A model generated the notes under the pieces. The model worked only from the letters and a program-made list of their open reading frames with translations. It was not told the origin of the DNA and searched no databases. This document shows, one piece after another, positions 1 to 64,000 of a stretch of DNA of 64,000 bases. The position numbers and the translations under genes were made by a program. How positions within the stretch are numbered: position 1 is the first letter of the stretch; the number at the start of each line of letters is the position of its first letter. The stretch comes from a virus (lineage: Duplodnaviria > Caudoviricetes): the IMG/VR virus record IMGVR_UViG_3300020190_000054, positions 633 to 64,632 of that record. The stretch is one strand, 5' to 3'.

Positions 1-182
1 TTGCCTCCATCTACACCCCAATAGAAACGTGTATCACAAACCGGCGGGTCAGGGCTTACTGTGATGCCCAGATGACGCAATTGATCGTGGGTAGCTTCCA
101 GGAGCCATTTACCAGGGTATGTGATTTCGTTAATGGTGAATGACTCGGTTGGGTCAAGTACCTGCCCGTTTTTTACAAACAT
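1..182 (-). CDS. N-terminal part of a putative tail-fibre assembly/associated protein, truncated by the window edge
   Basis: Manual translation from ATG at 180-182: MFVKNGQVLDPTESFTINEITYPGKWLLEATHDQLRHLGITVSPDPPVCDTRFYWGVDGG; follows the LamG/SPRY gene. Confidence 0.65.
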   Translation of the reverse strand, partial: MFVKNGQVLDPTESFTINEITYPGKWLLEATHDQLRHLGITVSPDPPVCDTRFYWGVDGG

Positions 183-219
183 GTTTCTACCTTTTTTTCT
201 ATTTTAAATCGTGGGTTAT

Positions 220-2712
220 TTACCTTGCACGTGCGTATTTAAACGGGTTTTCAGCGAAGGCTGCGTAGATGTAAGTGTTACTACTGGCGTTATAGTCGCC
301 ATAGTTAATTCGGAGTTTGAATCCGTTAGAGAGAATATCAAAAGGATCGTTTGTGCTTTCGGCGATGGTTAAGTTGGCCCAAAGTCTTTTTTCGGTTGGG
401 TTATAGGGATCTCTGGATGTATCGCGGATTATCCAGCTCCATCCTCCAGCATTAGAGGAGTTTTTAATTAATAGCCACCTTGGTCTAAATCCTGTATAAA
501 TAAACACGCCATCCGTGCTGCCGTTACCGATGTAACTACCAAATGCAGAGTACCCAGCCACTGGGGCGAAGCAGTAGGCGATCATTGAGTCCCCAGATGC
601 GTTCGGCGTGAATACTGAAGCTGTTGGTGCGGCTACAACAGCATCTGCTTTTACATCTGTTGTATTCAAGCGCAAATAATCATATGAACCGTCTATAACC
701 GTTGTGCCCACAAGCCAGTCAGAAGTTGTATCACGTTTCTTTTCAATAATCAGTTTTGGTGCAACGCCAAGACCATGACCAACTGTGCCTGAAGGATTAG
801 AATCGTAACTAACAATTGAGAATCCTGCACTTGCGTTTGCCCGAACAGTAGAAGCAATAGTTCCGTCGCTATTTGTGGAATTAGCTGACGCTGAATTCCA
901 GGCCCAAGCAACGTAAGTGCTTGTGTTTAGATTGACATAATTACCACTATCTGTATTATCACCAAGGCTAAATCCGTCTGCATTAAACGAAGTTAATTGT
1001 TTGGTATATGTAACTTCTGCTGCTGTATTGTTTGTTGACAGTATTTTTGTGTTTCCTCTTACGGCATCCATTACTGCGTTAAAGTAACCAGATGTGCTGC
1101 TCCGGTTTTGGATCCACACTAAATCAGGTGAAAAATTTAATCCGGTAATATCTCTTGCACTTGCATTACCTGTATATAGTGCTATATCAAATTGAGTATT
1201 GCCTTTAACAATAGTAGGTTCTGGAAGGTTGGTGTCAACTAAAGCTTTAAACCCACTAGGCGCTGTGTATGCGAAGGGACGTTGACCAAAGTTGCAAGTA
1301 ATTGTTACGCCTGTTGAATAATGATATGTGGCTGGAACCATTGGGTTTGTTAGACCAGTCGCACTAGGATTTGATCCTGTTGCCGGATTTCCAGACGCAA
1401 ACCAAGTCCCATTTTTTCCAAACCAAATTCTGTTGTTATCAGCGTCAAATGCAACCATTAAAACGTCGCCAGAAGAAAGCGCGGTTCCGTAGGAACTAGA
1501 AGAGGCGTTTTGGCGCAATGTTGCGGCATCCATCCAACGCACTGTATCTGCTAATTCCCCTGGGACAGACGTGCTGGCAACACGCATAACACCAATGCCA
1601 CCGTTATTGCCGCCTACATTGCCGCCTCCGGTAAAAGTGTATTCCGCATACCATTTACCAGACGAAAGAGCAAAAGTAGAAGTCCAGCCACTATCACTGT
1701 TTGTAACAGTTTTATTTGAAACAAGGTTTCCGTCAGTAGATGCAAGTGTTCCAGTTCCATAAGACTGAAGTGGATTTAATGTGCAGTAATTCCCCCTTAC
1801 TTCTCCACCAACACCAGTATCAGTGCCATAAGAGGTAGGTGTATCTACCAGGGAATCATTACCGGCACCTGCTGTGACACTGAAATTATTAGGAGTCCAA
1901 TCGTTACTACCAACACGGTCTTTACCAAGCGTGGTGGAAGTAGTTCCAGAGTTATCAGAGAAATCTAAATAGAAACCATTGGTACCATAAGTACCTATGT
2001 AATTAATAGGAGTCCACAAGCCAGTGGTTTGATCCGTTGCTCCAAACGAAGAAGGTGTTAATGCCTGGCCGTCAACAAAGTGTGTTTCTGCAAGGTAGCC
2101 ATTTAAATGATAAAAAGCTGACGGAGAGTATCGTCCAATTGTATGCGCAGCTGCTTGATTTACACCTAAATCTGCATTTTGAGATGGATTTGTTCTTGTG
2201 CTAAATGCTGTAACTTGAGAGCCATTAACGTATAACCTTACTCTATTATCTGCAGTTGCTTGTGTTGTGTCTACTGTTAGTACTAAATGATACCAGGCAT
2301 TAGTATCTTTAAATACTTGTGATGTGACTAACCAAGTTGACGTGTATCCAACAATAGTTAGTGTTTCTGTGGGTGAAAAGTATACAGAAAATGCCCCAGC
2401 ATCGGTGCTAGCAGAATAAACGTCAAAAAGCATTTGTGATCCCACGCCAAGCTCAGATCTTTTTAACCATCCACTCCATGTCCAAGTTTTCCTATTGCCC
2501 GCACCACTTGGCGTCCTGCTTAAATACGCACTATCTGCTGAGTTAAATCTCAGACTTCTTGAGATTGTTACAGGTTCCGCTGGAGGAGTGGGCCACAGGT
2601 TATCTTTTTCTAAAGCAAACTGACTCCGCATGTTCCACATGCCGGAACGTACGGAGGAACTCCATGTAGTAGGAGTTGTGCCGAGATAACCACCTTCCCG
2701 CTTCTTACCCAT
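220..2712 (-). CDS. LamG/concanavalin-like and SPRY-domain virion (tail-fibre-associated) protein
   Basis: 830 aa; SLRFN..SAYLSRT, WTWSGWLKR and AWYHLVL (LamG-like); SSGKWYAE and GDVLMVAFDAD..IWFGKNGTW (SPRY-like); C-terminal GFSIVSY/HGLGVAP/GFRPRWLLIK repeats. Confidence 0.8.
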   Translation of the reverse strand: MGKKREGGYLGTTPTTWSSSVRSGMWNMRSQFALEKDNLWPTPPAEPVTISRSLRFNSADSAYLSRTPSGAGNRKTWTWSGWLKRSELGVGSQMLFDVYSASTDAGAFSVYFSPTETLTIVGYTSTWLVTSQVFKDTNAWYHLVLTVDTTQATADNRVRLYVNGSQVTAFSTRTNPSQNADLGVNQAAAHTIGRYSPSAFYHLNGYLAETHFVDGQALTPSSFGATDQTTGLWTPINYIGTYGTNGFYLDFSDNSGTTSTTLGKDRVGSNDWTPNNFSVTAGAGNDSLVDTPTSYGTDTGVGGEVRGNYCTLNPLQSYGTGTLASTDGNLVSNKTVTNSDSGWTSTFALSSGKWYAEYTFTGGGNVGGNNGGIGVMRVASTSVPGELADTVRWMDAATLRQNASSSSYGTALSSGDVLMVAFDADNNRIWFGKNGTWFASGNPATGSNPSATGLTNPMVPATYHYSTGVTITCNFGQRPFAYTAPSGFKALVDTNLPEPTIVKGNTQFDIALYTGNASARDITGLNFSPDLVWIQNRSSTSGYFNAVMDAVRGNTKILSTNNTAAEVTYTKQLTSFNADGFSLGDNTDSGNYVNLNTSTYVAWAWNSASANSTNSDGTIASTVRANASAGFSIVSYDSNPSGTVGHGLGVAPKLIIEKKRDTTSDWLVGTTVIDGSYDYLRLNTTDVKADAVVAAPTASVFTPNASGDSMIAYCFAPVAGYSAFGSYIGNGSTDGVFIYTGFRPRWLLIKNSSNAGGWSWIIRDTSRDPYNPTEKRLWANLTIAESTNDPFDILSNGFKLRINYGDYNASSNTYIYAAFAENPFKYARAR

Positions 2713-2746
2713 CGGAGACTCTTTCTATATTTATTTAGTCTATCAA

Positions 2747-3136
2747 TTAAGGCTGAATATCAAGCGCTGAAACGGTAAAAACAACACCAGAAGCAACCGA
2801 GGAACGTGCCCTTAATTTACTGCCGTAAGGAACGTTGGCTTTATTGACGATAAATTCCAGGGAGGAGTTGGCGGGTACCACAATGGTTTTACCCATTAAG
2901 AAACTCCCGGACTCAGTATCAACTGTACCCGTGGCAGTGCTAGTAGAGCCGGTCAGCGTGGTGTAAAGGCTTACGTTTACATCACCGGTGCTGGTGTTAG
3001 AAGCAAGCGCCGACAGCACAATGGAAACACCACTGGAGTTCGTTAAGGCACCGTCTTGGCCACTGGTGGGGTTATAAACATCAGCGATACCAGTGGTTGT
3101 TAACTGGGTACCTTTGAACTTAAAATACTCGGCCAT
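2747..3136 (-). CDS. small beta-rich virion protein of the tail-fibre cluster
   Basis: 129 aa ORF with IVVPANSSLE motif; genomic context. Confidence 0.55.
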   Translation of the reverse strand: MAEYFKFKGTQLTTTGIADVYNPTSGQDGALTNSSGVSIVLSALASNTSTGDVNVSLYTTLTGSTSTATGTVDTESGSFLMGKTIVVPANSSLEFIVNKANVPYGSKLRARSSVASGVVFTVSALDIQP

Positions 3137-3174
3137 TGCTAAGACTCTTTTCTACTGATTATAAGATCAAGAAA

Positions 3175-3774
3175 TTAACCAGCAAGGGCAATTACAAGCC
3201 CTAGGCTAACTCCTCCAGCGGTTGCTGCAGTTGTTTGCGTGGTGCCATCAGGGAACTTAAAGCCACCTGAGGTTGACTGAACAATACCTGACGTAACCAC
3301 ACCAGAGGCAAAGTTACCGCTGTTAAACAGGCTTAAGTTACCCCTGGTTGTAGCACCAGAGATTTGAGTAGTGAATACACCGGAAACAAAGTTGGCAGTC
3401 GTACCAGTTGTCGTTGTTCCCGTAAGAGTTGTGAAGTTCCCACCAAGGGCAGAAATATTAGTGAAGTTACCAGTATTACCAGTGACGGTGGCACCGGAAA
3501 TTTGAGTGGTAAATACTCCGGAAACAAAATTGGCAGTCGTACCGGTAACAGTAGTACCAGTAAGCGTTGTAAAGCTGCCTCCAATGCCTGCAACATTGGT
3601 GAAGTTACCAGTATTACCAGTTACTGTTGCGCCACTTACTTGGGAGGTAAATACGCCTGATGCTCCGGAAATCTGAGTAAAGCCATTTTGAACGGCTTGT
3701 GTAAAATCAAAAGTAGTATCACCGCTACCCGGATCGTAAATAAGGGTATTAACTTTTAAAGTGCCGTATGCCAT
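3175..3774 (-). CDS. short tail-fibre-like repeat protein
   Basis: 199 aa, G/T-rich; about 46-aa repeat GVFT.QISGATVTGNTGNFT; GFKFPDGTTQTTAA fibre motif. Confidence 0.7.
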   Translation of the reverse strand: MAYGTLKVNTLIYDPGSGDTTFDFTQAVQNGFTQISGASGVFTSQVSGATVTGNTGNFTNVAGIGGSFTTLTGTTVTGTTANFVSGVFTTQISGATVTGNTGNFTNISALGGNFTTLTGTTTTGTTANFVSGVFTTQISGATTRGNLSLFNSGNFASGVVTSGIVQSTSGGFKFPDGTTQTTAATAGGVSLGLVIALAG

Positions 3775-3794
3775 TGCGGTCTTTTCTTTTTATT

Positions 3795-6428
3795 TTAATT
3801 CAAGATTCTCCAGACACTTCCGGAGGGTATTGTAACCGTAAAGCCGGATGCCACAGATGCTGTTTCAATAGAAGCAGCGTTGTAACCACTGGTAATAGTA
3901 TAGTTCTGGTCAATGATTAATTTACTTTCTAATACTGGTTTATCAATAACAATTCCACTACTGGTGCTGATAGCCCAAACTGTGCTTCCATTGCCAAGAG
4001 TTGTCAGTACGTAGCCTGAAAGCCCAACACTGTTTGGGAAAGAAAATTGACCAAAAGGTCGAACATCCCCTGCACCAGAAACAAACGTTGTTCCACCAGC
4101 AATAAAAGTAGAGCCAGAAACACGGCTGAACTGACCAGATGTAACAGTTAAGGTGTCACCAGTAATTAAGGCGCCGGAAAGTTGGGAGGTAAATACTCCG
4201 CTGATCCCAGTAATTTGAGTGAATTGGCCATTAATTCCGGTGATCGTAGTCCCCTGGATCGTATTACCGGTAATAGTTGTGCCTGAGATTTGGCTTGTGA
4301 ATACACCACTAATTCCAGTAATAGTTGTGTATTGACCGGTGTCTCCGGTAATTACGGCACCAGATAATTGACTCGTGAAAACACCAGAGCTGAAGTTGGC
4401 GTTTGTACCGGTAACGGTTGCGCCTGTGACGGTGGTGAATCCAGCGGTATTACCCGTTAATGTTCCAAATTGACCTGCATTTCCGGTAATTGTGGTACCA
4501 GAAATTTGTCCGGTGAAGACTCCACTAATGCCTGTGATTTGCGTAAATTGACCATTGATTCCAGTGAATGTGGTTCCCTGGATCGTATTGCCGGTAATCG
4601 TTGCACCGGAAATCTGGTTTGTGAATACACCGCTGGCAAAGTTAGCGTTGGTACCAGTGACAGTTGCACCGGTGACTGTTGTGAATCCAGCAGTATTACC
4701 AGTAAGAGTATTAAATTGCCCTGCATCGCCTGTGATTACAGCTCCGGAAATATTAGTGGTTCCAACTAAGTAAGTTCCAGTAATATTTGTGGCTTGGATG
4801 TTTGTACCGGTAATTGTGGTACCACTTAAAGTTCCAGTGACATTGACACCAGAACTAAAAAATCCAGATCCTTGAACAACTAAATCACCGGTAACAGTTA
4901 GTGTTCCGGAAACCGTTTGTGAATACGCAGTTAAATTTTGAAATGTACCGGAGGTGAAATGAGCAATATTACCGGTAACCGTTGCACCAGAAATTTGAGT
5001 GGTGAAAACACCCGAAGAAAAGTTTGCAGTAGTACCAGTGATTGTGGCGCCGGTCAGCGTAGTGAAACCACCGCCTATTCCGGTAATACTTGTGAATTGA
5101 CCGTTGGTACCGGTAATTGTTGTTCCGGTAATAGTCGTAAAGCCCGCTGTATTACCAGTCAGTGTGGTGAATTGGCCAAGATTACCGGTGACCGTGGCAC
5201 CAGACAAAGTATTTGTAAAGGTTCCGCTACTGAAGTTAGCGTTAGTGCCGGTGACTGTGGCCCCTGTAAGCGTTGTAAACCCACCGCCAATACCAGTGAT
5301 GGACGTAAACTGACCCGTTGTACCAGTAATGGTTACACCAGAAATACTGCCAGAGTTTACTGTTAAGCCTGAGGCAATTGTTGCTGTTTGACCAACGGTG
5401 AGTGTTCCGCTAGTAAGAATATTGCCAGTGACGGTAATGTTTTGTTTGACAACACCGGTTTCAAACGTTGCCGTAATAGCATTTAATGTTGTGAAATTTC
5501 CAGTATTTCCAGTGATTGTGGCGCCGGAGATCTGTGAGTTAAAAACTCCGCTATTACCTGTAAGAGTTGTAAAATTAGCAGTGTTTCCGGTAATCGAAGC
5601 ACCGGAAATTTGACTTGTGAAAACACCTGATCCGCCAGTGATTGTGGTGAATTGTGCGTTAGTGCCAGTAACTGTTACGCCACTGACTGTTCCACTGATA
5701 TTGACACCAGAACTAAAGAAGCCAGAGCCCAGTACACGCAGATTTCCGGTAACCGCAAGGTCTCCGCTAATGTTCTGAGAAGCAACGTTTAACGTTTGGA
5801 ACGTACCACTGGTGGCATTGATGTTATTGCCAGTGATTGTTGCGCCAGAAATCTGAGTGGTGAATACGCCACTGCTTGCATTGACCGTCGTACCTGTAAT
5901 GGTTACGCCGCTGACGGTATTAGCAGTAACAATGTTTGAAAAATTACCGGTCAGTGTATTGACCGTCGTACCGGTAATTGTTGTACCAGAGAGCTGTGAT
6001 GTGAATACACCACTGCTAGCGTTAACAACATTTCCGGTAACGGTAGTGAATTGACCGGAGGTACCAGCAACAAGATTTCCTTGGATCGTATTACCGGTAA
6101 TTGTGTTGCCGGTCAGCGTTCCCGTAATACTCGCGCCGTTTTGTACGACTAAGCTGGCGAGGGTTGTGGTCCCAGTGACCGTAATGCTATTTAGTGTTGT
6201 GCTTCCAGAGACAGTAATGTTGTTGGCAAAAATTACCGCACCGCTAACGGTACCGCCTGTAAGAGGTAAATAATAAAGATCTAAATATGCACGAACGCCG
6301 GAAACAGTTAGTTTTTTATTTTTAATTGTGGGGTCGACTTCTGCGACCTGTACAACGGTAAATAGGTCACCGTCCGCCAGATTGATCCCGGCGATTTCCT
6401 GTAGATCAGAGATCCTACGGTTTGCCAC
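3795..6428 (-). CDS. long tail-fibre-like protein with G/T/S/N-rich repeats (probable beta-helix)
   Basis: 877 aa; N-terminal RRISDL...DLF..V attachment-type motif; many SGVFTSQISGATITG repeats; C-terminal NYTITSGYNA...VTIPSGSVWRIL. Confidence 0.8.
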   Translation of the reverse strand: MANRRISDLQEIAGINLADGDLFTVVQVAEVDPTIKNKKLTVSGVRAYLDLYYLPLTGGTVSGAVIFANNITVSGSTTLNSITVTGTTTLASLVVQNGASITGTLTGNTITGNTIQGNLVAGTSGQFTTVTGNVVNASSGVFTSQLSGTTITGTTVNTLTGNFSNIVTANTVSGVTITGTTVNASSGVFTTQISGATITGNNINATSGTFQTLNVASQNISGDLAVTGNLRVLGSGFFSSGVNISGTVSGVTVTGTNAQFTTITGGSGVFTSQISGASITGNTANFTTLTGNSGVFNSQISGATITGNTGNFTTLNAITATFETGVVKQNITVTGNILTSGTLTVGQTATIASGLTVNSGSISGVTITGTTGQFTSITGIGGGFTTLTGATVTGTNANFSSGTFTNTLSGATVTGNLGQFTTLTGNTAGFTTITGTTITGTNGQFTSITGIGGGFTTLTGATITGTTANFSSGVFTTQISGATVTGNIAHFTSGTFQNLTAYSQTVSGTLTVTGDLVVQGSGFFSSGVNVTGTLSGTTITGTNIQATNITGTYLVGTTNISGAVITGDAGQFNTLTGNTAGFTTVTGATVTGTNANFASGVFTNQISGATITGNTIQGTTFTGINGQFTQITGISGVFTGQISGTTITGNAGQFGTLTGNTAGFTTVTGATVTGTNANFSSGVFTSQLSGAVITGDTGQYTTITGISGVFTSQISGTTITGNTIQGTTITGINGQFTQITGISGVFTSQLSGALITGDTLTVTSGQFSRVSGSTFIAGGTTFVSGAGDVRPFGQFSFPNSVGLSGYVLTTLGNGSTVWAISTSSGIVIDKPVLESKLIIDQNYTITSGYNAASIETASVASGFTVTIPSGSVWRILN

Positions 6429-6478
6429 CTATTAAATCACATAGTCTCGTTATATGAATTATACTTTCACCAACTCCG

Positions 6479-6829
6479 TTATTTGAGCTTGATTTCAATG
6501 CGCGGAAGCGTGTTCATCAAAAAGGTTCCGGCCATTTGAACACCAAAGACAACCCCACAGGAAACGACCAGTACAAGCAAAAGCTCTGCCACCGTCAAAT
6601 TTCGACGCACATAAACGACTTGTTGCTGCGGCGGAACAAATGAAGGCACCGGAGGTTGCGATGCAAAAGCTTGTTGAATAGCTAACTCACGCGCTTTGGC
6701 CTTCATTTCTTCCAGCTGTTCAGGCGTGATGTTTCCAGGGATACTCACCGATCCTTGAACAGAAGCAAAAGGAGGAAGCTGGCTGTTGGGGATTTGTTCA
6801 GACATTGGAAAGGCAAAATCTTTTCCCAC
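6479..6829 (-). CDS. hypothetical membrane protein (true start may be about 6806)
   Basis: C-terminal hydrophobic helix LLLVLVVSCGVVFGV. Confidence 0.6.
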   Translation of the reverse strand: MGKDFAFPMSEQIPNSQLPPFASVQGSVSIPGNITPEQLEEMKAKARELAIQQAFASQPPVPSFVPPQQQVVYVRRNLTVAELLLVLVVSCGVVFGVQMAGTFLMNTLPRIEIKLK

Positions 6830-6860
6830 ACACTAGCATTTAAACAAATCTTGTGGTGTT

Positions 6861-7289
6861 ATGACCTACGGCATCAGGAAAGGACTTGAAGACATTGCGT
6901 TTGAGCTGAAAGGAATCAGGGCTGCTCTCAGCGCAATGTGGAGAGTTCGCTACGAATATGACGAAACGGACGTATTGCATCCAGAGGTTTACGCAGATGA
7001 GTTTATCTCAACAGAAGAGTGCGCTCGTAGGCTTGGCGTCTCAGATCAAACGATTCGCAACTGGATTTCCATTGGGAGAAAAGATAAGAAAAACGGCTGG
7101 AAAGAAGGTTTGCATTACGTCAACATCTCCCCAGATGGCCACAAGAAAGCAGTCATTCGAATTCCCTGGAACGAACTGGTGCGTTCAGTAGTTAAGAACC
7201 GTAAAACTACCTTCCAAGATTTTACGGAAGGCTCTCGGCCTATTTACCAGAAAGCTGCAGCGAAGAAAGATGTTGATAACAAGATTTGA
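6861..7289 (+). CDS. excisionase/MerR-like HTH DNA-binding protein
   Basis: FISTEECARRLGVSDQTIRNWI...WKEGLHY. Confidence 0.7.
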   Translation: MTYGIRKGLEDIAFELKGIRAALSAMWRVRYEYDETDVLHPEVYADEFISTEECARRLGVSDQTIRNWISIGRKDKKNGWKEGLHYVNISPDGHKKAVIRIPWNELVRSVVKNRKTTFQDFTEGSRPIYQKAAAKKDVDNKI

Positions 7290-7782
7290 CAATTTTTCAA
7301 TAGATGCGGTCACTGTTGAGAACTGTTCTCAATTACTGCCCAACTCTTTGTATCTGCAGTTGGTGGATTTTCTTCCGCCCAGCGGCTCATTTGACGATGG
7401 CTGCCTCCAAAGATATTTGGAAAACCTTAAAAAGTACGAAGAAGAAGACGCCAATTCCGGAATGACTTTGGCAAATAGATTGCGGCTGGCATTCAAAGAT
7501 ATGCAACCTGACACAATCTGTGGTAAGTTTCCCCAAGCAGAACTGCCGCTTAAAAGACGGTTGCGCTGTGTAGCAGAGTATCTCATCCGTTCTGGTGAGT
7601 TTGATAAGCTGCGCGATGACAATGGCAAGCTAATGAAAAAACGTGGAGTTTTAGGAAAGCTTGTCGTTATTTACAAACCGCTCCCGAAACTTTTAGAATC
7701 GCTTCAAAAGCAAGAGTTGATTAAAAATGAATCGAAGGGAAAAGCTGCTTCTTCAACTGTTGGGCAAGGATCTAGAGGATGA
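7270..7782 (+). CDS. hypothetical protein (possible winged helix)
   Basis: 170 aa ORF overlapping its neighbours in an operon-like arrangement. Confidence 0.6.
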   Translation: MLITRFDNFSIDAVTVENCSQLLPNSLYLQLVDFLPPSGSFDDGCLQRYLENLKKYEEEDANSGMTLANRLRLAFKDMQPDTICGKFPQAELPLKRRLRCVAEYLIRSGEFDKLRDDNGKLMKKRGVLGKLVVIYKPLPKLLESLQKQELIKNESKGKAASSTVGQGSRG

Positions 7783-8116
7783 AACTAAAGCAAAAATGCT
7801 GGAAACCACAGTTGCTCTTATCTTGGGCGACATGGGTAGCATGTATACAAAATTCTGGGAAGCCGAAGGACCGGGAATCTTGTGCTTCCAGCCAGCAAAT
7901 AAAGAAAGGCAGGTTTTTTTCCTGACACTTAAAGAGTTGCACTCGGCACAAGAACAGTGCGAACGAGAGAATGATGGAGATATGGCAGAAACTTTTCGAC
8001 GCATTCTTCAGGCTGCCCAAAAAATTAACCCACAAGAAAAAGCTGGTTACATCATTAATGATGAAGAGGGCATTCGCTATTTGGAAATAGACTATAACGT
8101 CGTTGCAGGTGACTGA
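7727..8116 (+). CDS. hypothetical protein
   Basis: 129 aa; TGATG coupling to the next gene. Confidence 0.6.
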   Translation: MNRREKLLLQLLGKDLEDETKAKMLETTVALILGDMGSMYTKFWEAEGPGILCFQPANKERQVFFLTLKELHSAQEQCERENDGDMAETFRRILQAAQKINPQEKAGYIINDEEGIRYLEIDYNVVAGD

Positions 8117-8700
8117 TGGGCGGTAAATTTCGTCAAAAAGTTGAAGATCTTGAGCTTATTACAAGCTTCGATTTAATTGGGGCTGCTCATGAACTACTGG
8201 GCAATATTGACTTAGATCCAGCCAGTTCAAAAGTTGCCAACTCCTATGTGCAAGCTGACAATTTTTTTACGCCTCAAGACGACGGGTTGAATAGCCAGCT
8301 TTGGTTTGGCAAAGTTTATTTGTTTCCTCCAAGTGGATCTTACTTTTGGGAAGAAAAGAATCAAAGATGGAAAATGACACGAGCAAGTTCAGTGTCTTTG
8401 ATCTCGGGGCATGCCTTGTGGTTTAGAAAACTTTACAAAGCCTGGATGAATGGAGAAGTTGAGCAAGGTCTTTATTTTAGTAACTGTCCAGACATGGTCA
8501 GATACGATCAAACAATCTTTGATTTCCCCATGTGTTTTCTCAGGACTGCTCCTGTTTTGATAAAAAACACCAGTGAAGGTATTGGGAGACATCGAACGTC
8601 TACCAGTTTTCTAGTTTATTTGCAACCGAAAGATCGCTCAGGTGAGGCAACTCAGAAATTCATTGACATTTATTCAGATAGGGGACGAGTACTCGCTTGA
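8116..8700 (+). CDS. phage DNA N6-adenine methyltransferase-like protein with a variant catalytic motif
   Basis: IDLDPASS, FFT..DDGL..W.GKVYLFPP (NPPY expected). Confidence 0.65.
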   Translation: MGGKFRQKVEDLELITSFDLIGAAHELLGNIDLDPASSKVANSYVQADNFFTPQDDGLNSQLWFGKVYLFPPSGSYFWEEKNQRWKMTRASSVSLISGHALWFRKLYKAWMNGEVEQGLYFSNCPDMVRYDQTIFDFPMCFLRTAPVLIKNTSEGIGRHRTSTSFLVYLQPKDRSGEATQKFIDIYSDRGRVLA

Positions 8701-8733
8701 GTTCGGTATACTGAAAAACGAATTGAAGGTCTT

Positions 8734-9321
8734 ATGAGCGTTCTTGCAGATTGGGAAATTAAATACCTGGCCGAAAAAGAGGGGATGATTAGTCCGTTCC
8801 AGGATCATCTCGTCAGCGAAGAAAACGGACAACGCATTTTGAGCTATGGGCTTAGCTCTTATGGCTACGACATTCGCCTGTCAACAAAGCAGTGTTTAAT
8901 TTTCGGTCGTACCCAGTCTGGCGATTGCGATCCTAAAGAATTTAATAAAGATATTCTTCATCCAGCCGAGTTACTGGAAGATGAAAAAGGTCAGTATTTC
9001 TTGTTGCCTCCTTTTGGTTACTGCCTAGGGGTTGCAGAAGAACATCTCAAACTTCCCAGGGACATAACTGTCGTCGCAGTTGGTAAATCAACCTATGCAC
9101 GTTCTGGAATTTTGGTAAACATTACTCCAGCAGAAGCAGGATGGAAGGGTCATCTTACTTTGGAAATCAGTAATTGCACTGGACTTTTTAATCGCATCTA
9201 TGCCAACGAAGGTATTACGCAACTGCTATTCCATCGTGGTAGTTCGTGTGAAACCAGTTACCAAGATCGAAAAGGCAAGTACCAAAACCAAACTCACAAA
9301 GTTGTGCTCGCCAAGGTATGA
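8734..9321 (+). CDS. dcd: dCTP deaminase
   Basis: SYGLSSYGYDIRL, GKSTYARSG, TPAEAGWKGHLTLEISN, YANEGITQLLF, KGKYQNQ. Confidence 0.95.
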   Translation: MSVLADWEIKYLAEKEGMISPFQDHLVSEENGQRILSYGLSSYGYDIRLSTKQCLIFGRTQSGDCDPKEFNKDILHPAELLEDEKGQYFLLPPFGYCLGVAEEHLKLPRDITVVAVGKSTYARSGILVNITPAEAGWKGHLTLEISNCTGLFNRIYANEGITQLLFHRGSSCETSYQDRKGKYQNQTHKVVLAKV

Positions 9322-9518
9322 ACCCAACTACATGCTTAGATATTCTTGAGATTCTTTACGACGACGTTATCTGTTTAGAAGACGATACCCTGGCAACAAA
9401 ACTTGCTAGGTTTCGATCTGAAGAAGTGCAATGGGTTTTAAATATGATTAAACCCAGGCTTGAAGAATTAAGAGATAGTTTAGAACTAGAAGAAATGAAT
9501 CAACTTACGTTCGATTAA
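9318..9518 (+). CDS. small acidic hypothetical protein
   Basis: 66 aa; ATGA overlap with the dcd stop. Confidence 0.5.
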   Translation: MNPTTCLDILEILYDDVICLEDDTLATKLARFRSEEVQWVLNMIKPRLEELRDSLELEEMNQLTFD

Positions 9519-9904
9519 TAATTGTAGGGACGGCCAAAGCTTGGTTGGGGTTTATTGGCATAGTTAGTGCTGCCCGCAGTGCCAATTGTATCTCCCATAC
9601 TTGGCAACGTTGTTCCGTCGATCACGGCTTCGCTGCGCGGTGTTTTGCCACGAATCATCGGCTCGTCAATCCCAGCCTTTTGACGAAACTTGCCCGCACT
9701 TTTTGCGGCACGGAAATATTTAGCAACCCGATCTTGCTGGCGGGCATTTTCAGTATCTGCCCTGGAAGCAGTAAGTTTTTCTTCTGTATCTAAACGGCGT
9801 AAATCCGTGTCATACGCTTGTTCCGGATTGAGGTCCGAAAGTTCTGCTCCAGACGTTCCAGAGTCTTTCTGGGGATCGTAAGTAGGATCGAAGAAGTTAA
9901 GCAT
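9515..9904 (-). CDS. hypothetical protein
   Basis: 129 aa with a TAAAAT -10-like box just upstream. Confidence 0.55.
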   Translation of the reverse strand: MLNFFDPTYDPQKDSGTSGAELSDLNPEQAYDTDLRRLDTEEKLTASRADTENARQQDRVAKYFRAAKSAGKFRQKAGIDEPMIRGKTPRSEAVIDGTTLPSMGDTIGTAGSTNYANKPQPSFGRPYNY

Positions 9905-9940
9905 GATAGTATTTTAAAAGAGGTAATTCCGGCTTATAAG

Positions 9941-10288
9941 ATGATGCACGGAGACGCAACAGGTTTCTTAGATAGCTTCGTAAAAGACGAAGTGTTGTGT
10001 CGTTGTTTGTCTGAAGAAGATTTTGGACAACCTCTCGCTACGGCAAAAAGTGATGTACCATTACAGGACATGTACAACCGTGGTTTAGTCGCATGTCAGG
10101 ACGGAAGGGAGAGGACAAATTTGTCGATCGAGGGGGGACGGCCCGGAATGACGGGTTACATTCCGTCGATGGAGCAGGGACTTCAGATGGGAGCAGCACC
10201 CAAGCCCAAAGCATTGGTGATGGAGCTGGAAGAGCCGACCGAGGAGATGCGCGAGATGTCACGAAAGCGCCGTGGTTTAACCCGGTAG
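9941..10288 (+). CDS. hypothetical protein
   Basis: ORF track starts at 9818; ATG at 9941 chosen because it avoids overlap with the divergent gene. Confidence 0.5.
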   Translation: MMHGDATGFLDSFVKDEVLCRCLSEEDFGQPLATAKSDVPLQDMYNRGLVACQDGRERTNLSIEGGRPGMTGYIPSMEQGLQMGAAPKPKALVMELEEPTEEMREMSRKRRGLTR

Positions 10289-10623
10289 ATTCTTACAGTA
10301 CGTCTGTAAATACTGTTCTTCCAGGATTGTTGTCTAATGATTGCGTGGATGGTGTGTGCCCAGTTCCCTGGGCCGTAGTTCCAACGCGACCGGAAATTAA
10401 AGAAGATGTAGTCAATCATCCCAGTCACTACACCGATGGTGGGATCGAATGTATTGAAGCAATTGAAGCTCAATTAACTCTTGAAGAGTATCGCGGTTAC
10501 CTCAAGGGCAACATTGCAAAATATGTATGGCGTGAGCGTCACAAAGGAGGAAGTGAGTCCCTCAAGAAAGCCCAGTGGTACTTAACACGTCTTGTTGAGC
10601 TAGGCGACGTTCAGAAGGGCTGA
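10093..10623 (+). CDS. DUF3310 (SaV-like) protein; start uncertain
   Basis: VNHPSHYT.GGIECIEAI...GYLKGN..KYVWR..HKGG..SLKKAQWYL. Confidence 0.85.
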   Translation: MSGRKGEDKFVDRGGTARNDGLHSVDGAGTSDGSSTQAQSIGDGAGRADRGDARDVTKAPWFNPVDSYSTSVNTVLPGLLSNDCVDGVCPVPWAVVPTRPEIKEDVVNHPSHYTDGGIECIEAIEAQLTLEEYRGYLKGNIAKYVWRERHKGGSESLKKAQWYLTRLVELGDVQKG

Positions 10624-10913
10624 AGCTCGTCTTCATCATCGTCATCGTCATAGACCATACAGGCCTGGGCTAGTTCAGCTAGTTCCAGGTCCGTTGGAAT
10701 ATCAAAATCAAGTTCAATGTGTTCTCCGGCCATTATTTCTTTTACCGCTTGCCACTCCATTAACCGCTGGTAGTAAAGGTTCAGGAGTGCGCTATGGAGT
10801 TGATCCCATGTCATTTCTTGCGCAGCAAGCTCAGCCTTACGCATGGAAAATTGAAGCTCTAATGGAAGTTCAAATTCGCGTGGTTCGACTGACCTCTCCA
10901 TTGCGTTCTTCAT
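10611..10913 (-). CDS. nblA: NblA-like phycobilisome degradation adaptor
   Basis: ELPLELQFSMRK...QEMTWDQLHSALLNLYYQRL matches the NblA pattern L.LEQ.F..R....V..M...Q....L..LY.Q. Confidence 0.7.
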   Translation of the reverse strand: MKNAMERSVEPREFELPLELQFSMRKAELAAQEMTWDQLHSALLNLYYQRLMEWQAVKEIMAGEHIELDFDIPTDLELAELAQACMVYDDDDDEDELQPF

Positions 10914-10937
10914 GATTCTTTTGAAAGTATTCTAAGA

Positions 10938-11600
10938 CTAGCTTGCAAATATAGCGTCAAGGTCTTCTTCGGTGAATGGGTGCCAGGGGTTTTGCTTAAT
11001 GTTGAATTCATTTGCAAATTCCGCCAGGAGATAGGGGTTGGTTACTTCTTCTAGTTTGCGGATTGCACGGACCTGGTGAGGTGCGGCACTGTAGTTTCGG
11101 AATGCAGTAAGAAGAATTTCAGTAGACGCCCAGGGACTGGCATTTACTTCTCGCAAGAACAAATCAACTTCTTCTCTCCGTCGTTCCAGCAAGCCACCAA
11201 TGACTTTGTGTTCTTGGTCAAAGATCCAATGACTGATCTCATCTGTGGCAGCACCCCAGTCTTCTTGGTCGATGAAGTCGACGATGGCGCTGTAAAGAAA
11301 GGGTTCCCATCCAACAGAATGAACAAAAGAAATCAAAGCCTGTCGCATGGAGTCGTCCATATGGACATTTAACTCTTTCAACTGTTTATCAATTAGTTTG
11401 ATTTCGTGAAACAGATATTCCAGGGCTTTTTCTTTGGTGCAGCAATGGCCTTGGCGCACAGCAGAACCATCGGGATAAAATTGAGTTCCATAACCAAATG
11501 TGTATGGGTCTTTGCCGGTTTGTTGATCCGGGTACGCTTTTTCGTTAAAACCTTCGTATTTACGAATAATTTTTATGGCGTCGCCAAAGTAGCTACCCAT
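10938..11600 (-). CDS. endolysin, GH24 phage lysozyme
   Basis: IRKYEGF..KAYPD...YTFGYGT, QALISFVHSVG, GGLLERRREE. Confidence 0.9.
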   Translation of the reverse strand: MGSYFGDAIKIIRKYEGFNEKAYPDQQTGKDPYTFGYGTQFYPDGSAVRQGHCCTKEKALEYLFHEIKLIDKQLKELNVHMDDSMRQALISFVHSVGWEPFLYSAIVDFIDQEDWGAATDEISHWIFDQEHKVIGGLLERRREEVDLFLREVNASPWASTEILLTAFRNYSAAPHQVRAIRKLEEVTNPYLLAEFANEFNIKQNPWHPFTEEDLDAIFAS

Positions 11601-11646
11601 GGATTTAGATCAATTAAATCCATGATACACAAATAATAATTAAGTG

Positions 11647-11772
11647 TTAGCCCTTTCCCTGGCCACGGGATTTTTTACGTCCGTGATTTGGCTTGGAATG
11701 TTGACCGTCACCTTGTTTGGTGCGCTTTGGCTTCGATTCTTTTTTTAAAGAAGTAGTTTTTGCTTTTCCCAT
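11647..11772 (-). CDS. 41-aa highly basic peptide (not in the ORF track)
   Basis: Manual translation MGKAKTTSLKKESKPKRTKQGDGQHSKPNHGRKKSRGQGKG; fills the gap between genes. Confidence 0.6.
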   Translation of the reverse strand: MGKAKTTSLKKESKPKRTKQGDGQHSKPNHGRKKSRGQGKG

Positions 11773-11777
11773 TTAAG

Positions 11778-12083
11778 TCACCATTTAACTTTATCTGCCC
11801 AGTAAGCAGCCGACATCCTGCCTTTTGCAATGTTTTTTGCATGACGTGCTTTAAAGCTGGCACGTTTTTGTTTCATGCGTTCAGATTCACCAGCTTTGGG
11901 TTTACCAGCGGTCTCTGCTCCTTGCTCACCAAACCTAATGATTTTTTCCTTCCCTCCTTCACACGCTTTGACAATGTGACTTTTCTTAGGATGCCCTGAA
12001 GTTTTTTGAGGTTTATTGCATGCCATTTCACTCTTCTTATACCGATGAGCGGCACTAGCTGCTTTTTTCGCCTTCTCAGACAT
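11778..12083 (-). CDS. basic conserved phage protein
   Basis: KKSHIV...KIIRFG.QG...RASFKARH...SAAYWADKVKW motif. Confidence 0.75.
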   Translation of the reverse strand: MSEKAKKAASAAHRYKKSEMACNKPQKTSGHPKKSHIVKACEGGKEKIIRFGEQGAETAGKPKAGESERMKQKRASFKARHAKNIAKGRMSAAYWADKVKW

Positions 12084-14823
12084 TTAAACCTTTAAACAAC
12101 GAAGTAAATTCACCCAGGATTTGAGATCCGGTTTTGGATTTGTAATCCGAATCATCATCTTCTAATCCTAACTTAAAGTAATTATCCACAGTACCTGCTT
12201 TTTCTTCTTTATCAAAAGTATCTTTATCTTCCCCAAAGAAACTTTCAATCGTACCGAGGGATGCAAAGGGATCACTTAAATCAAGCCCAGAAGTTTTCAG
12301 TGCGGTATCTCTTCCAGACTTAGTAAGCAATACCTGTTCGCCACGATCTAAGTCTGGGAAAAAGTTTGTGTAAAACTCATCTTCAGTTCCTTGATACCCA
12401 GAAGATTGAAATACTCTATAAAGTTCGGTCTGGGGTTTGGCCATTTCATCTTTATAATCTTCTGGCCTTTCAATGTAAGTAACACCAAGCACTTCTTGAG
12501 TAGGGCGTTGGCGTTTCTCATTTAAGTATTTAATTTCTTCTCGAATTTGTTGAGCAGAACCAGTGCGCAACGTTTCGATTACATACTGCTTTAACTCTTC
12601 AATATCTCCTTTAAATTCAGATAAACCATAACGTTCTAAAATCTCTTGCCAAGTATTTTTATCAGTAGGATCCAAGCCACGCAGCATCTCATCCGCAAAT
12701 TCTTCTGGGGTTAAAAACTGCCCAAAAACCGACCCTTGCTTTAACGCTTCCTCTTTTAATGCCGGTAGTATTTGACTGTAAATATAATCGCTGACTTTGC
12801 TTGCATTAAGAATGTCATCAGCTGGGTCATAACCACGTCCTTGTCCTTTTACCTGGAAGTGAACACGAGCAAATTGATCTTTATCGTTAACATCAATGCC
12901 AAAACGATAAGCTTGCTGAGCCCAGTACGGATCACCGTTCTTTGCTGCTTCCCAATCAGCTTCCACGGTTGACTTTTGAGTAGCGTAATCAGCTTCTCTT
13001 GCTTTGTTTCCAGTGGGATTAAAGTAAAAATCAGCATCAAAATATCGACCAGGCGTGGACTTTAGCTGGTCAATATATTGTTTTGACCTAATATCTGCCA
13101 CTAATTTGGCAGCATTCATAATGTCTTGCGTCTGAAAAGGATTTTGTTCTTCTTGTCGAATATCAAGATACTCAACAAATTCATCCATGGAACGAGATGT
13201 GTCAAAACGAGGAATCAAATACTTATCAATAAACTCTCTTGCAAATTCGGCTTCTACTTTGATTTGTTGTTGTGCTTCTCCATCGGACAAGCCAAGCTCA
13301 ATAGCTTCGTCATACTTAGTTTTTAACTCATTATCAAACCATTGTTGCCAGTTGTAAGAAACATTGTTACGTACACCGCTAATTCCCTGGAGCTGTTTAA
13401 GCAAGGATTCTTCTGCTTTTCCTGCCGAAGTAAAGGAAAGCAGACCACCAACTCCTGAATCCCCCAGGATTGAATTAGATAGTTCTTTATTGATGTCGTA
13501 GATTTCAGAAAAACCACCAAAGCCCTGGAAGATTGCCAACTCTTGTTCTCTTGCTTTGGCTTTCTTCATTTCGCTAATGGTATCTTTTAAAACATTCTGT
13601 GCCAGGGCACCAAACTTTTTGACATCAACTTGGGCTTTTTCTCCTACTGCTTCGTTGATGGCGTCTTCTAATTCTGTAATTCCATAACCAGCATTAGCGT
13701 TGTAATTTAAACGAATTTGTTGATCCTCTGGACGATCAGACAAACGGAATAACGCTGCAAAATCATCAGCTTTTGTTACATCTAAATAATTCTTTTTCGC
13801 CAGAGAATCCCAGTACGGATCATCGCGCTTAGCTTTTTCCCACTCAGCGGCAACTTCCGGAATGTTTAACAAACGTTGCGTTTGTGTATCTGTGTCAATA
13901 CCTAACTGCAGGGTACGTGCCGCTTGAAGGTCTGCATCCGTGGGGGTTTCTTCAATGTATTTGTTAGCTGCTGTCGTTATTTCAGCAGCGTTACCGCGCC
14001 TTCCTGCTGCTTTACCTGTGTTTGTGTAATGTTGTAGGTAATATCCATTTTCGCCATACCTCTGGGTAATATCAATATCGTCATTGGCGACTGCAGCTTG
14101 CCAGGATTGGGAAACTTCGGGATTTTGGTTTTTGTAGTACGAAGGATCAAACTCACCATATGGCGGTTTAGCCCCAAGAGATGCATCCCATACTTGTAAT
14201 TTTTCAGTCGAGTAAAAAGACTTGTAATAGTCTTCCAGGGTTTTCTTTAGTCTTGAGTCAATGTTCTGTATGTTACGAATTGTTTCCCGACGGTTAACAT
14301 AATCACCGCCCTGCGTGTTGTTTGCCGTTCCAACCGTTGTATCATATGCAGAGTTTTTTGCTGCATTTGCCTGGTTGGTACTGGTATTTGTAGCATTTAA
14401 CTGCGAATTAGATTGATTGGTCGCTGCATTGATCTTATTTGCATTGCGATTTTGCTCGTTTAATTGAATATTGGTGTTGTTATATCGACTTCTTGTTTCG
14501 TAATCTGTGTAAGATTCTTGTTCCCAGTAACCTTGCTGAATTGGAACACTTTCAGTCCTTGTTACAGGAACCGCTGTCATTTGGGAACGACCCTGTGAAT
14601 CGTATGTAGTTCTATATTCGTAAGTCGTGTATGTCCGCGTTTCCCAAACTGTTCGATATTTATAAACAGACCTGTATTTTGTTACCGGAACTCGATAGTA
14701 GTCAATCTCCGGGTAATCTGTTTTTAAATTCGTAGGAAAGTTAGTCGGATAATCAGTTTTATAATCTGTTTTTTCGTAACTTAAGTTCCATTTACGAGCA
14801 GCTGGATCATACGAAAGTCCCAT
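12076..14823 (-). CDS. large putative virion structural protein
   Basis: 915 aa; repeated FD..YY..N/W..AK.DDPYW/H(Y/F)...G...GR units. Confidence 0.65.
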   Translation of the reverse strand: MGLSYDPAARKWNLSYEKTDYKTDYPTNFPTNLKTDYPEIDYYRVPVTKYRSVYKYRTVWETRTYTTYEYRTTYDSQGRSQMTAVPVTRTESVPIQQGYWEQESYTDYETRSRYNNTNIQLNEQNRNANKINAATNQSNSQLNATNTSTNQANAAKNSAYDTTVGTANNTQGGDYVNRRETIRNIQNIDSRLKKTLEDYYKSFYSTEKLQVWDASLGAKPPYGEFDPSYYKNQNPEVSQSWQAAVANDDIDITQRYGENGYYLQHYTNTGKAAGRRGNAAEITTAANKYIEETPTDADLQAARTLQLGIDTDTQTQRLLNIPEVAAEWEKAKRDDPYWDSLAKKNYLDVTKADDFAALFRLSDRPEDQQIRLNYNANAGYGITELEDAINEAVGEKAQVDVKKFGALAQNVLKDTISEMKKAKAREQELAIFQGFGGFSEIYDINKELSNSILGDSGVGGLLSFTSAGKAEESLLKQLQGISGVRNNVSYNWQQWFDNELKTKYDEAIELGLSDGEAQQQIKVEAEFAREFIDKYLIPRFDTSRSMDEFVEYLDIRQEEQNPFQTQDIMNAAKLVADIRSKQYIDQLKSTPGRYFDADFYFNPTGNKAREADYATQKSTVEADWEAAKNGDPYWAQQAYRFGIDVNDKDQFARVHFQVKGQGRGYDPADDILNASKVSDYIYSQILPALKEEALKQGSVFGQFLTPEEFADEMLRGLDPTDKNTWQEILERYGLSEFKGDIEELKQYVIETLRTGSAQQIREEIKYLNEKRQRPTQEVLGVTYIERPEDYKDEMAKPQTELYRVFQSSGYQGTEDEFYTNFFPDLDRGEQVLLTKSGRDTALKTSGLDLSDPFASLGTIESFFGEDKDTFDKEEKAGTVDNYFKLGLEDDDSDYKSKTGSQILGEFTSLFKGLNV

Positions 14824-14824
14824 G

Positions 14825-15187
14825 TCACACCGCCAAGGTCAAGCTGCTGTCGTAATGTAAAAAAATGTCGATTACATCTTGCGACATCCAAGCTTTAATT
14901 CTATCCAGCCTAGCTTCGCTAAAGAATTCTTGATTTTGATACCACTGTTCCATGGGTGTACTGGACTTGGACGCATTGCAACGTCGACAGCATGGAATTA
15001 AATTATATCGATTGCTGGAACCAGAACGAAAACGGGGTATGATGTGATCCAAGCTTGTTGCATCTGCATCACAATATCCACACTTATGTTCCCAGTCTTT
15101 GTAAATCTCCTCTCTAAAACGTTTTTTAGCAAGTTTGGGGGTTATCTCAACGAGTAAAGCAAGTGGTTCATGCTCGCTCGCAAACAT
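14825..15187 (-). CDS. HNH endonuclease (zinc-finger HNH)
   Basis: CGYC...SLDHIIPR..SG...NLIPCCRRCNASK. Confidence 0.9.
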   Translation of the reverse strand: MFASEHEPLALLVEITPKLAKKRFREEIYKDWEHKCGYCDADATSLDHIIPRFRSGSSNRYNLIPCCRRCNASKSSTPMEQWYQNQEFFSEARLDRIKAWMSQDVIDIFLHYDSSLTLAV

Positions 15188-15323
15188 ACTTTTCAGTAGT
15201 CGTTACCTTATTCTAAGTTTGATCATCCGTATAGAACTGTTACAAAACCATTAAAGCTTTCTTAAAAACCATGTCGTTTTTTTCATAATCGGTAAGGTGT
15301 TTTTGTACGCGTTTCTTTGCGCC

Positions 15324-15548
15324 ATGACCAAAGTCCGAGGTTGGGTTCCTGTCAGCAGAGCTGTTGAGCTGCTCGGTATTGACCGCAAGACTCTCTTTAA
15401 GCTCCGCGACAACGGCACCTTGAAACTGGGGCCGCACTTCGCAGCTTTTCCTGAGACCCGTTCCCGTGATAGCTATCGGTGGAATACCGAAAACATCAGG
15501 AAGCATCTGCGGAAACAAGCTCCGGAATTGCTGACTGTTTCAAATTAA
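15324..15548 (+). CDS. excisionase-like HTH protein
   Basis: WVPVSRAVELLGIDRKTLFKLRD..LK.G.H(F)...YRWN. Confidence 0.6.
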   Translation: MTKVRGWVPVSRAVELLGIDRKTLFKLRDNGTLKLGPHFAAFPETRSRDSYRWNTENIRKHLRKQAPELLTVSN

Positions 15549-15957
15549 TTTGCTTATAGAATTTTTTGCGAAATTGATAACTAAGAACCAGATCAGTAAT
15601 GTTGTACGACACCTGACCTGACGCAATAGTTTTATAGATCAAAAAGCAAAGTTCTTCCCAACAGCTTTCCACATTGGAAGGCTGTTTTTCTTTAAGTTGA
15701 AATAAAAGAACCCATTGTGGATGCAATGGGCGAAGAGGTCTTTTTTTATTTTTAATTGATATTGTGTTATCAACATTCCAACGGAAACCTTTTAGTTCTT
15801 CTGGCTTAACACCAAAGGTTGCCATCATGCCATAAAACCAACTTATCTTTCGACCGTTGCGGAATGAAAGACTATGGAAAAAATCATCCACTATCCGCTG
15901 GTCAAGCGGCGGAGGCTGAAAAGGAATCATGGCGTGTACTGCGGCGGTAGAACCCAA
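15496..15957 (-). CDS. truncated/degenerate tyrosine-integrase-like protein
   Basis: WFYGMMATFGVKPEEL (cf. box I A.YGLRP.E) and RPLHPQWV..F.L; no HxxR or catalytic Tyr region; only about 150 aa. Confidence 0.5.
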   Translation of the reverse strand: MGSTAAVHAMIPFQPPPLDQRIVDDFFHSLSFRNGRKISWFYGMMATFGVKPEELKGFRWNVDNTISIKNKKRPLRPLHPQWVLLFQLKEKQPSNVESCWEELCFLIYKTIASGQVSYNITDLVLSYQFRKKFYKQINLKQSAIPELVSADAS

Positions 15958-16057
15958 CCGTATGCATGGTACCTAACAGAGCGTCAGCTCTAAAGCAATT
16001 CTTAATGAGTCCCGTGGGACTTAGTATAAGTATACATTATGCATTAAGCAATATTAC

Positions 16058-16285
16058 TTAGTCAGGTCCTATGCCACTTGCATATGCAGCCCAGGCTAAA
16101 CCAATTGCACTCATGGTAGACGTTTCACCAGATACGTAAGGAAGGTGTACAACATCACCCACATGATAAACAGTGGGAACACCGCTGTAAGATACTTTAC
16201 TATTGCCATAAATACGGCCATCTAATTGGTCAGAAGAATAAATAAAATTAGTGTCAACAACGTCACCAAAAATTGGTCCGCTCAT
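16058..16285 (-). CDS. small putative structural protein
   Basis: 75 aa; overlaps the stop of the upstream gene. Confidence 0.5.
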   Translation of the reverse strand: MSGPIFGDVVDTNFIYSSDQLDGRIYGNSKVSYSGVPTVYHVGDVVHLPYVSGETSTMSAIGLAWAAYASGIGPD

Positions 16286-17835
16286 AATCCTGGTCTTTGA
16301 TTAAGTGCCGGAGTATAGAAATCTCCATTTTTATCAATCATTTTAAAACCTGCCATGCGCACAAATGTCGATGGTACGTTAAATAATTTTTGCATCATCG
16401 GCATCATCATTGGTGCTTGGCAATTGTAAGGAGGCACATCCATTCTTGCCAGCGACATTCTTTGTAAATCAGCTGCCCTTGCTTCTGTTTGGTCTTTTTC
16501 TGTATCTTCTACCAGCTTTTGTTCCCATGCTGTCATGCTCTCAATGCCAACAGGAAAATCAGAAGGCTCGGGAGGAAACACACCTTCTTCATACTTCATG
16601 GCATAAATATGTTTGCAATAGCGAATTTCATCAAGCAACGGAGTCCATGTATCTGTAATCGCAGTAATTACATTTCCTGTAGCAGCATAATCATTGTAAG
16701 TAGGCATGCCTTCCGACCTTGATCCAGGTAATGAAGGATTGCTGGTGCTTCTTAAATACATTGAACCAAAATCTCGAAAAACGCCTGGATTATCTCTATT
16801 TGCACCAGGGACTGTAGATGAGCTTGGCGTAACAGTTGGAGGAACATTAAATTGAGGTGCCGGAGAAATAATTTTCATTTCCCTATTTTCTTGCGCAGAA
16901 GTCATCGCAGAGTTATCCACTACTCCACGCTTAGTCATGATTTCATATCGACCGGGCTTTAATACTGCAATATTCGTACGGGGAAATGCACGTTTATTCG
17001 TATCGCTTAACGTTTTCATATATTGATAATCACGCCGAGTAAAGTCTTGACAAGAACAACAGTACCTTGTTCCGGTCATCAAAAACCTACCAACATTCGG
17101 TGGTCTGCTTGCAGGAGTAATTAGTTGCCGATCAGGTGTTGCTTCAACCGAACCTTCTTTGCGTAATTTAAGAATGCCTGTAAATGGATCCGTATCAACT
17201 AAAACAGCTTGTACATAACCATATCTTTTTTGTGTTGTAGGATCAATCGTGTCCCTGGTTATAGGAACACCATTTGCAGTAATAATACGATCTTCTAAAA
17301 TTTCGCCATTAATTGCTTTTAGTCCACCAGGTACTCCTGGGATCGCAACATAAAGGGGAGGTGGAAGCGGATTTGTAGTGCTCCAGGATCCTGCTAATTG
17401 TATATACCAATATGTATCATCTTCTGTGATTGAAGCAATAGAAGTCTTAACTCCTGTGCTGTCTTCAACGTTATCAAAACGCAAGCTGCCAGCAACTCGG
17501 ATACCAGCCCAATGCATTCCAAATTCTTTGTTCTTAGTGGGAAAGCCTTTAAAAATACCTGGAATTAAAGGCGGATTCCCTGTATTGGACGGCGTTCCAG
17601 AAGGTACTGGAATTGTGTATTGAAATGGATATTCGTAAGAATTGTCATAAAAACAAGCCGTGGCAATTTCATAGCCACGCCTCCAGCGAGTCCAAGCAGA
17701 TTCTCTATTTACAGCATATAAAGAATCTGGAACAGAACCTTTGGAGAATTCTGTTGTAATTGGTTTTACCGGTCTAGGGTCAAACGTTTTTACTTTTCCA
17801 AAGGTTCCGAAAGAGCTTCCACTCTTTTTTGCCAT
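16282..17835 (-). CDS. hypothetical protein with a split SWIM-like zinc-finger motif
   Basis: 517 aa; YCCSCQDF and YCKHIYA far apart in the sequence. Confidence 0.65.
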   Translation of the reverse strand: MAKKSGSSFGTFGKVKTFDPRPVKPITTEFSKGSVPDSLYAVNRESAWTRWRRGYEIATACFYDNSYEYPFQYTIPVPSGTPSNTGNPPLIPGIFKGFPTKNKEFGMHWAGIRVAGSLRFDNVEDSTGVKTSIASITEDDTYWYIQLAGSWSTTNPLPPPLYVAIPGVPGGLKAINGEILEDRIITANGVPITRDTIDPTTQKRYGYVQAVLVDTDPFTGILKLRKEGSVEATPDRQLITPASRPPNVGRFLMTGTRYCCSCQDFTRRDYQYMKTLSDTNKRAFPRTNIAVLKPGRYEIMTKRGVVDNSAMTSAQENREMKIISPAPQFNVPPTVTPSSSTVPGANRDNPGVFRDFGSMYLRSTSNPSLPGSRSEGMPTYNDYAATGNVITAITDTWTPLLDEIRYCKHIYAMKYEEGVFPPEPSDFPVGIESMTAWEQKLVEDTEKDQTEARAADLQRMSLARMDVPPYNCQAPMMMPMMQKLFNVPSTFVRMAGFKMIDKNGDFYTPALNQRPGL

Positions 17836-17838
17836 GAC

Positions 17839-18618
17839 TTAGAAGAATCCGCCTTGAGCACTAATGTGAGCACCTGGAGTATAACCAGAGATATTGGGAC
17901 CGTCAGGGAAAACGCCAACGTAAATACGGTCGCCGCGTTCTAAATAAACACCTTTATTCCGAAGAGGAGAACCGTTACCAAGTCCAGTAGTGTTACCAGC
18001 GGAAACCACAGGAACGGCAAGTTCAGGCATTACATCAGTACAGTCAACACGCTGTGTATTGGCTGGGACTTGTTTAATAAATAAAACTTTGTAATCACCT
18101 GACGCGGGAATCGGGGTCGTTGTACCACGGGTGTGGTAGAACACAAAAGTTACTTCTGGTTGATAACCATAGTTAACACCGTTGTAATTAAACCCGGAAG
18201 AAGTACCACCTGAATAAAGAAGATTGGTATTAACACCTGTAAGTGTTGTAGCTCCGGTATAAGTGTAATAACCAAAACCATTTGAGGCGGCACTAGTTAA
18301 GACGCCAGTTTCAAAAACAAGAACAACTTGCCCACTTACCAACGAGACAACAGCGCCTGAGGTAGCAGCACTTACAACGTAATCAGCATCGCGGTAATAA
18401 TCGTTTCTAACAATTTCAATTGAGTCAACAACACCGCCATTATTGTTGTCTTCGCTAAGGGCAGCATCCATGTCCACCAAAATAGATGGAGCTTGGCCGC
18501 CTTGAACAAACACAGTATTTGAAGAAGCGCTGCCAACGGTTTGAGTCGTGACACGCACCGAATCAAACAGCGGCCTATCAATAAAAAGGGGTTGCTTGTT
18601 CGTGCTAGTACTTGACAT
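17839..18618 (-). CDS. putative tail/virion structural protein
   Basis: 259 aa, G/S/T/V beta-rich composition. Confidence 0.6.
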   Translation of the reverse strand: MSSTSTNKQPLFIDRPLFDSVRVTTQTVGSASSNTVFVQGGQAPSILVDMDAALSEDNNNGGVVDSIEIVRNDYYRDADYVVSAATSGAVVSLVSGQVVLVFETGVLTSAASNGFGYYTYTGATTLTGVNTNLLYSGGTSSGFNYNGVNYGYQPEVTFVFYHTRGTTTPIPASGDYKVLFIKQVPANTQRVDCTDVMPELAVPVVSAGNTTGLGNGSPLRNKGVYLERGDRIYVGVFPDGPNISGYTPGAHISAQGGFF

Positions 18619-18698
18619 TCACTTTCTCCTGCTTAGCTTTTGCGCAGCACCGCTTAGGGTTATAGCTTTTATTTTAGTAGACAATACTTCTATTTGCT

Positions 18699-18959
18699 TC
18701 AGGTCATGAAATCTTGAAAGCTGCCAAAAGGAGTCTCTGGCAAAGGCATGGAAAGCCTGGCCATGATCTCTGGATCATTTTGCATTGCTAAAAATCTTTG
18801 AAAATATTGACCTTCGTCAGTACCTGGTTGAAATTTAAATTTCTTTTTTGCCATGTATGCTGTTTTTAATTGAGGATACGCACCGTAATCCTCTAAACCA
18901 GCAGAATAAACTTCCCCTGGAAGATAAGAAGAATCTACATAATCAGAAAATTTGGCCAT
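18699..18959 (-). CDS. hypothetical protein
   Basis: 86 aa; TAATG coupling. Confidence 0.55.
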   Translation of the reverse strand: MAKFSDYVDSSYLPGEVYSAGLEDYGAYPQLKTAYMAKKKFKFQPGTDEGQYFQRFLAMQNDPEIMARLSMPLPETPFGSFQDFMT

Positions 18960-19717
18960 TACGCTTCTTCTCCCACGAAAAATTTTAAGAAATCTTGAGG
19001 TGTTGGTAAGTTCATCCCTGTGTCCAAAGATAATAAATTACCAACTGCTGGTGCACTCATCAACGAACTCCGTTGTTGACGAAGAAAAGGAATCGCGCCC
19101 ATAACTTTTTGGAGTAAGCCGGAACCTAATAAATCACCACGTTGAACTTGTTGCGCGGTAACTGATGGTTGTGCCTCCACAGCGGCAAGAGAATCAGATC
19201 CCTGGGGCGCACGTGCTTTTCCTTGTTCAAAAAACTTTTGAATCTGAGAAGAAGATTTAACGGGTTGTCCGTAATAGCTTTTACCAGACATAGTGGGGAA
19301 AGAAGCCCACTCAGGAGAAAGAGCTGCCTGAATCTGCGGAGTTAATGTGCCCGCCTTACTAATTGCCGCTAATCCGCCCAAGGGCATAAGACGTTCCCGT
19401 ACTTTTGCAAGCATGGCAATGTCTTGAGATTGAGGACCAAAATCCTTTAGCCCCAAACGTTTTTGAACAGCTGCATAAGTTCCGGGCATAAATTGATACG
19501 CACCAGCAGCCGCACTGGAATAACCGCCAGGAGAACTGATTACACGATCTGGATGGCGCGAAAAGTCCTTAAAACGACCGCCGCCAAACATGACATTGTA
19601 ACCAGGGCCACCACCAAGGATTGTTCCTTCTGCACCAGCGATAGCTTGTTTTAAGCCAGAGAATGCGCCGGGATTTTGCCTGGCCCACTGCTCTAATAAC
19701 TGACGCTCCTTGGACAT
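18959..19717 (-). CDS. lambda-R-type lytic transglycosylase (GH104), probably virion-associated
   Basis: IAGAEGT, YNVMFGG, DFSRHP, SAAAGAYQFMPGT, DFGPQSQD, EWASFP, YGQP; low-complexity C-terminal tail. Confidence 0.9.
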   Translation of the reverse strand: MSKERQLLEQWARQNPGAFSGLKQAIAGAEGTILGGGPGYNVMFGGGRFKDFSRHPDRVISSPGGYSSAAAGAYQFMPGTYAAVQKRLGLKDFGPQSQDIAMLAKVRERLMPLGGLAAISKAGTLTPQIQAALSPEWASFPTMSGKSYYGQPVKSSSQIQKFFEQGKARAPQGSDSLAAVEAQPSVTAQQVQRGDLLGSGLLQKVMGAIPFLRQQRSSLMSAPAVGNLLSLDTGMNLPTPQDFLKFFVGEEA

Positions 19718-19950
19718 TGGTGCTTCCGGTTCAATCTCCTACCCAATTTGATTCTGCCTTAAGACCGGGGATGAATACTGCTTGGAGTGCCAAAACAAGA
19801 CTCAGTTTGGCAGTAAGTCGACGGACAAAATTACGGCAGAGAATCATTTGGTTAATGCAACAACACTGGCCTCCGTAGATCAAAGATCTGTTATCCAGCT
19901 GGTGGACTTACGCACAAAGTACTGCCAAGTAAATTTAGTTTACCAGGAAG

Positions 19951-21057
19951 TTATTTTAAACCCCGTTCAAACATGCCTTTCGTGCGAGCAGCTTCTTGCA
20001 TGTTCATAAAACCACTTAAAAACTTAAGAGGATTGGCATAGGCTTCCATGGAGTTGGGTTGGAAGTCACTAAATTTTTCAGAAATACCAACTTGACTCGG
20101 AGCTTGAAAATTAATTCCGGTCAAAGGAGTTTCGAGCTGATAAGGATTAACACCTTGAGCACTTAATGCTTGAAGTCCGGTATTAAATTTGTCTGTAAAC
20201 TCCATATTGCCAGCAGCTTTTTGCAATCCCGCAAAAGGAGTTTGTGCAGTGAATGCACTTACCGCTTCTTCGTAACCAATCTGACCAGGTTTTAATTTCT
20301 GTGCAAGTTGAGGATTGGTTGTCGCCCAGATTTGCAAACCAATCTTTTCTTTTTCTTCTGGACTACCAGCGGCATTATACGCTTTGGTTAAGTCTGCGAC
20401 TTGGTATTTTTTAGCCAGAGGATCTTGAGCTGCCATTTGAGCAACCCTTTGCTTTTCGGCTTCGTATGTACGGTCAGAAGGAGCGGCAGTCATGTTATTT
20501 AAAATAGAAGGTGGAGGAAGGTCTGGGGCAGGAGGGGGTGTTGAATCAACAGGCAAAGTCCAACGTTTTTGTTGCAATCCTGGAACGTCACGACCGGTAA
20601 CATCTCCCCTGGAAGAAGCACCGGTAGCAGCTGCTGCAGATGTATTTGGAATAAAAGGTGCTGCTAAAAAACCAAGTGGTGATGCGAACTCCAATACTCC
20701 ACCAAGACCTTTTTTCTCTTGTTCGCGAGCAAAGTTCATTAAAGGACGTTCAATTGGATCAGGTACAATTGAACTTACAAAACGATCAAGAGCGTTTCCT
20801 GGAGCTGCCGGAGACTGTTGATTAAGTGCTTGCCTGACTGCCTCGGTCGACCCAACAGCCGTTAATGCTCCGGCTGCTTGCATGGGCCTGGTTCTAGCAA
20901 TAATATTCAATCTTGCCGGAAGACTTCCTGCAACAACTGCTTTTCTTACTTGAGGGCCAGCGGCGCGGGAAGCTCGAATTAAATCACGAGTTATGAAATC
21001 ATCGACCACTCCGACTGCACGGCGCCCTTGATTAAACAAAAAAGAAAGTGGGTTCAT
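19951..21057 (-). CDS. putative internal virion protein
   Basis: 368 aa, A/Q/P-rich, between two muralytic genes. Confidence 0.55.
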   Translation of the reverse strand: MNPLSFLFNQGRRAVGVVDDFITRDLIRASRAAGPQVRKAVVAGSLPARLNIIARTRPMQAAGALTAVGSTEAVRQALNQQSPAAPGNALDRFVSSIVPDPIERPLMNFAREQEKKGLGGVLEFASPLGFLAAPFIPNTSAAAATGASSRGDVTGRDVPGLQQKRWTLPVDSTPPPAPDLPPPSILNNMTAAPSDRTYEAEKQRVAQMAAQDPLAKKYQVADLTKAYNAAGSPEEKEKIGLQIWATTNPQLAQKLKPGQIGYEEAVSAFTAQTPFAGLQKAAGNMEFTDKFNTGLQALSAQGVNPYQLETPLTGINFQAPSQVGISEKFSDFQPNSMEAYANPLKFLSGFMNMQEAARTKGMFERGLK

Positions 21058-21518
21058 TACCGCCAGCTCACTTGAAGATAAAGACGAGAACCCACTGCAG
21101 TGTCAGCAGGACCAGGTAAAGATTGAATAAATTCCGCACCTGAGCGCTCATAACGATAACGAGCCTGGAAAGGATCTTTGTAGTTAGGAACGTAAAGAAT
21201 ATTGGCAAGACGATTTGTTTCGTAAAGATAAATTTCGTCCCATACTTTTAACGCTTCTTTGGCATTGCTGGAGCGGATCGTACGATCTACGTCACCTGCA
21301 ATACTTTCAAGACGCGTAGAAGGAGAAGTCGCAACTTCTGTTTTCTTTTCAGCAGTATCACAACGACCGATTTGAATAGTAATCTTGTCGTAAAAGTATG
21401 AATCCGGAATGGTATTCATACTTTCTTCAAGACGAGCATAGTCACCTGCGGGCACTGAAACAGTGAAATACCCCAGGTGATACCTGACTCTACTTTTGTC
21501 AAAGTCAGATAACTGCAC
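21057..21518 (-). CDS. putative head-completion/adaptor protein
   Basis: 153 aa, helical (KSRVRYHLGY), downstream of the capsid cluster. Confidence 0.5.
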   Translation of the reverse strand: MQLSDFDKSRVRYHLGYFTVSVPAGDYARLEESMNTIPDSYFYDKITIQIGRCDTAEKKTEVATSPSTRLESIAGDVDRTIRSSNAKEALKVWDEIYLYETNRLANILYVPNYKDPFQARYRYERSGAEFIQSLPGPADTAVGSRLYLQVSWR

Positions 21519-21558
21519 TTTGTTCTCTCGGTATGTTTTTAATTATAAAACTAAGTAA

Positions 21559-22272
21559 TCAGGCAAATTGATTCATAACACTTGGATCTAAAACCATGCC
21601 TTCATACGGATTGCTTGCCATTAATTGATCAAAAACAGAAAGCCGACGTTGAGTAGCTTGTTGCAAGGCCCGTGACAATAAAGAATCTCTCAAAGAACGT
21701 TCTGCATCTTGTTTGAATAAATCTTTGAGTAATGTAGCAATGGCACCTTCATTGTCACGTTCGCCAGTACCTTCTGGTGCAGGTAGTGCAGGAGCTGCTG
21801 GAACTTCCATGGAACCAACTGCTTGTTCTTTTGGTAATTGAGAAAGATGTAACGTATCAAGACGGTACCGACCACTTGGATCTAACAAGCTGCTCATGTT
21901 GCCTGCTGCCCCAGCATTGGCCATGGGTGTGACTTTACCACCTCCCTTAAACGCAAGTTGGGTGCCAGCAGGAAGTCCATAATCTTCGCCCTCATGCATT
22001 CTTTGGCCTCCAAGGACTGGATGCTCGCGCATGCCATGGGGGCTAGTCATTGGAGCATTTTTATTTAATACGAACTGACCACCGGACTGTCCGTATAACT
22101 GCTGCCAATTTTTTTGACCTGGTAATTGAAAATAAATATTTTGCCCAAGATCACTCCTTGCCCATGACAAAGGAATTCTTTTTTTCTGCTGAGTGTCATA
22201 AACACGAAAATCAACATGGGCGCCAGTAGATCTGCCAGTACTACCAACTACACCAATGGGAATCCAGGCCAT
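21559..22272 (-). CDS. M23-family peptidase, circularly permuted
   Basis: N-terminal IGVVGSTGRSTGAHVDFRV precedes TSPHGMREHP...HEGEDY...GN...LHLS. Confidence 0.8.
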   Translation of the reverse strand: MAWIPIGVVGSTGRSTGAHVDFRVYDTQQKKRIPLSWARSDLGQNIYFQLPGQKNWQQLYGQSGGQFVLNKNAPMTSPHGMREHPVLGGQRMHEGEDYGLPAGTQLAFKGGGKVTPMANAGAAGNMSSLLDPSGRYRLDTLHLSQLPKEQAVGSMEVPAAPALPAPEGTGERDNEGAIATLLKDLFKQDAERSLRDSLLSRALQQATQRRLSVFDQLMASNPYEGMVLDPSVMNQFA

Positions 22273-22297
22273 GTCTTTTTCTTTTTATTTTAAAACT

Positions 22298-22324
22298 AAA
22301 AAACCCCCGGTTTCCCAGGGGCTT
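22298..22324 (-). terminator. intrinsic terminator ending the capsid operon
   Basis: Minus strand CCCCCTGG-GAAA-CCGGGGG followed by a T-run. Confidence 0.75.
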
Positions 22325-22340
22325 TAGCAGAGAGATGAAA

Positions 22341-22766
22341 TCAGACTCGAATTAGATTGTCTGCAAGAATTGCATCCCAATCAACTCGTTTAATCTGTTT
22401 TAACTGCTCAAGATTATTAAAACGTTCACCCGATAAGGACATCTGAAGGTCTTTAATGTCTCGAGCAGTTTTGAGGCCAATACCTTTGATATGATCAGCA
22501 ATCATTTGAGCAGTGGCACTGTTGATATTCAAACGAGTATCAGGAGGAAAAGAACGAGGTTCTTCTTTCGAAGCCTTGTCCTTTACCTGTAGCGCCTTTA
22601 CTTTTTTGGTTGCTTCTTCATCAGGAACAAGCTCGGTTTTGTAGGCGGTGTAGACACGCTCGTCCTGGTCTTGAACCATGAACCATTCGCCGTCATCCCA
22701 CTCGCCTACAATTTTTACCCGAGCACCTGTCTTTTTGTGTTGATAAAGAAGCGCTTGATTGGACAT
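22341..22766 (-). CDS. helix-hairpin-helix (ComEA-like) DNA-binding protein
   Basis: LNINSAT...IKGIGLKTARDI...RFNNLEQLKQIK. Confidence 0.75.
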   Translation of the reverse strand: MSNQALLYQHKKTGARVKIVGEWDDGEWFMVQDQDERVYTAYKTELVPDEEATKKVKALQVKDKASKEEPRSFPPDTRLNINSATAQMIADHIKGIGLKTARDIKDLQMSLSGERFNNLEQLKQIKRVDWDAILADNLIRV

Positions 22767-22801
22767 AGGACCAGGTTTTATCTGGTCCTAGTTTAACTCA
22801 A

Positions 22802-23608
22802 TCAGCTGACAGTGCGACCAAGAAGGTAACCGTCGATGTCTTCGTAACCAGGAGCCACATCAGGCTGGATGTAGCACACTTCCGTAACCAGGTAACCGGT
22901 ACGGCCAGCAGCTGAATCAGCGTTAGAGATGTACACACCACCGGAGACGGAGGTAGCAGTAGTCGACTCGCGAGCAAACACCTTGAAGGTGGTGGCGGAA
23001 TCAACTTTCTTATAGATGCCGGAAGCATCCACACCAGCAGCGCCGGTAGCAGTCAGGAACGGGGTCGAACCATAAGCAGCCGAACCACCAGCGAAGTAAA
23101 TCTTGGTGGCAGCATCACCAGAGGTGGTGGAAGTCAGGTTGGCCTGAGCAATGGGTTCGCCAGCGCCGGTTTCGGCAACAGGGCCACTGGAATCACGGCA
23201 GAAGGTGATGACGTTACCGGTGGAAGCATACACACCCGAAGCGGCACGGCCATCGCCCCAGCCCGAAGCAACGCTCAGGGTGGCACGATAAACGAACGCA
23301 GGGAGGGCAGAGCTACCAGAGATCACCATGCCGGTGATGTCGGGGCGGGTGTCGTCCTGGCGGTAAGGCGAAGGAACGATCACGTTCATGGTTTGACCCT
23401 TGGCGGCAGCATCGCCAGAAGCCCAGGTCACAGGAACGTAACCACGCTGCTGAAAATAGCGATAACCAGGGACAGCAAGGACGGAAGTAGGGCCGCCCTT
23501 GGAACCATCATTGCTACCGCTGTCGTCGGTATCAATGTTTTTATACCAGCCATTCAGGGGTTCAGCCCAGTTGCCGGGATAAATTTTCTTAGCAGACAAA
23601 TAAGTCAT
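22802..23608 (-). CDS. abundant virion protein (head decoration or tail)
   Basis: 268 aa directly downstream of the MCP with the same strong codon bias. Confidence 0.65.
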   Translation of the reverse strand: MTYLSAKKIYPGNWAEPLNGWYKNIDTDDSGSNDGSKGGPTSVLAVPGYRYFQQRGYVPVTWASGDAAAKGQTMNVIVPSPYRQDDTRPDITGMVISGSSALPAFVYRATLSVASGWGDGRAASGVYASTGNVITFCRDSSGPVAETGAGEPIAQANLTSTTSGDAATKIYFAGGSAAYGSTPFLTATGAAGVDASGIYKKVDSATTFKVFARESTTATSVSGGVYISNADSAAGRTGYLVTEVCYIQPDVAPGYEDIDGYLLGRTVS

Positions 23609-23640
23609 TTATTTTTCCTTTGTTGTGTTTATGTTATTTA

Positions 23641-25625
23641 TCAGACGCTACCGTCATCAGACACAAAGCTGTAGGCGGTGGTCACGAAGTCCTTGTTCAG
23701 GATCTCGAAGCCAGCGTACAGTTGCCAGATGAGGATGATGAAACGGCTGAAGTCGTCGTTGTTGTTGATCAGCACCTGAGCGTTCGGACCGCCGATACCA
23801 ACGCCAATGGCTTGAGGACCGAAGAAGAAACCTTGGGCAACTTCTTGGTTGGCATAAGGGGCAGCGCCGGTGAAAGAAGCCGAAACGTTCTTGGTCGGGA
23901 AGTTGGTCGACTCGAAGAACTTAACGCCTTCAAACTGAACACCAGTCGGCATGACGGGTTCACCAGCCAGGAAATAAGCCTGACCAGCTTGGGGACCCAT
24001 GTAGAAGCTGGCGTTGTTAGGCATCATGGGGTTGCCCATGTACATGCCTTGGCCAGGATTGCCAGCGTAACGAGCAATTTCACGGAAGTCGGGATCACGA
24101 CGCAGGTGCATCATGAAGGTGGGATCGCAGATGCAACGATACAGACCATCAGCGAAGGTAGGAACGTTACGCTTGCGCAGATCCTTGACAACAGTCAGAA
24201 GGTCGGTACGCACCGAGAACTGCTGCACATCAGCGGTGTACTCAGCGGAGCTGTAAGTAACTTGGCTGGAAGAGTTCTTGGCTTTGTTACCAGGGAAGTA
24301 GTAACCACCTTGGGTGCTGGAAGCTTGACCATTGGCATCAGCTTTGGCCAGTTCGTCAATGAAGACGCGGTCACGCCAACGGCGATAGTCATCAAGCAGC
24401 GTCAGGCTACCGATCGACTGGTGGAACATATTCAGGTTGCCGGTGTCCAGCAGCAGACGCTGGGCGGTAACCAGGGTTTCACGAGCAATCTTGAAGGTGC
24501 TGGGCTGGGTCGGATCGCCCGGATCAGCAGGGCCGGTGTACTCTTTCAGCACAACAAGCACCTTCTCTTTGGTGATGTTGCGGCTGTTAGCGGTACCGAT
24601 GGTTTGGTCAGCCACGCGCTCACGGCTGTCCTTGGTACCAGGAGTACCCCAGAACTTATAGCGGTCGAGCTGAACGGTTTGACCAGGCTGACGAGTGAAG
24701 TCGTGAACAACCACGGGCTCCACAGCCATCTCGGCAATATATGCAGGGTGCGGACGATAGAGTTCCGCGCCTAAAATCTTTGGAAAATCGTTCTCCTGGT
24801 CCCTAATTTCTTAGAGGGGTGGACTATCTCTTCATCCCTGTGGGATGCCGGACGCTAAATCTGGTATTACGTAACAAGATCGTGTTACCCCCAGTAGTCT
24901 CTGCACCTTCCAATCACGGGCTTGATTGGCTTGGCTCAGGATTACCCTCGTCTTTACGTTAGGGCTTCCCTGAATTCATCCGGTTTGCACTCATCAATTA
25001 CTCGATGAGGTGACAACGTTGAGCGTTCAGTTGAGGTATGATTTGGAAACCTGTTCATAAACAACATGGATCCAAAATTAGTTCCTGGATTTGGTAACCT
25101 TTACTTAACAGAAAGAGGAGAAGCTTTTGAAAAACAACTTGATGAAAACAACCAAGAATATTTTCAAAAAATTGCAATTAGCTCAACCAGTACTTATGAC
25201 CGTATTTCTGTTCTTGTAAATGGAAGAAGAAAGAGGTTTCATCTTCACGTCTTGATGGCTATTGCTTTTTTAGGGTTAGATCTTCGTTCACATGGAACAA
25301 ATAATTTTTCCCTTCAAGTAGATCACAAGGACAACAACAAAAGAAATAACTGCGTCGATAACCTTGAAATCGTAACCAAACAAGAAAATCTTACAAGAGC
25401 TTGGGAAACCGGTTGTTACAAGAACAATGGTTTTGCTAGTAAAGGCAGACCGAAAAAAACTTTAAGAAAATTTTCTTCGGAAGACGTGAAGCAAATTAAA
25501 ACTTTAAAAGAAGCAGGACTTTCTTATCGAAAGATTGCGGAAAAGTTTAACTGCAATCACGGTGCTATTTACCAAATCCTAAAAGGAAATACCTACCAGG
25601 ATCTGAACTAGCTATCAATAAACAC
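23641..25625 (-). CDS. major capsid protein, spliced: join(25614..25625, 23641..24792), 387 aa
   Basis: GGAGG SD at 25636-25640; GTG TTT ATT GAT exon joins in frame to AAC GAT TTT CCA, giving MFID-NDFPKILGAELYRPHP...; body has G.TVQ..RY, L.EY, HP-like DPTF..LRRD, G...GVKFFES and D.F.R....W, typical of N4-gp56-like capsids. Confidence 0.85.
24793..25613 (-). mobile_element. group I self-splicing intron (821 nt) in the major capsid gene
   Basis: Conserved core on minus strand: P AAUUCAGGGAA, Q AAUCCUGAGC, R GUGCAGAGACUA, S AAGAGAUAGUCC; P3 CCGGAUG/CGUCCGG; P7 GACUA/UAGUC; exon ends in U and intron ends in G; P1 UGAU^AGC/GUUGUCA; P10 CGUU/AACG. Confidence 0.93.
25066..25611 (+). CDS. intron-encoded HNH homing endonuclease with C-terminal HTH, antisense to the intron
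   Basis: HVLMAIAFLG...QVDHKDNNKRNNCVDNLEIVT..EN, then GLSYRKIAEKFNCNHGAIYQI; AT-rich relative to flanks; TATGAT at 25037-25042. Confidence 0.92.
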   Translation: MDPKLVPGFGNLYLTERGEAFEKQLDENNQEYFQKIAISSTSTYDRISVLVNGRRKRFHLHVLMAIAFLGLDLRSHGTNNFSLQVDHKDNNKRNNCVDNLEIVTKQENLTRAWETGCYKNNGFASKGRPKKTLRKFSSEDVKQIKTLKEAGLSYRKIAEKFNCNHGAIYQILKGNTYQDLN

Positions 25626-25720
25626 CTTGGTTTATCCTCCAGTGTTAATTTTGTTATCGGGTGAGAAGACTTGGCTTTTGCCTCATCTACTACAAATTGT
25701 AGCAGTCAGTAATTTATTTA

Positions 25721-26260
25721 TTACGTGTACTGCATGGTAGGTGCTTTATAACGAGCACCCATCGAATTACTGGAGCCATAAGACTCCGGATCAACTACAG
25801 CTTGCTGGAATCCAGGGAGACCCATGGCACCAGGAATAGCGCCAAGGGCTACACCGCCAAGACCGGCAGCAGCAGCAGAAGCAGGAACTAAACCAAGAGC
25901 CACGTTCCTACCTAGCACACGCGTAGTTGCCGCAGTTGCTTCAGGAATAGAACCTGCGCCACCTGCTACATCAGCTAGCTCCAACAGAGCTTTCTGACGT
26001 AAACCGCCTTCACGCATCTTTGTTGCTTGTTCAAAAAGGAAGTCCTGTTGTTCTTGGCCCAAATTTTGGATACCTTTTACCATTTGAGGAGCGTACTTCC
26101 CGGCTAGAGCACGTGCCCCAAGTAAACCAGCTGCACCACCAAGACCACCGGCCGCAGCAGCAAGTGCCGCAGAACCGGGATCCTCTCCTTGAGAAAGGGC
26201 GTACCCACCCGTGGCTAAGCCAGCAGCAATAGGTACGCCATAAGCTAAGCGCTTACGCAT
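25721..26260 (-). CDS. Gly/Ala-rich (glycine-zipper-like) putative virion or membrane protein
   Basis: 179 aa with GxxxG repeats. Confidence 0.6.
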   Translation of the reverse strand: MRKRLAYGVPIAAGLATGGYALSQGEDPGSAALAAAAGGLGGAAGLLGARALAGKYAPQMVKGIQNLGQEQQDFLFEQATKMREGGLRQKALLELADVAGGAGSIPEATAATTRVLGRNVALGLVPASAAAAGLGGVALGAIPGAMGLPGFQQAVVDPESYGSSNSMGARYKAPTMQYT

Positions 26261-26264
26261 CGCC

Positions 26265-27230
26265 TTACTCCATCACAAACAGTTTGTTTGCCAGCGTTTG
26301 AGGCTGAGCTTGGTTCATGAGCCGCCAGGCGTTCTGGGGATCACGAGCCATTTGCTCGCTGAAATTAGCCCAGAAGTTTTCAGGTTGCTGAGGAGCATCA
26401 GCAGCCGGAGGGGCAGGGAACTGATTCATGGCAGTAGGTTGCACAGCTTCGGTGCGATAACCAGGACGCTCAAGTTCCACTTCGTTTTCGTACACGGGGT
26501 ACGGACCTTCAGGACCAAAGAACTTCAGGGTGTAATCACTGAGAACGTCAGGATTAGTCAGGATTTCGTTGTACGCCAGGTTCTCTTGATGCTCATTAAC
26601 AGCAAACTGGGCGTAACCCTGAATGGTATCAGCGGCGCGGTTTCCCCACGCGACGGCGCTGTCCAGCATTGCCTCCAGATTCAGGGCGTAGTTGTTCAGA
26701 AGGGCGGGTGCCTCGATTCCGAACGCGTCCATTACTTGGCGGCTGTCCTGGCTCATTCCCAACTGGTCCGCGAGCGCCACCAAGGAGGGAGCTGACGAGG
26801 TTTGGGAAGAGTTGGGCGATAAGGCCGGGTTGGCTTGCCAGGTCTGCGGAGCCGATTGTTGCGTAACTTGGGCGCTGGCTTGTTGGCCGTAGTTCGCCGG
26901 GGAATACTGAGTCGTCGGCTGCGAGGGTTGACCCTGGAACGGGGATTGGACTGGTGCGCTCAGCAGATTCACCACCTTGTTGAACGCCGATTCCCACGGA
27001 TTCGAGATAGTTTCCGAGGTCGTCGGGGATTGGGGGGCGTACTGAGTAGGGGCTGATTGGTAATTGGGGGCCGCCTGCGGCACCGCTTGGGGGTAACTGG
27101 TACCCACCTGATACGGCACCGGAGCCGGGGAGGCTGCCTGTTGCGGAGCTGCCACCACGTAGCTGCTCGGAGCGACGGCTGCGGGTGCTGGGCTCGTCTG
27201 TGGGATCGATTGGACGGTAGCGTCCTGCAT
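26265..27230 (-). CDS. putative head scaffolding protein
   Basis: AAGGAG SD upstream; P/Q/A/S-rich N-half and helical acidic C-half; lies between portal and MCP. Confidence 0.7.
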   Translation of the reverse strand: MQDATVQSIPQTSPAPAAVAPSSYVVAAPQQAASPAPVPYQVGTSYPQAVPQAAPNYQSAPTQYAPQSPTTSETISNPWESAFNKVVNLLSAPVQSPFQGQPSQPTTQYSPANYGQQASAQVTQQSAPQTWQANPALSPNSSQTSSAPSLVALADQLGMSQDSRQVMDAFGIEAPALLNNYALNLEAMLDSAVAWGNRAADTIQGYAQFAVNEHQENLAYNEILTNPDVLSDYTLKFFGPEGPYPVYENEVELERPGYRTEAVQPTAMNQFPAPPAADAPQQPENFWANFSEQMARDPQNAWRLMNQAQPQTLANKLFVME

Positions 27231-28977
27231 AACTCATCTCCTTTTGTAAGGCCTCTAATGTTCGATACAGATATGGGGTTAAATCCAGTCTTGGATCCGC
27301 AGCCATCGGAAGATCCGGTGATTGCGGGTGAGGAGTCTGCATCATGCCCCCCACTAAACGAGCGAAAGAAGAATATGCATTCTGCAATTCGCCCACCATC
27401 CTGAACGGGAACCCAGATAACATCTCGGCCCGCTCCTCATCCGTCTTGGACGGGAAGAGGTATTTCAGTGCCTCAATGCTATCAACACCTAATTCCTGAA
27501 GGTTGCGCACCACAATGGAGTTGTTCAGGATGTCCTGTGTTGAATCCTCGTATACGGGACCCAACCAACGCCATTGAACAGTAATGTCACCATCGGGAAT
27601 TAGCCCCAGCACCCCTGGAGGAATCTGCTGGGTTTTAACGCATGCCATCATTAATTGCTTTACTTGATCTTCAAAAGCAGTCAACGCATCTGCATAAAGC
27701 GCCAACTCGTTTTCATCAGCATTTTCGTCCGGCTCAACAGGTTTTTCAAGACCTGCTGCAGCTGCCAATGTGGTGCGGAAAATCTGCTCTTCTTGATAAA
27801 TAATTAATTCAAGACAGCGACAAATGCCATACGTATACACAGCATTTGCTTTTTTCTTTGATGTTGCCGAAACACGTCCAAATAAGGACTTGTACTCTGT
27901 TGCCGTTACACCAGCGGAAATAGACAGTTCATCAACACCGCCCAATGCCGTACGAATTTCTTCGCGGTATTGACGAGCAAATGAATTTTGATCACCAGTA
28001 ATAGCATCTGGAACAATGTAACCAACTCGATCGTTTGGTTCCAGGTTTGCAATGACTCGTGGAACACGGATTTGACCGTCAATGCCACGAGCTAAAGGAT
28101 CAGATTTAAACCGAGACTGGCTTAAGCTGCCCATCCCAGTAAAGCCTGAATTAGCTGCAATGGAAGGGCGTTGAACAACGGTGTCACCACCAGCTTCCAT
28201 CAGGTCAGTCTTAGGCCTGGAAGAAAGAAGAGTAGGATTACCAAAGAACTGAACGTTCTTACGCATGGTGCGAACCATTTCGTCATGCGTAACAATGTGA
28301 TTGGCGAGTGCATCAAACTCACCAAATCCTTCAGTTGAAAAGCCTTTGGGGTTATTAAAGATTTCAACACAAGGGATAAACCCTAATGTGTTACGAAATG
28401 TTTTTGTTTTACCAGGGGTTGCATAGCTGGGTTGATCGAATGAAATTTCACCTTCCGCATGCGTTTCTTCAATCGTTTTTCTTTTGATCGAAAGTTTGAT
28501 ATAACGTCGCGCACCTTGATTAATCGTGGCTGGACCTGTCAATTTGGTTGCCGCAATATCTTGATCAAACCCAATACCACGACGAACTTTATAGCTGTAG
28601 ATAATTACGACTTCGTCCAGTTCTCCATCGATGTTGTAATACGTCCGATACTCATGTTTGCGGAAGTAATACATTCTGTAATTACTGTCCGTGGGACGGA
28701 TATAAAAAAGTCCTTGTCCGTCACAAAGAAAATAATCCCAGACTGAATCTAAGCGTGTATCAATTTGATTGTACTTAAGAACGCGAGTGACAAAGTCCTT
28801 GCGTTGATTCCCAAAATTATCTTGCGCTGGAAAAAACTCAACCCCTTGGCGAATGCCAAAAAGTTTCATTTGTGCTAAATGAGACGCAATGACCCCAGTA
28901 TCGACCATTGCGCTACCGTCTCGTTCCAGGTAGGCGTCAATGATTTCTTTTAAGCGAGATTTTGCGTCAGCAGCCAT
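26629..28977 (-). CDS. portal protein, with a possible long C-terminal extension overlapping the scaffold gene
   Basis: About 580-aa core with NTLGFIPCVEIFN, G.GEF, TATEYKSL and I.VQW...P; located between terminase and scaffold. Confidence 0.8.
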   Translation of the reverse strand: MAADAKSRLKEIIDAYLERDGSAMVDTGVIASHLAQMKLFGIRQGVEFFPAQDNFGNQRKDFVTRVLKYNQIDTRLDSVWDYFLCDGQGLFYIRPTDSNYRMYYFRKHEYRTYYNIDGELDEVVIIYSYKVRRGIGFDQDIAATKLTGPATINQGARRYIKLSIKRKTIEETHAEGEISFDQPSYATPGKTKTFRNTLGFIPCVEIFNNPKGFSTEGFGEFDALANHIVTHDEMVRTMRKNVQFFGNPTLLSSRPKTDLMEAGGDTVVQRPSIAANSGFTGMGSLSQSRFKSDPLARGIDGQIRVPRVIANLEPNDRVGYIVPDAITGDQNSFARQYREEIRTALGGVDELSISAGVTATEYKSLFGRVSATSKKKANAVYTYGICRCLELIIYQEEQIFRTTLAAAAGLEKPVEPDENADENELALYADALTAFEDQVKQLMMACVKTQQIPPGVLGLIPDGDITVQWRWLGPVYEDSTQDILNNSIVVRNLQELGVDSIEALKYLFPSKTDEERAEMLSGFPFRMVGELQNAYSSFARLVGGMMQTPHPQSPDLPMAADPRLDLTPYLYRTLEALQKEMSYAGRYRPIDPTDEPSTRSRRSEQLRGGSSATGSLPGSGAVSGGYQLPPSGAAGGPQLPISPYSVRPPIPDDLGNYLESVGIGVQQGGESAERTSPIPVPGSTLAADDSVFPGELRPTSQRPSYATIGSADLASQPGLIAQLFPNLVSSLLGGARGPVGNEPGQPPSNGRVRNRGTRPSEQLRPESGGNAGQRRRVGKPRR

Positions 28978-29013
28978 TAACTATTACGGGTCCAGGGTCA
29001 CTCTAGGTTTATT

Positions 29014-29196
29014 TTACTCTTCTTCTACTTCATAACCAGCAGGGTCATTGACTTTTGTCAAGATGACTCCATTGCTTTTTATATCCCAATTCAGTACATC
29101 GCCTTCTTGCCAGCCCAGCTCTTCCATCAGTTCATCGGGAAACGTAAGAAAAAGCTCTCCGTTGTCGTCTTCTTCTACTTCAAGGATGTAGCTCAT
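29014..29196 (-). CDS. AbrB/MazE-like small DNA-binding protein
   Basis: GELFLTFPDELMEELGWQEGDVLNW. Confidence 0.75.
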   Translation of the reverse strand: MSYILEVEEDDNGELFLTFPDELMEELGWQEGDVLNWDIKSNGVILTKVNDPAGYEVEEE

Positions 29197-29486
29197 TTGG
29201 TCAAAAGCTTTTCCATAAGCTTATCAAGTTTAATGTTGATTTGTTTAAAGTGGTCTTGCATTTCTTGAATTTCTCTTAAAAAGTCAACTTTTAACACATA
29301 TTCCAGAGGGAGGCGGTTCACTTGGTGTTCCACTGAATTAACACGGTTTTCCTGGAGGTCAATAATTCTATTTAAATCCCGAATTTTTTCGTAAAATCTA
29401 TTCAAAATTTTATTTGCTGTCCATACGCCGCCCGTGACCGACGAAGCAATGACGGTAGCAAGCAGCGCTAAATACTCTGGACCCAT
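29193..29486 (-). CDS. membrane-anchored coiled-coil protein
   Basis: N-terminal hydrophobic helix, then LPLEYVLKVDF...IKLDKL. Confidence 0.65.
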   Translation of the reverse strand: MGPEYLALLATVIASSVTGGVWTANKILNRFYEKIRDLNRIIDLQENRVNSVEHQVNRLPLEYVLKVDFLREIQEMQDHFKQINIKLDKLMEKLLTK

Positions 29487-29517
29487 GTCTGTAAAACTTT
29501 TTTTTCAATTCTAAGAT

Positions 29518-31044
29518 CTAGAAATCAAGTTGAAGTTGTCCTTTTCTAGCAAGACCGGTCACCAACCAAACAAGCGCATCTACACAGTCGTCGTGACTGC
29601 TTACGCCAAAGTTTGTAAGCTCTTCAAACATATTGGTGAAGTTGCGGTAACGATTAAAAACAATCTTGCGGTCTTCAAACATACCAATAATCCCACGGAA
29701 TCGAGCTAATTTATCCGCTCGGAATCCCTTAACGGGATGCCAAATTAAATTGTACAAACCCTCATTACTTAAGCAAATACGTTTAAAGTCTGCTTCCAGA
29801 GATGCCTGATACTGTACAGCTTCACTCCAAATATCGCACGTCGAATAAGTCGGAAAATAGTTACCGTTTTCGTCCTTACCTACCACAGACCAATCATTAA
29901 GCAATTCTTTAAGGGCATCCAATTTTTCAAGATTACCCATGACACGAATACGGCGGTAATCAATAATATGAATGCGATCTCCAATACGACCGCCAAGAAC
30001 CATTACGGTGTAATCATTCTTTTCTCTGACTCCAGCAGATAAGTCAACCCCAATACCAAGTGCATCAAATTCTGTAGAAATTTCGGCTTTAACGATTAAT
30101 TCTGGTGCAAGAGACAATTCATTTTGTCGAATAATTTGATTCATGTACTGGAACGAAAAAGCAATAGGTGCTTGTCGTTTCTTTTCTTTTAGATACTCCA
30201 GAGACCACATCTCTGGCCAATACGACAATTCATCTCCTGTTTTGGGATCAGTCAGAATTGCAGAAAGAACAATTTGCGACCAATTGTTTTGATCGTTAAA
30301 TGTTGTGGCATGAATGTCATCATGCCGGAAACGTGTACCAAGACAGACTGCGCGACCACCTTCGAACATCGTTGGTGCAATCACAGCATTCCAGTTATCC
30401 TGCATCATCTTTCTGATGTCAGGATTTGAAATGTCAGCAGCTGATTTGATAGGGTCATCAATGATTACCAAGTGAGAACGCTTGGATGTCACTGAACCTT
30501 TAAGGCCTGCCGCACAAAGAGTAAATTGTTCATCACCTGTTACGTCAATGCCAGCAAATTTATGATCGATTGACCAATATTCATTGCTGGTGACGTTTTT
30601 TAAAAGACGTACAGAGGGAAAAACTTCTTGATACCGTTTGCTTTCAATAATTCGTTTAATAGTTGCTGATTTAGAACGCGCAATATCAACCGTGTAAGAC
30701 AAGTAAAGAATCTGTAACGGAAGCTTAGCTTGAGTGTGAATACCAATAGCCCATGCAGTAAATAAACCAAGGACTGTTGATTTAGCCGAACCCCTGGGGC
30801 CAAGAAGATCTACGTTTGGACCAGCAATTTTAATAAGGCACGAACTATCTTGATCTGTTACAAAGTGATGATGCCATTCTTTGTGATGCCGAGCAGGGGG
30901 TTTGTCTGCGACGTACTCACAAAAATAACCAAAGTCTTCGCGAGCCTTCTTAAGATCAGTTTCGTTTTTAGGAACTTTGATCTGGTGATTACGCGCAGCC
31001 GCTTTTGCGTTGCGCCGATACGCGAGATGAACGTAAGAAGGCAC
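29518..31044 (-). CDS. terL: terminase large subunit
   Basis: Walker A PRGSAKST, Walker B VIIDDP, motif III LGTRF, nuclease GVDLS and HDDCVDA. Confidence 0.95.
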   Translation of the reverse strand: MPSYVHLAYRRNAKAAARNHQIKVPKNETDLKKAREDFGYFCEYVADKPPARHHKEWHHHFVTDQDSSCLIKIAGPNVDLLGPRGSAKSTVLGLFTAWAIGIHTQAKLPLQILYLSYTVDIARSKSATIKRIIESKRYQEVFPSVRLLKNVTSNEYWSIDHKFAGIDVTGDEQFTLCAAGLKGSVTSKRSHLVIIDDPIKSAADISNPDIRKMMQDNWNAVIAPTMFEGGRAVCLGTRFRHDDIHATTFNDQNNWSQIVLSAILTDPKTGDELSYWPEMWSLEYLKEKKRQAPIAFSFQYMNQIIRQNELSLAPELIVKAEISTEFDALGIGVDLSAGVREKNDYTVMVLGGRIGDRIHIIDYRRIRVMGNLEKLDALKELLNDWSVVGKDENGNYFPTYSTCDIWSEAVQYQASLEADFKRICLSNEGLYNLIWHPVKGFRADKLARFRGIIGMFEDRKIVFNRYRNFTNMFEELTNFGVSSHDDCVDALVWLVTGLARKGQLQLDF

Positions 31045-31071
31045 AGAACTAAATCAGAGTATTGCTAAATA

Positions 31072-32442
31072 CTAACCGAATACGGCTTGCTGTCTGAACG
31101 GATCTTCTGATTGAGCTTGGCGACGATACTCTTTAGACGCCGCACTGGCTGCCTTTGCTTTCTGTGGATCGTACTCAGATTGAAATGCACCCTGTGCTTT
31201 TTGTTCTTCTGAAGTTTTTGCTGCAGTAGCAATTGCAGTTTCGAACTGTTGATCTTCTGGAGCGGTGGACAAACCAGGACCCGTTTGAGGAGATCTATCA
31301 AATGGATTTTGAATCATATAGCCTTCACCTGGTTTAAATTTTGATCCAGGTGTAATAAGGGGCATGATATTACTTGGATGGTACGAACCAGGAGGCCTAT
31401 CCATGCCCCTTGGGCCAAGGTTTGAAGAAGGTGCCTGAGCAATCAGCTCACCTCTTGGGCCTTTGGAAGAAGACCAATCAACTGCTTCACCTTTTGCTTG
31501 ATCTAACAACTTGTTTTCAAATTCTTCAATTTTTTCTTCTGATTGCATATTCGCTTGTTCTTTTTCCCACAAGATAGAATACGCATTTTGCACTTTCTCG
31601 GAAGCACGTCTTTGACGATAATCTTCTCGTCCAACATTTTCTAAACCGTATTGTTGAACTTCGTAATCTTCAGGAGTTGCTGCACGATCAAAGTAAGAAT
31701 AATTTCCTTCTACCAGGGGTATTTCAAACCCCATTTCAACTAACTGTTGTCTGTAAGCTGCACGAGATGGAGCATCTGCCGTACTTTTATATTTAGCATT
31801 TTCTAAAGGAGTTTTGTAAAGCTGTTCAAATAAAGCAGTTCGTTGTTGTGAAGCAGCATTATATCGATCCATATAAGTGGACATATCTCCACCCGTAGGA
31901 TATGGCGCCAACCTGTCTGCGGCTTCTGCATAACGTTTATACAATTTACTGCCTAAGCTATATCCTAAATTTTCTCGCGAAAAGTAACCTCCGTATTCTC
32001 CATACGCAGGAGAATAATAAACATTTGGAGTGATGTAATTAGTTGCCGGAACTTCTGCGTAATAACCTTCTGCTGTTTTTTGTAATGCTGGCGATGGTTT
32101 TTGATTTGCTTTAACTTGCTCCAGGGCTTGTTTATAAACCCTTTCGGCTCTTTGTTCTGGAGTCTCTTTAGGCGCTTTAGGTTTTGGAGGTGGTTCAACA
32201 ACCGATCTTTGAACTAAGTCGGGAGAAACAGAAGCCAGAGTTCCGCTGCTGCGTTGCAAATCATATGTTTGCGTAGCAAGAGCTTTTTGAGGATCTCCTC
32301 CAGCGCTTGCTAAAGGTACATAAGCACCCCTGGGCAAAAAAGGATTCGCACCTGGTTTTGCATTGGGATTATTCCTATACCACTCGGCAGGTCTTATGCC
32401 ATACGTTTTGTGAATCCAGTTATATAAATTTTCGTTAACCAT
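31072..32442 (-). CDS. hypothetical protein
   Basis: 456 aa ORF. Confidence 0.65.
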   Translation of the reverse strand: MVNENLYNWIHKTYGIRPAEWYRNNPNAKPGANPFLPRGAYVPLASAGGDPQKALATQTYDLQRSSGTLASVSPDLVQRSVVEPPPKPKAPKETPEQRAERVYKQALEQVKANQKPSPALQKTAEGYYAEVPATNYITPNVYYSPAYGEYGGYFSRENLGYSLGSKLYKRYAEAADRLAPYPTGGDMSTYMDRYNAASQQRTALFEQLYKTPLENAKYKSTADAPSRAAYRQQLVEMGFEIPLVEGNYSYFDRAATPEDYEVQQYGLENVGREDYRQRRASEKVQNAYSILWEKEQANMQSEEKIEEFENKLLDQAKGEAVDWSSSKGPRGELIAQAPSSNLGPRGMDRPPGSYHPSNIMPLITPGSKFKPGEGYMIQNPFDRSPQTGPGLSTAPEDQQFETAIATAAKTSEEQKAQGAFQSEYDPQKAKAASAASKEYRRQAQSEDPFRQQAVFG

Positions 32443-32451
32443 TGTTCTGTT

Positions 32452-32607
32452 TTACTTCTTTTTGTTTTTTTGCTCTTGATATTTACGAGCTTTATCTAAT
32501 GCAGCTTTGCGTTTTTCTTTATCGGACATTTCAGTCCCATCTTCTTTTTTAGCTTCTTTCTTCTTGAAATGCTCAAGAAGTTGAGGCGGCATCTTACCCT
32601 TAGCCAT
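32452..32607 (-). CDS. 51-aa lysine-rich peptide (not in the ORF track)
   Basis: Manual translation MAKGKMPPQLLEHFKKKEAKKEDGTEMSDKEKRKAALDKARKYQEQKNKKK; TGATG coupling to the upstream gene. Confidence 0.65.
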   Translation of the reverse strand: MAKGKMPPQLLEHFKKKEAKKEDGTEMSDKEKRKAALDKARKYQEQKNKKK

Positions 32608-32945
32608 CAGCGCTGAACCATTTGACGAATGCGATCAACCATCGCCTGGTAATCCGGCGTACCTTGCTCGGGCATGCGACGTGCACGACCAGGACCAAAC
32701 ACAATGCCTGGACTTAATTGAACGGGGCCTGGATTTTGGAATCCAGCGCGAGTGGCAGGAGAAGGAAAAGGAGCAACAGGCGCTTCACCTTTAGCTGCTT
32801 GTGCGAACACTGCTTCAGCTCCTTCAGGACTTTCTTGCTGCTGCACTTCTTGTGCGCGTTGGCCAATAGCAGCACGACGCTGACGAATACCTTCAGCTGC
32901 TAAAGCTCGCTCATTAGGCCCCATGCCACGAGTTTCTGCACCCAT
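32607..32945 (-). CDS. hypothetical protein
   Basis: 112 aa ORF. Confidence 0.6.
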   Translation of the reverse strand: MGAETRGMGPNERALAAEGIRQRRAAIGQRAQEVQQQESPEGAEAVFAQAAKGEAPVAPFPSPATRAGFQNPGPVQLSPGIVFGPGRARRMPEQGTPDYQAMVDRIRQMVQR

Positions 32946-32981
32946 TTCTATTAAGAATTCTTTATAAGTATCTTAGCTTAA

Positions 32982-33599
32982 TTATTCTTCAAGTTGCATT
33001 CGAGCCCATACGCTCATCGATGCTTCCTGCAAGGGACCCTCAATCGGATCATCTTTAAAAATAAACATTAACTCACGAATAGCTCTATCTGCTCCAGCCA
33101 TCAGCAAGCCTTTTCGATCCTTGGAAGAAGTAAACGACTCTACTTGAGCAATAGTCCCCCGGAGTTCTTTTTCCATTGCCGCAATACGTGCTACACCCGC
33201 ATCACGTTTAACACCAAAATTTTCAATGTCTTCACGGAGTTTGCGAATATCTTCCTGCATCTCACCAATCTCCATAAGGAGTGTTTTACGGTGATCAGGC
33301 TTTTTGTAATGCTGTTTAATCCAAGATTCACACGAAACAATGCTCCCCTGGTAACCAAGGAAGCGAGCATATAGATAGCTTTCAATTACCGAATAATTAT
33401 CGGATGCAAAAGCACAGAAAGCTTCTTGGGTTGAACTATCGAGATTATCGACCCACTGGTCAAATAGCTCAATATCGATAAGCTCGTTGGGCCTGCGCGT
33501 AATCTCGTGCTTCGTCTTGTTGGCGGAACTCTTGCTGTTGCTCAGCGGAAGTTCGCTGTTCGGTTGCACCTTTACCGATGGTTTCACGCTCTTGCTCAC
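32982..33599 (-). CDS. helical protein, candidate terminase small subunit (true start probably near 33480)
   Basis: Coiled-coil C-half; position upstream of terL; function is inference only. Confidence 0.45.
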   Translation of the reverse strand: MSKSVKPSVKVQPNSELPLSNSKSSANKTKHEITRRPNELIDIELFDQWVDNLDSSTQEAFCAFASDNYSVIESYLYARFLGYQGSIVSCESWIKQHYKKPDHRKTLLMEIGEMQEDIRKLREDIENFGVKRDAGVARIAAMEKELRGTIAQVESFTSSKDRKGLLMAGADRAIRELMFIFKDDPIEGPLQEASMSVWARMQLEE

Positions 33600-33717
33600 C
33601 AGCAGTCTCCATTTTCTTTTTGGAAAATTCGTAAGCCACGCCAGCCGCTTGACGATATTTGTCTAGGTCAAACCAATCGTCAACGTCTACTTGTCCAACA
33701 GGAACGGAACTGGTCAT
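33469..33717 (-). CDS. small putative internal virion protein
   Basis: 82 aa, Q/E/A-rich. Confidence 0.65.
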   Translation of the reverse strand: MTSSVPVGQVDVDDWFDLDKYRQAAGVAYEFSKKKMETAGEQERETIGKGATEQRTSAEQQQEFRQQDEARDYAQAQRAYRY

Positions 33718-33742
33718 GGCTTATAAATCTTACAAGAAAAAA

Positions 33743-33919
33743 TCAGAAGTTGCTCATCATTTGAGCAAGGCCAGTAGCAAAGATGTCACGACGACTTTCC
33801 AGGGACTTTTGCCGTTGTTGACGACCCTTGGAGGCTTCAAGACGCTCAAGCAGCTGCTCAAACTTATTGATATCAAAGTAATCTTCTGCCGTGGATTGGC
33901 CGACCGGGGTGGAAGTCAT
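33743..33919 (-). CDS. 58-aa protein with an N-terminus similar to 33469-33717 (not in the ORF track)
   Basis: Manual translation MTSTPVGQSTAEDYFDINKFEQLLERLEASKGRQQRQKSLESRRDIFATGLAQMMSNF. Confidence 0.65.
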   Translation of the reverse strand: MTSTPVGQSTAEDYFDINKFEQLLERLEASKGRQQRQKSLESRRDIFATGLAQMMSNF

Positions 33920-33961
33920 TGGTGTTTAACTCACTGAAATAATTATATCAAGCAATATTTA

Positions 33962-34849
33962 TCAGAAACTAAAGGAGCCGACCAGTGTCTGATAAATATT
34001 GCCTTGAGATTGTACTTTGGCGAGTTCTTTGGACCCTTCATTTTTTAACTTTTGGGTTTCTTTGTCAATCTCGCCTTGTAAGTTTGTCAAGCCAGCACTA
34101 TACAAATACTGCCGGGTGTCGCGAACATTTTGTAATTGCTGTTCAATTTCTGCTGGAGTACCAGTGAATTGATCACCAAACTCAGGAGTTGCAATTTTAG
34201 TCCGTCCAGCAATATCTCCTGAATACGCAGGAAGAAGTGTCTTATCAAATTTAAAAGTGCGCTTACCAGTACGATCACCAGCTTCGTCGGTAGTTTGCTT
34301 ACCGAACATAGTGTCGTAATAGTTATCTAAATAACTTTGATTAAATTTCTTTTGATATTCAGCACTCTTGGTAAGAGAACTCTTGAGATCTTCAACGTTG
34401 GAATAATATCCCTGGTTAAAGCGCTCCAGGGCTTTTGTTTGTTCTTCTTCTGTAGCTTGACGACCAAGAAGTTCTTCATACGCAGCAGACACACCAGTCT
34501 TTCTACGTTGAGGAAGAAGCTCTTGCGTATAAATATTCGTTAAACGAGAAATGTCCTCTTCTGGAGGAGTAATGTCATATCGTGACGCATAATCACGAAG
34601 TTGAGAAGTAACATCACCGTACCCTACAAGACCTTGACGCAGTTGTGATTCAAGACCACGAACAAGACCTGAGTAACCAGCGGCACCAGAAGCTTTCCGC
34701 GCTTCTTCTTTTGCCTTTGCCTCTGCACGTTCCTGTGCCGCACGTGATTCAGCAGCAGCTTCTTTCTGTTGTTGATATTGAAGAAACTTCTCAAAACTAT
34801 CATCCTTAGGGATGGGAGTTGGAGTGTAATTAACAGAAGTACCGCCCAT
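33962..34849 (-). CDS. putative internal virion/ejection protein
   Basis: 295 aa, helical; MGG start. Confidence 0.6.
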   Translation of the reverse strand: MGGTSVNYTPTPIPKDDSFEKFLQYQQQKEAAAESRAAQERAEAKAKEEARKASGAAGYSGLVRGLESQLRQGLVGYGDVTSQLRDYASRYDITPPEEDISRLTNIYTQELLPQRRKTGVSAAYEELLGRQATEEEQTKALERFNQGYYSNVEDLKSSLTKSAEYQKKFNQSYLDNYYDTMFGKQTTDEAGDRTGKRTFKFDKTLLPAYSGDIAGRTKIATPEFGDQFTGTPAEIEQQLQNVRDTRQYLYSAGLTNLQGEIDKETQKLKNEGSKELAKVQSQGNIYQTLVGSFSF

Positions 34850-34851
34850 GG

Positions 34852-35439
34852 TTAAATATTAGTGAAACGACGACTAAAAGCAGTAGGACCAAACATTCCC
34901 TCCATTTTGGCGGCTTCTTGAAAACCTGTACGTTTCATATTAAGCAAATTTTCAAACAACGCAGCCTCTTTGGATTCAGGAGAGATACGGGCAAGTCTTT
35001 CACGACGAGACCGTTCGGACATCAAAGCAGTTTCTTGTGGGGCAAGTTCACTAAAAGCAGTTTGAAGCGCACGGCGTTGACGAGCTTCTTCTATATCAGA
35101 TCCAGTGGTGGCTTGGAAAAGAGGCCCCCACATTCCCATGCCCATCTGGGCTTTGGCAGTATCTCGACCAATCTGAACGTCGGAAAGGCGTTTTGCATCA
35201 GCAGCTGCAAACTGAGCTTGTGCTGCGCTTGCGGCACTTTGCGCTCCCATGATTCCGCCAAAAAGACTGGAACCAATTCCGAATACACCTAGGCCAAGAG
35301 TTAATGGATCCATGCCGCTTTTTAACAGATTCCCACTATTGAAACTATTTGATTCTCCACCGCCAAAACTAAAGCGAACGTCTTTTAACCGAGGATCGGC
35401 TTGTAGTTGTCCTTCTCCAGTTCCGTAGTATGCGGCCAT
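34852..35439 (-). CDS. putative ejection (pilot-like) protein
   Basis: MDPLTLGLG..GIGSSLFGG..GAQSAASAAQAQ, typical of podovirus internal virion proteins. Confidence 0.6.
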   Translation of the reverse strand: MAAYYGTGEGQLQADPRLKDVRFSFGGGESNSFNSGNLLKSGMDPLTLGLGVFGIGSSLFGGIMGAQSAASAAQAQFAAADAKRLSDVQIGRDTAKAQMGMGMWGPLFQATTGSDIEEARQRRALQTAFSELAPQETALMSERSRRERLARISPESKEAALFENLLNMKRTGFQEAAKMEGMFGPTAFSRRFTNI

Positions 35440-35448
35440 GAATTCATT

Positions 35449-35910
35449 TTAACCTGTATAGCTTCCGTAATATTTAGTCGGTTGAAAATTATATCCAGGT
35501 GTTTGGATATTCATGCCATATTGCTGTGGCTGTGCGTAAATATTGGCTACGTTTCCAGCAGCTGCAAGTTGAAGAGCAGCTTGCGCACCAAATGCGTTTG
35601 CAATTGATTGAGGAATGGTTTTAAACAAGGCACCATATTTAGCGCCTTCACGCATACTTTCTAAACCAATTTTTTGTGCCCGTTCTGCCCGACGACCTTC
35701 AAACTCTTCAAAACGTTGCAGTTCTTCTTGAGTAGGTAATGCTGTTTGGCTACGACCAATATTTGAAAACACATCACCCAAGGCTTGTGTTTCAATTAGA
35801 TTTTTTAAAGTTCCTGCACGTTCTTTCTCAGGAAGCAAGCCAAGCATTTGCTGAACCTGCGGAGGCAGCCCAGGGATTTTTTGTTGGAAAGAACCGGCAA
35901 GTTCTGGCAT
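35449..35910 (-). CDS. putative internal virion protein
   Basis: 153 aa, Q/A/G-rich. Confidence 0.55.
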   Translation of the reverse strand: MPELAGSFQQKIPGLPPQVQQMLGLLPEKERAGTLKNLIETQALGDVFSNIGRSQTALPTQEELQRFEEFEGRRAERAQKIGLESMREGAKYGALFKTIPQSIANAFGAQAALQLAAAGNVANIYAQPQQYGMNIQTPGYNFQPTKYYGSYTG

Positions 35911-35923
35911 TTTATTTCTCCAA

Positions 35924-36862
35924 TCAGAAGCTAATGCTGGGGGCTTGCATTACGGCGCCAGCGTAGGGACTTTGGCTAATGGCTGTACGGAATGTTGCAC
36001 CACGCTCTTGCTGACCTTCGCGAGCCAACGCACCCATGGTGGCTTGACGCCCAAGAGTCTGATAAGCAGACGTTTGAGAAGCAAGTAAAGCCTGCTGATT
36101 AACAAGTTGACTACGCTGCAAACGCTCAATAAGAGGAAGTTGAGCTTTCTGCATTTGAAGCTCTTGTTGCATTTGGAATTGCAACATCTCTTTATCAAGA
36201 GCAAGCCCCGCTTGACCCATGCGAGTTGCTTGCTGAACAGCGTAATCTAAATCACGACGCCGAGTCTGTTCTTCTGCAGCAGCAGGAGTAACAGGAATTT
36301 CACCAAACGGAGTAGGAATTGAGATTGCCGGACCCGTAGGACGCTCGCCAGCAGTCGTTGCCTGTGGAGTGGGTTGTCCTTGAGGAGTAACACCACGCAC
36401 CTGTTGAACGCCAGCGGCAGCAGCTTGTTGGACACCACCACCAACGAGAGCAGGCACCGCAAACCGAAGACCCATCCCCAGTGCTTTAGCTGGACCAGGG
36501 CCTGCAATTAAACCTTGAGTTGCTGCCGTCACAAGCGGGTTAGCAACTGCACCAGCGGTAAGACCAATCGGAGCAGAAATTGCAGCACTTAACGGATCAC
36601 CGCCCATGGCAGTACCAAGTGCACCAAAAAGAGCACCTGATTTGCCGCCACCAGCACCGCGATACTGTCCGGCTTGATTAACAAACATGCCGCCAGGTTG
36701 CGTAGGAAGTTCCAGCAGCTCCTGCACTGCAGCTTGCTGAGCTTGCTGACCCCTGGCACCCATTAATTCACCAAGGCGGCGTTGGTAGTAACGAGAACGT
36801 GCCCCCAGCATTGTCGTGGGGTCATCCAGGGGATTCAACCTGGGGCTGGGACCTTCAGCCAT
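35924..36862 (-). CDS. putative internal virion protein
   Basis: 312 aa, A/G/Q-rich with hydrophobic glycine-zipper segments. Confidence 0.6.
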   Translation of the reverse strand: MAEGPSPRLNPLDDPTTMLGARSRYYQRRLGELMGARGQQAQQAAVQELLELPTQPGGMFVNQAGQYRGAGGGKSGALFGALGTAMGGDPLSAAISAPIGLTAGAVANPLVTAATQGLIAGPGPAKALGMGLRFAVPALVGGGVQQAAAAGVQQVRGVTPQGQPTPQATTAGERPTGPAISIPTPFGEIPVTPAAAEEQTRRRDLDYAVQQATRMGQAGLALDKEMLQFQMQQELQMQKAQLPLIERLQRSQLVNQQALLASQTSAYQTLGRQATMGALAREGQQERGATFRTAISQSPYAGAVMQAPSISF

Positions 36863-36882
36863 ATCTGAGTATATCTATATGT

Positions 36883-37830
36883 TTAAATTTTACCAGTGGT
36901 TGTACTTTGATATTGATTAGTTGTTGGAAGTTTTGGACGATTTGCTGCAGCAATTGCTTCATTAGTTACATTGCCACCTGCAATTCCTGCCAAAGAACCA
37001 GCTAAACCACCAACCATTGCACGTACTGCTTTTTGACGTGGCGTTCCAGGGGCACGAGCAGCAAGATTTGCAGCAACAGTGCCACCAGCAAAACCACCAA
37101 CCATTGGAACATTGACAGGGAAACCAAGCATGCGCAACTCAGGTTTGCCCTCCAAGTTTTCCATTGTTCCTTTAACAATGCCAAGGCCCAACAAACCTTT
37201 TTCTTGGTAAAGAAAATTCATGTAGTTACCATAACGCTCAGGAGTAAGCGACGGAATTTCTTGTTTTGCCGTAGCGTACTTAAGTGGATCGCCAGTGCGA
37301 CCAAGAAAAAACCGTTCAAATAACTCTTGAGCTGGTTGGCCAGTTTGGCGCCGATCTTCTGCACCCTTAGGTGAGTAAGTCTGTGCGTACCCTTTAGGAC
37401 GAAATTGTTCTTCAGGATTCGTAATATCATAAGTACCTGCAGCCGCAATAGCTGGTGCAGCAACCCCAAGTGCTACAGCAGCCCTAGCAGTAGGAGAAGA
37501 AAGAACATTTTTATTTACACCAACTTCTACTCCACGTTGGGCAATTGCAAGTGGGTGATTCCAACGCCACCAATACGTACGAGTACCATCGTTGGCAACA
37601 TCAATCAAAGCCCTGGATGTATATGCGCCAAGAAATTGGGCCGGTGTTTGCCGAGCACTAATGCCTTGCGCTTTAAGTTCTTTTTTAAATCCTGGACCTA
37701 AAACACTTTGCCCATAACCAACTCCTTGTTCTTTTGCTTTTGCAAGCATACGAACTTGAATATCATCAGCAGTTCTAAAACCCTGAAGATAATTTTGAGC
37801 AAGCTGTTGAGCTTGTTGAAAAATATTCAT
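36883..37830 (-). CDS. putative internal virion protein
   Basis: 315 aa with C-terminal glycine-zipper helices. Confidence 0.6.
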   Translation of the reverse strand: MNIFQQAQQLAQNYLQGFRTADDIQVRMLAKAKEQGVGYGQSVLGPGFKKELKAQGISARQTPAQFLGAYTSRALIDVANDGTRTYWWRWNHPLAIAQRGVEVGVNKNVLSSPTARAAVALGVAAPAIAAAGTYDITNPEEQFRPKGYAQTYSPKGAEDRRQTGQPAQELFERFFLGRTGDPLKYATAKQEIPSLTPERYGNYMNFLYQEKGLLGLGIVKGTMENLEGKPELRMLGFPVNVPMVGGFAGGTVAANLAARAPGTPRQKAVRAMVGGLAGSLAGIAGGNVTNEAIAAANRPKLPTTNQYQSTTTGKI

Positions 37831-38384
37831 GACTGTCTCATTGCTTGCAGCACTTCAGGTGGAAGTGTTACCCCAGGATAATGAAGCGTTTGTTCCACGC
37901 CTTGCATTTGAAATTGCGTACCAGGAGCCAGCGCTTGTTTCTGAAGGTTATTGATTTGCTGACGTTGAACTGCTTGTTGATAAATTTGTTGCTCTTGTGA
38001 AATATTCGTAGGTTCTACAATTTGAGCATTTTGATACAACGCACCTTGAGTTGCTAAATCTACCAAAGGCATTGAGGCAAGAGATGCACCCAGGTTAATT
38101 GCTTGTTCTGGCCCAGAAGGTTGATACGCAAGTTCCTTGGTAATTGTTTTACCAGCTGGTGTTTTAATTGTTGCAGTACCAGCAGGAGTGCCTGGAAATG
38201 TTTTACGCGCTAATCCAACAAGTGGATAGTTAAGCAAAAAATCTCCAGCCGCATATGCTGCACCAGCAACAGGACCGCCCGTTAATGTGCCAACGGCAAA
38301 GTTAAGAGCTGCGCCGGGCAGCGCTGCTTTAGCTGCCTGACGTGACGTTTGACTTGCTAATAATTGACCCAGTCCCGCGAGCAT
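37827..38384 (-). CDS. putative internal virion protein
   Basis: 185 aa, A/G/Q-rich. Confidence 0.55.
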   Translation of the reverse strand: MLAGLGQLLASQTSRQAAKAALPGAALNFAVGTLTGGPVAGAAYAAGDFLLNYPLVGLARKTFPGTPAGTATIKTPAGKTITKELAYQPSGPEQAINLGASLASMPLVDLATQGALYQNAQIVEPTNISQEQQIYQQAVQRQQINNLQKQALAPGTQFQMQGVEQTLHYPGVTLPPEVLQAMRQS

Positions 38385-38414
38385 ATCTTGTTTTATTTTT
38401 TATTTTACGGCAAG

Positions 38415-39059
38415 TCAGTCAATCGTTTTACCAGGGGGAACATTTGATTCTTTACTTTCATCAGCAACAGTAATTTCTCCTTCTCTTTCATCTTGCTCGC
38501 GTTGAACTAAATCTTTACGCTCTAAGAGTTGAGACACAGAAAGATTGTTTTCACTTTCGTTTTCAGCACGTTGTTCCGCAATAGACATTAAGTATCCATT
38601 CGGATCAGGGTTCTTTAACCGAGGCATTGGATTTTTAGCTATTTTGCCAGGGTTAATGGTGGGGCTAATGCGATAAGCTTCCACCCAGGCAGGATTAAAG
38701 TCTGGTTGGCTTTGTGGGCGCTGGGAAGTCCTTGCTCTTCCTTCTTCAAAGTCATAATCTTCAGGACGATTAAACCGACCTAGTCCCTCAAATAACTGAT
38801 AACTTTCATTTACAGCTTTGTTGTTATCAAAAAAGGGAGAATTAGGAATAAAGTTGAGATCTGGATTTAACTGACGTTTACGCGTCATCATCCGCTTGAC
38901 GAGATCTACTTCGTCAAAACGAGATGGATTCCAAGGATATTGACCTGTAGTTGGCTTTGAACGAAAAATATCATCAAAGTCAAGCTTGCGAGAAACTTGA
39001 CCTTTACTGTTAAATGGGTTGGTTATATATCGACCAAGATCTAGGCGTTGGTCTCTCAT
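38415..39059 (-). CDS. hypothetical protein
   Basis: 214 aa ORF; TAATG coupling. Confidence 0.6.
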   Translation of the reverse strand: MRDQRLDLGRYITNPFNSKGQVSRKLDFDDIFRSKPTTGQYPWNPSRFDEVDLVKRMMTRKRQLNPDLNFIPNSPFFDNNKAVNESYQLFEGLGRFNRPEDYDFEEGRARTSQRPQSQPDFNPAWVEAYRISPTINPGKIAKNPMPRLKNPDPNGYLMSIAEQRAENESENNLSVSQLLERKDLVQREQDEREGEITVADESKESNVPPGKTID

Positions 39060-39274
39060 TAGCCTTTAGACTTTTTCTTTTTCAATCCTACCAACGTTTT
39101 ACGAAGCCGCGCTTGCTTCACGGTTTTTTCATCGTATTTGCTTGGGTTTGCAAGAACATTTTCCTGCAGTTGAGCAGTTGTAATACCTTTCTTTTTGGCT
39201 TTAGCAGTAAAGGCGCCTTCTTTTATTTCCGCACCTTGAATCCACTTTTTATCTTTCTTTTTTTCTTCAGCCAT
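39059..39274 (-). CDS. small basic phage protein
   Basis: KWIQGA..KEGAFT.KAKK...TVKQARL..TL motif. Confidence 0.7.
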   Translation of the reverse strand: MAEEKKKDKKWIQGAEIKEGAFTAKAKKKGITTAQLQENVLANPSKYDEKTVKQARLRKTLVGLKKKKSKG

Positions 39275-39276
39275 GA

Positions 39277-41196
39277 TTAAATGTTCCGTCCAAGTTGACG
39301 ACGCAAGAAATCTTGCGGATCACGTCCTTCGATTCTAGCTCTACGCAATACTTCACTTACTGCAATACTTTCTTTAGCAACTTGACGACGATCAAGTTCT
39401 CTTTGAATTGCAGCAGCACCTGACTTGGTAGATTGCCCCAAGGCTCTAGTTAAACCTTCTGTTGTTACACCCGAGTATGGTGTTGCTTCTTGTTTTGCAA
39501 TCCACTTGGGAACGTCGGTTGGTTTACGTGTTGCAGCAGCCGAATATTGTCCCGTTACTTTGCTCATAGCACCAGGTACATAGCCAGCCTCTTGTCCATA
39601 AATACCCATACCAGCAGAACCACCAGGGATTTCAGGCAGTGGTGCTCGATTTAAAATACTGTATTTAATTTCTTGTTTTGATTGTTGCGTTGTCGGCAAG
39701 TCCGGTGGCATTGCACCAGTGACTCTTAAAGCGCCTGGAATATCTTGTCCCGTTTCCATGGGAACACCTGGGACTAAGGGGTCGCCAGTACCAAAGAGTT
39801 GACGTTCTTCAACTTTAGGTAAAACTTCTTGCAAACTAGGCGATGCACCACGAATAGCGGTACCAACAGCCGTCGACTCAATCTGTGCTTCAGGCCCAAT
39901 GTTTACAAGGGTCGTTTCAGAAGGTCGCCCGGTTAAACCAGGGATGCGTTCTGATTCCGGCACTTCTTGAATACTGGCTGCTTCCACTGCTTTACGCACT
40001 GTGGTTGGAAGAGAGATGTTCTGACGAAACTCTTCAGTGCCAGGCTGTAATCCCGCTTTAGATGCCCAACCTTCTGCCAATGCACGTTCAAAGCGAGTAG
40101 TACCAGGGCGCAAACCGCGCTCAACTAACTCTTGACGCCGTTGCATCATTTCAGTTTTGGCAATATCCGCTAATTCTTGCGATGACAGTGAACGTGCTTG
40201 CTCAATTTGATCAACCGGAAGACCATCTGGAAGTTGAGACGCAACTTGATTAATAGGACCATCGTCCACATAACCAATCATCTGTGATGGCTCTGCTTCT
40301 GCCATCATGCGTTGCCGTTCTGCTTCAACAAAATCTTCTAAGAAACTAATCTCACCAAGATCATTGTCTTCATTTTGTTGAAGACTGTGCATAACCCGAC
40401 CAGTTTGTTGATCTTCTGCAGATTCAACAGCATTAAATTTTTGATCAGCAATTAATGGTTGTTGAATTTTTTGTGAATCAGTCAATGTTTCTGCTGGTGC
40501 TAATGACCCAGTAGATTCAAGATATGCACGAGGATTAAACCCTTCAGCGCCAGAAGAACGAATTTCAGTTAAAACATCATCAACTTGACGTTCAATACCT
40601 TGAACTTGTGCAGCTTGCCGCCGCATTTCTTGTTGAGTAGCGCGACCGGTTTCCAAACGCTTTGCTTGTTCATACTCTGGTGCGTACTTTTGAATAATGT
40701 CGTACGCAACATCGGAACCCAAAAGGTTTTGCGGTACAACTGAAACGTTGACTGGAGTTACGGCTTGAGTTTTAGGGGTATAAGGTAAATCCCAAGGACT
40801 TGGTGCAGCTTGTTGAGAAACAGATGGTTGAACAACAGGTTCTTTAGAGGGAGGAGGAGTTGTTTCTTGTACAACACGACGAACTGGTGACACTTCAGCC
40901 CCCATTTCCGCCAAGTCAACCTGACGAACACCAGCAGTTGCGGACTTTGCGGGACCACGGAGTAAACGACGACCGGCAATGGTGGCTCCTACGCCTCCAG
41001 CAAGAGCTAAACCTACGCCAATGCCGACTGATAGTGGATCAAACCCCTTTGATTCTTGCGATTCAGGTGCTTTGAGCTGATTACGACGGAATTCCAGTAC
41101 TTCTGGCGCCATCTGAGCCCTTTCTTCTGGCGATTCGGGGACAGGAACCCCGGTTGCGCGACTATATGCGTAAAAATCAGCCGGAGAAATGGCCAT
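39277..41196 (-). CDS. large low-complexity protein with an N-terminal membrane segment
   Basis: 639 aa; VGIGVGLALAGGVGATIAG segment; E/Q/P-rich. Confidence 0.65.
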   Translation of the reverse strand: MAISPADFYAYSRATGVPVPESPEERAQMAPEVLEFRRNQLKAPESQESKGFDPLSVGIGVGLALAGGVGATIAGRRLLRGPAKSATAGVRQVDLAEMGAEVSPVRRVVQETTPPPSKEPVVQPSVSQQAAPSPWDLPYTPKTQAVTPVNVSVVPQNLLGSDVAYDIIQKYAPEYEQAKRLETGRATQQEMRRQAAQVQGIERQVDDVLTEIRSSGAEGFNPRAYLESTGSLAPAETLTDSQKIQQPLIADQKFNAVESAEDQQTGRVMHSLQQNEDNDLGEISFLEDFVEAERQRMMAEAEPSQMIGYVDDGPINQVASQLPDGLPVDQIEQARSLSSQELADIAKTEMMQRRQELVERGLRPGTTRFERALAEGWASKAGLQPGTEEFRQNISLPTTVRKAVEAASIQEVPESERIPGLTGRPSETTLVNIGPEAQIESTAVGTAIRGASPSLQEVLPKVEERQLFGTGDPLVPGVPMETGQDIPGALRVTGAMPPDLPTTQQSKQEIKYSILNRAPLPEIPGGSAGMGIYGQEAGYVPGAMSKVTGQYSAAATRKPTDVPKWIAKQEATPYSGVTTEGLTRALGQSTKSGAAAIQRELDRRQVAKESIAVSEVLRRARIEGRDPQDFLRRQLGRNI

Positions 41197-41299
41197 TTGC
41201 AGTTATTACGGGTACTTTTGACCTGTTGTCATTCTATTGTTGACAAATCTTAAGTGTGCCGCCGTTATAGTAAGAGAAATGTGGTTGTAAGTTCCAGGG

Positions 41300-41512
41300 A
41301 TGGACGCTGGTACTAGGCAAAAACGGGTTGAAGCCCTTGAAAAAATCAAAGACCGTGCCGTAAACATGGCAAAAGAAGGAAGAGATTCCTTTGAGGTACG
41401 AGATTTTGTTACTAAAGCCAAAAAAGAATTGGCATATGAGCTTCCAGATGAGGAAGCTTTTACAAAAGCTATGAATGCAACGTTGGCTTATAAACGCAAA
41501 AGCAACAAATAA
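41300..41512 (+). CDS. small helical hypothetical protein
   Basis: 70 aa followed by a terminator. Confidence 0.6.
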   Translation: MDAGTRQKRVEALEKIKDRAVNMAKEGRDSFEVRDFVTKAKKELAYELPDEEAFTKAMNATLAYKRKSNK

Positions 41513-41537
41513 GTAAAAAACAACATAAATTTTAATC

Positions 41538-41563
41538 GCGGAGTTTAACCACTCCGCTTTTTT
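41538..41563 (+). terminator. intrinsic terminator
   Basis: GCGGAG-N8-CTCCGC followed by TTTTTT. Confidence 0.75.
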
Positions 41564-41740
41564 GGCTGGTTTTTTGGGCTAATTAGGGAAAATAATTACA
41601 AAAATTGTTTTTATTTTAAAGACTGGCCCGTATATCTACCAGGTTGGGGTGATAGTTACTTTACTCTTCTCCACCCGCCCGTCCGAATGTGAATGTGGAG
41701 AGAAAAAAAAGAAAGGGCGGGGGTATGTGAAATGTAGGAG

Positions 41741-41863
41741 CCTGACTACGTTTAGTGAAGGTTACCTGACTACGTTGTGAGGATTCTGAAGGAAGCCTGA
41801 CTACGTTGGATGGTTACTGTAGGTTACCTGACTACGTTTAGAGGAAGGATACCTGACTACGTT
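41741..41863. repeat. five direct repeats of CCTGACTACGTT (iteron-like)
   Basis: Copies start at 41741, 41765, 41796, 41827 and 41852. Confidence 0.92.
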
Positions 41864-42058
41864 TAGAGGAATGAGAGATTCTATCGCGAAGGACGAAGGA
41901 AGTCAGGCGAGTTTACATTAATCTTTCCAATTCACAAGGTTAAGTATTAACTACGTTTCACACCGAGCGGGCTACGACCCGCTCTTATCTGTCTACGTTA
42001 TGCGTCACTGCGCATATACACATAGCGATTGGTTACATATCTGATCAATTGCTTCGTT

Positions 42059-42076
42059 TGATACGAATTCGTATCA
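42059..42076. repeat. perfect 18-bp palindrome TGATACGAATTCGTATCA
   Basis: Read directly from the sequence. Confidence 0.85.
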
Positions 42077-42354
42077 CCATTTCGCTCTAATACGGTACAA
42101 AATCAATGCTTAGCGCTCCGCTCCGCTGGAAGTGCGTTATAGAACGGTGTAGAAATTGGGGGTTGACACGCCCTAATTTTCGTCTGTTCATTGATATTAC
42201 TTGGCTTTCACTTCGCCAGAGGTGATGTAAGCCCAATGTGCACTAGGGCTTAGGCCCTCTCGCAGGGTTAGAAGCCCTGAACTTCCACAGGTTTAGGCCT
42301 GCCAACTAACTTCTGCCCTTTGCGGAGATAGGCACCGCACTATTGGAGTAGACC

Positions 42355-42522
42355 ATGTCGGTTTACGTTGTTATCCTCTGTGATCTGTACCAGGATCACT
42401 TCAATATACGGAACATCTTGGGTTTATTTGCTAGCCGTGAAGCGGCTGACAAGTATGTTCAATCCCAAGAACTTGAGGAAGGTGAACGGTTTCTTGTTTA
42501 TAAGGAATACGTTCGAAACTGA
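42355..42522 (+). CDS. 55-aa first gene of the early arm (not in the ORF track)
   Basis: GGAG SD; MSVYVVILCDLYQDHFNIRNILGLFASREAADKYVQSQELEEGERFLVYKEYVRN. Confidence 0.6.
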   Translation: MSVYVVILCDLYQDHFNIRNILGLFASREAADKYVQSQELEEGERFLVYKEYVRN

Positions 42523-42543
42523 TCCGTCAAAGCGGGAGGACAG

Positions 42544-42885
42544 GTGCAAACCCTGTCCCAGTTATTGCGTAGGTACACACGTACTACTGCGCATCCTGCC
42601 CGTAAGGGCAGGCACTCAACTCACTGCATTATCCTTATGTTTATCTATCAACCCAACCAGTATTCCGACGATCGTGTCGTATGGTATGGCGGTGAATCGA
42701 CTCAGCTCCATTACGAGAAGGAATGTGTTGATGACAACGGCTGTCCTGAATGGAGAGGTGTTGCAGTACGTCCTTTTGGTAATGGGCTTCCCAGTGGCAT
42801 GTCAGAAATGCATGCTGAGCTAGTTGATTACTACTGCTATTGCAACACGATGAAGTATGAAAAGAAGTTAGCTATGGCTGACTGA
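42544..42885 (+). CDS. hypothetical early protein
   Basis: GGAGG SD before GTG. Confidence 0.55.
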   Translation: MQTLSQLLRRYTRTTAHPARKGRHSTHCIILMFIYQPNQYSDDRVVWYGGESTQLHYEKECVDDNGCPEWRGVAVRPFGNGLPSGMSEMHAELVDYYCYCNTMKYEKKLAMAD

Positions 42886-42983
42886 TACTTGATTCCTGCA
42901 CCTACCCATTACTTTTAACAAGAGGTGATGGGTTTCTGCAGGCTTCACACCTGCACAACTCAACTCAACCCAACAGAAGTCCC

Positions 42984-43226
42984 ATGACTCCTAAAGCTGT
43001 TGAACGTCTTCTCACTCAAGAAGCTCGTCTTCTTGCACGTCGAGATACTCCTTTCATTGACCAAGAAATTGAGAGTCAGCGTCAAGCTGCTCTTGATGTC
43101 TTTTATCAGTGGCAAGATGGCTTGGTACAGTTCCAGGACATTGTTCCTTTTTGCGTGGTGCTCGAACGTAAAGTTCGTCTGAACCATGATCTTATTAGAT
43201 GGGAACTTAACCATCTGATGGATTGA
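42984..43226 (+). CDS. hypothetical early protein
   Basis: 80 aa, flanked by structured intergenic elements. Confidence 0.6.
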   Translation: MTPKAVERLLTQEARLLARRDTPFIDQEIESQRQAALDVFYQWQDGLVQFQDIVPFCVVLERKVRLNHDLIRWELNHLMD

Positions 43227-43318
43227 TTTCTGCATTTAACCCTTCCCATCCATTGTGATGGGTGGGTTTACTGCAGAGTTCAACTCTGCTTGTTTACTTA
43301 CTTAATTCAACTCAACTT

Positions 43319-43717
43319 ATGGCTTACGCTGACCTCCAAACAATTTCACTTGTTGGTCGCATCGCTGATCTCACCGTCATTAAGACGGAAGATGAGCGTA
43401 ACTGCCTCATTGTCACCCTGTATCACCGCATCTCACCAGATGCACTAATCACTGTTAAGTTCCTTAACTCCAACGGATTGCTCACTGCTTACACCAATGA
43501 CAACTTGGTTGTAGGACAAGAACTTACCGTCGTTGGTAAAATTCAAGCCATTCGTTCTTTCTACATGAAAGACGATGAACTTACTCCGCTCAAGCAACCA
43601 GAGTTCCAACTGAAAGTCATCGACTATGCTTTTGGTTCCAAGCCTCAACCAAAGGCCGAACCCAAAGCTACCAAGAAGACCAAAGCTCAGCCTACGCTTG
43701 AGCCAGTGGAACTCTAA
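43319..43717 (+). CDS. single-OB-fold SSB-like protein
   Basis: ISLVGRIAD...LVVGQELTVVGKI; basic/proline-rich tail. Confidence 0.55.
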   Translation: MAYADLQTISLVGRIADLTVIKTEDERNCLIVTLYHRISPDALITVKFLNSNGLLTAYTNDNLVVGQELTVVGKIQAIRSFYMKDDELTPLKQPEFQLKVIDYAFGSKPQPKAEPKATKKTKAQPTLEPVEL

Positions 43718-43798
43718 TTGACGGTTACACTAAGGGACTTCGGTCCCTTTCTGTAGCCCTCGATGGCTACACCACTTATTACACATTCACTTCACAAC

Positions 43799-43990
43799 AT
43801 GAAACAAGTTATTAAACTACGTCCCAACAGTTATGTCCACCTTGATTCCTATGGCGAAGCTAAGGATTCATTTATTGCCAACATGCTGATTACTCTTGTT
43901 GTTGTCGGTATTGCTGCAATGACAGGAGCCGCTGCTGTTGGCGTGGACATTACTAACATTCAACCTATTACTATTCAACAATCCAAATGA
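43799..43990 (+). CDS. small membrane protein
   Basis: Hydrophobic LITLVVVGIAAMTGAAAVG. Confidence 0.5.
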   Translation: MKQVIKLRPNSYVHLDSYGEAKDSFIANMLITLVVVGIAAMTGAAAVGVDITNIQPITIQQSK

Positions 43991-44337
43991 CTACTGCCCT
44001 TGCATCTCGTTTAGAAACTCTTGCTAATCGCATCAATCAACTCTTTGTTGCATTGTGTGAGAACTATGCCAAGAGCAATGCCGGTAGTAAGTATTACCAT
44101 CCGGATCAACTTAGTTTTGAAATCGTTTCAGGAACTAAGTACCACAAAATTGTCATGCACCACCAGGGCAGTCGATCTGTCCATGCGTTTGTCCACAAAC
44201 AATCTGGTGCTGTCTACAAACCTGCTAGCTGGAAATCACCAGCTAAACACGTGCGTTACAACTTGCTTGATGACGCATCGTTCGAGGATTGCCTCAAGCG
44301 TGCTGACTGGGCAGGTGGGTATTTATACCTACCGTAA
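43987..44337 (+). CDS. conserved phage hypothetical protein
   Basis: KYHKIV...SVHAFV...G.VYKPASWKSPAKHVRYNL...WAGGYLY. Confidence 0.75.
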   Translation: MTTALASRLETLANRINQLFVALCENYAKSNAGSKYYHPDQLSFEIVSGTKYHKIVMHHQGSRSVHAFVHKQSGAVYKPASWKSPAKHVRYNLLDDASFEDCLKRADWAGGYLYLP

Positions 44338-44396
44338 GCCCCAGCTTTGCACACTAGCAAATCCTCGCTATCCTATCAACGTTCCCAACTCATACC

Positions 44397-44831
44397 ATGG
44401 AACTTCTATCCCAGCTTGACGTTCAGAACCCTGATCACGTCAGCGTTATTACCCGGTCTGGTCGTGTCATTATCTCCGTTCGTAAGAATGGATCTGATGT
44501 GACTGTCGGTTTTCCCGTCAACACATCAATCTTTGACACTACCCCCAGACCCCCGCTGGCACAATCAGCGCCAGCACCTAAACCTATTAGAGACGAACTA
44601 CGTCAGAAACGTATTGAATCAGCTGCCGCTCGTATGAGTAAAGCTGCTCGTTTTAATACCAAACTCACATTGCAATCAGCACGTCAAATTAAAGACATGC
44701 TGGTAGACAAAGAGATTATGGCTAAGTTCAGGTCTAGGCACCAAGCTCATTTGCAAATTGCACAAGCCTATGGTGTGAGCGTTCATGCCATTAGGGCAAT
44801 TGACAAAGGTACGGCTTGGAAATCTGCCTGA
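44397..44831 (+). CDS. C-terminal HTH protein
   Basis: NTKLT...I...QIAQAYGVS..AIRAI.KG.AW. Confidence 0.65.
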   Translation: MELLSQLDVQNPDHVSVITRSGRVIISVRKNGSDVTVGFPVNTSIFDTTPRPPLAQSAPAPKPIRDELRQKRIESAAARMSKAARFNTKLTLQSARQIKDMLVDKEIMAKFRSRHQAHLQIAQAYGVSVHAIRAIDKGTAWKSA

Positions 44832-44839
44832 CTTATGCC

Positions 44840-44935
44840 ACGTCTTGGGCAGGCGAAGCGTAATGTTTAATCAATGGACTCACTTGGATTTATCCCAGTG
44901 GGTCCTACACACCTTCGGTGACGTTAAACTGCCTA
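44840..44935 (+). ncRNA. expanded copy of the dispersed pseudoknot element, with a 67-nt structured insert
   Basis: ACGTC/GACGT and TGGGCAG/CTGCCTA joined by a TAAA linker. Confidence 0.55.
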
Positions 44936-44963
44936 TTCTTTTTGGCTACACAGCATTCAACTC

Positions 44964-45116
44964 ATGGATCTTAATCAATTCGAAAATGACATTCCATCTG
45001 ATGCACTTGATGCATTAGCTGATCTTGCTTATGAGCAACGTCAAGCAATGATGGAAGAACTCATTACTCAACCATCTACAACTCATGAAACCATCCTCTA
45101 CTCCCCAACAACATGA
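44964..45116 (+). CDS. 50-aa acidic peptide (not in the ORF track)
   Basis: MDLNQFENDIPSDALDALADLAYEQRQAMMEELITQPSTTHETILYSPTT, preceded by a CAACTC leader. Confidence 0.5.
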   Translation: MDLNQFENDIPSDALDALADLAYEQRQAMMEELITQPSTTHETILYSPTT

Positions 45117-45185
45117 CATAGTTTTGGTATTGATATTCATTATCATTACCAGCGTTCAGCTCTTCATTCAATTCATTGCAGAACT

Positions 45186-45542
45186 ATGGCATTTCATCCA
45201 GTTACCCAAGAAATCGCAGAAGCTTTCGGCTATGAACCCATGTCCGAAGCTGAGCGTAATCAACAATTCCAGCTCACTCCAAACTACGACTCCATTCAAG
45301 ACGGAGTCCCAAAAGCTGGAAGTATCTATCTCAACAAATGCGGAGTCTATCGCTATTACTGGATCCCAGAAGGTGACAACTACACCGACGAAGAGAAAGG
45401 TGACCTCCAAGGCTGGTACGATATCCCGCTCAACGAAGACATCGAAGACTGGTGTTTCGATTCCTGCGCTTTCACGCCAGCGGAAGATGAAGTCGAACCT
45501 GACCACCCAGACAGCTGGCTTAGGCTTCTCGGTTTGATTTAA
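45186..45542 (+). CDS. acidic hypothetical protein
   Basis: 118 aa; C.TP..DEVEPDHPDSWL.LLGLI C-terminus. Confidence 0.65.
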   Translation: MAFHPVTQEIAEAFGYEPMSEAERNQQFQLTPNYDSIQDGVPKAGSIYLNKCGVYRYYWIPEGDNYTDEEKGDLQGWYDIPLNEDIEDWCFDSCAFTPAEDEVEPDHPDSWLRLLGLI

Positions 45543-45636
45543 GTATTGTTTGCCTACAAGAAACTGTCAATACTGCCCACAGCCTGGATCATTAAAGATC
45601 CGGTTGACTCTTCCAAATTCCAACGCACTTCCGACA

Positions 45637-45915
45637 ATGCAAAAGTATTTAAATGAGTATTTCGCAGTTTGCGAAGTCTTAGCTGATCTCAAAGCTATTA
45701 TCCAACGTGAAAATGAACGCCATGAAATGGATCAACACCTTGTTCCATCCATGCGTGATCTAATTGAAAACGAAATTATTCCTTTGCTTGAAAATGAGAT
45801 TGATGCAGATCCAACTCCTCAATATCTCTACGACGACACCGGTGGTGAACCTCCGATGACTGCAGCGGAAATACATCACGTTGCCTGGGTGCAACACCAG
45901 GCTTTGCACTCGTGA
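45637..45915 (+). CDS. hypothetical protein
   Basis: DPTP...GGEPPMTAAE.H..AW C-terminus. Confidence 0.6.
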   Translation: MQKYLNEYFAVCEVLADLKAIIQRENERHEMDQHLVPSMRDLIENEIIPLLENEIDADPTPQYLYDDTGGEPPMTAAEIHHVAWVQHQALHS

Positions 45916-46092
45916 TTTTATCTACCGCAAAGTTAAGAAACCATTAAGAAGTAAGGGCTGGTTCGCATTAGAACCTAAGTCTGGTGCGGCCAGACGCCCT
46001 TTGCTTCATCATTATTCCGGTTGGGCCTGAACCAAGCGGAATCCCCTTAAACAATCCACTGGCCAGTGGGTCCCTGCAGGAGACTCACTCAT

Positions 46093-46108
46093 TGTAACCA
46101 CAGTTACA
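46093..46108. promoter_or_regulatory. putative NtcA-binding site TGTAAC-N4-GTTACA
   Basis: Intergenic GTA-N8-TAC with extended palindrome. Confidence 0.45.
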
Positions 46109-46167
46109 GGTCCATGGCCAGGGGTTGACACATCTGGTAAACTTACAATTCATCACACCATCAACTT

Positions 46168-46386
46168 ATGTCACAGCTCAACGACGCACCCAAGCCCCGC
46201 ATCCCTGATGCAATGGATTTCCAACGGCTGCAAGCAATGCAGATCGTTGCCAAGATGAAGGAATCAGCTGACAAATACGGTGTTGGATTCGTTGGTGGAT
46301 TTGTATCTGCCAACGGTGAAAAATTCATGATGTCCAACATGTCAGATGAAGACACTTTAATGCTCTTGCCTGAAGATCTCCAATGA
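46168..46386 (+). CDS. hypothetical protein
   Basis: 72 aa ORF. Confidence 0.6.
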   Translation: MSQLNDAPKPRIPDAMDFQRLQAMQIVAKMKESADKYGVGFVGGFVSANGEKFMMSNMSDEDTLMLLPEDLQ

Positions 46387-46628
46387 AAGAAGTTATTTAC
46401 TACAAAATCATTTCAATTGATGGACGTGATCACACAATTAGTTGTTGTGATTATTCAGAGTCCATTAATGAATTAATTAAAGACAACATTCTTGAAGACA
46501 ATGATTCAGAAATTGTTGATCACATTTTTCAAGAGGAATGTACGTGACTAACAATCAGTCCGAACTAATTGATGCACTTATTGGAGATTTTAACTTTGAA
46601 CGTGTGTTAACTGAATCATGTACTTGGG

Positions 46629-46838
46629 ATGACTGACAAATCACCAATTAATTTTGATAGGACAATCCACGGCTTCAATATTACGGAACATGGCATTAAG
46701 TCTTATACAAAATCATTCAAGCTTGGACCGTTTCAGTTAACACTGAACGCCCGTAAGTCTGGTGTCCTTGGGTCGGTATCGATCCCTGGTACTGGCTTGT
46801 CCAAGCGAAACATCAACCTATTCAATTTCAACTCATGA
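46629..46838 (+). CDS. DUF4236-like small protein
   Basis: KSFKLGPFQLTLN...SVSIPGTGLS. Confidence 0.6.
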   Translation: MTDKSPINFDRTIHGFNITEHGIKSYTKSFKLGPFQLTLNARKSGVLGSVSIPGTGLSKRNINLFNFNS

Positions 46839-47050
46839 ATCCAACTGAACTCACACAACTTATTTGCATGATGGAAACACGGGGCGGTTCTTTTGTAGCC
46901 GCCATCGGTGCAGCCTTGCGTTATGCAGATCCTGTCAATCGGCAACGATTGCTTGATGCATTTCCAGATCTTGTAGAAAAGTATGGCCCCAACGGCATGT
47001 TTGCTGTTGCTCGTGCCATGGCAGAAGACCTTATCTCAAACAAATCATGA
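46835..47050 (+). CDS. hypothetical protein
   Basis: GGSFV.AIG.A...AD..N...L..AFP motif. Confidence 0.65.
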   Translation: MNPTELTQLICMMETRGGSFVAAIGAALRYADPVNRQRLLDAFPDLVEKYGPNGMFAVARAMAEDLISNKS

Positions 47051-47304
47051 CCGTCCTTGCAATCGAAGACACTTCTATTGATGGATCCCATGTCACAGTT
47101 ACAGCTGTTGTGGATGAGATGCGTCTCATCTACCGTGCAACTCAGTTTGAACCTGAGGAATATGCTCCTGCATTATGCAGCGCAAGCTTTGAGCTGGATC
47201 CAGAGGAACAAATTCCTGTTGATGAAGATGGCTTCTGTAGTTATCTTGATCAACGAGATTTGCTCTGGCAACTGGTCGACACTTCCGACTGGGATCTAGA
47301 TTGA
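47047..47304 (+). CDS. acidic hypothetical protein
   Basis: 85 aa; ATGA overlap. Confidence 0.6.
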   Translation: MTVLAIEDTSIDGSHVTVTAVVDEMRLIYRATQFEPEEYAPALCSASFELDPEEQIPVDEDGFCSYLDQRDLLWQLVDTSDWDLD

Positions 47305-47309
47305 TTCAC

Positions 47310-47336
47310 TGTCCTGAGCATGACATTAAACTGCTC
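47310..47336 (+). ncRNA. H-type pseudoknot element
   Basis: TGTC-CT-GAGCA-T-GACA-TTAAAC-TGCTC. Confidence 0.7.
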
Positions 47337-47365
47337 AACACTACGAACTCAACTCTGAACTCACC

Positions 47366-49114
47366 ATGCAATTCCGACTCCCAGAACAACTGCAAACTGA
47401 GTTGCTTGCGTATGATCCCAAGCTTAAAGCTCTAGCTCGCAGTCAAAATCCTAAGAAACAAACCAAGAAAGCAACGCATCCACTTGGTAATCCAAATGAT
47501 TTGATTCCAGATGATGTTGTTCGTGCATCGCTGCTTCAAGATGCAATCGATAATATCAACGGTAATCCTGCCGCAGGTAGGTTTCAAATCTTTACCAAAG
47601 TGGTAGATGTTGCTACACCCGAAGCACGTACCGTTACTGTTGCCATTCTTTACTACTATGAGCAATGCTGGTATGCAGCATGGCTTCCGCCCAAGGGTAA
47701 AGAAAATGAGTATCTCTACGGTTATGCATATGCATATAAAGATACTGCAACAGCATTGAAAATGGTATCACGCTCACTAAATGAAGAAAGACATGAAAAC
47801 CTAACAGTTGAAAAGCAATATGGACGCAGCAAATTTTTTGTGCGTCAAGCTGTTATTACAATTGAAGATGTGCGTAAATCTAAATATGATCAATCGGTAA
47901 GACGTTGGAATATTCCAGGTGTTACTTCGTATTATCGAAAATCGCAAGATATGTACAGAGCAATTACTGGATTCGAAGACGCATTGCGTAACAAAATTCC
48001 TACCTGGTCTGATTCCAGGGGGATCTTTGATCGTGTTCGTTGCACTGGAATCGGTAACCTTCTGATTGAAGAAGCAACACCCAATGTAGTTGCTGATCTT
48101 GAATCGTGGTTGCCTTCATATGAATCGTTGATGCAGATCATTGATTCAGATCCAGGGGAGTATCCATATCGTTTGGTAGAGTATCGTTCGTTTGCATCTA
48201 TTAAGCACATTATTAATACACCGTATTTCCGTAGGTGGATTCAACAACAATGTGATTTATCCATTGCTACATTCAATAATCCAGCCACAGAATATGCGGC
48301 AGATGTCAAGCGTCCGTGGTTGACAATCAAAGCATATCTCGGTGCTATCAATAGTATCTACGCAATCTGGCCTAATTGTCCCATTGATTACTATCAAAAT
48401 AATATTGACGTATTGCTCGGTGTTACTTTCCGTTTGAATCAAAACGAAAAGACATTTGAATGGCTACGTCAACATATGCCAATTGCATCATTTATCGGCA
48501 TCTTGTCTAAGTTTTACCAAGAACAATTGCAAGAGGCTAAAAAAGATAATCGTTTGCACCACCGCCGTAGCTTGTATTATAGCGAACGTTTGGGAAGAAA
48601 CGTATTTAGCTTCTCTGATCTCAGTGATGCACTATCAATGCTGACTCAGGTTCTATCCCATGGAGATCTTGAACCACCTAAGCGTTGGCGCATCGCTGAG
48701 TTCCATGATTATGTACAAGGTGAAGCCTGGAAGATCAAGAATCCAAATGAAGGTCTGCCCCAAGACTTGTTCCCGCAACCAGTCAAGGTGCAACTTGATG
48801 GTGAAACTTGGTTATTCTTCCAGCCATATGACACACACCAGCTGTCAAGCTGGGGTCAAGCTGTTCGTAATTGCATTGGTTCTGCTACGCATTATGCGGA
48901 AGACTGCAAGAAGAAGAAACACTTTATTGTTCTGTGCATGATTGACGGTAAGCCTCAGTTCACCATTCAACTCACCGTTGATATGGGTATGATGTCCGTC
49001 AAGCAAATTGCTGGCATTGCCAACAAGAGTCTCACGCAAGAACAGAAAGATCAATACACTCAAGCATTTGGCTTGGCCTTGCAATCTCGTAACGCTCAGC
49101 TAGTATCTGCGTAG
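47366..49114 (+). CDS. PcfJ-like domain protein
   Basis: 582 aa; C-terminal FHDYV...QLSSWGQAVRNCIGS..Y...C...FTIQL...VKQI.G..N. Confidence 0.7.
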   Translation: MQFRLPEQLQTELLAYDPKLKALARSQNPKKQTKKATHPLGNPNDLIPDDVVRASLLQDAIDNINGNPAAGRFQIFTKVVDVATPEARTVTVAILYYYEQCWYAAWLPPKGKENEYLYGYAYAYKDTATALKMVSRSLNEERHENLTVEKQYGRSKFFVRQAVITIEDVRKSKYDQSVRRWNIPGVTSYYRKSQDMYRAITGFEDALRNKIPTWSDSRGIFDRVRCTGIGNLLIEEATPNVVADLESWLPSYESLMQIIDSDPGEYPYRLVEYRSFASIKHIINTPYFRRWIQQQCDLSIATFNNPATEYAADVKRPWLTIKAYLGAINSIYAIWPNCPIDYYQNNIDVLLGVTFRLNQNEKTFEWLRQHMPIASFIGILSKFYQEQLQEAKKDNRLHHRRSLYYSERLGRNVFSFSDLSDALSMLTQVLSHGDLEPPKRWRIAEFHDYVQGEAWKIKNPNEGLPQDLFPQPVKVQLDGETWLFFQPYDTHQLSSWGQAVRNCIGSATHYAEDCKKKKHFIVLCMIDGKPQFTIQLTVDMGMMSVKQIAGIANKSLTQEQKDQYTQAFGLALQSRNAQLVSA

Positions 49115-49166
49115 TTTCCACGGCTTGCCGGTCTTAGTCTCGTACTAAGGCCGGTACCTCGTACTT

Positions 49167-49382
49167 ATGGAATACACTGACGATCAACTCCTTGCCATGG
49201 CACTTGGCAATATCGGTGATTTCATCCATGACAATTCACCACACTATGTGTTGATCGAAGAAGATTTTCGCAACGATGAGGACTACGACACTTGGGATTA
49301 TGGCACTGAGCCATTGCCCCAAGATCACACTTGGCGTCATACATCTATTGATGTTTGTGTAAGTCCAAGTGCGCCTGAGTAG
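49167..49382 (+). CDS. small acidic hypothetical protein overlapping the tRNA 5' end
   Basis: 71 aa ORF. Confidence 0.5.
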   Translation: MEYTDDQLLAMALGNIGDFIHDNSPHYVLIEEDFRNDEDYDTWDYGTEPLPQDHTWRHTSIDVCVSPSAPE

Positions 49383-49448
49383 CCCAGCGGAAGAGGCAAA
49401 CGACTTAAAATCGTTCCAGCGTGGGTTCGAATCCCACCTCAGGTACCA
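49373..49448 (+). tRNA. trnL: tRNA-Leu(UAA), intron-less, short variable loop, encoded CCA
   Basis: Acceptor GCCTGAG/CTCAGGT-A-CCA; anticodon arm AACGA-CT-TAA-AA-TCGTT; T arm GTGGG-TTCGAAT-CCCAC. Confidence 0.92.
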
Positions 49449-49475
49449 ACACACTTCATTTCATTTGGTTTTATC

Positions 49476-49706
49476 ATGCACATTCCTTTGTATAAAGACC
49501 CGTTTGAACCTGGTCGTAATTCTTTACTAACCAGAGAACAAAGAATTTATTTGTACAGACAACGCAAATCTGGAACAACGTTAAAACAGTTATCAATAGA
49601 ATTAAATATTACAAAAGAACGTATACGACAAATTTATTTTAAAACAAATAGAATTATTGATTCTATTAAAGTAATTAATAAAGAGAAGTATCAAACAATG
49701 GTTTAA
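49476..49706 (+). CDS. sigma-70 region-4-like HTH protein
   Basis: LTREQRI...G.TLKQLSIELNITKERIRQI. Confidence 0.7.
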   Translation: MHIPLYKDPFEPGRNSLLTREQRIYLYRQRKSGTTLKQLSIELNITKERIRQIYFKTNRIIDSIKVINKEKYQTMV

Positions 49707-49764
49707 TTTCTGGGCGTCCACATGGTGTAAGCCCCAGTTTAGTTCAATTCAATTCATTACAACA

Positions 49765-50127
49765 ATGGAATTCCTTTCTGCTTTTCGTCATTTCATCCCT
49801 GAGTTCCACGCTTACTCTGATGACGAGCAGCGTTACAACCTTGGAGCAACCTGGACAGCGGCTGACGGTCTTAAGGACTATCACAACTTCGAACTACGGT
49901 ACGTACGTAACTCAGAGCGTCTTGCTCTCCAGGGTGATCCCCAGCCTGATGGCAGCTGGAAGTATGTGGAACCTTGCGGACGTATTCACACTATGTCCGC
50001 AGAACGAGCCAAAGCTTTCATGGAGCAGACTCATCATCATGCCACCATCATGTGCGGGATGCTTGATCGCCTGAAAGATGCTGGTCTCATGGAACCGGTC
50101 ATTGACACGAACGCACAACCTGCCTAA
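49765..50127 (+). CDS. hypothetical protein
   Basis: 120 aa ORF with an A/C-rich leader. Confidence 0.65.
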   Translation: MEFLSAFRHFIPEFHAYSDDEQRYNLGATWTAADGLKDYHNFELRYVRNSERLALQGDPQPDGSWKYVEPCGRIHTMSAERAKAFMEQTHHHATIMCGMLDRLKDAGLMEPVIDTNAQPA

Positions 50128-50141
50128 TGTGTAGACGCACT

Positions 50142-50169
50142 TCCCCCCGTCCCCATCGGGGGGATTTTT
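50142..50169 (+). terminator. intrinsic terminator
   Basis: TCCCCCCG...CGGGGGGA followed by TTTTT. Confidence 0.7.
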
Positions 50170-50178
50170 AATTGCATT

Positions 50179-50502
50179 ATGGAAACCAACTCAAACCCAA
50201 ACAAAGGTATTGACCTTAACCTTGTCGATCAAGTTGTAGCTCACATCCCAGCTTGGACTTGGACTGTAGTCAAAAAACAACTGGTTGACGCACTGGTTAA
50301 TGCAATGCCTACCACGGTGCTTGAGAAATTGACAGGAGATCCAACCGACGATGATCGTGCATTGGAAATCCTGGATGATTATTACAAAACAAATGACATG
50401 AATCAAGAACTAATCATTGATGCGTTCAAAATCTTGGGTGAAGAGCACACTGTTTATTTGCTTGATGCTTTGCAGCTTGACAAGATCAAAGCGCCACAAT
50501 GA
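50179..50502 (+). CDS. hypothetical protein
   Basis: 107 aa ORF. Confidence 0.6.
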   Translation: METNSNPNKGIDLNLVDQVVAHIPAWTWTVVKKQLVDALVNAMPTTVLEKLTGDPTDDDRALEILDDYYKTNDMNQELIIDAFKILGEEHTVYLLDALQLDKIKAPQ

Positions 50503-50831
50503 AATGCCGCAATTGCAACAGTAAAAACACACGTGTCATTTGCACAGATCAATTTGATGTAGTAACTAAACGTTACTGCCGGTGTCTTGATTGCAACACT
50601 AGCTTTCGCACTGTCGAACGCTACGAAGTTGCTAAGCCTATACCGTTGAATCCAGCTCCCAACATTGGAGTAGACAACCCAAACTCAAGGCTTACCACCA
50701 GGGAAATCCTAATGATCAGACACTTACATCAAAAAGGATTAAGCAATGGTCAACTAGCAATTCGTTTTAATCAATGCCGTAGTACCATCAGTCGTGTTGT
50801 CAACTACAAAACTTACACAAACATTAAGTAA
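50499..50831 (+). CDS. NrdR-type zinc ribbon fused to an HTH
   Basis: MKCRNC...TRV...RYCRCLDC..SFRTVE, then NSRLT...GLSNGQLAIRFNQCRSTISRVV. Confidence 0.7.
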   Translation: MKCRNCNSKNTRVICTDQFDVVTKRYCRCLDCNTSFRTVERYEVAKPIPLNPAPNIGVDNPNSRLTTREILMIRHLHQKGLSNGQLAIRFNQCRSTISRVVNYKTYTNIK

Positions 50832-50836
50832 TTTAC

Positions 50837-51136
50837 ATGACTACTAAAGAACAACCTAAATTCAACATTGGTGATCGCGTAGCCGAGAAACCAAAGCCAC
50901 GTGCAATTTTGACGAATAAACCTGAGGTCAGGGAAAAGATTAAACCTTTTACCACTCAAAGGTATGGCACTGTACTTGATACGGTATATAAGCCGGTTTC
51001 CAATGGAAAGCGGGTTCCATACGTAAAGATTATGTGGGATTATTCCAGCTCTCCATCAGTTCATTCACAGAATAGAATCTGTCTTCAACAAGATTTGGCT
51101 GAGGAAATGGACAACTACTTCACTGCAACTTCATGA
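50837..51136 (+). CDS. SH3/KOW-like small protein
   Basis: KFNIGDRV...YGTV...VKIMWD. Confidence 0.55.
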   Translation: MTTKEQPKFNIGDRVAEKPKPRAILTNKPEVREKIKPFTTQRYGTVLDTVYKPVSNGKRVPYVKIMWDYSSSPSVHSQNRICLQQDLAEEMDNYFTATS

Positions 51137-51137
51137 C

Positions 51138-51770
51138 ATGACTGTTGAACTCACTTGGGCAACACCAAACGCCGAAGCACTCATCGTTGAAATGGCACGT
51201 GTCTCGGCACCAGAGAACCAAAGTAACTTGGATACAGCTCCAAGGTTATTGAAGTATCTTATTCGCAATCACCATTGGTCTCCATTTGAAATGGGAAACA
51301 TGTGCGTAAAGATACACACGGAACGTGACATCTCTGCACAAATACTTAGGCATCGATCATTTAGTTTTCAAGAATACAGTACGCGCTATGCAGAAGCGCA
51401 GGCTTACACTATGCCTCAATACCGTAGGCAAGACTTTGCTAATCGCCAAAATTCAATCGATGATTTATCTCCAAGTATGCTTGATGAATTAACTCGATTA
51501 ACGGACCAAGCGTTAACAAATGTTGATTCAATTTATAGACGCATGCTTAGTCTTGGTGTTGCGAAAGAAACAGCAAGGCGCATACTTCCACTTTGTACAA
51601 AAACAACTTTGTATATGAATGGAACTTTACGTAGCTGGATTCATTATCTTCAGCTGCGTACCCATGAATCAACCCAACTTGAACACAGGCTTATTGCAAA
51701 ACAAATCCAGGCTATTTTTATGGAACAATTCTCAGTAATAGCTGAGGCTGCCTTTGAAACTCACAACTGA
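51138..51770 (+). CDS. thyX: FAD-dependent thymidylate synthase
   Basis: HWSPFEM, QILRHRSFSFQEYSTRY, GVAKETARRILP, GTLRSWIHY..LR....Q.EHR. Confidence 0.97.
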   Translation: MTVELTWATPNAEALIVEMARVSAPENQSNLDTAPRLLKYLIRNHHWSPFEMGNMCVKIHTERDISAQILRHRSFSFQEYSTRYAEAQAYTMPQYRRQDFANRQNSIDDLSPSMLDELTRLTDQALTNVDSIYRRMLSLGVAKETARRILPLCTKTTLYMNGTLRSWIHYLQLRTHESTQLEHRLIAKQIQAIFMEQFSVIAEAAFETHN

Positions 51771-52092
51771 TTACGACATGATGACTTCTGAACTTCGTCG
51801 ACTTAACTACAAAAGGAGAGAGTCTCAGCTCCTGGAAGAACTCGAATGCTTTCATCCAGTGATTGAAAAAGTATCACGTGCCATAAGCGACTGGCAATCA
51901 GAGCGTGATTGGTATTTTCAAACGGATCGTGCCTTCAGGACGTTAGATGCTGTGGCAACTGAATTGAATAAGGAAGGGCATCGTGAAGCAGCAAGTTACT
52001 TGTTGCGCATCATCGGTAGTCACATACCCAAACCTCGCTCTGCTGACAGCAAGCCTGAAGAACCTCAACGTCTTAGCCAACTGTACTTCTGA
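51754..52092 (+). CDS. hypothetical protein
   Basis: 112 aa ORF. Confidence 0.5.
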   Translation: MKLTTDYDMMTSELRRLNYKRRESQLLEELECFHPVIEKVSRAISDWQSERDWYFQTDRAFRTLDAVATELNKEGHREAASYLLRIIGSHIPKPRSADSKPEEPQRLSQLYF

Positions 52093-52352
52093 TGGACATC
52101 AAAGAAACCACTGTTATCAAAGAAGAATTCAGCATCGATGAAGACAAGTACATCGCAGAGATTACTCTTAATCTCAACGGTGAATCTTCTTGGATTGAAT
52201 ACAGAGAGTACGAAAAGGATGGTGTTGGTTCTGCCATGTCAAGTGAAGTGACCATCCCATCGATGCACTTAATGGAAGAACTTGGTAAACGCCTATTGCG
52301 TTATGCAAACCTCTATCGATTCAACAAAGCAACAGACGAAGAACTTACTTAA
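52092..52352 (+). CDS. acidic hypothetical protein
   Basis: 86 aa; TGATG coupling. Confidence 0.55.
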   Translation: MDIKETTVIKEEFSIDEDKYIAEITLNLNGESSWIEYREYEKDGVGSAMSSEVTIPSMHLMEELGKRLLRYANLYRFNKATDEELT

Positions 52353-52500
52353 GTTGACCACCAGTTACATATGGCATGTAATGGTGACCACGATAAGTAA
52401 GACCAAGCCAAGGACGATGAGCTAAATTCCACCAGGCTCGTTGTTTCTTGGCTTCTTCTTCTTTGTAATACTTGCAACCTCTGTAAGTAAGCTGTGTCAT
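52345..52500 (-). CDS. DUF4278-like 51-aa peptide (not in the ORF track)
   Basis: Manual translation MTQLTYRGCKYYKEEEAKKQRAWWNLAHRPWLGLTYRGHHYMPYVTGGQLK; duplicated LTYRG..Y motif. Confidence 0.75.
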   Translation of the reverse strand: MTQLTYRGCKYYKEEEAKKQRAWWNLAHRPWLGLTYRGHHYMPYVTGGQLK

Positions 52501-52624
52501 GACTAAAAACAAGCGGTGGGTTGTTTACCTAAAACCTTTTGATTGTTCGCAGTTTCTTTTGAAGTGCGGACAATCTTTTTCTTTTTGTCAATCAAATAAA
52601 CAATGAAGCCTTTATGCATGATTC

Positions 52625-52639
52625 TGTATCTATTGCTAC
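52625..52639. promoter_or_regulatory. putative NtcA-binding site TGTATC-N4-GCTAC
   Basis: GTA-N8-TAC at 52626-52639 between divergent genes; TATGAT 24 nt downstream on the plus strand. Confidence 0.45.
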
Positions 52640-52703
52640 GGAAAGTATATGACGATTCATGTATATGATGTCGTTCATCCAGATACAAACTTATAAAATT
52701 TTT

Positions 52704-52730
52704 TGTCCTAAGCATGACATTAAACTGTTA
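52704..52730 (+). ncRNA. H-type pseudoknot element
   Basis: TGTC-CT-AAGCA-T-GACA-TTAAAC-TGTT. Confidence 0.6.
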
Positions 52731-52792
52731 GGTGCATATAAGTTTTACTTATGTGTGGCCGTACATTCTTCAACTCAACCCAAGTCAACACA

Positions 52793-53572
52793 ATGAAACT
52801 TCTCAAGTTCTCCACGGGTAATGCCAAGCTTGGTAAGCGTCTCATCTTTAATCTCCCAGCGGGCTATGCATGCCCTAACGCAGGCGTATGCAAGACCATG
52901 GCTGATAGAACTACAGGTGAAATCAGAGACCTGCCACAGCTCAATGGAACGCAAGCAGATGAATTCCGCTGCTTTGCTGCAATGGCAGAGACCAGGCCAA
53001 ACGTACGTGATTCCAGGTGGCACAACTGGGACTTACTGCGTGAAGCCATGTATGAATCCAGTGATCAACTTAAAGCACTGACTTCTATCATCGAACTATC
53101 GCTCATGGTTCAGCCAAAGCTGGACCTATGTCGCATTCACGAGTCAGGCGACTTCTGGACTGAGCAGTACCTACGTGCATGGCTCAACGTTGCACGTAAC
53201 AATACCGACATCAAGTTTTACGCCTACACCAAGTCTCTTGGTATGTGGCTCAGTTGTCAGTCCGAAATCCCATCCAACGTCTATCTCACCGCATCACACG
53301 GTGGTACTCTCGATTACTTAATCTCCAAACATAAAGAAATCTTTAAGAGAGTAGCCTACGTTGTGTACACGGAAGAACAAGCAGAGGCACTGGGACTCGA
53401 GGTGGATCACGATGACTCACATTGTTTCGGCACTAAGCCATTCGCACTATTGGTACATGGCTCCCAGCGGGCAGGATCCGATGCCAGTAAAGCAATATCT
53501 CAACGTAAGTCCCAGGGGAAATTTGTTGGTTACAACAAAGCCAAACAACAACATTACTTAGTGCTTGCATGA
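52793..53572 (+). CDS. Gp88-like (radical-SAM-like fold) phage protein
   Basis: GNAKL...FNLPAGYACP..GVC...CFA...RIHESGDF...FYAYTK. Confidence 0.75.
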   Translation: MKLLKFSTGNAKLGKRLIFNLPAGYACPNAGVCKTMADRTTGEIRDLPQLNGTQADEFRCFAAMAETRPNVRDSRWHNWDLLREAMYESSDQLKALTSIIELSLMVQPKLDLCRIHESGDFWTEQYLRAWLNVARNNTDIKFYAYTKSLGMWLSCQSEIPSNVYLTASHGGTLDYLISKHKEIFKRVAYVVYTEEQAEALGLEVDHDDSHCFGTKPFALLVHGSQRAGSDASKAISQRKSQGKFVGYNKAKQQHYLVLA

Positions 53573-53669
53573 TTTAAAAAATCCATTACCATCTGTAAGT
53601 TCTTTTTGCTCCCCCTGACCCCCACCGGGGACCACCAGGGGGTACTCTCTTTATTAAAGAAACTTACTT

Positions 53670-53903
53670 ATGTCTTACATTATTGCCACTTGGAAAGGTA
53701 CCACTCCTTACGGAGTAAGGGCCGATAGAGACTCCAATTCATTTCAACTTATTCCGCTAGTATCAGACGTAGCCCTGAGCCAGGTGTACTCCTCGCCATA
53801 CCAATCAGGAGCACAGTCAATACTTAAGTGGATCAAAGAAAATGACACAGTTCTCTCCGGTGAAGAATTCGAAGTTTGCGATGAAGGACGTTTCCGGAAG
53901 TGA
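53670..53903 (+). CDS. hypothetical protein
   Basis: 77 aa ORF. Confidence 0.5.
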   Translation: MSYIIATWKGTTPYGVRADRDSNSFQLIPLVSDVALSQVYSSPYQSGAQSILKWIKENDTVLSGEEFEVCDEGRFRK

Positions 53904-55707
53904 GCGGTGGTACGTTGTTGATATTGAAACAGATAACCTTTACGACAAAGTTACAAAAATATATTGTATTGTTCTCCACGATGTCCAAGGAGAACAGACT
54001 TTTACTTATGGGCCTGATCGTATTGCTGACGGTCTTGAGCATATGGCTAACGCTCATGTGCTCATTGGTCACAACATCATCTTTTACGATCTGCCGGTTA
54101 TAAGAAAACTTTATCCTTTTTATACATTTAAAGCAGCTCGACTTATCGACACACTCATTTGCACTCGACTTATCTGGCCTAAGGAAGTTCTTTATGATCT
54201 CGACACAGAACAATATACGGAGGTTCCAAAGAATCTCTGTGGTTCAGCCTCGCTTAAAGCATGGGGCTACCGATTGGCAGACAATAAAATTGAATTTAAA
54301 GACTTCACGAAATTCTCTAACGAAATGTTGGAGTACTGCGTCCAGGACGTTAATGTCACCACTCAACTCTTTAGGCTTGTTCAAAAGCAAAACTATAGAG
54401 AGTCGGCATTACGGCTTGAACATGATTTTGCCATCTCCATTAATGAACAAATTAGAACAGGTTTTCCTTTTGATGTTGATGCATGCCTTGATCTTGTGGA
54501 TGTGCTTAGAACAAGACAAACGGAACTCGAAAGCAATTTAAAAGAAATCTTTCCGCCTATTAAACATGAAGAAGTATTTATTCCCAAAGTAAATAACGCT
54601 AAACGTGGTTATGTCAAAGGCGAACCATTCACTAAAGTCTTGTACCAAGAATTTAATCCTGGCTCTCGTGAACAAATTGTTGAAAGACTTAAAAACAAAT
54701 ACGGGTGGTCCCCTGCAAAAACTACGGATAAAGGCAATCCGGTGCTTAATGACGATGTACTGGAAGCACTTCCATACCCCGAAGCAAAACCACTTGCGGA
54801 ATACATGCTTGTCAAGAAACGTCTTGGGCAAATAGCTGATGGATCCAACGCATGGTTAAAGCTTGTCAACAATGACACCGGTTGTATTCACGGTGATGTA
54901 ATTACTAACGGCTGCATTACGGGTCGTTGTGCGCACCGTAATCCCAACATGGGTCAGGTACCTGCAAGTTATTCGCCATATGGAAAAGAATGCCGATCAT
55001 TATTCCATACGCCCCAGGGATGGGCATTGATTGGTGTTGATGCCAAAGCGTTGGAACTCAGATGCCTTGCTGGTTATTTGGCACATTGGGATAGTGGTGA
55101 ATACGCACGTATTGTTACTGATGAATCAATTGACATTCATGTTTATAACCAAGAGCGATTTGGTGTAGCTACCAGGGATATCAGTAAGCGTTTACTCTAT
55201 GGGCTTCTATATGGGTGTGGTGCATTGAAGGCTGGCACTATTATTGATCCGAATGAAAAAGATGAAATTGTTCTGCGTCGTATGGGAGGTAACGCAATTA
55301 ATTCATTCATGAATAGTGTGCCTGCTTTGCGTCAGCTTAAACAAAAGATTGAATCAACTATTCAAGAACGTAATTACTTGCGTGGGCTTGATGGCCGTGC
55401 ACTTTTTTGTAGATCTGAATTCAAAGGATTAAATGTTTTATTGCAATCATCTGGTGCATTAATTATGAAACAAGTTGTTATTGAACTTCACAAAACTATG
55501 TATGAAGAAGGGTATGTCTACGGCATGGACTGGCAGCAAAATGCCATGATCCATGACGAACTTCAATTGTCTTGTCCGTCTCACATGATTGACACTTTGA
55601 AACAAGAAGCGCTTGATTCATTTCCAAAAGCTCAGCAATTCTTTGGATTTCAATGTCTTATTGAGGGTGATGCCCATGTAGGATCCTGCTGGGCTGAGAC
55701 GCATTAG
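53842..55707 (+). CDS. family A DNA polymerase, T7 gp5-like (3'-5' exonuclease plus polymerase)
   Basis: ExoI DIETD, ExoII GHNIIFYD, ExoIII YCVQDV; TGRCAH..PNMGQVP; motif A DAKALELR; motif B RDISKRLLYGLLYG; motif C IHDE. Confidence 0.97.
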   Translation: MTQFSPVKNSKFAMKDVSGSERWYVVDIETDNLYDKVTKIYCIVLHDVQGEQTFTYGPDRIADGLEHMANAHVLIGHNIIFYDLPVIRKLYPFYTFKAARLIDTLICTRLIWPKEVLYDLDTEQYTEVPKNLCGSASLKAWGYRLADNKIEFKDFTKFSNEMLEYCVQDVNVTTQLFRLVQKQNYRESALRLEHDFAISINEQIRTGFPFDVDACLDLVDVLRTRQTELESNLKEIFPPIKHEEVFIPKVNNAKRGYVKGEPFTKVLYQEFNPGSREQIVERLKNKYGWSPAKTTDKGNPVLNDDVLEALPYPEAKPLAEYMLVKKRLGQIADGSNAWLKLVNNDTGCIHGDVITNGCITGRCAHRNPNMGQVPASYSPYGKECRSLFHTPQGWALIGVDAKALELRCLAGYLAHWDSGEYARIVTDESIDIHVYNQERFGVATRDISKRLLYGLLYGCGALKAGTIIDPNEKDEIVLRRMGGNAINSFMNSVPALRQLKQKIESTIQERNYLRGLDGRALFCRSEFKGLNVLLQSSGALIMKQVVIELHKTMYEEGYVYGMDWQQNAMIHDELQLSCPSHMIDTLKQEALDSFPKAQQFFGFQCLIEGDAHVGSCWAETH

Positions 55708-55942
55708 CTAATGACAAATCAACTAACTCCTGAACAAATCGATGCATTTCTAGATTTGCCATGTCAGTTAAAAAACCCGGATTGTTTGAACGTATTCAAA
55801 TGTCAGCTGGCAAGATGCCATTATGGAACTGGGCAGACAATGTAACTGTCGGACTGGCAGCGCTTGTCGTCTTGGTTGCCGTTGTGGCTGTGCTGCTAGT
55901 AACTTGTAAGGTTTAGTTACTAGTTCATTTGTTTTGTTACTT

Positions 55943-55969
55943 CGTCCCAGGTATGACGTTAAACTGCCT
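55943..55969 (+). ncRNA. H-type pseudoknot element
   Basis: CGTC-CC-AGGTA-T-GACG-TTAAAC-TGCCT. Confidence 0.7.
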
Positions 55970-55989
55970 TCTACTACTCTTTTGTATCT

Positions 55990-56802
55990 ATGAACTTTGT
56001 AAGCATTTGCGCACAAACAACTGAGGAGCCTCGCGAGGTTTACGTCAGTGCCACATCTACTGCAATTCGTTGCAATGTTTTGTTGCCTCCAGTAGGGAAC
56101 AAAGCACCTACTCCAATTGAACTTAACGTTTATGGAAAAAACTCAGAGCGGTTTGCTCGTACAACGAAGCACTCCAAGGTCTTCATTCATGGCGCAAAAT
56201 TACGCTTTGACCTTGACTCCAGAACGTATTCATTGCATGGAGGAGTTATCGCTACGGTTGATGAAACGTTCCCTATCTTTAACACAGTCATCCTCAGTGG
56301 CCGTTGCGTTAAAGACATCTATCGCGATGACGAACGCGCTTTCAAAACAACCACTGATGGATTGATGGTCTGCAATCAAACCTTATCAGTAAGTACTGGT
56401 AAGAACCAAGCAGATCTGTTTAACTTTTATGCAATTAATACAAGTCAAGACAAGTTAAACAATGCGGAACTACTTGTTAATTTCACGCGTAAAGGTGTTG
56501 GCCTCACGATTAATGGCCGTTTGGTTACTGATGAATGGAATGATTCTCAAACCAAAGAACGCAAGCATGCTACCAAGATCCAATTGGTAAGTATGACCCT
56601 GGCTCCCAAGGCTTCGCTGCCTAATAAAGATGGTGAAGGTCGGGAGATTAAACCGCAGACAACAGTTAACGGTGCAGGGAAAGTTGCTTCGCTTTGGGGC
56701 GGAAAAACATTGGATGACAATCCTTGGGATCAGACGAGCGGGCTACCGGATTTGCCTGGTCAGTACGGTGCTGCACCTGATCTTGACAACGAACCTTTCT
56801 AA
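55990..56802 (+). CDS. ssb: single-stranded DNA-binding protein with tandem OB folds
   Basis: Two OB-like units (MNFVSICAQ..., FNTVILSGR...KG..LTINGRLVTDEW); acidic tail ending DLDNEPF. Confidence 0.8.
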   Translation: MNFVSICAQTTEEPREVYVSATSTAIRCNVLLPPVGNKAPTPIELNVYGKNSERFARTTKHSKVFIHGAKLRFDLDSRTYSLHGGVIATVDETFPIFNTVILSGRCVKDIYRDDERAFKTTTDGLMVCNQTLSVSTGKNQADLFNFYAINTSQDKLNNAELLVNFTRKGVGLTINGRLVTDEWNDSQTKERKHATKIQLVSMTLAPKASLPNKDGEGREIKPQTTVNGAGKVASLWGGKTLDDNPWDQTSGLPDLPGQYGAAPDLDNEPF

Positions 56803-56815
56803 TTAACTACTCACC

Positions 56816-57079
56816 ATGACTTCTGAATCACTAATTGAATTCCAACGGGGAATTGACTTTGAGGAATTAACGCTTCAAGATTGTATTGCTATTAATTTTT
56901 ATTTGGATAACGTTGTAGAACTTTGTGTTAAAGGAGAAACAAATGCAGATCAAGTAAGAAATAACTTAGATCTATTAGCCAAATCTGCATATTCTATTGC
57001 AGATGTTTTTTGTCAAATGCGTAAAAGAATACGAGAATCAATTGAAGAAACAAATGAAGAAGAAAGCGAGGTTGCGTAA
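56816..57079 (+). CDS. acidic hypothetical protein
   Basis: 87 aa; AYSIAD...MR motif. Confidence 0.55.
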   Translation: MTSESLIEFQRGIDFEELTLQDCIAINFYLDNVVELCVKGETNADQVRNNLDLLAKSAYSIADVFCQMRKRIRESIEETNEEESEVA

Positions 57080-57312
57080 TGGATAATTCAAAACTTGTGT
57101 TTAGTTACACTGATGAAGATTCAAAGATTACTTATGAATCGATGGGTGTAACAACAGATGAAGTAATGCATCACGTTGTTTGTTTTCTGTTGTCTATGGG
57201 TTACGCACGGGAGAGTATTCACTCAGCCATGCAAGAAATCGTAGAGGAACATGAAGACTATTTACGAAATGAGCCTAACTATAAACTTGAATTGCCGCCA
57301 GACGTAGTCTGA
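57079..57312 (+). CDS. acidic hypothetical protein
   Basis: 77 aa; FLLSMGY motif. Confidence 0.55.
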   Translation: MDNSKLVFSYTDEDSKITYESMGVTTDEVMHHVVCFLLSMGYARESIHSAMQEIVEEHEDYLRNEPNYKLELPPDVV

Positions 57313-57316
57313 AGGC

Positions 57317-57344
57317 ACGTCCTGGGATGACGTTAAAAGCATCC
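57317..57344 (+). ncRNA. variant pseudoknot element
   Basis: ACGTC-CTG-GGAT-GACGT-TAAAAGC-ATCC. Confidence 0.55.
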
Positions 57345-58436
57345 ATTCATCACAACGAAATCACCATGAGTGAACCTACGATTGCTGAATTAGTTGATTC
57401 CACTACTAACTACTTGAAACCTACTAAGACTATGACTGTGAAGAAAACTTTTGCCCTTGCCACCCGTGGCCTGGATTCTTTCAAACTTTTCCAAGATAAG
57501 CAATTCGTCTCCGGCTACCAAAACCTCGTCACCATCCAACCCCTTAACAAATCGAAGACACGAGGTTGGTTCGTGCGGAAGTCAGATCTGGACACTTGTG
57601 GATGGAACGCCACTGAAAGTGACTTTGCTAAAGGTTCAGTCATTTGGGACTACAAGCAAACTTTCGGTATGGCTCCCAATACTTCAGTGGAAGAAGGGCT
57701 CAATTTTGTTGAGCCTCGAATTCAAATCCTTCTGCGTTCCCCGCTTATGGTAGAAGAAGCTAAAGGAATGAGGCAGACAATTGGTACCTTTGATAATCCA
57801 GAGGTTAAAGAACTTTGGGAAGCTGACAAGATTGCAGCTGATCTTGAAAAAAGTAAGGGTAAAATGCATGATCGTAAGTACAGTGTACGTACAAAATACT
57901 TGGTGTACGTTCTGACCCAGGACAATAAGCGAGCCCATAAGATCCCAATGGTTCTTACCTTAAAAGGATTGAATGGTACTGATATTTCCGAAAAGGTTCG
58001 GATGTATGAAAAAGAAATGTCCAAGTGTTTAAGCAAAGCTTTGGATTCAGAAATTCCTCTTGCATTCAATGAAAAGTTCTACGCCACTACCGTATTTGCT
58101 CCGGTACTTGCCAATGAGATGCGTGGCGCCAACAACGTTGAGATCTGCGCAATTGAATCTTTTGACATCCCTGATTACAGCTCACAAGATGAAGCGATTG
58201 CTTCCTTGAATCGCCTCAGCATTCCCGATGAAGATCGTGAATCTACCTGGAAATTCCAGGATATGTTTGCGGACTACATCAATCAACATGCACGGCAAGA
58301 TGCTGAAAAGCTAGGTGGTGCTTATGGAATCAAAGAGGGCGTTGAGATTCTGCCTGTTACGCGCACCATGGAAACTGAAGTCAAGGCTTTGCCTGGTCGT
58401 GATGCAGTAACAGGAGAAGACGACTCACTCCTTTGA
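57327..58436 (+). CDS. conserved cyanobacterial-type protein (DUF5895-like); true start probably 57366 or 57432
   Basis: PRIQILLRSPL, TKYLVYVL..DNK..H.IP..LTLKG, F.P. Confidence 0.6.
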   Translation: MTLKASIHHNEITMSEPTIAELVDSTTNYLKPTKTMTVKKTFALATRGLDSFKLFQDKQFVSGYQNLVTIQPLNKSKTRGWFVRKSDLDTCGWNATESDFAKGSVIWDYKQTFGMAPNTSVEEGLNFVEPRIQILLRSPLMVEEAKGMRQTIGTFDNPEVKELWEADKIAADLEKSKGKMHDRKYSVRTKYLVYVLTQDNKRAHKIPMVLTLKGLNGTDISEKVRMYEKEMSKCLSKALDSEIPLAFNEKFYATTVFAPVLANEMRGANNVEICAIESFDIPDYSSQDEAIASLNRLSIPDEDRESTWKFQDMFADYINQHARQDAEKLGGAYGIKEGVEILPVTRTMETEVKALPGRDAVTGEDDSLL

Positions 58437-58688
58437 TTTGATTGGGGGGTTAGCCAGATCGTCTTCATTAATGGAAACGTTATTGAAGATAAACATGTCT
58501 TGGACTAATCCCCTTATTACTCCTTGTCTGTTAGTAGCGATCTGCGCAAGCATGGTCGCTATTTCTTTTAAAGTACTAACTGAATTACATTCATCAATCG
58601 TACGTTTGACTGTTTCATGCCAGAACTTATCGTTAAGCGAAGGTTCTATTTGAAACCTAGTCAACGGTACATACTTAATTTCTTCCAT
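58425..58688 (-). CDS. second NblA-like protein
   Basis: EPSLNDKFW...KRTIDEC...TLKEIA..L......Q..IR.L resembles picocyanobacterial/cyanophage NblA; lone minus-strand gene with a TAAAAT box. Confidence 0.5.
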   Translation of the reverse strand: MEEIKYVPLTRFQIEPSLNDKFWHETVKRTIDECNSVSTLKEIATMLAQIATNRQGVIRGLVQDMFIFNNVSINEDDLANPPIKSKE

Positions 58689-58768
58689 TGTTTGTATTCA
58701 GTTGTACTTAATTTTACTTCCATAGTAAACAACAATTTTTTTCTTTTAAATGTATTAAGAATTACACC

Positions 58769-58972
58769 ATGAAATCAGAATACAAAGCTGCATTAAAAGC
58801 AGCGGCTCCTCTTGGCTTGGTTGGTGCAGGGGTTCTTGCTTTAATAGGCAATCCTGCTGCCTGGGCGGTGCTTGCTTACAGCACGTATCGACTTGGTAAA
58901 AACGCGTACCAAGAAGAACAACTTCGTGGTAGGCTGCGCCAGTCAGGAAAAGACTACGACCTTTTCATCTGA
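58769..58972 (+). CDS. small membrane protein
   Basis: Hydrophobic segment LGLVGAGVLALIG. Confidence 0.5.
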   Translation: MKSEYKAALKAAAPLGLVGAGVLALIGNPAAWAVLAYSTYRLGKNAYQEEQLRGRLRQSGKDYDLFI

Positions 58973-58997
58973 CTTTTATTACTATTTCAACTTAACC

Positions 58998-59951
58998 ATG
59001 ACAACAACTTTAACTGAATTAAATGAAGCTCAAAAACTTATTTACACACGTTCAAGCATCGCTCGGGCATTCCCTGAGTTCGATGATACGAATGTCGCCC
59101 GAATCTATCTACATCAAGATTCTTGCCGTGTGGCTTATCGCGACGGTGCTGAGGTTGATTATCCACGTCAACAAATAAAAAATTCTTATCAAGACTTTAC
59201 TACCAGGCTTAAAAATTTCTTTTCGTATTTGGGACCTAACTATCGTGGGCCCAGCATCTGGCACCACAATGCCTACATCATGTTTAAAGGATGGTCTTAT
59301 GCACACTCGTTGGGGCATCGTTCGTTTAATGCGCAGCTTCAAGCTCAGTGGGCTGATAAGTTTATTCATTTATCAGACCAAGCTAAACTTCGTGCACTAT
59401 TGCAATCTGATCAAACTGATCTGGGATATTTGGTTGCCCCTGATGGTTTCCAAATTATTGAGCAGGCTCGCCTTGGCAGCTGCGCAGATGGCGAGGAAGA
59501 CTCAGATTCGGCCTCGCAAAAAACTGCGTCATTACCATCGTGTACTTGCGGCTCATTTCAACGACAACTAAACAATTTGTCTGAACTTCAACAAGAAATT
59601 CCTGGGTACCAGCCATCTTGTATCCACTTGACTTGGTTTAAAAAGTACAGGGAATTGCTTTGTCGTCGTACTGAAATCAGAAACGCATGCCCTGCGTATG
59701 CTCCTGATAAATGCGTGGCTTGGTGGTATGCGCCACCATCTGAGGCAACCGGTCATGGTCGATTCCTTTTGCTTCATACCAAGCATGGGGCGCAGGCTCC
59801 GATTACTCATTGGCGAACTTACAAACCAAACGACATCTTTACAGAAGATGATGCTTGGTCTTTGTTTGACAACATGATGGAAGCAGGCTATGTTCCTTTC
59901 CCAGGAACTTCATTGCCTCAACTTAAAGCCGCAACCAACAAAGATGGATGA
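58998..59951 (+). CDS. SWIM-like zinc-finger protein
   Basis: SCTCGSF...SCIHL. Confidence 0.65.
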   Translation: MTTTLTELNEAQKLIYTRSSIARAFPEFDDTNVARIYLHQDSCRVAYRDGAEVDYPRQQIKNSYQDFTTRLKNFFSYLGPNYRGPSIWHHNAYIMFKGWSYAHSLGHRSFNAQLQAQWADKFIHLSDQAKLRALLQSDQTDLGYLVAPDGFQIIEQARLGSCADGEEDSDSASQKTASLPSCTCGSFQRQLNNLSELQQEIPGYQPSCIHLTWFKKYRELLCRRTEIRNACPAYAPDKCVAWWYAPPSEATGHGRFLLLHTKHGAQAPITHWRTYKPNDIFTEDDAWSLFDNMMEAGYVPFPGTSLPQLKAATNKDG

Positions 59952-60246
59952 ACGCGTCCAACGTCTATTAGAGTCAGGAATGGCCGAACCATTTCCCACA
60001 ACCAACACCACCCTTAAACGCACTCACAAAACTATGGATCAAACAAGCGACGGTCGTTATCGTTACGATGTCTATATCGATGAAGATGTACATTGGATTC
60101 TTGTTGAACTTGGCGCTCGTAGCAAGATGCACCAGGAGGATTATGTTGAGCAAATCTTGACTGAATATGCTTGCCTTGCATTAGAAAGGCGATCCACTAC
60201 AACGGAGGCTGACCATGACGAGCTGGGTGAACAAACTAAAGATTGA
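59944..60246 (+). CDS. hypothetical protein (possible ribbon-helix-helix)
   Basis: VYIDEDVH..LVELGAR......YVEQIL. Confidence 0.45.
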   Translation: MDERVQRLLESGMAEPFPTTNTTLKRTHKTMDQTSDGRYRYDVYIDEDVHWILVELGARSKMHQEDYVEQILTEYACLALERRSTTTEADHDELGEQTKD

Positions 60247-60412
60247 CGTTGTCGATGAAGAAGATGGGTCTTGTACTATTCACATCGAATGGGACGAAAC
60301 AGATCCGGACTTAACCCTATGGACTAGCTGGGGCAAAGACGGGCAAAAATCTTTTGTTCTTGAAGCTTTACAAAATGCCATTGACAATGCGCTTTCCAAT
60401 CATGACTCTTGA
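60215..60412 (+). CDS. hypothetical protein
   Basis: EEDGS.TI.IEWDE.DP motif. Confidence 0.55.
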   Translation: MTSWVNKLKIDVVDEEDGSCTIHIEWDETDPDLTLWTSWGKDGQKSFVLEALQNAIDNALSNHDS

Positions 60413-60806
60413 AACTTACGGACTTCAGTTTGATGCGTACAAAGAGCTCTTCTTGTCTGAAGCAGCTCACTTACTTTATTTGTACTACGAGTTTGAAATG
60501 ATGAGCAATGAGCAATCTCAACATCTGTATGGATGGTCAAAGCTATGTGAAAAAACAAGGTACGATTTATTTTCCGATGCCATATATTCAACCAATGATA
60601 GAGCCCGTGCAAAACAAAAGAAAGAAAACCCAGAAACGGTCAAGGACGATTATGAGTTTATGTCTCTTGGCACAAAAGAAATAAAGGAGGAGATCCAGGC
60701 GATCAATGCCAAGATCGAAGCCTTGGTCGATTACGTTGGCAATCTAACTAACGTAATTAAAGCTGGGCTTACGGACTTGGCTGACACCCCCGAGGGTGGG
60801 GCTTGA
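60402..60806 (+). CDS. hypothetical protein
   Basis: ORF in the operon with a C-terminal coiled coil. Confidence 0.55.
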   Translation: MTLETYGLQFDAYKELFLSEAAHLLYLYYEFEMMSNEQSQHLYGWSKLCEKTRYDLFSDAIYSTNDRARAKQKKENPETVKDDYEFMSLGTKEIKEEIQAINAKIEALVDYVGNLTNVIKAGLTDLADTPEGGA

Positions 60807-60828
60807 CACGCACTATAGACTAGACACG

Positions 60829-60855
60829 CGTCCTGGTCACGACGGTAAACTGACC
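60829..60855 (+). ncRNA. H-type pseudoknot element
   Basis: CGTC-CT-GGTCA-C-GACG-GTAAAC-TGACC. Confidence 0.7.
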
Positions 60856-60876
60856 GCAACTCAATCCAACACCATT

Positions 60877-60990
60877 ATGTTCGAAGCCATTTTTTCTTCT
60901 GTTTTTCCCTTGCTTAAAGATCTTCTCTGGACAGCAGCCGCAGCGCTGCTGGCCTACACACTCAACAAACTTCAACTTCAATTCAATTGA
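60877..60990 (+). CDS. 37-aa hydrophobic peptide
   Basis: MFEAIFSSVFPLLKDLLWTAAAALLAYTLNKLQLQFN after an A/C-rich leader. Confidence 0.45.
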   Translation: MFEAIFSSVFPLLKDLLWTAAAALLAYTLNKLQLQFN

Positions 60991-61001
60991 TTCATTGAAC
61001 C

Positions 61002-61703
61002 ATGACTCAAATTACACACACTAAACTCAAAGAGTTAAATGTCATCCAGCTTTACGAGCACTATGGTGCCTTGGAAAGGTCTCTTCCTTTACTCACTCCT
61101 GAGTCTCAAGAGCTGGCAAAGGCTGAATTGGAGGCTTGTGTTTCCTTACGGTCTGAAAAAATTGATCGTATCTACTATGCAATGGCGTCCCATGAAGACG
61201 CGGTAGAGCGTATTAAAAAAGAAAAGGTTCTTATTTTCCAGGCGCAAAAACATCATGAGTCTCAAGTTGATAGCCTAAAGGGGCTACTTAATTACCTAAA
61301 GCGTTCTTTGCCTGCAGACACTACTAAAATCACAGGCAAGAACTACCAATTTACCTTGGTAAAGAAAAAAGACTTGACTGTTGAAGTCAAATCAAGCGTG
61401 GACGATTGGTCCTCAGAAGAACAACAAAGTTTTTGTATTCAAGAAGAAGTCACCACAACCAAGCAAATTGTGGTACGTTCTATGTCAGGGGATGTTCTTG
61501 AAGAAAGAACTGAGCCCACCACAAAAACAACCGTACTTCCGAACCTTGATGCAATACGCCACGCCCACCAAACAGGTAAAGCACTTCCAACTGGAGTCAA
61601 AGTCTTTCAAGAATATGGCATACGTTCAAAACGAATCTACAGCAAGTCTTCAGTGGAACTGGAAGCATCCGAGTATCCAGGACAATTTCTTCCTGAAGAT
61701 TGA
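61002..61703 (+). CDS. Gp157-like coiled-coil protein
   Basis: EKIDRI....I.KEK.......SLK..L...KITG..Y....K, C-terminal I......GK..P.GV. Confidence 0.7.
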   Translation: MTQITHTKLKELNVIQLYEHYGALERSLPLLTPESQELAKAELEACVSLRSEKIDRIYYAMASHEDAVERIKKEKVLIFQAQKHHESQVDSLKGLLNYLKRSLPADTTKITGKNYQFTLVKKKDLTVEVKSSVDDWSSEEQQSFCIQEEVTTTKQIVVRSMSGDVLEERTEPTTKTTVLPNLDAIRHAHQTGKALPTGVKVFQEYGIRSKRIYSKSSVELEASEYPGQFLPED

Positions 61704-61956
61704 TGCACCAACATGTGCAGAAGACGCATCAATCAAAATGAGTTGTCATCAACATGCCGTCAAAGACTTTGAACTTCAAATTGAAATGAATGAGTTAGAG
61801 ATGAGCATGCTTAAAGATGGAGACGATGTGCTTCCGTACAACGAGTCCAAGATGGAGGAATTAGAACAAAAAAAACTAAAGCTGCTTTTGGGTAAGAGGT
61901 TTCACCAAAACGCCATGAATGCCTATTGGTATTACTTGGAACGGTCTGGTAAATAA
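61381..61956 (+). CDS. hypothetical protein (true start probably about 61650-61740)
   Basis: Helical C-terminal part of about 90 aa; the upstream part overlaps the Gp157-like gene. Confidence 0.5.
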   Translation: MKSNQAWTIGPQKNNKVFVFKKKSPQPSKLWYVLCQGMFLKKELSPPQKQPYFRTLMQYATPTKQVKHFQLESKSFKNMAYVQNESTASLQWNWKHPSIQDNFFLKIDAPTCAEDASIKMSCHQHAVKDFELQIEMNELEMSMLKDGDDVLPYNESKMEELEQKKLKLLLGKRFHQNAMNAYWYYLERSGK

Positions 61957-61992
61957 ACCAAACTACAATAAAAGTAACTAAGCACAAGTCCC

Positions 61993-62250
61993 ATGACAGA
62001 AGATAACCTTACCCAATTAATGGCAGGTTTCACCTGTGATGGGACTCCTCTTTCTGCTTTGATTGGATCCAAGCTGGAATGGGGTGTAACCGTCTTAACG
62101 GCAGCAATGTTGGCCAATGAAAACTTGGCTTCTCAAATGACAGCAGAAGAAATGGTTGATGGCGCAATCAATTATTACAATGTAATTCAAGAACGGCTTG
62201 GGTTTTACCAGCAGCATCAAGCTCATTCTTTAGAGCGACTGCTGCAATAA
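61993..62250 (+). CDS. hypothetical protein
   Basis: 85 aa ORF. Confidence 0.6.
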   Translation: MTEDNLTQLMAGFTCDGTPLSALIGSKLEWGVTVLTAAMLANENLASQMTAEEMVDGAINYYNVIQERLGFYQQHQAHSLERLLQ

Positions 62251-62289
62251 TAAAAACCTGGTACACTAACAAGGTTTTTATTTCCATCA

Positions 62290-62487
62290 ATGGAAGCACC
62301 ACCTGTTGCAAAGCTCACACTTAATTTCCAAGTTGAATTGGAACTTGAATACGATTCGTTTAGAGGCCGCACTGCCGAGCAACTAGCCGAAGGTGTCCAA
62401 GACGAGCTAGACGATTTACTATTTGATGCAGCTCCTAATGTTGTGGCTGTATTTACAACCCTTACTTCAATTGATTCCAATGAGTGA
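62290..62487 (+). CDS. acidic hypothetical protein
   Basis: 65 aa ORF. Confidence 0.55.
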   Translation: MEAPPVAKLTLNFQVELELEYDSFRGRTAEQLAEGVQDELDDLLFDAAPNVVAVFTTLTSIDSNE

Positions 62488-62761
62488 TCGCTTTGACTAC
62501 CAGCAGATCTTGAATAGCTGGAGCGTGACCAAGGAGCAGCAAAAAGCTGACTTTATGGAACACATGTACAACTGCTCTGGCAGGCAGTATCCCCACCATC
62601 CTATGCACGGTCTTTACACGGGTTTGTGGCAAGACTTCTGCATTAAAGAAGCTGGGCCAGTAATGAGGGATCGGTATTTTGAAATGCTTGAGGCTGTTCG
62701 TCTTTATGAAGAAAAGCAACTTCAACAAGTAAATCCGAATGAAGTGACAATCGCTGCTTGA
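62423..62761 (+). CDS. hypothetical protein (start probably 62480)
   Basis: MY..SGR...HPMHGLYTGLWQ motif. Confidence 0.6.
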   Translation: MMQLLMLWLYLQPLLQLIPMSDRFDYQQILNSWSVTKEQQKADFMEHMYNCSGRQYPHHPMHGLYTGLWQDFCIKEAGPVMRDRYFEMLEAVRLYEEKQLQQVNPNEVTIAA

Positions 62762-62787
62762 TTCTTCCGTAAAATCCACTATGCTTT

Positions 62788-62821
62788 GGGGGTAAGCCAC
62801 AACGTGGCATGCCCCTTTTTT
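62788..62821 (+). terminator. intrinsic terminator
   Basis: GGGGT..GCCAC-AAC-GTGGC..GCCCC followed by TTTTTT. Confidence 0.6.
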
Positions 62822-62825
62822 ATTT

Positions 62826-63245
62826 ATGTCAAATCAAAAAGAACCTCAAGACACTATCAAAGAATGGCAAGAGTGGTACCGAAATCATCGTGTTGTAGCA
62901 GAAATGGATGAGCCTTTAGTTTCCAAGGAATCCAGAGAAAACTTACACGATACCAGTAATGCAATAAGTGAAATGCCAAATTGGCGTGAATTCTTTAAAG
63001 AAATATTAAATGAAACTGAAGAAAAAGAACCAACGCCTCGTGTAAGTAACAGTGTTTATGTCAACAAAGCTATTGAACATTTTGCAGATACAATTGCAGA
63101 GTTTCAAAACGAAATGACCGGAGAAGAATTATATGTTTGTTTTGTAGAAGCTGCGCGAGAAAACTTAGCTTATGCAACGGCTGAGTACGATCGCGCCAAA
63201 GACCTTTTTGATCTTGCCAACAACAAAAAACATGTCAAGTACTAA
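62826..63245 (+). CDS. acidic hypothetical protein
   Basis: 139 aa ORF. Confidence 0.6.
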   Translation: MSNQKEPQDTIKEWQEWYRNHRVVAEMDEPLVSKESRENLHDTSNAISEMPNWREFFKEILNETEEKEPTPRVSNSVYVNKAIEHFADTIAEFQNEMTGEELYVCFVEAARENLAYATAEYDRAKDLFDLANNKKHVKY

Positions 63246-63311
63246 GACGTATCCAACGTGGATCTGCGAAGAAATTACCAAGTGATAAACTAAAACTATC
63301 GCTGTAAAAGT

Positions 63312-63863
63312 ATGTATACCCCCGGTCCTCAACTGGTACAAGAGCTGCAAACCCCTCCCCTTCAAGCGGTGCCTCAGGCACAAGAGAAGCCCAAAGCCCC
63401 TGCTAAATCAAAGAATGGTGATGTCGGGGCCTTCATTCAACAGTGCATCTCCCTCGCCTCCTATATCAAGGAACTTCAGACACAAGCCCATCTCATTCAC
63501 CTGAACTACGAGGGGTCTAACTTCCTCGGGGTGCATGGGTTCCTTAAAGACCAATACGAGGCTCATCAGGATCAGTTTGATAAGTTGGGGGAATTCATTC
63601 GGTCGATGGATTATCTTCTTCCAATGTGCGCCAAGGGATTAGCCGATGCTGGGCCTGGAATTCAGCATGTTACCAGCTACAAGGGAAATGATCAGCTCGC
63701 TGTGTACTATAAAAACTTAGAAGAATTTGGAATGAAGACCAAAAAACTGGAGCCTATTGCTGCCAAAGTTGGTGCTATTGATATTCAAAATTACATGGCA
63801 GAGTTGTGTGGTGAAGCGTTTAAAGCAGCATGGATGATTAAAGCCTCTCTTAGGAATGGGTAA
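63312..63863 (+). CDS. dps: Dps/ferritin-like protein
   Basis: H..HLNYEG.NF..VH..L..QY......D..GE.IR; C-terminal K.AWMIKA. Confidence 0.85.
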   Translation: MYTPGPQLVQELQTPPLQAVPQAQEKPKAPAKSKNGDVGAFIQQCISLASYIKELQTQAHLIHLNYEGSNFLGVHGFLKDQYEAHQDQFDKLGEFIRSMDYLLPMCAKGLADAGPGIQHVTSYKGNDQLAVYYKNLEEFGMKTKKLEPIAAKVGAIDIQNYMAELCGEAFKAAWMIKASLRNG

Positions 63864-64000
63864 TGGGAGAATTGTTTCAACAATTTTTAAACCGCGCAAA
63901 GCGTGGTTATGGTCAGATAGATAAAAATGTTTTTGGTGGTTTGCTGCCAGGGGGCGCAGCTACTCCTATTGGAGCCGCGTTTCAAGGTGTTACTTTTCCA

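What the first reader, a model, noticed from the sequence alone, without database searches (positions are those of the whole stretch)
23641..25640. Major capsid gene split after codon 4 by a group I intron, making capsid synthesis splicing-dependent
Seen: on the minus strand an SD (GGAGG, 25636-25640) precedes GTG TTT ATT GAT (25614-25625), then AGC TAG, so the unspliced message encodes only MFIDS*. Removing 25613-24793 joins GAT to AAC in frame, giving MFID-NDFPKILGAELYRPHPAYIAE-MAVEP (387 aa). The removed 821 nt contain P/Q/R/S elements, P2 with a GUAA loop, P3, P7, an extra stem between P7 and P3, P8, P9 and a terminal G. P1 (UGAU^AGC/GUUGUCA, guide at 25011-25017) has the U-G pair at the splice site, and P10 (CGUU/AACG) aligns the 3' exon. 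Known: most described phage group I introns sit in DNA-metabolism, terminase, lysin or psbA genes. Inference: a 12-nt coding first exon is invisible to ORF callers, and splicing could gate virion assembly.
Basis: partly seen in the sequence, partly recalled or inferred. Interest (0 to 1): 0.85.

Follow-up and report, generated by a model that had tools for sequence, protein, structure and literature searches.

The report
Self-splicing intron splits cyanophage capsid gene
A mobile self-splicing intron that carries its own DNA-cutting enzyme gene sits four codons into the main shell-protein gene of a freshwater cyanobacterial virus: a known kind of selfish element in an unusual position.

Summary
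On the minus strand, GGAGG and GTG TTT ATT GAT (25625-25614) are followed by an 821-nt group I intron (25613-24793; Rfam 94.2 bits against a cut-off of 50). The rest of an HK97-fold major capsid gene then runs from 24792 to 23641. Intronless relatives, including the isolate Synechococcus phage S-EIVl, read GTG TTY ATT GAT | AMC GAY without a break. In an unbiased set of 80 related viral contigs, 19 carry the intron at exactly this site and 61 do not. The ribozyme helices covary (11 of 40 pairs have compensatory changes). In intron-bearing alleles, codons 5-25 just after the intron change almost only synonymously, so they are translated, and that requires splicing.

It is under purifying selection (dN/dS about 0.1). 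HEG-less 271-281-nt derivatives also exist.

Splicing was not shown directly. A regulatory "gate" has no support.

Capsid-gene introns with a bottom-strand endonuclease are already known (mycobacteriophage LittleE), so this is a new member of a known kind.

The parts
25636..25640 (-). Shine-Dalgarno GGAGG of the capsid gene, 10 nt upstream of the GTG start
   Evidence: Read. Conserved as GGAG[GA] in all intronless and intron-bearing relatives listed.
25614..25625 (-). Exon 1: GTG TTT ATT GAT (M F I D), 12 coding nucleotides. The last base, U25614, is the 5' splice-site U.
   Evidence: The same four codons run straight into exon 2 in S-EIVl and in 61 of 80 related contigs. Two relatives have ATG at this position (L064, L073).
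24793..25613 (-). Group I intron, 821 nt, from A25613 to the terminal G24793
   Evidence: Rfam RF00028 at 94.2 bits. The intron is precisely absent from intronless alleles. 12 full-length copies in related contigs are 83-88% identical.
25608..25610 (-). In-frame TAG stop two codons into the intron. The unspliced reading is MFIDS*. It lies inside a CTAG palindrome (25611-25608) whose other strand gives the endonuclease gene's TAG stop (25609-25611).
   Evidence: Sequence read. ORF end.
25611..25617 (-). P1 5' strand UGAU|AGC, spanning the 5' splice site
   Evidence: Pairs with 25017-25011 with a U.G wobble at the splice site. Exon position -4 covaries with the guide: U-A here, C-G in the divergent lineage.
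25011..25018 (-). Internal guide sequence GUUGUCA (25017-25011), and CGUU (25018-25015), which can pair with the first four bases of exon 2 (P10)
   Evidence: P10 is not conserved in the divergent lineage.
25066..25611 (+). Homing-endonuclease gene, 181 codons, antisense to the intron and the capsid gene. It lies in the terminal loop of the P1 extension. [quoted passage not shown]
   Evidence: Pfam HNH_3 at 32.3 bits (cut-off 24.8); HTH_38 at 26.5 bits (cut-off 27). phrog_59 HNH endonuclease, E 3e-27. PDB 1u3e 'HNH homing endonuclease', E 2.1e-5. The ORF is intact in 42 of 42 distinct long introns, with median dN/dS 0.10.
24800..25043 (-). Ribozyme core (P2 to P9, with P7.1/P7.2). Helix coordinates: P2 25009-24990; P3 24983-24977 with 24854-24848; P4 24973-24968 with 24941-24936; P5 24965-24944; P6 24929-24910; P7 24899-24895 with 24826-24822; P7.1/P7.2 24894-24861; P8 24847-24833; P9 24816-24801.
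   Evidence: Rfam alignment; coordinates. Covariation: 99.0% of 600 cells paired and 11 of 40 pairs changed on both sides.
23641..24792 (-). Exon 2 of the major capsid gene: 383 codons, N D F P K ..., with the stop at 23643-23641
   Evidence: phrog_1357 major head protein, E 2.6e-17. AlphaFold2 model with pLDDT 79.8. The best Foldseek PDB matches listed are HK97-fold shell proteins, nearly all phage capsids, the best being 8i4l at E 6e-13.

Best explanation
The element is a mobile, self-splicing group I intron. It looks like subgroup IA because it has P7.1/P7.2; that subgroup criterion is recalled, not tested. It is inserted after codon 4 of the major capsid gene of an S-EIVl-like freshwater cyanophage.

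Proposed mechanism. The late, minus-strand transcript carries SD-GTG-UUU-AUU-GAU, then the intron, then AAC GAU and the rest of the gene. The guide sequence at 25017-25011 pairs with UGAU|AGC to form P1, with a U.G wobble at the splice site. An external guanosine cuts after U25614. The terminal G24793 is then bound, and the exons are joined to give a 387-codon capsid ORF starting MFIDNDFPK. Unspliced RNA yields only MFIDS, because a TAG two codons into the intron stops ribosomes before they reach the ribozyme.

Two thirds of the intron is an HNH (I-HmuI-like) homing-endonuclease gene. It lies on the opposite strand in the loop of the P1 extension and must be made from its own + strand transcript. 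It most likely nicks or cuts intronless capsid alleles of co-infecting relatives at GAT|AAC, so that repair copies the intron in (homing). Loss of the endonuclease gene leaves 271-281-nt introns.

Shown here: the ribozyme fold, the exact junction, the presence/absence polymorphism, selection on the endonuclease gene and on the codons after the intron, and the capsid fold. Inferred: splicing in vivo, endonuclease activity and its target, and homing. The element is best read as selfish and near-neutral, not as a regulator.
For: (1) Rfam RF00028 scores 94.2 bits (cut-off 50), E 5.6e-23, at 25043-24800 on the minus strand. HEG-less and divergent copies score 92, 90.5 and 83.9 bits.

(2) Covariation on 15 sequences. 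99.0% of 600 cells form standard pairs, against 27-43% when partners are slid by 1-3 columns. 11 of 40 pairs change on both sides, a count reached by 0 of 500 shuffles. P8 and P9 were not in that count because MAFFT misaligned them; their stems also differ compensatorily between lineages.

(3) Exact junction. S-EIVl has an uninterrupted GTG ORF, MFIDTDFPKILGAELYRPHPAYICEMAVEP. 61 of 80 related contigs read GTG TTY MTY GAY directly followed by AMC GAY, and 19 of 80 have ...CCAGGAG|AAC at the same point.

(4) Homologues. The closest representative (387 aa, 89% identity) aligns query residues 1-383 to its residues 5-387. Homologues at 37-52% identity begin MFNETDFP, MFIDEIFP, MTFIDNQFP, MAWNDIDFP.

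(5) Among 53 distinct intron-bearing alleles, all 21 codons 5-25 vary in DNA but only 4 vary in amino acid. The figure is 3 of 21 among 47 distinct intronless alleles. No start codon lies between the TAA at 24813-24811 and AAC, so translating this stretch needs exon 1.

(6) The core is 95.5% identical to other copies, against 85.7% for exon 2 and 82.8% for the endonuclease part (medians, n = 33).

(7) Endonuclease gene: HNH_3 is above the Pfam cut-off; there is a PDB 1u3e match; the ORF is intact in 42 of 42 distinct long introns; median dN/dS is 0.10 over 587 pairs. 79 of the 80 loci kept from 122 close relatives have the SD-exon 1-5' splice site next to the gene's stop codon.

(8) Mobility. 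The intron state needs at least 13 changes on an exon 2 tree of 81 rows, 11 of them forced by well-supported branches; the shuffled mean is 17.9. Some sister rows about 0.01 substitutions per site apart differ in intron state (L042/L045, L060/L062).

(9) Capsid identity comes.

(10) Precedent. The LittleE capsid intron (819 bp, bottom-strand endonuclease ORF) was shown to splice by RT-PCR and N-terminal sequencing (PMC3706429, section 19 read).
Against: - No direct evidence of splicing. RNA-library contigs that join 24791 to 25613 exist in 3 of the 4 runs laid. They are only about 88-95% like the window and could come from the common intronless phages or from DNA in the libraries.
- No promoter-like site was found for the + strand endonuclease gene (1 site in 3 kb, elsewhere, against 2.4 expected by chance). 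It is the only + strand ORF of 170 aa or more between about 10.9 and 41.2 kb, apart from the shadow ORF inside the capsid gene.
- The HTH match is just under the Pfam cut-off.
- P10 is not conserved in the divergent lineage.
- A thermodynamic fold of the 5' region of a HEG-less copy did not recover P1 and was no better than shuffles (z = -0.47).
- The tree could be blurred by recombination within the capsid gene. It cannot tell gain from loss.
Confidence: 0.88

Rival explanations
1. Regulatory gate. The 5' splice site lies 12 nt past the start codon, inside the footprint of an initiating ribosome. Ribosome loading and P1 formation would then compete. Splicing efficiency, perhaps modulated by GTP, Mg2+, light or energy state, or by the antisense endonuclease transcript, would set the timing or amount of capsid protein.
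For: The anatomy allows it. The SD, the start codon and the P1 5' strand all lie within 27 nt. In the long form the guide sequence is transcribed about 600 nt after the splice site. An engineered analogue seems to exist (SIBR-Cas, PMC8565351, abstract in the search listing only). There is also a natural group I ribozyme that rebuilds a ribosome-binding site and start codon (C. difficile c-di-GMP ribozyme, described in PMC3984707, passages read).
Against: 61 of 80 close relatives make the same capsid protein without any intron. The intron state flips between near-identical phages. The intron carries a selected homing-endonuclease gene. HEG-less forms, in which the guide follows the splice site closely, coexist with long forms. 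All of this is the signature of a selfish element, not of a conserved regulator. There are no sensor or aptamer-like additions. No expression data are available.
Confidence: 0.1
2. The intron is a dead or non-splicing insertion, and intron-bearing phages make a shorter capsid protein from the internal ATG at 24729 (MAVEP..., 362 aa).
For: A plain ORF caller gives exactly this 362-aa ORF. Non-splicing endonuclease insertions that split genes are on record (Aeh1 nrdA/mobE, as described in PMC7344957, passages read).
Against: Codons 5-25 upstream of that ATG are under coding selection in 53 distinct intron-bearing alleles. The ribozyme core is the most conserved part of the locus and covaries. 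No homologue in the alignment starts at MAVEP. There is no SD-like motif at a usable distance before the ATG at 24729 (sequence read).
Confidence: 0.03
3. Assembly artefact or chimera. The 821-nt insert would have been joined into the capsid gene by metagenome mis-assembly.
For: The window is a metagenome-assembled virus record.
Against: The same insert sits at the same base in 12 complete and 5 contig-cut copies among 80 contigs from different datasets. There are 42 distinct long-intron sequences in all, each with matching exon flanks.
Confidence: 0.01

Closest known systems
Group I intron in the major capsid gene of mycobacteriophage LittleE (Pope et al. 2013, PMC3706429; passages and section 19 read)
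   Same: Capsid gene of a tailed phage. About 820 bp (819 against 821). The endonuclease ORF is on the bottom (antisense) strand. U ends exon 1 and G ends the intron. The intron is absent from close relatives. A related HEG-less form of about 265 bp exists (BAKA tail gene). Splicing there was shown by RT-PCR and N-terminal protein sequencing.
   Different: Different host phylum and an unrelated capsid sequence. The LittleE ORF resembles a LAGLIDADG enzyme; this one is HNH. The LittleE intron lies further inside the gene, after the prohead-processing site, whereas this one follows codon 4. Here the endonuclease gene fills the P1 loop. [quoted passage not shown]
[quoted passage not shown]
   Same: [quoted passage not shown]
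   Different: DNA polymerase gene rather than capsid gene. I did not read in which orientation or loop that ORF lies.
SPO1 DNA polymerase intron and its HNH nicking endonuclease (PDB 1u3e; the name I-HmuI is recalled, not given by the tool)
   Same: The window's endonuclease aligns to 1u3e over residues 43-118 at E 2.1e-5, including the DH..N..N HNH core.
   Different: The similarity covers the catalytic core only, and the C-terminal DNA-binding part differs. The SPO1 ORF is in the sense orientation (recalled).
Collaborative (trans) homing: an ORF-less intron plus a free-standing endonuclease aimed at the intron insertion site (review PMC3984707, passages read; the cyanophage psbA/F-CphI example is recalled)
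   Same: In a divergent lineage of the same capsid family, a 220-227-nt HEG-less intron sits at the same codon-4 site. An HNH_3/NUMOD4 ORF lies on the opposite strand about 100 nt upstream of the capsid start.
   Different: In the window itself the endonuclease gene is inside the intron. Whether the free-standing enzymes cut the insertion site is unknown. They are only distantly similar to the window's enzyme (32-41% identity over 42-93 aa).
T4 td, nrdB and nrdD introns (review PMC3984707, passages read)
   Same: Phage group I introns in protein-coding genes, with an in-frame stop just inside the intron. That stop is read as a way to keep ribosomes out of the ribozyme.
   Different: Those are nucleotide-metabolism genes with long 5' exons and sense-strand ORFs in other loops (recalled).

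Membership tests
Group I self-splicing intron (Rfam RF00028) | Conserved catalytic core P3-P9, with the P4/P6 and P3/P7 domains (the P, Q, R and S elements) | tested here: met
   94.2 bits against a gathering score of 50, full model 1-253. The helices P3, P4, P5, P6, P7, P7.1 and P7.2 are 99.0% paired across 15 sequences, and 11 of 40 pairs are compensatory.
Group I self-splicing intron (Rfam RF00028) | P1 formed by an internal guide sequence, with a U.G wobble at the 5' splice site | tested here: met
   U25614.G25014 lies within a 7-bp P1. The exon -4/guide pair covaries between lineages: U-A against C-G.
Group I self-splicing intron (Rfam RF00028) | [quoted passage not shown] | tested here: met
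   G24793. All 19 intron-bearing loci of the unbiased set end ...GGAG. In the other sets, copies end in G as well, as ...GGCG...ACCG or ...GCTG.
Group I self-splicing intron (Rfam RF00028) | Precise absence from homologous genes, so that removal restores the reading frame | tested here: met
   S-EIVl and 61 of 80 contigs are uninterrupted at this base. Removing the 821 nt keeps the frame.
Group I self-splicing intron (Rfam RF00028) | Guanosine-dependent self-splicing of the RNA | not testable with these tools
   Only indirect evidence: coding selection on codons 5-25. Junction contigs in RNA libraries are ambiguous.
HNH (HNH_3) homing endonuclease | HNH catalytic motif | tested here: met
   PF13392 at 32.3 bits against a cut-off of 24.8. 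phrog_59, E 3e-27. Aligns to PDB 1u3e across the motif.
HNH (HNH_3) homing endonuclease | Attached sequence-tolerant DNA-binding module | tested here: inconclusive
   HTH_38 at 26.5 bits against a cut-off of 27; HTH_7 at 21.5 bits against 23.8.
HNH (HNH_3) homing endonuclease | Gene lies in a mobile insertion that is polymorphic among close relatives | tested here: met
   79 of the 80 loci kept from 122 close relatives lie next to the SD-exon 1-5' splice site.
HNH (HNH_3) homing endonuclease | Site-specific cutting or nicking of the intronless allele | not testable with these tools
HK97-fold major capsid protein | HK97 fold, and sequence relatives annotated as major head protein | tested here: met
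   phrog_1357, E 2.6e-17. Model pLDDT 79.8, pTM 0.77. 308 PDB matches at E <= 0.001; of the best listed, nearly all are phage capsids, the others being a gene-transfer-agent capsid, an archaeal virus capsid and an encapsulin, and HK97 itself is among them. No Pfam hit. TIGR04387 scores only 19.6 bits against a cut-off of 60. No PDB match by sequence.

The most novel reading that the evidence does not exclude
The 5' splice site lies 12 nt past the start codon and the P1 5' strand lies inside the initiating ribosome's footprint. Translation initiation and splice-site recognition would therefore be mutually exclusive on each pre-mRNA. The intron would then act as a kinetic gate on capsid-protein output, possibly with an added effect of the antisense endonuclease transcript. 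The related lineage, with a free-standing antisense endonuclease next to a HEG-less intron at the same site, would be a natural before-and-after series for how an endonuclease gene moves into an intron.
Probability: 0.12. Interest if true: 0.7.

Novelty: new member of a known kind. Interest (0 to 1): 0.45.

Why it matters
Annotation. A 12-nt coding exon 1 is invisible to gene callers, so intron-bearing genomes of this widespread freshwater cyanophage lineage get a truncated capsid ORF (MAVEP...). Even the intronless isolate S-EIVl is annotated with a shadow ORF instead of the capsid gene. Capsid genes are used as markers, so this affects surveys.

Intron biology. The locus offers hundreds of natural alleles at one site: intronless, long with the endonuclease gene, HEG-less with remnants, and a sister lineage with a free-standing endonuclease. 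That is good material for the homing cycle and for collaborative homing. The position of the splice site inside the translation-initiation region makes ribosome-ribozyme interference directly testable in a very highly expressed gene.

It does not change what is known about how such introns work.

Tried and rejected
RNA evidence. No public run held more than 13% of the sampled words. I laid 4 of the 24 listed runs (X1, X3, X5, X6, from four studies), and all were contigs. Contigs joining 24791 to 25613 (skipping 821 nt) occur in X1, X5 and X6. Intronless phages are three times as common in DNA, the contigs differ from the window by 5-12%, and DNA can be present in RNA libraries. The joint therefore does not show splicing, and I do not count it as evidence. 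X5 also holds a HEG-less intron form (joint 25036 to 25592 with 7 letters between) and a contig across the 3' splice site (24775-24870). These could be precursor RNA or DNA. Depth over the endonuclease region was zero or near zero in all four runs, which proves nothing.

Thermodynamic fold of the SD-to-guide region of a HEG-less copy. The MFE was -18.9 kcal/mol with z = -0.47. P1 was not recovered. The result is uninformative.

Promoter and terminator scan. Nothing near the endonuclease gene. The scan covers sigma-70-type sites only.

Sequence-only identification of the capsid protein. Pfam gave none, PDB by sequence gave none, and NCBIfam gave only a sub-threshold N4-type capsid hit. Identification needed PHROGs and the fold search.

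P8 and P9 were left out of the formal pair count because MAFFT misaligned their indel-rich stems. Their stem variants are listed instead. In that script 8 of 49 distinct core sequences did not fit my regular expression and were dropped from the variant tables.

Origin of the endonuclease. The free-standing HNH ORFs of the divergent lineage are only distantly similar to the window's. I did not establish that they are its closest relatives.

Literature. Searches and 70 of the held library found no description of an intron in a cyanophage capsid gene or in S-EIVl-like phages. The S-EIV1 paper (PMC4542036) is not held, so I could not check what it says about the capsid gene. The group I intron database cited in PMC12880540 (its reference 63) may already list these introns.

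Full report
WHAT IS THERE. The window is bases 633-64632 of a 64,632-base IMG/VR virus record, estimated 82% complete. On the minus strand, GGAGG (25640-25636) is followed after 10 nt by GTG TTT ATT GAT (25625-25614) and then AGC TAG. The unspliced frame therefore reads MFIDS*. From 24792 the frame AAC GAT TTT CCA AAG ... runs for 383 codons to the stop at 23641. Upstream of AAC that frame is closed by TAA at 24813-24811 and has no start codon in between. An ORF caller returns only the 362-codon ORF that starts at the internal ATG at 24729 (MAVEP...).

THE INTRON. Rfam's group I intron model matches 25043-24800 on the minus strand over its whole length: 94.2 bits against a gathering score of 50, E 5.6e-23. 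It is the only such hit in the record. The helices can be placed by eye and by the Rfam alignment:
- P1: 25617-25611 with the guide 25017-25011, with the wobble U25614.G25014.
- A P1 extension: GUUCAG 25608-25603 with CUGAAC 25030-25025.
- P2 with a GUAA loop, then P3 to P9, with the additional P7.1/P7.2 stems.
- The terminal G24793.
- CGUU (25018-25015) can pair with the first four bases of exon 2 (P10).

Sequence comparison alone leaves the boundaries ambiguous by one base, because A begins both the intron and exon 2 ('both = 1').

THE JUNCTION IS PROVEN BY INTRONLESS ALLELES. The only phage record in the INPHARED collection that matches exon 2 is Synechococcus phage S-EIVl, at 82.6% identity. 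Its match starts within two bases of the predicted 3' splice site. The other 33 matching records hit only 49-199 nt of the ribozyme core. In S-EIVl the sequence GGAGGATAAACACAA GTG TTC ATT GAT ACC GAC TTT CCT AAG ... is one open frame of 383 codons.

A protein-based scan of IMG/VR found at least 595 relatives, of which the best 80 were kept. In 61 of these 80 the four codons GTG/ATG TTY MTY GAY run straight into AMC GAY TTY CC. In 19 of 80 the bases before AAC are ...CCAGGAG, the intron end. Of those 19:
- 12 are complete 824-827-nt introns;
- 2 are complete 276-nt introns;
- 5 are cut by a contig end.

A HMMER search of 1.84 billion representative proteins gave 189 relatives at E <= 0.001. 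The closest is 387 aa and aligns the query's residues 1-383 to its residues 5-387. Homologues at 37-52% identity start MFNETDFP, MFIDEIFP, MTFIDNQFP, MAWNDIDFP. None starts at MAVEP.

THE RIBOZYME IS UNDER SELECTION AND COVARIES. A 20-base core word found 115 or more further stretches in IMG/VR. Many are the same intron at the same capsid site. Some are a clearly diverged intron at the same site in a diverged capsid lineage: ATG TGG ATC GAT | 220-227 nt | AAT GAT TTT CC (loci L093, L095, L096, L099, L100, L146). Rfam scores 90.5 and 83.9 bits for L095 and L093.

I aligned 15 sequences: 9 HEG-less introns of the window's lineage, 5 of the divergent lineage, and the window core. Results:
- 99.0% of 600 cells form standard pairs, against 27-43% with partners slid by 1-3 columns.
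- 11 of 40 pairs show changes on both sides, a count reached by 0 of 500 shuffles.
- The changes lie in P3 (2 pairs), P4/P5 (3), P6 (3) and P7.2 (3).
- P7 and P7.1 never vary.

P8 and P9 were misaligned by MAFFT and left out of that count. Their stems are CAUCCC/GGGAUG against CAACAAG/CUUGUUG, and CUCUAA/UUAGGG against CCAAAA/UUUUGG and others. P1 covaries too: exon base -4 is U paired with guide A here, and C paired with guide G in the divergent lineage. The core is 95.5% identical between the window and other long copies, against 85.7% for exon 2 and 82.8% for the rest of the intron (medians, n = 33).

INDIRECT EVIDENCE THAT IT SPLICES. Among 53 distinct intron-bearing alleles, all 21 codons from N5 to E25 vary at the DNA level, but only 4 vary in amino acid. 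Among 47 distinct intronless alleles the figure is 3 of 21. This stretch is therefore translated in intron-bearing phages. With no start codon of its own, it must be joined to exon 1. Direct RNA evidence is lacking. Contigs from RNA libraries that join the two exons exist in 3 of the 4 runs laid, but they cannot be told apart from transcripts of intronless relatives.

Positions 25066-25611 on the + strand hold a 181-codon ORF antisense to the intron. Its family evidence:
- Pfam HNH_3: 32.3 bits, cut-off 24.8.
- A C-terminal helix-turn-helix just under its cut-off.
- phrog_59 HNH endonuclease, E 3e-27.
- PDB 1u3e 'HNH homing endonuclease', E 2.1e-5, across the catalytic motif.

The ORF fills the terminal loop of the P1 extension. 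Its stop codon and the in-frame stop of the capsid frame share one CTAG palindrome (25611-25608). The ORF is intact in 42 of 42 distinct long introns. Median dN/dS is 0.10 over 587 pairs of 35 ungapped coding sequences. A scan with the protein found 122 close relatives. Of the 80 kept, 79 show the SD-exon 1-5' splice site next to the ORF's stop, so this enzyme is tied to this intron. It is the only + strand ORF of 170 aa or more in a block of about 30 kb of minus-strand genes, apart from the shadow ORF inside the capsid gene. It therefore needs a transcript of its own, and no sigma-70-like promoter was found.

HEG-less introns of 271-281 nt (11 loci, 9 distinct sequences) keep remnants of both ends of the ORF. 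L154 and L118 keep ...AGCTAGTTCAGATCCTGGTAGG..., and L154 also ...CCTCAACTGAAC. These forms look like deletions of the endonuclease gene.

MOBILITY. I built a tree from exon 2 (81 rows), leaving out the first 75 nt next to the site. On it the intron state needs at least 13 changes, 11 of them forced by well-supported branches. Shuffled labels need 17.9 on average. Near-identical sisters differ in state (L042/L045, L060/L062). Recombination may blur the tree, and gain cannot be told from loss. Still, the scatter is what homing plus loss predicts.

IT IS THE MAJOR CAPSID GENE. Evidence:
- phrog_1357 'major head protein', E 2.6e-17.
- The ORF two genes upstream (26629-28977) matches a virion structural protein family at E 3.4e-300.
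- An AlphaFold2 model built on a 36-row alignment has pLDDT 79.8 and pTM 0.77.
- Its best Foldseek matches in the PDB are HK97-fold shell proteins, nearly all phage capsids: cyanophage P-SCSP1u 8i4l at E 6e-13, Pan3, GP4, N4 and HK97 itself. There are 308 matches at E <= 0.001.

COMPARISON WITH WHAT IS KNOWN. Capsid-gene introns are on record. In mycobacteriophage LittleE an 819-bp intron with a bottom-strand endonuclease ORF interrupts the capsid gene, and it splices (RT-PCR and N-terminal sequencing). A related 265-bp HEG-less intron sits in a tail gene of BAKA. The same paper cites a capsid intron in lactococcal phage Tuc2009 (PMC3706429, section 19 and passages read). An HNH-carrying IA2 intron is known in a cyanophage DNA polymerase gene (PMC3428280, abstract only). 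The review PMC3984707 (passages read) describes three relevant things: an in-frame stop just inside the intron as a common device, collaborative homing, and a C. difficile ribozyme that rebuilds a ribosome-binding site. My searches found no report of an intron in a cyanophage capsid gene or in S-EIVl-like phages. The S-EIV1 paper was not held.

What is unusual here is the position and the layout. Exon 1 has only 12 coding bases. The P1 5' strand lies inside the translation-initiation region. The endonuclease gene is antisense and sits in the P1 loop. I could not establish whether an exon 1 this short has been described before.

VERDICT. The element is best explained as a selfish mobile intron with its homing endonuclease. 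A regulatory gate is possible from the anatomy but has no supporting evidence (about 0.1). Novelty: a new member of a known kind. Interest is moderate.

Noticed in passing
L095 7353-7588 (-) and L095 7711-8238 (+); likewise L096, L099, L100, L146: A diverged lineage of the same capsid family has a 220-227-nt HEG-less group I intron with no P2 at the same codon-4 site (ATG TGG ATC GAT | ... | AAT GAT). It also has a free-standing HNH_3/NUMOD4 ORF on the opposite strand about 100 nt upstream of the capsid start. That layout resembles collaborative homing. L100's ORF matches only NUMOD4 and may be decayed.
   Followed up: partly
L093 1675-2968 (-): In one contig of that lineage the ORFs upstream of the capsid gene match LAGLIDADG_2 instead of HNH. 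They appear as two overlapping 243-codon stop-to-stop frames, possibly a frameshifted gene. The capsid 5' end seems to attract endonucleases of different families.
   Followed up: partly
L001 (KJ410740.1) 2412-3638: The GenBank record of S-EIVl does not annotate the 383-codon capsid ORF (L001 2487-3638, GTG start). It lists an antisense shadow ORF (2412-3173) and a 3' fragment (3168-3638) as hypothetical proteins.
   Followed up: yes
L090 6402-6618, L115 6333-6624, L145 1455-1699, L152 2572-2810, L170 234-740, L180 10-258: Group I introns that share the same 20-base core word lie within or beside tRNA gene arrays of unrelated, mostly much larger viral contigs (Rfam 62-90 bits). Others sit in other protein-coding genes. 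The capsid intron therefore belongs to a broad phage intron family.
   Followed up: partly
L026, L047, L050, L053 (codon 4); (codon 5): Some intronless alleles read GAC instead of GAT at codon 4. That C at position -1 would break the U.G wobble. The upstream flank of L047 is nearly the same as that of intron-bearing L037. All 53 distinct intron-bearing alleles have Asn at codon 5, whereas 9 of 47 distinct intronless alleles have Thr (ACC). These may be alleles that resist homing or splicing.
   Followed up: no
L092, L112, L148, L195 (outer pair of P5): The outer G.U pair of P5 is replaced on both sides by A and C in several copies. This is the isosteric G.U to A.C exchange. My regular expression dropped these rows, but they were printed.
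   Followed up: no
window 26265-27230 and 26629-28977 (-): The mechanically called 321-codon ORF overlaps the 3' end of the 782-codon virion structural gene by about 600 nt in another frame. The true start of the downstream gene is probably a later ATG.
   Followed up: no
window 49373-49445 (+): A tRNA gene (Rfam 58.8 bits). It was the only other Rfam hit in the window.
   Followed up: no

What the first reader, a model, noticed from the sequence alone, without database searches (positions are those of the whole stretch)
25011..25613. Homing endonuclease gene in antisense orientation inside the intron's P1 loop
Seen: the 181-aa HNH+HTH ORF (25066-25611, plus strand) lies entirely between the 5' splice site (25613) and the internal guide sequence (25011-25017). 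Its stop codon is 2 nt from the splice site. GUUCAG near the intron start can pair with CUGAAC near 25025-25030, closing about 570 nt of antisense ORF as a loop. A -10-like TATGAT (25037-25042) points into the ORF. Known: phage intron endonucleases are usually sense-encoded in peripheral loops. Inference: this one cannot be translated from the intron RNA, so it needs its own transcript. That transcript is complementary to the capsid pre-mRNA up to the splice site and could block P1 folding or translation, acting as a temporal switch between homing and capsid production.
Basis: partly seen in the sequence, partly recalled or inferred. Interest (0 to 1): 0.8.

Follow-up and report, generated by a model that had tools for sequence, protein, structure and literature searches.

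The report
Backwards homing-endonuclease gene inside capsid intron
A self-splicing intron four codons into the major capsid gene of a freshwater cyanophage carries its homing-endonuclease gene on the opposite DNA strand, an arrangement described so far for slime-mould rDNA introns but, as far as my searches show, not for phages.

Summary
An 821-nt group I intron (24793-25613, minus strand; Rfam 94 bits) follows codon 4 of the major capsid gene of an S-EIVl-like cyanophage. Intron-less relatives fix both splice sites.

The 181-aa HNH+HTH ORF (25066-25611, plus strand) sits inverted in the P1 loop. The arrangement recurs in all 80 IMG/VR relatives examined. All 58 distinct sequences keep an intact ORF (dN/dS about 0.10).

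At least 120 intron-less alleles and 8 ORF-less introns also exist. One ORF-less/ORF-containing pair differs at 2 of 2968 nt on one flank, which bounds a roughly 550-nt cassette.

At the cassette's edge, 54 of 58 sequences carry TGnTAnnnT 23 nt before the start codon. This suggests an own promoter, although generic sigma-70 scans find nothing there.

The "antisense temporal switch" remains untested. No strand-specific RNA was available, and joined RNA-library contigs cannot be told from intron-less alleles.

I read it as a mobile intron with an inverted, self-promoted endonuclease cassette: a new variant of a known kind, of moderate interest.

The parts
25635..25640 (-). Shine-Dalgarno-like GGAGGA of the capsid gene
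   Evidence: Sequence. The same GGAGGATAAAC motif precedes the GTG start of the intron-less S-EIVl capsid gene.
25614..25625 (-). Capsid exon 1: GTG TTT ATT GAT (M F I D)
   Evidence: Aligned with the intron-less S-EIVl gene. Joining it to exon 2 gives a 387-aa protein that is 85.5% identical to the S-EIVl protein from residue 1.
24793..25613 (-). Group I intron, 821 nt. The first base is A25613 and the last is G24793 (omega-G).
   Evidence: Rfam RF00028 at 94.2 bits. Boundaries come from intron-less alleles. Contigs in 3 of 4 RNA-library runs skip exactly 821 nt here, which is ambiguous because intron-less alleles would look the same.
25611..25617 (-). P1 5' strand, UGAU|AGC, spanning the 5' splice site
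   Evidence: 7 of 7 pairs with 25011-25017, including U25614.G25014. The local fold of ORF-less relatives reproduces this helix in 2 of 3 loop types.
25011..25017 (-). Internal guide sequence GUUGUCA (P1 3' strand). Positions 25015-25018 also form P10 with exon 2 bases 24792-24789.
   Evidence: The region is 99% conserved across 58 distinct sequences.
25608..25610 (-). In-frame UAG two codons into the intron. It lies in the palindrome CTAG, which also supplies the plus-strand TAG stop of the endonuclease ORF.
   Evidence: frame GTG TTT ATT GAT AGC TAG. An in-frame stop after exon 1 is a common feature of bacterial introns according to PMC3984707 (passage read).
25603..25608 (-). P1 extension, 5' strand GUUCAG. 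It pairs with CUGAAC at 25030-25025.
   Evidence: 6 of 6 pairs. In ORF-less introns this helix closes a short hairpin.
25589..25594 (-). Distal stem AGGUAU. It pairs with AUACCU at 25039-25034 and closes the cassette.
   Evidence: 6 of 6 pairs in the window. Five relatives show a change on both sides (A-U to G-C). The ORF-less L211 has the equivalent hairpin GGCA-AAU-UGCC.
25040..25588 (+). Endonuclease cassette inserted in the terminal loop of the P1 hairpin. Boundaries are uncertain by a few nt.
   Evidence: L006 (with ORF) and L211 (ORF-less) differ by about 558 nt replaced by 5 nt. Their flank on the exon 2 side has 2 mismatches in 2968 nt. GC is 0.34-0.37 here against 0.53-0.58 in the capsid exon.
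25037..25042 (+). -10-like hexamer TATGAT. Relatives have TGnTAnnnT at the same distance from the start codon.
   Evidence: (54 of 58 distinct sequences). Generic scans do not call it.
25043..25065 (+). Conserved leader of the endonuclease gene, with no Shine-Dalgarno sequence
   Evidence: TGGAAA, TGTT and AACAA are invariant in 58 of 58 sequences. Its likeness to the intron-less junction is weak.
25066..25611 (+). HNH (HNH_3) plus HTH homing endonuclease ORF, 181 aa, antisense to the intron
   Evidence: The closest solved structure is I-HmuI (1u3e), E 2.1e-05. The ORF is intact in 58 of 58 distinct relatives and median dN/dS is 0.10.
24800..25043 (-). Ribozyme core P2-P9 as aligned by Rfam
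   Evidence: alignment. The core is 97% conserved across relatives.
23641..24792 (-). Capsid exon 2
   Evidence: phrog_1357, major head protein, E 2.8e-17. It is 82% identical in DNA to S-EIVl.

Best explanation
This is a mobile group I intron in the major capsid gene of S-EIVl-like freshwater cyanophages. Its homing-endonuclease cassette sits inverted in the terminal loop of the P1 hairpin.

Shown:
- The intron boundaries, P1, P10 and the ribozyme core.
- The ORF lies on the opposite strand and has been kept intact under purifying selection.
- Intron-less, ORF-less and ORF-containing alleles coexist.

Inferred:
- The cassette brings its own extended -10 promoter (TGnTAnnnT at its left edge). 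In most relatives a -35-like TTGAGC from the native intron lies 17 nt upstream.
- Transcription would start near 25049 and give a short leader without a Shine-Dalgarno sequence.
- The I-HmuI-like HNH enzyme nicks intron-less capsid alleles near GAT|AAC during co-infection, and repair copies in the intron plus cassette.
- The ribozyme removes all 821 nt, with the antisense ORF carried as a passive L1 insertion held together by the distal stem and the P1 extension.
- The inverted orientation means no ribosome ever translates intron RNA, so splicing is not disturbed.
- It also uncouples the nuclease from the very high late expression of the capsid gene. Convergent late transcription probably limits the nuclease to earlier times.
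For: The same order and orientation (exon 2, core, inverted HNH, exon 1) is found in all 80 IMG/VR loci kept of 122 relatives. The core is seen in 79 of 80 and exon 2 in 74 of 80; the rest are cut by contig ends.

All 58 distinct sequences have an intact 181-aa ORF. Across 297 of 300 sampled pairs, median dN is 0.048, dS 0.49 and dN/dS 0.10, with a maximum of 0.25.

At least 120 intron-less alleles share the same junction, and 72 of 80 examined read GAT|AAC. Eight ORF-less introns exist.

On a capsid tree of 136 distinct rows, intron presence changes at least 28 times, against a mean of 43.9 in 200 label shuffles. ORF-less cores nest within ORF-containing cores, with 3 changes over 42 rows. 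L006 and L211 bound the cassette.

For the promoter, TGnTAnnnT occurs in 54 of 58 sequences at a fixed distance, against 2.9% of 43-nt background windows. The T, G, T, A and T positions are 88-95% conserved while the n positions are 62-66%. TTGAGC-N16-18-TAnnnT occurs in 53 of 58.

The closest solved relative is I-HmuI.

Two T4 precedents come from PMC2988022 (passages read): intron endonucleases with their own promoters, and translation inside an intron impairing splicing.

In the same capsid gene, relatives L005 and L049 hold further introns with sense-oriented LAGLIDADG ORFs. The inverted orientation is therefore particular to this cassette.
Against: No plus-strand transcript has been shown. 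The RNA runs were available only as unstranded contigs.

The generic sigma-70 scan finds no promoter at this place, either in the window or in relative L006. The best relatives score only about 8 of 12 hexamer matches.

The window itself lacks the TG and has the -35-like hexamer at an 11-nt spacing because of a 5-nt deletion.

Sequence conservation near the cassette's edge overlaps the distal RNA stem, so part of it may be structural.

Splicing is not demonstrated. Contigs that skip the 821 nt in 3 of 4 RNA-library runs are equally explained by intron-less alleles, which are abundant as DNA.

The direction of change (cassette gain or loss) is unresolved.

The advantage I assign to the orientation is inference. 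The orientation could simply be a neutral accident of insertion.
Confidence: 0.6

Rival explanations
1. The plus-strand endonuclease mRNA acts as a cis-antisense regulator. It pairs with the 5' part of the capsid pre-mRNA (the L1 region, the 5' splice site and, if it reads on, the capsid start codon and ribosome binding site). That would block P1 formation or translation and so time the change from homing to capsid production.
For: The geometry allows it. The ORF ends 2 nt from the 5' splice site, and its last codons are the complement of the P1 extension and of P1. No terminator-like site follows on the plus strand up to 26300, and the fold of 25606-25735 is unremarkable, z -1.63. A transcript would therefore probably run across the capsid start region. 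The concern about antisense interference is voiced for antisense endonuclease genes in rDNA introns (PMC9548176, passages read).
Against: There is no transcript, timing or effect data. About as many relatives do without the intron altogether (at least 120), and some have the intron without the ORF (8). The capsid programme therefore does not depend on the antisense RNA. A weak internal promoter facing the late capsid promoter is more likely to be silenced than to silence. Relative L006 has a terminator-like hairpin about 40 nt past the stop codon.
Confidence: 0.12
2. The protein has been domesticated. It is kept because it serves the phage, for example as an HTH repressor, as a splicing helper, or as a weapon that cuts competing intron-less phages (intron-mediated exclusion), rather than for homing as such.
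For: Purifying selection is strong over considerable divergence, dN/dS 0.10 at dS 0.49. The leader is invariant in blocks and faintly resembles the intron-less junction. This recalls the I-TevI operator (PMC2988022, passage read).
Against: Abundant intron-less targets in the same habitats suffice to keep a selfish endonuclease active. The likeness between leader and junction is marginal: 230 of 5000 shuffles reach it in the window, and the median is 22.5 of 500 across relatives. Variants of leader and exon do not change together. The ORF-less introns show that splicing does not require the protein, assuming they are functional.
Confidence: 0.15
3. The orientation is a neutral accident. A free-standing endonuclease cassette with its own promoter landed in the loop in one of two possible orientations, and nothing about the antisense arrangement is selected.
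For: The cassette has sharp boundaries in a terminal loop and a foreign base composition. Both orientations occur in nuclear rDNA introns (PMC9548176, abstract and passages). All 80 loci trace to one insertion type, so the orientation is a single historical event.
Against: This reading partly overlaps with the best explanation and cannot be separated from it by sequence alone. The long persistence with dN/dS 0.10 shows the arrangement is at least well tolerated. Arms conserved at synonymous sites (25087-25097 with 25569-25579) hint at adaptation of the insert to the RNA.
Confidence: 0.1

Closest known systems
Antisense homing-endonuclease genes in nuclear rDNA group I introns (I-DirII in Didymium iridis Dir.S956-2; I-DsqI in D. 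squamulosum Dsq.L2066)
   Same: The endonuclease gene lies on the strand opposite to the ribozyme, inside a peripheral loop, and is expressed from its own internal promoter (PMC3073962, passage read; PMC9548176, abstract and passages read).
   Different: Those are eukaryotic. They use His-Cys box enzymes, a Pol II promoter, a spliceosomal intron and a poly(A) tail. They sit in P9.2 (Dsq.L2066) within an rRNA gene, and nucleolus/nucleoplasm separation is proposed to avoid antisense interference. Here the host is a phage, the enzyme is HNH, the insert is in L1, and the interrupted gene is a protein-coding late gene in a cell where transcription and translation are coupled.
Phage T4 td intron with I-TevI (also nrdB and nrdD introns)
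   Same: [quoted passage not shown] A homing-site-like operator overlaps the promoter. Translation inside the intron harms splicing (PMC2988022, passages read).
   Different: The T4 ORFs are sense-oriented and GIY-YIG (I-TevI and I-TevII). They are regulated by hairpins that hide the RBS. The T4 review mentions antisense orientation only for the free-standing segD.
I-HmuI, the HNH nicking endonuclease (PDB 1u3e); that it is encoded in the Bacillus phage SPO1 DNA polymerase intron is recalled, not from a call
   Same: It is the closest solved structure by sequence, E 2.1e-05 over residues 43-118. It shares the HNH_3-type motif followed by a C-terminal DNA-binding module.
   Different: The similarity covers only the nuclease core. 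That I-HmuI is sense-encoded in its intron, and that it nicks one strand, are recalled and not tested here.
I-PfoP3I in the DNA polymerase intron of cyanophage Pf-WMP3
   Same: [quoted passage not shown]
   Different: Its ORF is sense-oriented with an RBS in stem P6b. The intron is group IA2, in a T7-like phage, and interrupts a different gene.
ORF-less and intron-less capsid alleles of the same phage lineage (S-EIVl KJ410740; IMG/VR loci L085-L212)
   Same: They share the same capsid gene and insertion site, and the ORF-less forms share the same ribozyme.
   Different: They lack the cassette, or the whole intron.

Membership tests
Group I intron (Rfam RF00028) | Covariance-model score above the curated gathering score | tested here: met
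   94.2 bits against 50, covering the full model 1-253.
Group I intron (Rfam RF00028) | P1 helix pairing the end of exon 1 with an internal guide sequence, with U.G at the 5' splice site | tested here: met
   7 of 7 pairs, U25614.G25014. The columns are invariant in relatives, so there is no covariation evidence.
Group I intron (Rfam RF00028) | Terminal G (omega-G), and P10 between the guide sequence and the start of exon 2 | tested here: met
   G24793 is the last intron base. Four pairs form between 24792-24789 and 25015-25018.
Group I intron (Rfam RF00028) | Removal restores the reading frame of the interrupted gene | tested here: met
   The joined exons give 387 aa, 85.5% identical to the uninterrupted S-EIVl protein. 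At least 120 intron-less alleles have the same junction.
Group I intron (Rfam RF00028) | Splicing of the RNA | tested here: inconclusive
   Contigs in 3 of 4 RNA-library runs skip exactly 821 nt. Intron-less DNA alleles would give the same contigs.
HNH homing endonuclease (I-HmuI-like, Pfam HNH_3) | HNH nuclease motif | tested here: met
   HNH_3 at 32.3 bits against cut-off 24.8. phrog_59 at E 3e-27. 1u3e at E 2.1e-05.
HNH homing endonuclease (I-HmuI-like, Pfam HNH_3) | Separate DNA-binding module | tested here: inconclusive
   HTH_38 scores 26.5 bits, just under its cut-off of 27. HTH_7 and HTH_23 are also below their cut-offs.
HNH homing endonuclease (I-HmuI-like, Pfam HNH_3) | Presence/absence polymorphism at one fixed site among close relatives | tested here: met
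HNH homing endonuclease (I-HmuI-like, Pfam HNH_3) | Site-specific nicking or cleavage of the intron-less allele | not testable with these tools
   This needs purified protein and a substrate.
Antisense-encoded intron endonuclease (as I-DirII and I-DsqI) | ORF on the strand opposite to the ribozyme, within the intron boundaries | tested here: met
   The ORF 25066-25611 (+) lies inside the intron 24793-25613 (-). The same holds in all 80 loci.
Antisense-encoded intron endonuclease (as I-DirII and I-DsqI) | Own promoter and own transcript | tested here: inconclusive
   A conserved TGnTAnnnT occurs in 54 of 58 sequences. Generic scans give 0 sites, and no stranded RNA was available.
cis-antisense RNA regulator | The antisense RNA changes the processing, stability or translation of the sense RNA | not testable with these tools
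   Only unstranded contigs of RNA libraries were available.

The most novel reading that the evidence does not exclude
The endonuclease mRNA doubles as a natural antisense RNA against the 5' end of the capsid pre-mRNA, covering the P1 strand, the 5' splice site, the start codon and the ribosome binding site. Endonuclease expression would then hold back splicing and capsid translation until late transcription overruns the internal promoter. That would make a selfish cassette a timing device for a phage late gene. The protein may also repress its own promoter through the junction-like leader.
Probability: 0.12. Interest if true: 0.8.

Novelty: new variant of a known kind. Interest (0 to 1): 0.6.

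Why it matters
Phage group I introns are the textbook case of sense-encoded homing endonucleases, whose translation must be kept from disturbing the ribozyme. This is a widespread natural lineage in which the gene is turned round and has stayed intact for a long time: 122 relatives in IMG/VR, with dS about 0.5 among them.

The inverted gene sits in P1 itself, 2 nt from the splice site, in the most heavily expressed late gene, only four codons after the start codon.

Intron-less, ORF-less and ORF-containing alleles coexist, sometimes on nearly identical backgrounds. Other introns in the same gene carry sense-oriented LAGLIDADG ORFs. Together these make a ready-made comparative system for two questions. 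The first is how endonuclease orientation affects splicing, expression and homing. The second is how the gain-and-loss cycle of homing elements runs in wild phage populations.

I found no report of an antisense endonuclease gene in a bacterial or phage group I intron. This rests on searches and a term search of the review PMC3984707. These cover open-access texts only, and supplements were not seen.

Tried and rejected
- RNA evidence. All 24 runs listed hold only a small share of the stretch, at most 0.15. Four runs were laid (X1, X2, X11, X12). They are unstranded contigs, so they cannot show a plus-strand transcript, a start or a level. The 821-nt joint in X1, X2 and X11 cannot be told apart from intron-less alleles. 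X12 showed no such joint.
- Generic promoter and terminator scans gave nothing at the site. A scan of 41100-43300 gave 1 promoter-like site against 3.0 expected, which says nothing about the phage's promoter type.
- The whole-intron MFE fold of the ORF-less L211 did not reproduce P1. Of three local folds, the L205 type preferred another pairing.
- Likeness of the leader to the intron-less junction (operator idea). The repeats were found, but the significance is marginal: 230 of 5000 dinucleotide shuffles in the window, and a median of 22.5 of 500 mononucleotide shuffles, range 1-427, across 58 sequences. Control windows inside the ORF score almost as high. Leader and exon variants are not positively associated. 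A 15-mer search with 3 mismatches found no more matches than chance. I keep this only as a lead.
- Related intron cores in Vibrio phage 1.187.O (terminase gene) and in Klebsiella jumbo phages (tRNA cluster) are ORF-less and told nothing about orientation.
- A protein search of cultured phages gave only relatives of 35% identity or less, so the source of the cassette is unknown.
- Whether ORF-less forms are ancestral or deletion products could not be settled.
- Intron subgroup (IA, IC and so on) was not determined.
- No structure was predicted for the protein.
Full report
**What is in the sequence.**

The window belongs to a 64.6-kb IMG/VR virus record estimated 82% complete. From about 10.9 kb to 41.2 kb nearly all long ORFs lie on the minus strand. 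The 181-aa ORF at 25066-25611 is the one plus-strand exception that is not a shadow of a minus-strand gene.

The ORF carries an HNH_3 domain at 32.3 bits (cut-off 24.8). A C-terminal helix-turn-helix scores just under its cut-off, HTH_38 at 26.5 against 27. It also matches phrog_59, HNH endonuclease, at E 3e-27. Its closest solved relative is the intron endonuclease I-HmuI (1u3e), E 2.1e-05.

Immediately to its left, on the minus strand, Rfam finds a complete group I intron at 24800-25043, scoring 94.2 bits against a gathering score of 50. It is the only such intron in the record.

**Where the intron begins and ends.**

The nearest cultured relative is Synechococcus phage S-EIVl, 82% identical in DNA over the capsid gene. 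Its capsid gene is uninterrupted: GTG TTC ATT GAT ACC GAC TTT CCT ..., preceded by GGAGGATAAAC.

The window has GGAGGATAAACCAAG GTG TTT ATT GAT at 25640-25614. It resumes with AAC GAT TTT CCA at 24792.

The intron is therefore 25613 to 24793, 821 nt, beginning after a U and ending with a G. Joining the exons gives a 387-aa protein that is 85.5% identical to the S-EIVl protein from its first residue. Exon 2 matches the major head protein family phrog_1357.

| Helix | Positions | Pairs |
|---|---|---|
| P1 | 25617-25611 with 25011-25017 | 7 of 7, with U25614.G25014 at the splice site |
| P10 | 24792-24789 with 25015-25018 | 4 |
| P1 extension | GUUCAG 25608-25603 with CUGAAC 25030-25025 | 6 of 6 |

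I add a distal stem, 25594-25589 with 25034-25039, which closes directly around the inserted gene.

The palindrome CTAG at 25608-25611 supplies two stop codons. On the plus strand it gives the TAG that ends the endonuclease ORF. On the minus strand it gives an in-frame UAG two codons into the intron. Such a stop is thought to halt ribosomes before a bacterial intron (PMC3984707, passage read).

**Relatives.**

A scan of IMG/VR with the endonuclease protein gave 122 relatives. The best 80 (83-91% amino-acid identity) were kept. Every one of these has the same layout wherever the contig reaches far enough: capsid exon 2, ribozyme core, inverted HNH gene, exon 1. The core was seen in 79 of 80, exon 2 in 74 of 80 and exon 1 in 80 of 80.

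Of 74 loci with enough flank, 58 are distinct, counting the window. All 58 have an intact 181-codon ORF. Fifty-six start with ATG. Two start with GTG, and both of those have an in-frame ATG 9 nt upstream.

Conservation by codon position is 0.95, 0.98 and 0.84. Over 297 of 300 sampled pairs the median dN is 0.048, dS 0.49 and dN/dS 0.10. The gene is old within this lineage and under purifying selection. It is not a decaying passenger.

**The other alleles.**

Of the 80 I examined, 72 read GAT|AAC, as in the exons of intron-bearing phages. Eight read ACC, as in S-EIVl.

A gapped pattern for an intron with a short P1 loop found 8 ORF-less introns. Their 24-29-nt loops form a small hairpin of three different sequences. 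In two of the three types, the local minimum-energy fold is P1, the P1 extension and a distal hairpin.

One ORF-less locus (L211) and one ORF-bearing locus (L006), which lie on differently numbered IMG/VR contigs, differ at 2 of 2968 nt across exon 2 and the ribozyme. On the exon 1 side they are only 93% alike over 289 nt. About 558 nt in L006 replace 5 nt in L211.

This bounds the cassette. It lies in the terminal loop of the distal hairpin, between ...TTGAGGCA and CCTACCAGG... on the plus strand. The last six codons and the stop of the ORF are therefore native intron sequence. The cassette is also compositionally foreign, GC 0.34-0.37 against 0.53-0.58 in the capsid exon.

On a FastTree tree of 136 distinct capsid exon 2 sequences (79 intron-less, 54 with the cassette, 3 ORF-less), intron presence needs at least 28 changes. 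Two hundred label shuffles give a mean of 43.9, range 35-50.

On a tree of 42 distinct ribozyme cores, the ORF-less forms need 3 changes and lie within 0.5-1% of ORF-bearing cores. That alignment is short, so the count is rough.

Together these patterns indicate an element that is still moving, or being lost, in wild populations. I cannot tell gain from loss.

**How the gene could be expressed.**

Being antisense, the gene cannot be read from intron RNA. The nearest upstream plus-strand genes end at 10623.

The window's TATGAT (25037-25042) is not conserved letter for letter. Compared with most relatives, the window has a 5-nt deletion just before it.

Relatives show a clear pattern when anchored on the start codon:

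| Position relative to start codon | Base | Conservation (of 58) |
|---|---|---|
| -32 | T | 52 |
| -31 | G | 51 |
| -29 | T | 55 |
| -28 | A | 53 |
| -24 | T | 54 |
| four intervening positions | variable | 62-66% (36-38 of 58) |

TGnTAnnnT is present in 54 of 58 sequences. The four exceptions, the window among them, keep a plain TAnnnT. The motif occurs in 2.9% of 43-nt background windows of the same loci.

In 53 of 58 sequences, a -35-like TTGAGC lies 16-18 nt upstream. It belongs to the native intron and is also present in ORF-less forms.

This is the signature of an extended -10 promoter sitting exactly at the cassette's left edge. It would start transcription about 17 nt before the ATG.

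Against this, the hexamers are weak. The standard scan calls no site there in the window or in L006. Part of the conserved stretch overlaps the distal RNA stem. The sequences are also related, so the counts are not independent.

I therefore put the promoter at roughly 0.6.

The 23-nt leader has invariant blocks in all 58 sequences (TGGAAA, TGTT, AACAA) and no Shine-Dalgarno sequence.

**RNA data.**

In the four that I laid, contigs from three RNA libraries of three different studies join 24791/2 to 25613/4, skipping exactly 821 nt. This fits the predicted splice.

Intron-less alleles are common as DNA, and contigs carry no strand. This is therefore neither proof of splicing nor any evidence about a plus-strand RNA.

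**What the antisense arrangement does.**

The idea is geometrically possible.

- The ORF's last codons are the complement of the P1 extension and P1.
- No terminator-like site follows on the plus strand.
- The capsid start codon and ribosome binding site lie 3-27 nt beyond the ORF's stop.

Nothing tests the idea, however. The many relatives that have no intron, or an intron without the ORF, show that the capsid programme does not need such an RNA.

A simpler reading rests on the T4 literature (PMC2988022, passages read). Intron endonucleases there also have their own promoters. Their translation from pre-mRNA is suppressed, and releasing that suppression impairs splicing.

Turning the gene round achieves the same separation at a stroke. 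No ribosome can enter the intron beyond the UAG at 25610-25608, and the nuclease is not made at capsid levels. Convergent late transcription would probably shut the weak internal promoter, which would confine the enzyme to earlier times.

That reading is inference. The orientation may also be a tolerated accident of a single insertion event.

Two features suggest the insert has adapted to life inside the RNA.

- The distal stem around the cassette shows a two-sided change (A-U to G-C) in 5 sequences.
- An 11-nt inverted repeat (25087-25097 with 25569-25579) is kept nearly unchanged in 57 of 58 sequences, despite covering synonymous sites. It would draw the ends of the ORF together.

**Comparison with what is known.**

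Antisense endonuclease genes with their own promoters are documented in nuclear rDNA group I introns of myxomycetes. The examples are I-DirII (PMC3073962, passage read) and I-DsqI (PMC9548176, abstract and passages read).

My searches found no bacterial or phage case:

- Full-text searches for antisense or opposite-strand endonuclease genes in group I introns.
- A search for cyanophage capsid introns.
- A term search of the review 'Bacterial group I introns' (PMC3984707) for antisense, opposite and orientation, which returned zero occurrences.

The T4 review mentions antisense orientation only for the free-standing segD. The known cyanophage intron endonuclease I-PfoP3I is sense-encoded in P6b (PMC3428280).

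The searches cover open-access texts only, and supplements were closed.

Within this very gene, relatives L005 and L049 carry additional group I introns at other sites. Their Rfam scores are 32.7 and 42.9 bits, below the gathering score, with E 2.7e-06 and 3.1e-09. Both have sense-oriented LAGLIDADG_2 ORFs. The usual arrangement and the inverted one therefore occur side by side.

**Verdict.**

It is a new variant of a known kind: a phage group I intron with an HNH homing endonuclease whose gene is inverted, self-promoted and lodged in P1. The lineage is widespread, and all intermediate alleles survive in it.

- Interest: 0.6.
- The antisense-switch reading is not excluded. I give it about 0.12.

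Noticed in passing
L005 1055-2075 and L049 1273-2310 (relatives; equivalent to window about 24660 and about 24540): Two relatives carry a further insertion in capsid exon 2. Each has a sub-threshold group I intron match (32.7 and 42.9 bits) and a sense-oriented LAGLIDADG_2 endonuclease ORF (263 and 219 aa). The capsid gene of this lineage is therefore a repeated target of introns.
   Followed up: partly
L001 (S-EIVl KJ410740) 3040-4191: In the GenBank record the uninterrupted 383-aa capsid ORF is not annotated as one gene. The stretch is covered by a short minus-strand CDS (3040-3510) and a plus-strand 'hypothetical protein' (3505-4266), which is the antisense shadow ORF.
   Followed up: partly
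window 23620-24774 (+): A 384-aa plus-strand ORF lies entirely antisense to capsid exon 2. It is a shadow ORF of a GC-rich, codon-biased gene and is probably not a gene.
   Followed up: no
window 25042-25069 versus 24779-24793 and 25618-25630: The endonuclease leader resembles the intron-less junction: TTTGGAAA..GTT then ATAAAC..TGG, 12 of 15 and 11 of 13 matches. This recalls the I-TevI operator. Shuffle tests give only about p 0.05.
   Followed up: yes
window 25087-25097 and 25569-25579: A perfect 11-nt inverted repeat lies near the two ends of the endonuclease ORF. It is almost invariant in 58 relatives, including at synonymous positions. It may be a long-range stem that compacts the L1 insertion.
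   Followed up: partly
window 25626-25700: The intergenic leader between the 179-aa gene and the capsid gene is more conserved among relatives (mean 0.91, with long invariant runs) than synonymous sites of the flanking genes. No sigma-70-like promoter is detected. It may hold a phage-specific late promoter or an RNA element.
   Followed up: no
window 49373-49445 (+): A tRNA gene (Rfam RF00005, 58.8 bits) lies in the plus-strand gene block.
   Followed up: no
L082 (Vibrio phage 1.187.O) 2017-3382; L083 (Klebsiella phage Muenster) 2345-2859: Intron cores about 75% identical to this one interrupt a terminase gene twice in a Vibrio phage. The record annotates the terminase as three separate CDS. 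A similar core lies between tRNA genes in Klebsiella jumbo phages, where it is not annotated.
   Followed up: partly
L006 versus L211: Sequence identity drops from 99.93% to 93% exactly at the endonuclease cassette. The cassette therefore marks a recombination boundary between otherwise near-identical phages.
   Followed up: partly

Follow-up and report, generated by a model that had tools for sequence, protein, structure and literature searches.

Intercistronic elements with two alternative pairings of a common strand, and their possible role in message processing, in a probable freshwater cyanophage

The window analyzed here is a stretch of 64,000 nucleotides that covers nearly all of a 64,632-base virus record, for which CheckV estimated a completeness of 82. 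Its genes form a block on the minus strand (220-41196), which includes the terminase gene (29518-31044), and a block on the plus strand that begins at 42355 and carries many small open reading frames (ORFs) followed by genes for ThyX, a family A DNA polymerase, and SSB. The polymerase shares 75.7% identity with its counterpart in Synechococcus phage S-EIVl (= S-EIV1), which infects Synechococcus and came from a high-arctic lake, whereas the next relatives are <45% identical; the virus sequence is also present in 24 lake-water DNA runs. Based on the polymerase identity and the occurrence in lake water, the virus appears to be a freshwater cyanophage of the S-EIV1 lineage. Comparison of positions 41000-46000 with a phage collection by Megablast returned zero matches. 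Among the 30 distinct ORFs scanned against Pfam, we found no RNA polymerase or RNase of the phage's own, and the ORFs scanned included no candidate RNA-binding protein. The minus-strand structural block also holds a group I intron (24800-25043, minus strand, 94.2 bits), adjoined by a plus-strand ORF with HNH endonuclease and HTH domains (25066-25611), and a tRNA-Leu gene with anticodon TAA (49373-49448) lies among the plus-strand genes.

The two gene blocks are divided by a non-coding stretch of 1.1 kb (41197-42354). At 41300-41557, this divergent region contains a small plus-strand ORF of 70 aa and, downstream of it, a clear terminator-like hairpin ending in a T-run (41538-41557 plus TTTTTTGG). 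At 41741-41866, CCTGACTACGTT(TAG) is repeated five times in direct orientation at intervals of 24-31 nt; the copies look like iterons or an operator array and may mark an origin or early control region. A near-perfect palindrome, TTGATACGAATTCGTATCA, is located at 42058-42078. The motif of the five direct copies, CTGACTACG, also has two occurrences in the corresponding non-coding region of S-EIVl. The first gap of the plus-strand operon (42523-42636) holds a second type of intergenic element, in which TGATCCGTCAAAGCGGG is followed by three hairpins (-43.8 kcal/mol), and S-EIVl has two copies of its opening sequence with the first hairpins (L008 gaps 10790-10901 and 11137-11214). Farther downstream, a structured non-coding stretch at 45950-46010 (GGGCTGGTTCGCATTAGAACCTAAGTCTGGTGCGGCCAGACGCCC) is conserved with near identity in a gap of S-EIVl (L008 14206-14674). 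Rfam gave no match to this stretch at an E value of ≤1, and it may represent a small RNA.

The second to fourth gaps of the plus-strand operon, which from its position and gene content is probably the early operon, are occupied by the three elements that concern us here, E1, E2, and E3. An earlier note on this DNA had described them as consecutive arrangements of a strand A, a hairpin, a complementary strand A', and a second copy of A, each starting within about 10 nt of a stop codon. All of these strands were found at the positions given there, and the upstream stops (42883-42885, 43224-43226, and 43715-43717) end 9, 2, and 5 nt before the respective 6- or 7-mers. From 5' to 3', the elements share strand A1, one side of an internal loop, an upper hairpin, the other side of the loop, A', a spacer, and A2, a copy of the 5' strand. 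A feature not described there is that the helix continues past the base of A1, where a conserved UGA box is paired with a UCA (UCG in E3) of the spacer.

E1 follows a TGA stop at 42883-42885. Its box, UUGA, is out of frame (42889-42892); in the predicted fold its UGA (42890-42892) pairs with UCA at 42945-42947, lengthening the long helix, and the pairing is also indicated by covariation between box and loop. Strand A1 (CCTGCA, 42895-42900) forms the 5' strand of the lower stem, and a 3x3 internal loop (42901-42903 and 42934-42936) connects it to an upper hairpin of 13 bp with a 4-nt loop (42904-42933). Strand A' (TGCAGG, 42937-42942), the potential partner of either A1 or A2, is followed by a 7-nt spacer, A2 (CCTGCA, 42950-42955), and a G-poor leader (42956-42983) that ends at the ATG (42984) of an 80-aa ORF. 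The TGA stop of that ORF (43224-43226) is itself the UGA box of E2 and is predicted to pair with UCA at 43280-43282. The remainder of E2 consists of A1 (TTCTGCA, 43228-43234, with the 6-mer TCTGCA at 43229-43234 and one G.U pair with A'), a 3x3 internal loop (43235-43237 and 43269-43271), an upper hairpin of 5+6 bp with bulges (43238-43268), A' (TGCAGAG, 43272-43278), A2 (ACTCTGC, 43283-43289, with CTCTGC at 43284-43289), and a leader (43290-43318) preceding the ATG (43319) of a 132-aa ORF. In E3, the upstream stop is TAA (43715-43717), and the box, AUUGA (43717-43721, UGA at 43719-43721), is predicted to pair with UCGAU at 43760-43764. Its A1 (GGTTACA, 43723-43729) has one G.U pair with A' (TGTAGCC, 43752-43758); between them lie a 2x2 internal loop and a 7-bp upper hairpin, AAGGGAC-TTCG-GTCCCTT, with a UUCG loop (43732-43749). 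After a 6-nt spacer, A2 (GGCTACA, 43765-43771) matches A' with perfect Watson-Crick pairing, and the leader (43772-43798) ends at the ATG (43799) of a 63-aa ORF. Within the window, the box is a real stop codon only in E2, the boxes of E1 and E3 being out of frame. The stops of E1 and E3 lie 8 and 5 nt before the 7-nt A1, yet A2 is present in both.

Folding supports two states for each element. Fold energies for E1, E2, and E3 are -30.1, -31.9, and -26.6 kcal/mol (z-scores, -5.05, -4.03, and -5.19), and for each of them 0 of 200 shuffled sequences folded as well. The predicted helices comprise 3+6+13 bp in E1, 3+7+5+6 bp in E2 (25 bp when more flanking sequence is included), and 5+7+7 bp in E3. 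In free RNA, A' is predicted to pair with A1 with a probability of 0.997-0.999 (0.9994 in E1). When A1 and the sequence upstream of it are blocked, the optimum consists of the upper hairpin and A':A2, at a cost of only 4-6 kcal/mol relative to the free state. An RNA that begins at the 3' side of the internal loop is predicted to carry A':A2 as a 5'-terminal hairpin with 3 unpaired 5' nt. The predicted energies are -10.4, -9.6, and -10.3 kcal/mol for A':A2 in this 3' product and -15.7, -15.5, and -9.4 kcal/mol for the upper hairpin kept in the 5' product (E1, E2, and E3, respectively). Both conformations proposed earlier are thus recovered by folding, A1:A' in free RNA and A':A2 when A1 is blocked or removed. 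A scan for exact 6-mer A-A'-A arrangements was too noisy to be informative, and a window-wide list of stable 70-nt folds was likewise uninformative.

To our knowledge, the early-gene expression of cyanophages outside the T4 and T7 groups is almost unstudied. We searched for further copies in several ways. Seven IMG/VR loci were retrieved via the 132-aa protein encoded between E2 and E3, and these loci and S-EIVl have the same element at homologous gaps. A motif scan of IMG/VR yielded 99 stretches, 40 of which we judged by eye to be true elements. A covariance model (R1) was built from 19 copies and ends at A', hence without A2; in the 64.6-kb genome, it identified exactly three sites at an E value of ≤1, namely, E1, E2, and E3. 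Applied to the 40 stretches, seven of the eight loci obtained by homology (L006 being a duplicate of L005), and the window (48 sources in total, 467 kb), the model gave 113 hits at an E value of ≤0.001. After the removal of opposite-strand echoes, 106 were left, 104 of them unique and 103 with at least 30 nt of downstream sequence. Across this family, the lower helix is constant at ∼11 bp and the upper stem is variable; conserved features include the internal loop, with UUC on its 3' side in 71 of 103 elements, and a UGCA(G)/CUGCA core, and the spacers are C/U/A-rich. E1 to E3 are diverged members of one phage-specific family, which occurs in S-EIV1-like freshwater cyanophages. The earlier claim that the architecture is kept while the sequence changes holds for the architecture, which is shared, but the three sequences are related by descent rather than unrelated. 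Related phages have up to four copies in consecutive gaps. S-EIVl (KJ410740) has only one canonical copy (L008 11914-11985) in the 24.3-kb stretch that we searched and folded gap by gap, so the module seems dispensable at most gaps.

A strict element pattern had 0 matches in 185,579 prokaryotic genomes, so that search gave no evidence for a host-encoded counterpart. At gathering thresholds, Rfam reported the group I intron and the tRNA only in the whole window, and in E-value mode the region 41200-44000 gave far subthreshold hairpin look-alikes (the best at 29.5 bits, versus a gathering threshold of 102). A known ribozyme, including a self-cleaving one, or a known riboswitch is unsupported because Rfam returned nothing relevant. 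We also rejected a read-through extension of the upstream protein, since the upper hairpins range from 16 to 42 nt in lengths that are not multiples of three and do not keep the frame.

Conservation of the third strand had been proposed as a test of the arrangement, and it is clear across the family. An A':A2 stem of at least 6 bp is present in 91 of 103 elements (at least 5 bp in 94 of 103), including 3 of 3 in the window, versus ∼3.6 of 103 expected when the downstream sequence is shuffled; ∼42 of 103 have such a stem when A' is compared with the downstream region of an element with a different A'. The IMG/VR motif included part of A2, so we repeated the count without the 38 elements possibly selected by it, and 53 of the remaining 65 have at least 6 bp. 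Among elements from the protein-retrieved loci plus the window, the figure is 19 of 22.

Covariation across related phages, also called for earlier, is seen in both helices. A':A2 was assessed in a MAFFT alignment of all 96 unique 3' parts, which was not fitted to structure and included the misses. RNAalifold predicts A':A2 from this alignment; the stem is 87.2% paired (28-51% in slid controls), and its covariation score is 0.292, compared with 0.130 for shuffled alignments (0 of 500 shuffles as high). For A1:A', in an alignment fitted to the model and including 7 opposite-strand echoes, 95.7% of pairs are formed (41-52% in slid controls) and 4 of 7 pairs have changed on both sides. The 94 elements with A2 contain 52 distinct A1/A'/A2 triplets and show three-way compensation: the triples at A' position 6 are C-G-C in 22, T-A-T in 12, G-C-G in 2, A-T-A in 2, and T-G-C in 9, and those at position 3 are G-C-G in 49 and A-T-A in 2. 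E3 is among the A-T-A cases; its UGCAG has become UGUAG, and both partners follow. These counts overstate the number of independent events because the copies are kin by descent and by exchange between copies.

At A' positions 5-6, G.U pairs occupy 26 of 104 cells in A1:A' but 3 of 104 in A':A2, so A1 and A2 evolve separately, and the G.U pairs place the pairing on the plus strand, i.e., in RNA. The pairing frequencies and three-way changes bear out the proposal that A' can pair with the upstream or the downstream copy but not with both, and the alignments indicate two mutually exclusive pairings that are both under selection. A target-site duplication or MITE, with A1 and A2 as direct repeats flanking an insertion, was rejected because A' stands at only one end of the would-be insert and because A1 and A2 evolve separately.

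The elements occupy a fixed place between genes. Exactly 1 nt separates the stop codon of the upstream ORF from the 7-nt A1 in 79 of 103 elements, and in the 101 with a recognizable upstream ORF that stop is TGA in 88, TAA in 12, and TAG in 1 (compared with TGA in 31, TAA in 26, and TAG in 8 of 65 long ORFs genome-wide). The stop box pairs with the spacer, which is the loop of the A':A2 hairpin, and the two covary: TGA is matched with TCA in 61 elements, TTA in 14, and other sequences in 17, and TAA is matched with TTA in 5, TCA in 0, and another sequence in 1 (Fisher p = 4.8e-4 for the TCA/TTA counts). On the downstream side, a start codon opening a long frame is found 17-30 nt past A2 in 89 of 94 elements. 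The start codon is outside both helices in either state, so no direct on/off control of initiation is apparent. The leaders after A2 contain 6% G and 26% T, often with CAACTCAA, and have no Shine-Dalgarno sequence before the start codons. Repeats resembling CAACTCAA occur in the leaders of E1 to E3 and of relatives (TCAAC in 56 of 90 leaders) and may act as a translation enhancer in a host that initiates without Shine-Dalgarno pairing.

Of 10 elements with a stop 8-30 nt upstream, 7 retain A2, and 2 more have it across a 14-nt loop. Nine elements have no A2 stem of at least 5 bp; two of these are the long-loop cases, and in six of the other seven, which are diverged copies of a single orthologous position, an ORF of 78-106 codons ends at the box and no gene follows for 200-340 nt. 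Since A2 is kept where stops are distant and lost where an adjacent downstream gene is missing, it seems to belong to the downstream gene and to track it. The CTGACTACG motif occurs just upstream of some elements without A2 (L030, L046, and L047), and the palindrome seen at 42058-42078, GATACGAATTCGTATC, which is also the tip of the extended upper stems in many related-phage elements, follows two of them (L052 and L030).

Sigma-70-like promoters at 41100-47400 number 6, compared with 10.0 expected, and none is in an element core; one weak promoter-like site (43791-43818) overlaps the leader and start of E3. The upper hairpins are followed only by UUU(U)CU, and none was flagged as a terminator; the sole element hairpin so flagged was the small A':A2 hairpin of E2. 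Antitermination, suggested earlier, is unsupported because A':A2 is followed by a G-poor leader and a start codon, not by a U-run, leaving no terminator to override.

Based on these features, we propose that the elements form an intercistronic mRNA processing and stability module with the shape of a T7 RNase III site, a reading to which we assign a probability of roughly 0.4. Its most likely role would be to keep the message of each gene protected by a hairpin as the long early transcript is cut or degraded. In intact RNA, A1:A', the UGA box paired with UCA, and the upper stem would together form a helix of about two turns with a small symmetric internal loop, a shape that bacterial RNase III would be expected to cut once, as it does between T7 early genes. 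The same helix, with the upstream stop codon in it, could serve as a strong barrier at the 3' end. A1 would be parted from A' either by endonucleolytic cleavage at the internal loop, on its 3' side, or by 5'-to-3' decay of the upstream cistron, and the freed A' would refold with A2 into a 6-7-bp hairpin. This hairpin would form the 5' terminus of the downstream cistron and would lie 17-30 nt ahead of the start codon, followed by the G-poor leader lacking a Shine-Dalgarno sequence. The upper stem would stay as the 3' hairpin of the upstream mRNA and A':A2 would be the 5' hairpin of the downstream mRNA; thus, each cistron would keep a terminal hairpin.

5'-terminal stem-loops protect bacterial mRNAs, as described for Escherichia coli. 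Terminal hairpins would matter in a host with RNase III, RNase E, and the essential 5'-3' exonuclease RNase J. RNase III and RNase E are found in all sequenced cyanobacteria, and cyanobacterial RNase J is essential and degrades RNA without a 5' triphosphate (PMC10989914). RNase III requires about two helical turns, for which coaxially stacked short helices are allowed; internal loops or bulges limit it to one phosphodiester cut, and the 3' hairpin that remains after a single cut shields the RNA from 3'-5' exonucleases (PMC1540722). By this description, E1 to E3 are long enough, at about two helical turns, and an internal loop interrupts them; this agrees with the RNase III-like character that the earlier note had suggested (PMC1540722). 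Folding and comparison show the structures, that they are conserved and covary, and that they have a fixed place between stop and start; the cleavage or decay, the enzyme responsible, and the protective effect are inferred. A pure processing model has no need of the 1-nt stop spacing or the TGA enrichment, and these two features point to some involvement of the terminating ribosome.

That involvement could amount to a toggle operated by the ribosome, the main rival to the processing module, if a somewhat less likely one. A ribosome terminating on the UGA box would cover A1 and melt the lower helix, whereupon A' would flip onto A2; after release, A1 would take A' back. The exchange could keep the freed, G-rich A' off the unstructured leader without a Shine-Dalgarno sequence, as an insulator, or it could link termination to translation of the next gene, for instance by passing the ribosome across the base of the hairpin as in caulimovirus shunting. 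This reading best explains the 1-nt spacing and the TGA bias (88 of 101, versus 31 of 65 genome-wide), and it is in keeping with the pairing of the stop codon itself with the spacer, with the small cost of the state in which A1 is blocked, and with covariation in both helices. Against it, the canonical spacing occurs within the window only in E2, and E1 and E3 keep A2 anyway, as do most family members whose stops are at least 8 nt away. Moreover, the copies that end a real ORF with no adjacent downstream gene are the ones without A2, so A2 is not needed for termination itself. The earlier idea of a switch coupled to the stop codon therefore stands as regards position, but its purely ribosome-driven version is weakened. 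The processing module and the ribosome-operated toggle are not mutually exclusive.

It is less probable still that the element is chiefly a boundary at the DNA level, combining an attenuator hairpin with expression signals, at which recombination between copies reassorts small early genes, as it does in T4-type phages, and that the RNA pairings are secondary. Several observations fit such a boundary. The same upstream gene is followed by four different downstream genes across phages, with divergence beginning right after A2. Within a genome, the upper hairpins of the copies match completely or almost completely (L004, L007, L002, and L035), but those at orthologous positions differ between genomes, a pattern that indicates exchange between copies. 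The unit also spans stop codon to start codon, as do the promoter early stem-loops (PeSLs) as drawn in the original description (PMC2839356). At the DNA level, the elements do act as junctions of gene cassette exchange and mark the exchange points of early-gene cassettes among lake cyanophages. The absence of sigma-70-like promoters from the element cores and of terminator calls for the upper hairpins argues against this as the chief function, and recombination alone does not account for the three-way covariation or the strand-specific G.U pairs, both of which call for selection on pairing in RNA.

More doubtful again is a strong form of the ribosome-driven exchange, in which the terminating ribosome would work a strand-exchange switch on the stop codon: UGA:UCA and A1:A' would melt at termination, A' would move to A2, and after release the re-zipping of A1 with A' would bring the ribosome or its small subunit past the base of the hairpin and onto the G-poor leader. 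If true, this would amount to a prokaryotic equivalent of the ribosome shunting of caulimoviruses and to a termination-dependent reinitiation over a gap of ∼95 nt. Finally, a hairpin or palindrome UGCAG...CUGCA recognized by a phage or host factor and masked by A1 is very unlikely: the conserved UGCA(G)/CUGCA core, the frequent UUC, and the C/U/A-rich spacers would suit it, but the top of the stem covaries freely (GGA/TCC, GAG/CTC, GGG/CCC, and GTC/GAC) and the core of E3 is UGUAG/CUACA, which is unlike a sequence-specific operator, the G.U pairs oppose a DNA palindrome, and the scanned ORFs offer no candidate RNA-binding protein. On the same stem-top covariation and G.U pairs, we rejected a DNA palindrome or operator as such.

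The family offers a compact, testable module of ∼95 nt with >100 natural variants and two helices mapped by covariation. If the processing module hands A' over as proposed, one strand would protect two neighboring cistrons in turn, and the element could serve as a natural intercistronic insulator for the engineering of cyanobacterial operons. We know of almost no work on how translation and mRNA decay are organized in hosts largely without Shine-Dalgarno sequences. The literature searched contained no description of a strand that is anchored at a stop codon and common to one cistron's 3' hairpin and the following cistron's 5' hairpin.

Four known systems bear comparison. Like the PeSLs of T4-type phages, the elements are repeats that fill the stop-to-start gaps of small early genes, and the gene content of relatives changes exactly at the units; unlike PeSLs, they lack the defining sigma-70 promoter (Arbiol et al. 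2010, PMC2839356). They differ further in that their hairpin is no clear terminator and in the RNA-level covariation of two alternative helices. In trp-type leader-peptide attenuators, successive strands form mutually exclusive pairings and the position of the ribosome decides between them. The elements resemble these in having mutually exclusive helices with one common strand, A', and a ribosome at the stop codon could decide which one forms. In contrast to such attenuators, A':A2 has no U-run and precedes a gene start, hence is not a terminator, and the ORF involved is a full upstream gene rather than a leader peptide.

Intercistronic processing is well known from chloroplasts. In operons, intergenic stem-loops set the stability of segments after endonucleolytic cleavage, and the elements share with these the intergenic position and the proposed effect on segment stability (PMC10667835). 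They depart from such stem-loops in that one strand is common to the 3' protector and to the 5' protector of the next cistron. The RNase III sites R0.3, R0.5, R1, R1.1, and R1.3 separate the early genes of phage T7. Like these, the elements occur one per gap in a polycistronic and probably early message and consist of a hairpin of about two turns split by an internal loop, and the single cut expected would leave a protective 3' hairpin on the upstream mRNA (PMC1540722). Unlike the T7 sites, they have a third strand, A2, that would let the 3' lower strand refold as a 5' hairpin, and they have a stop codon in the base of the helix. The host is probably cyanobacterial, the downstream leaders have no Shine-Dalgarno sequence, and cleavage, familiar at the T7 sites, is here a proposal; the internal loop, at 2-3 nt, is also symmetric, unlike that of the T7 sites. 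By analogy, then, the closest functional counterparts of the element are probably the T7 early RNase III sites and the intercistronic stem-loops that stabilize operon segments.
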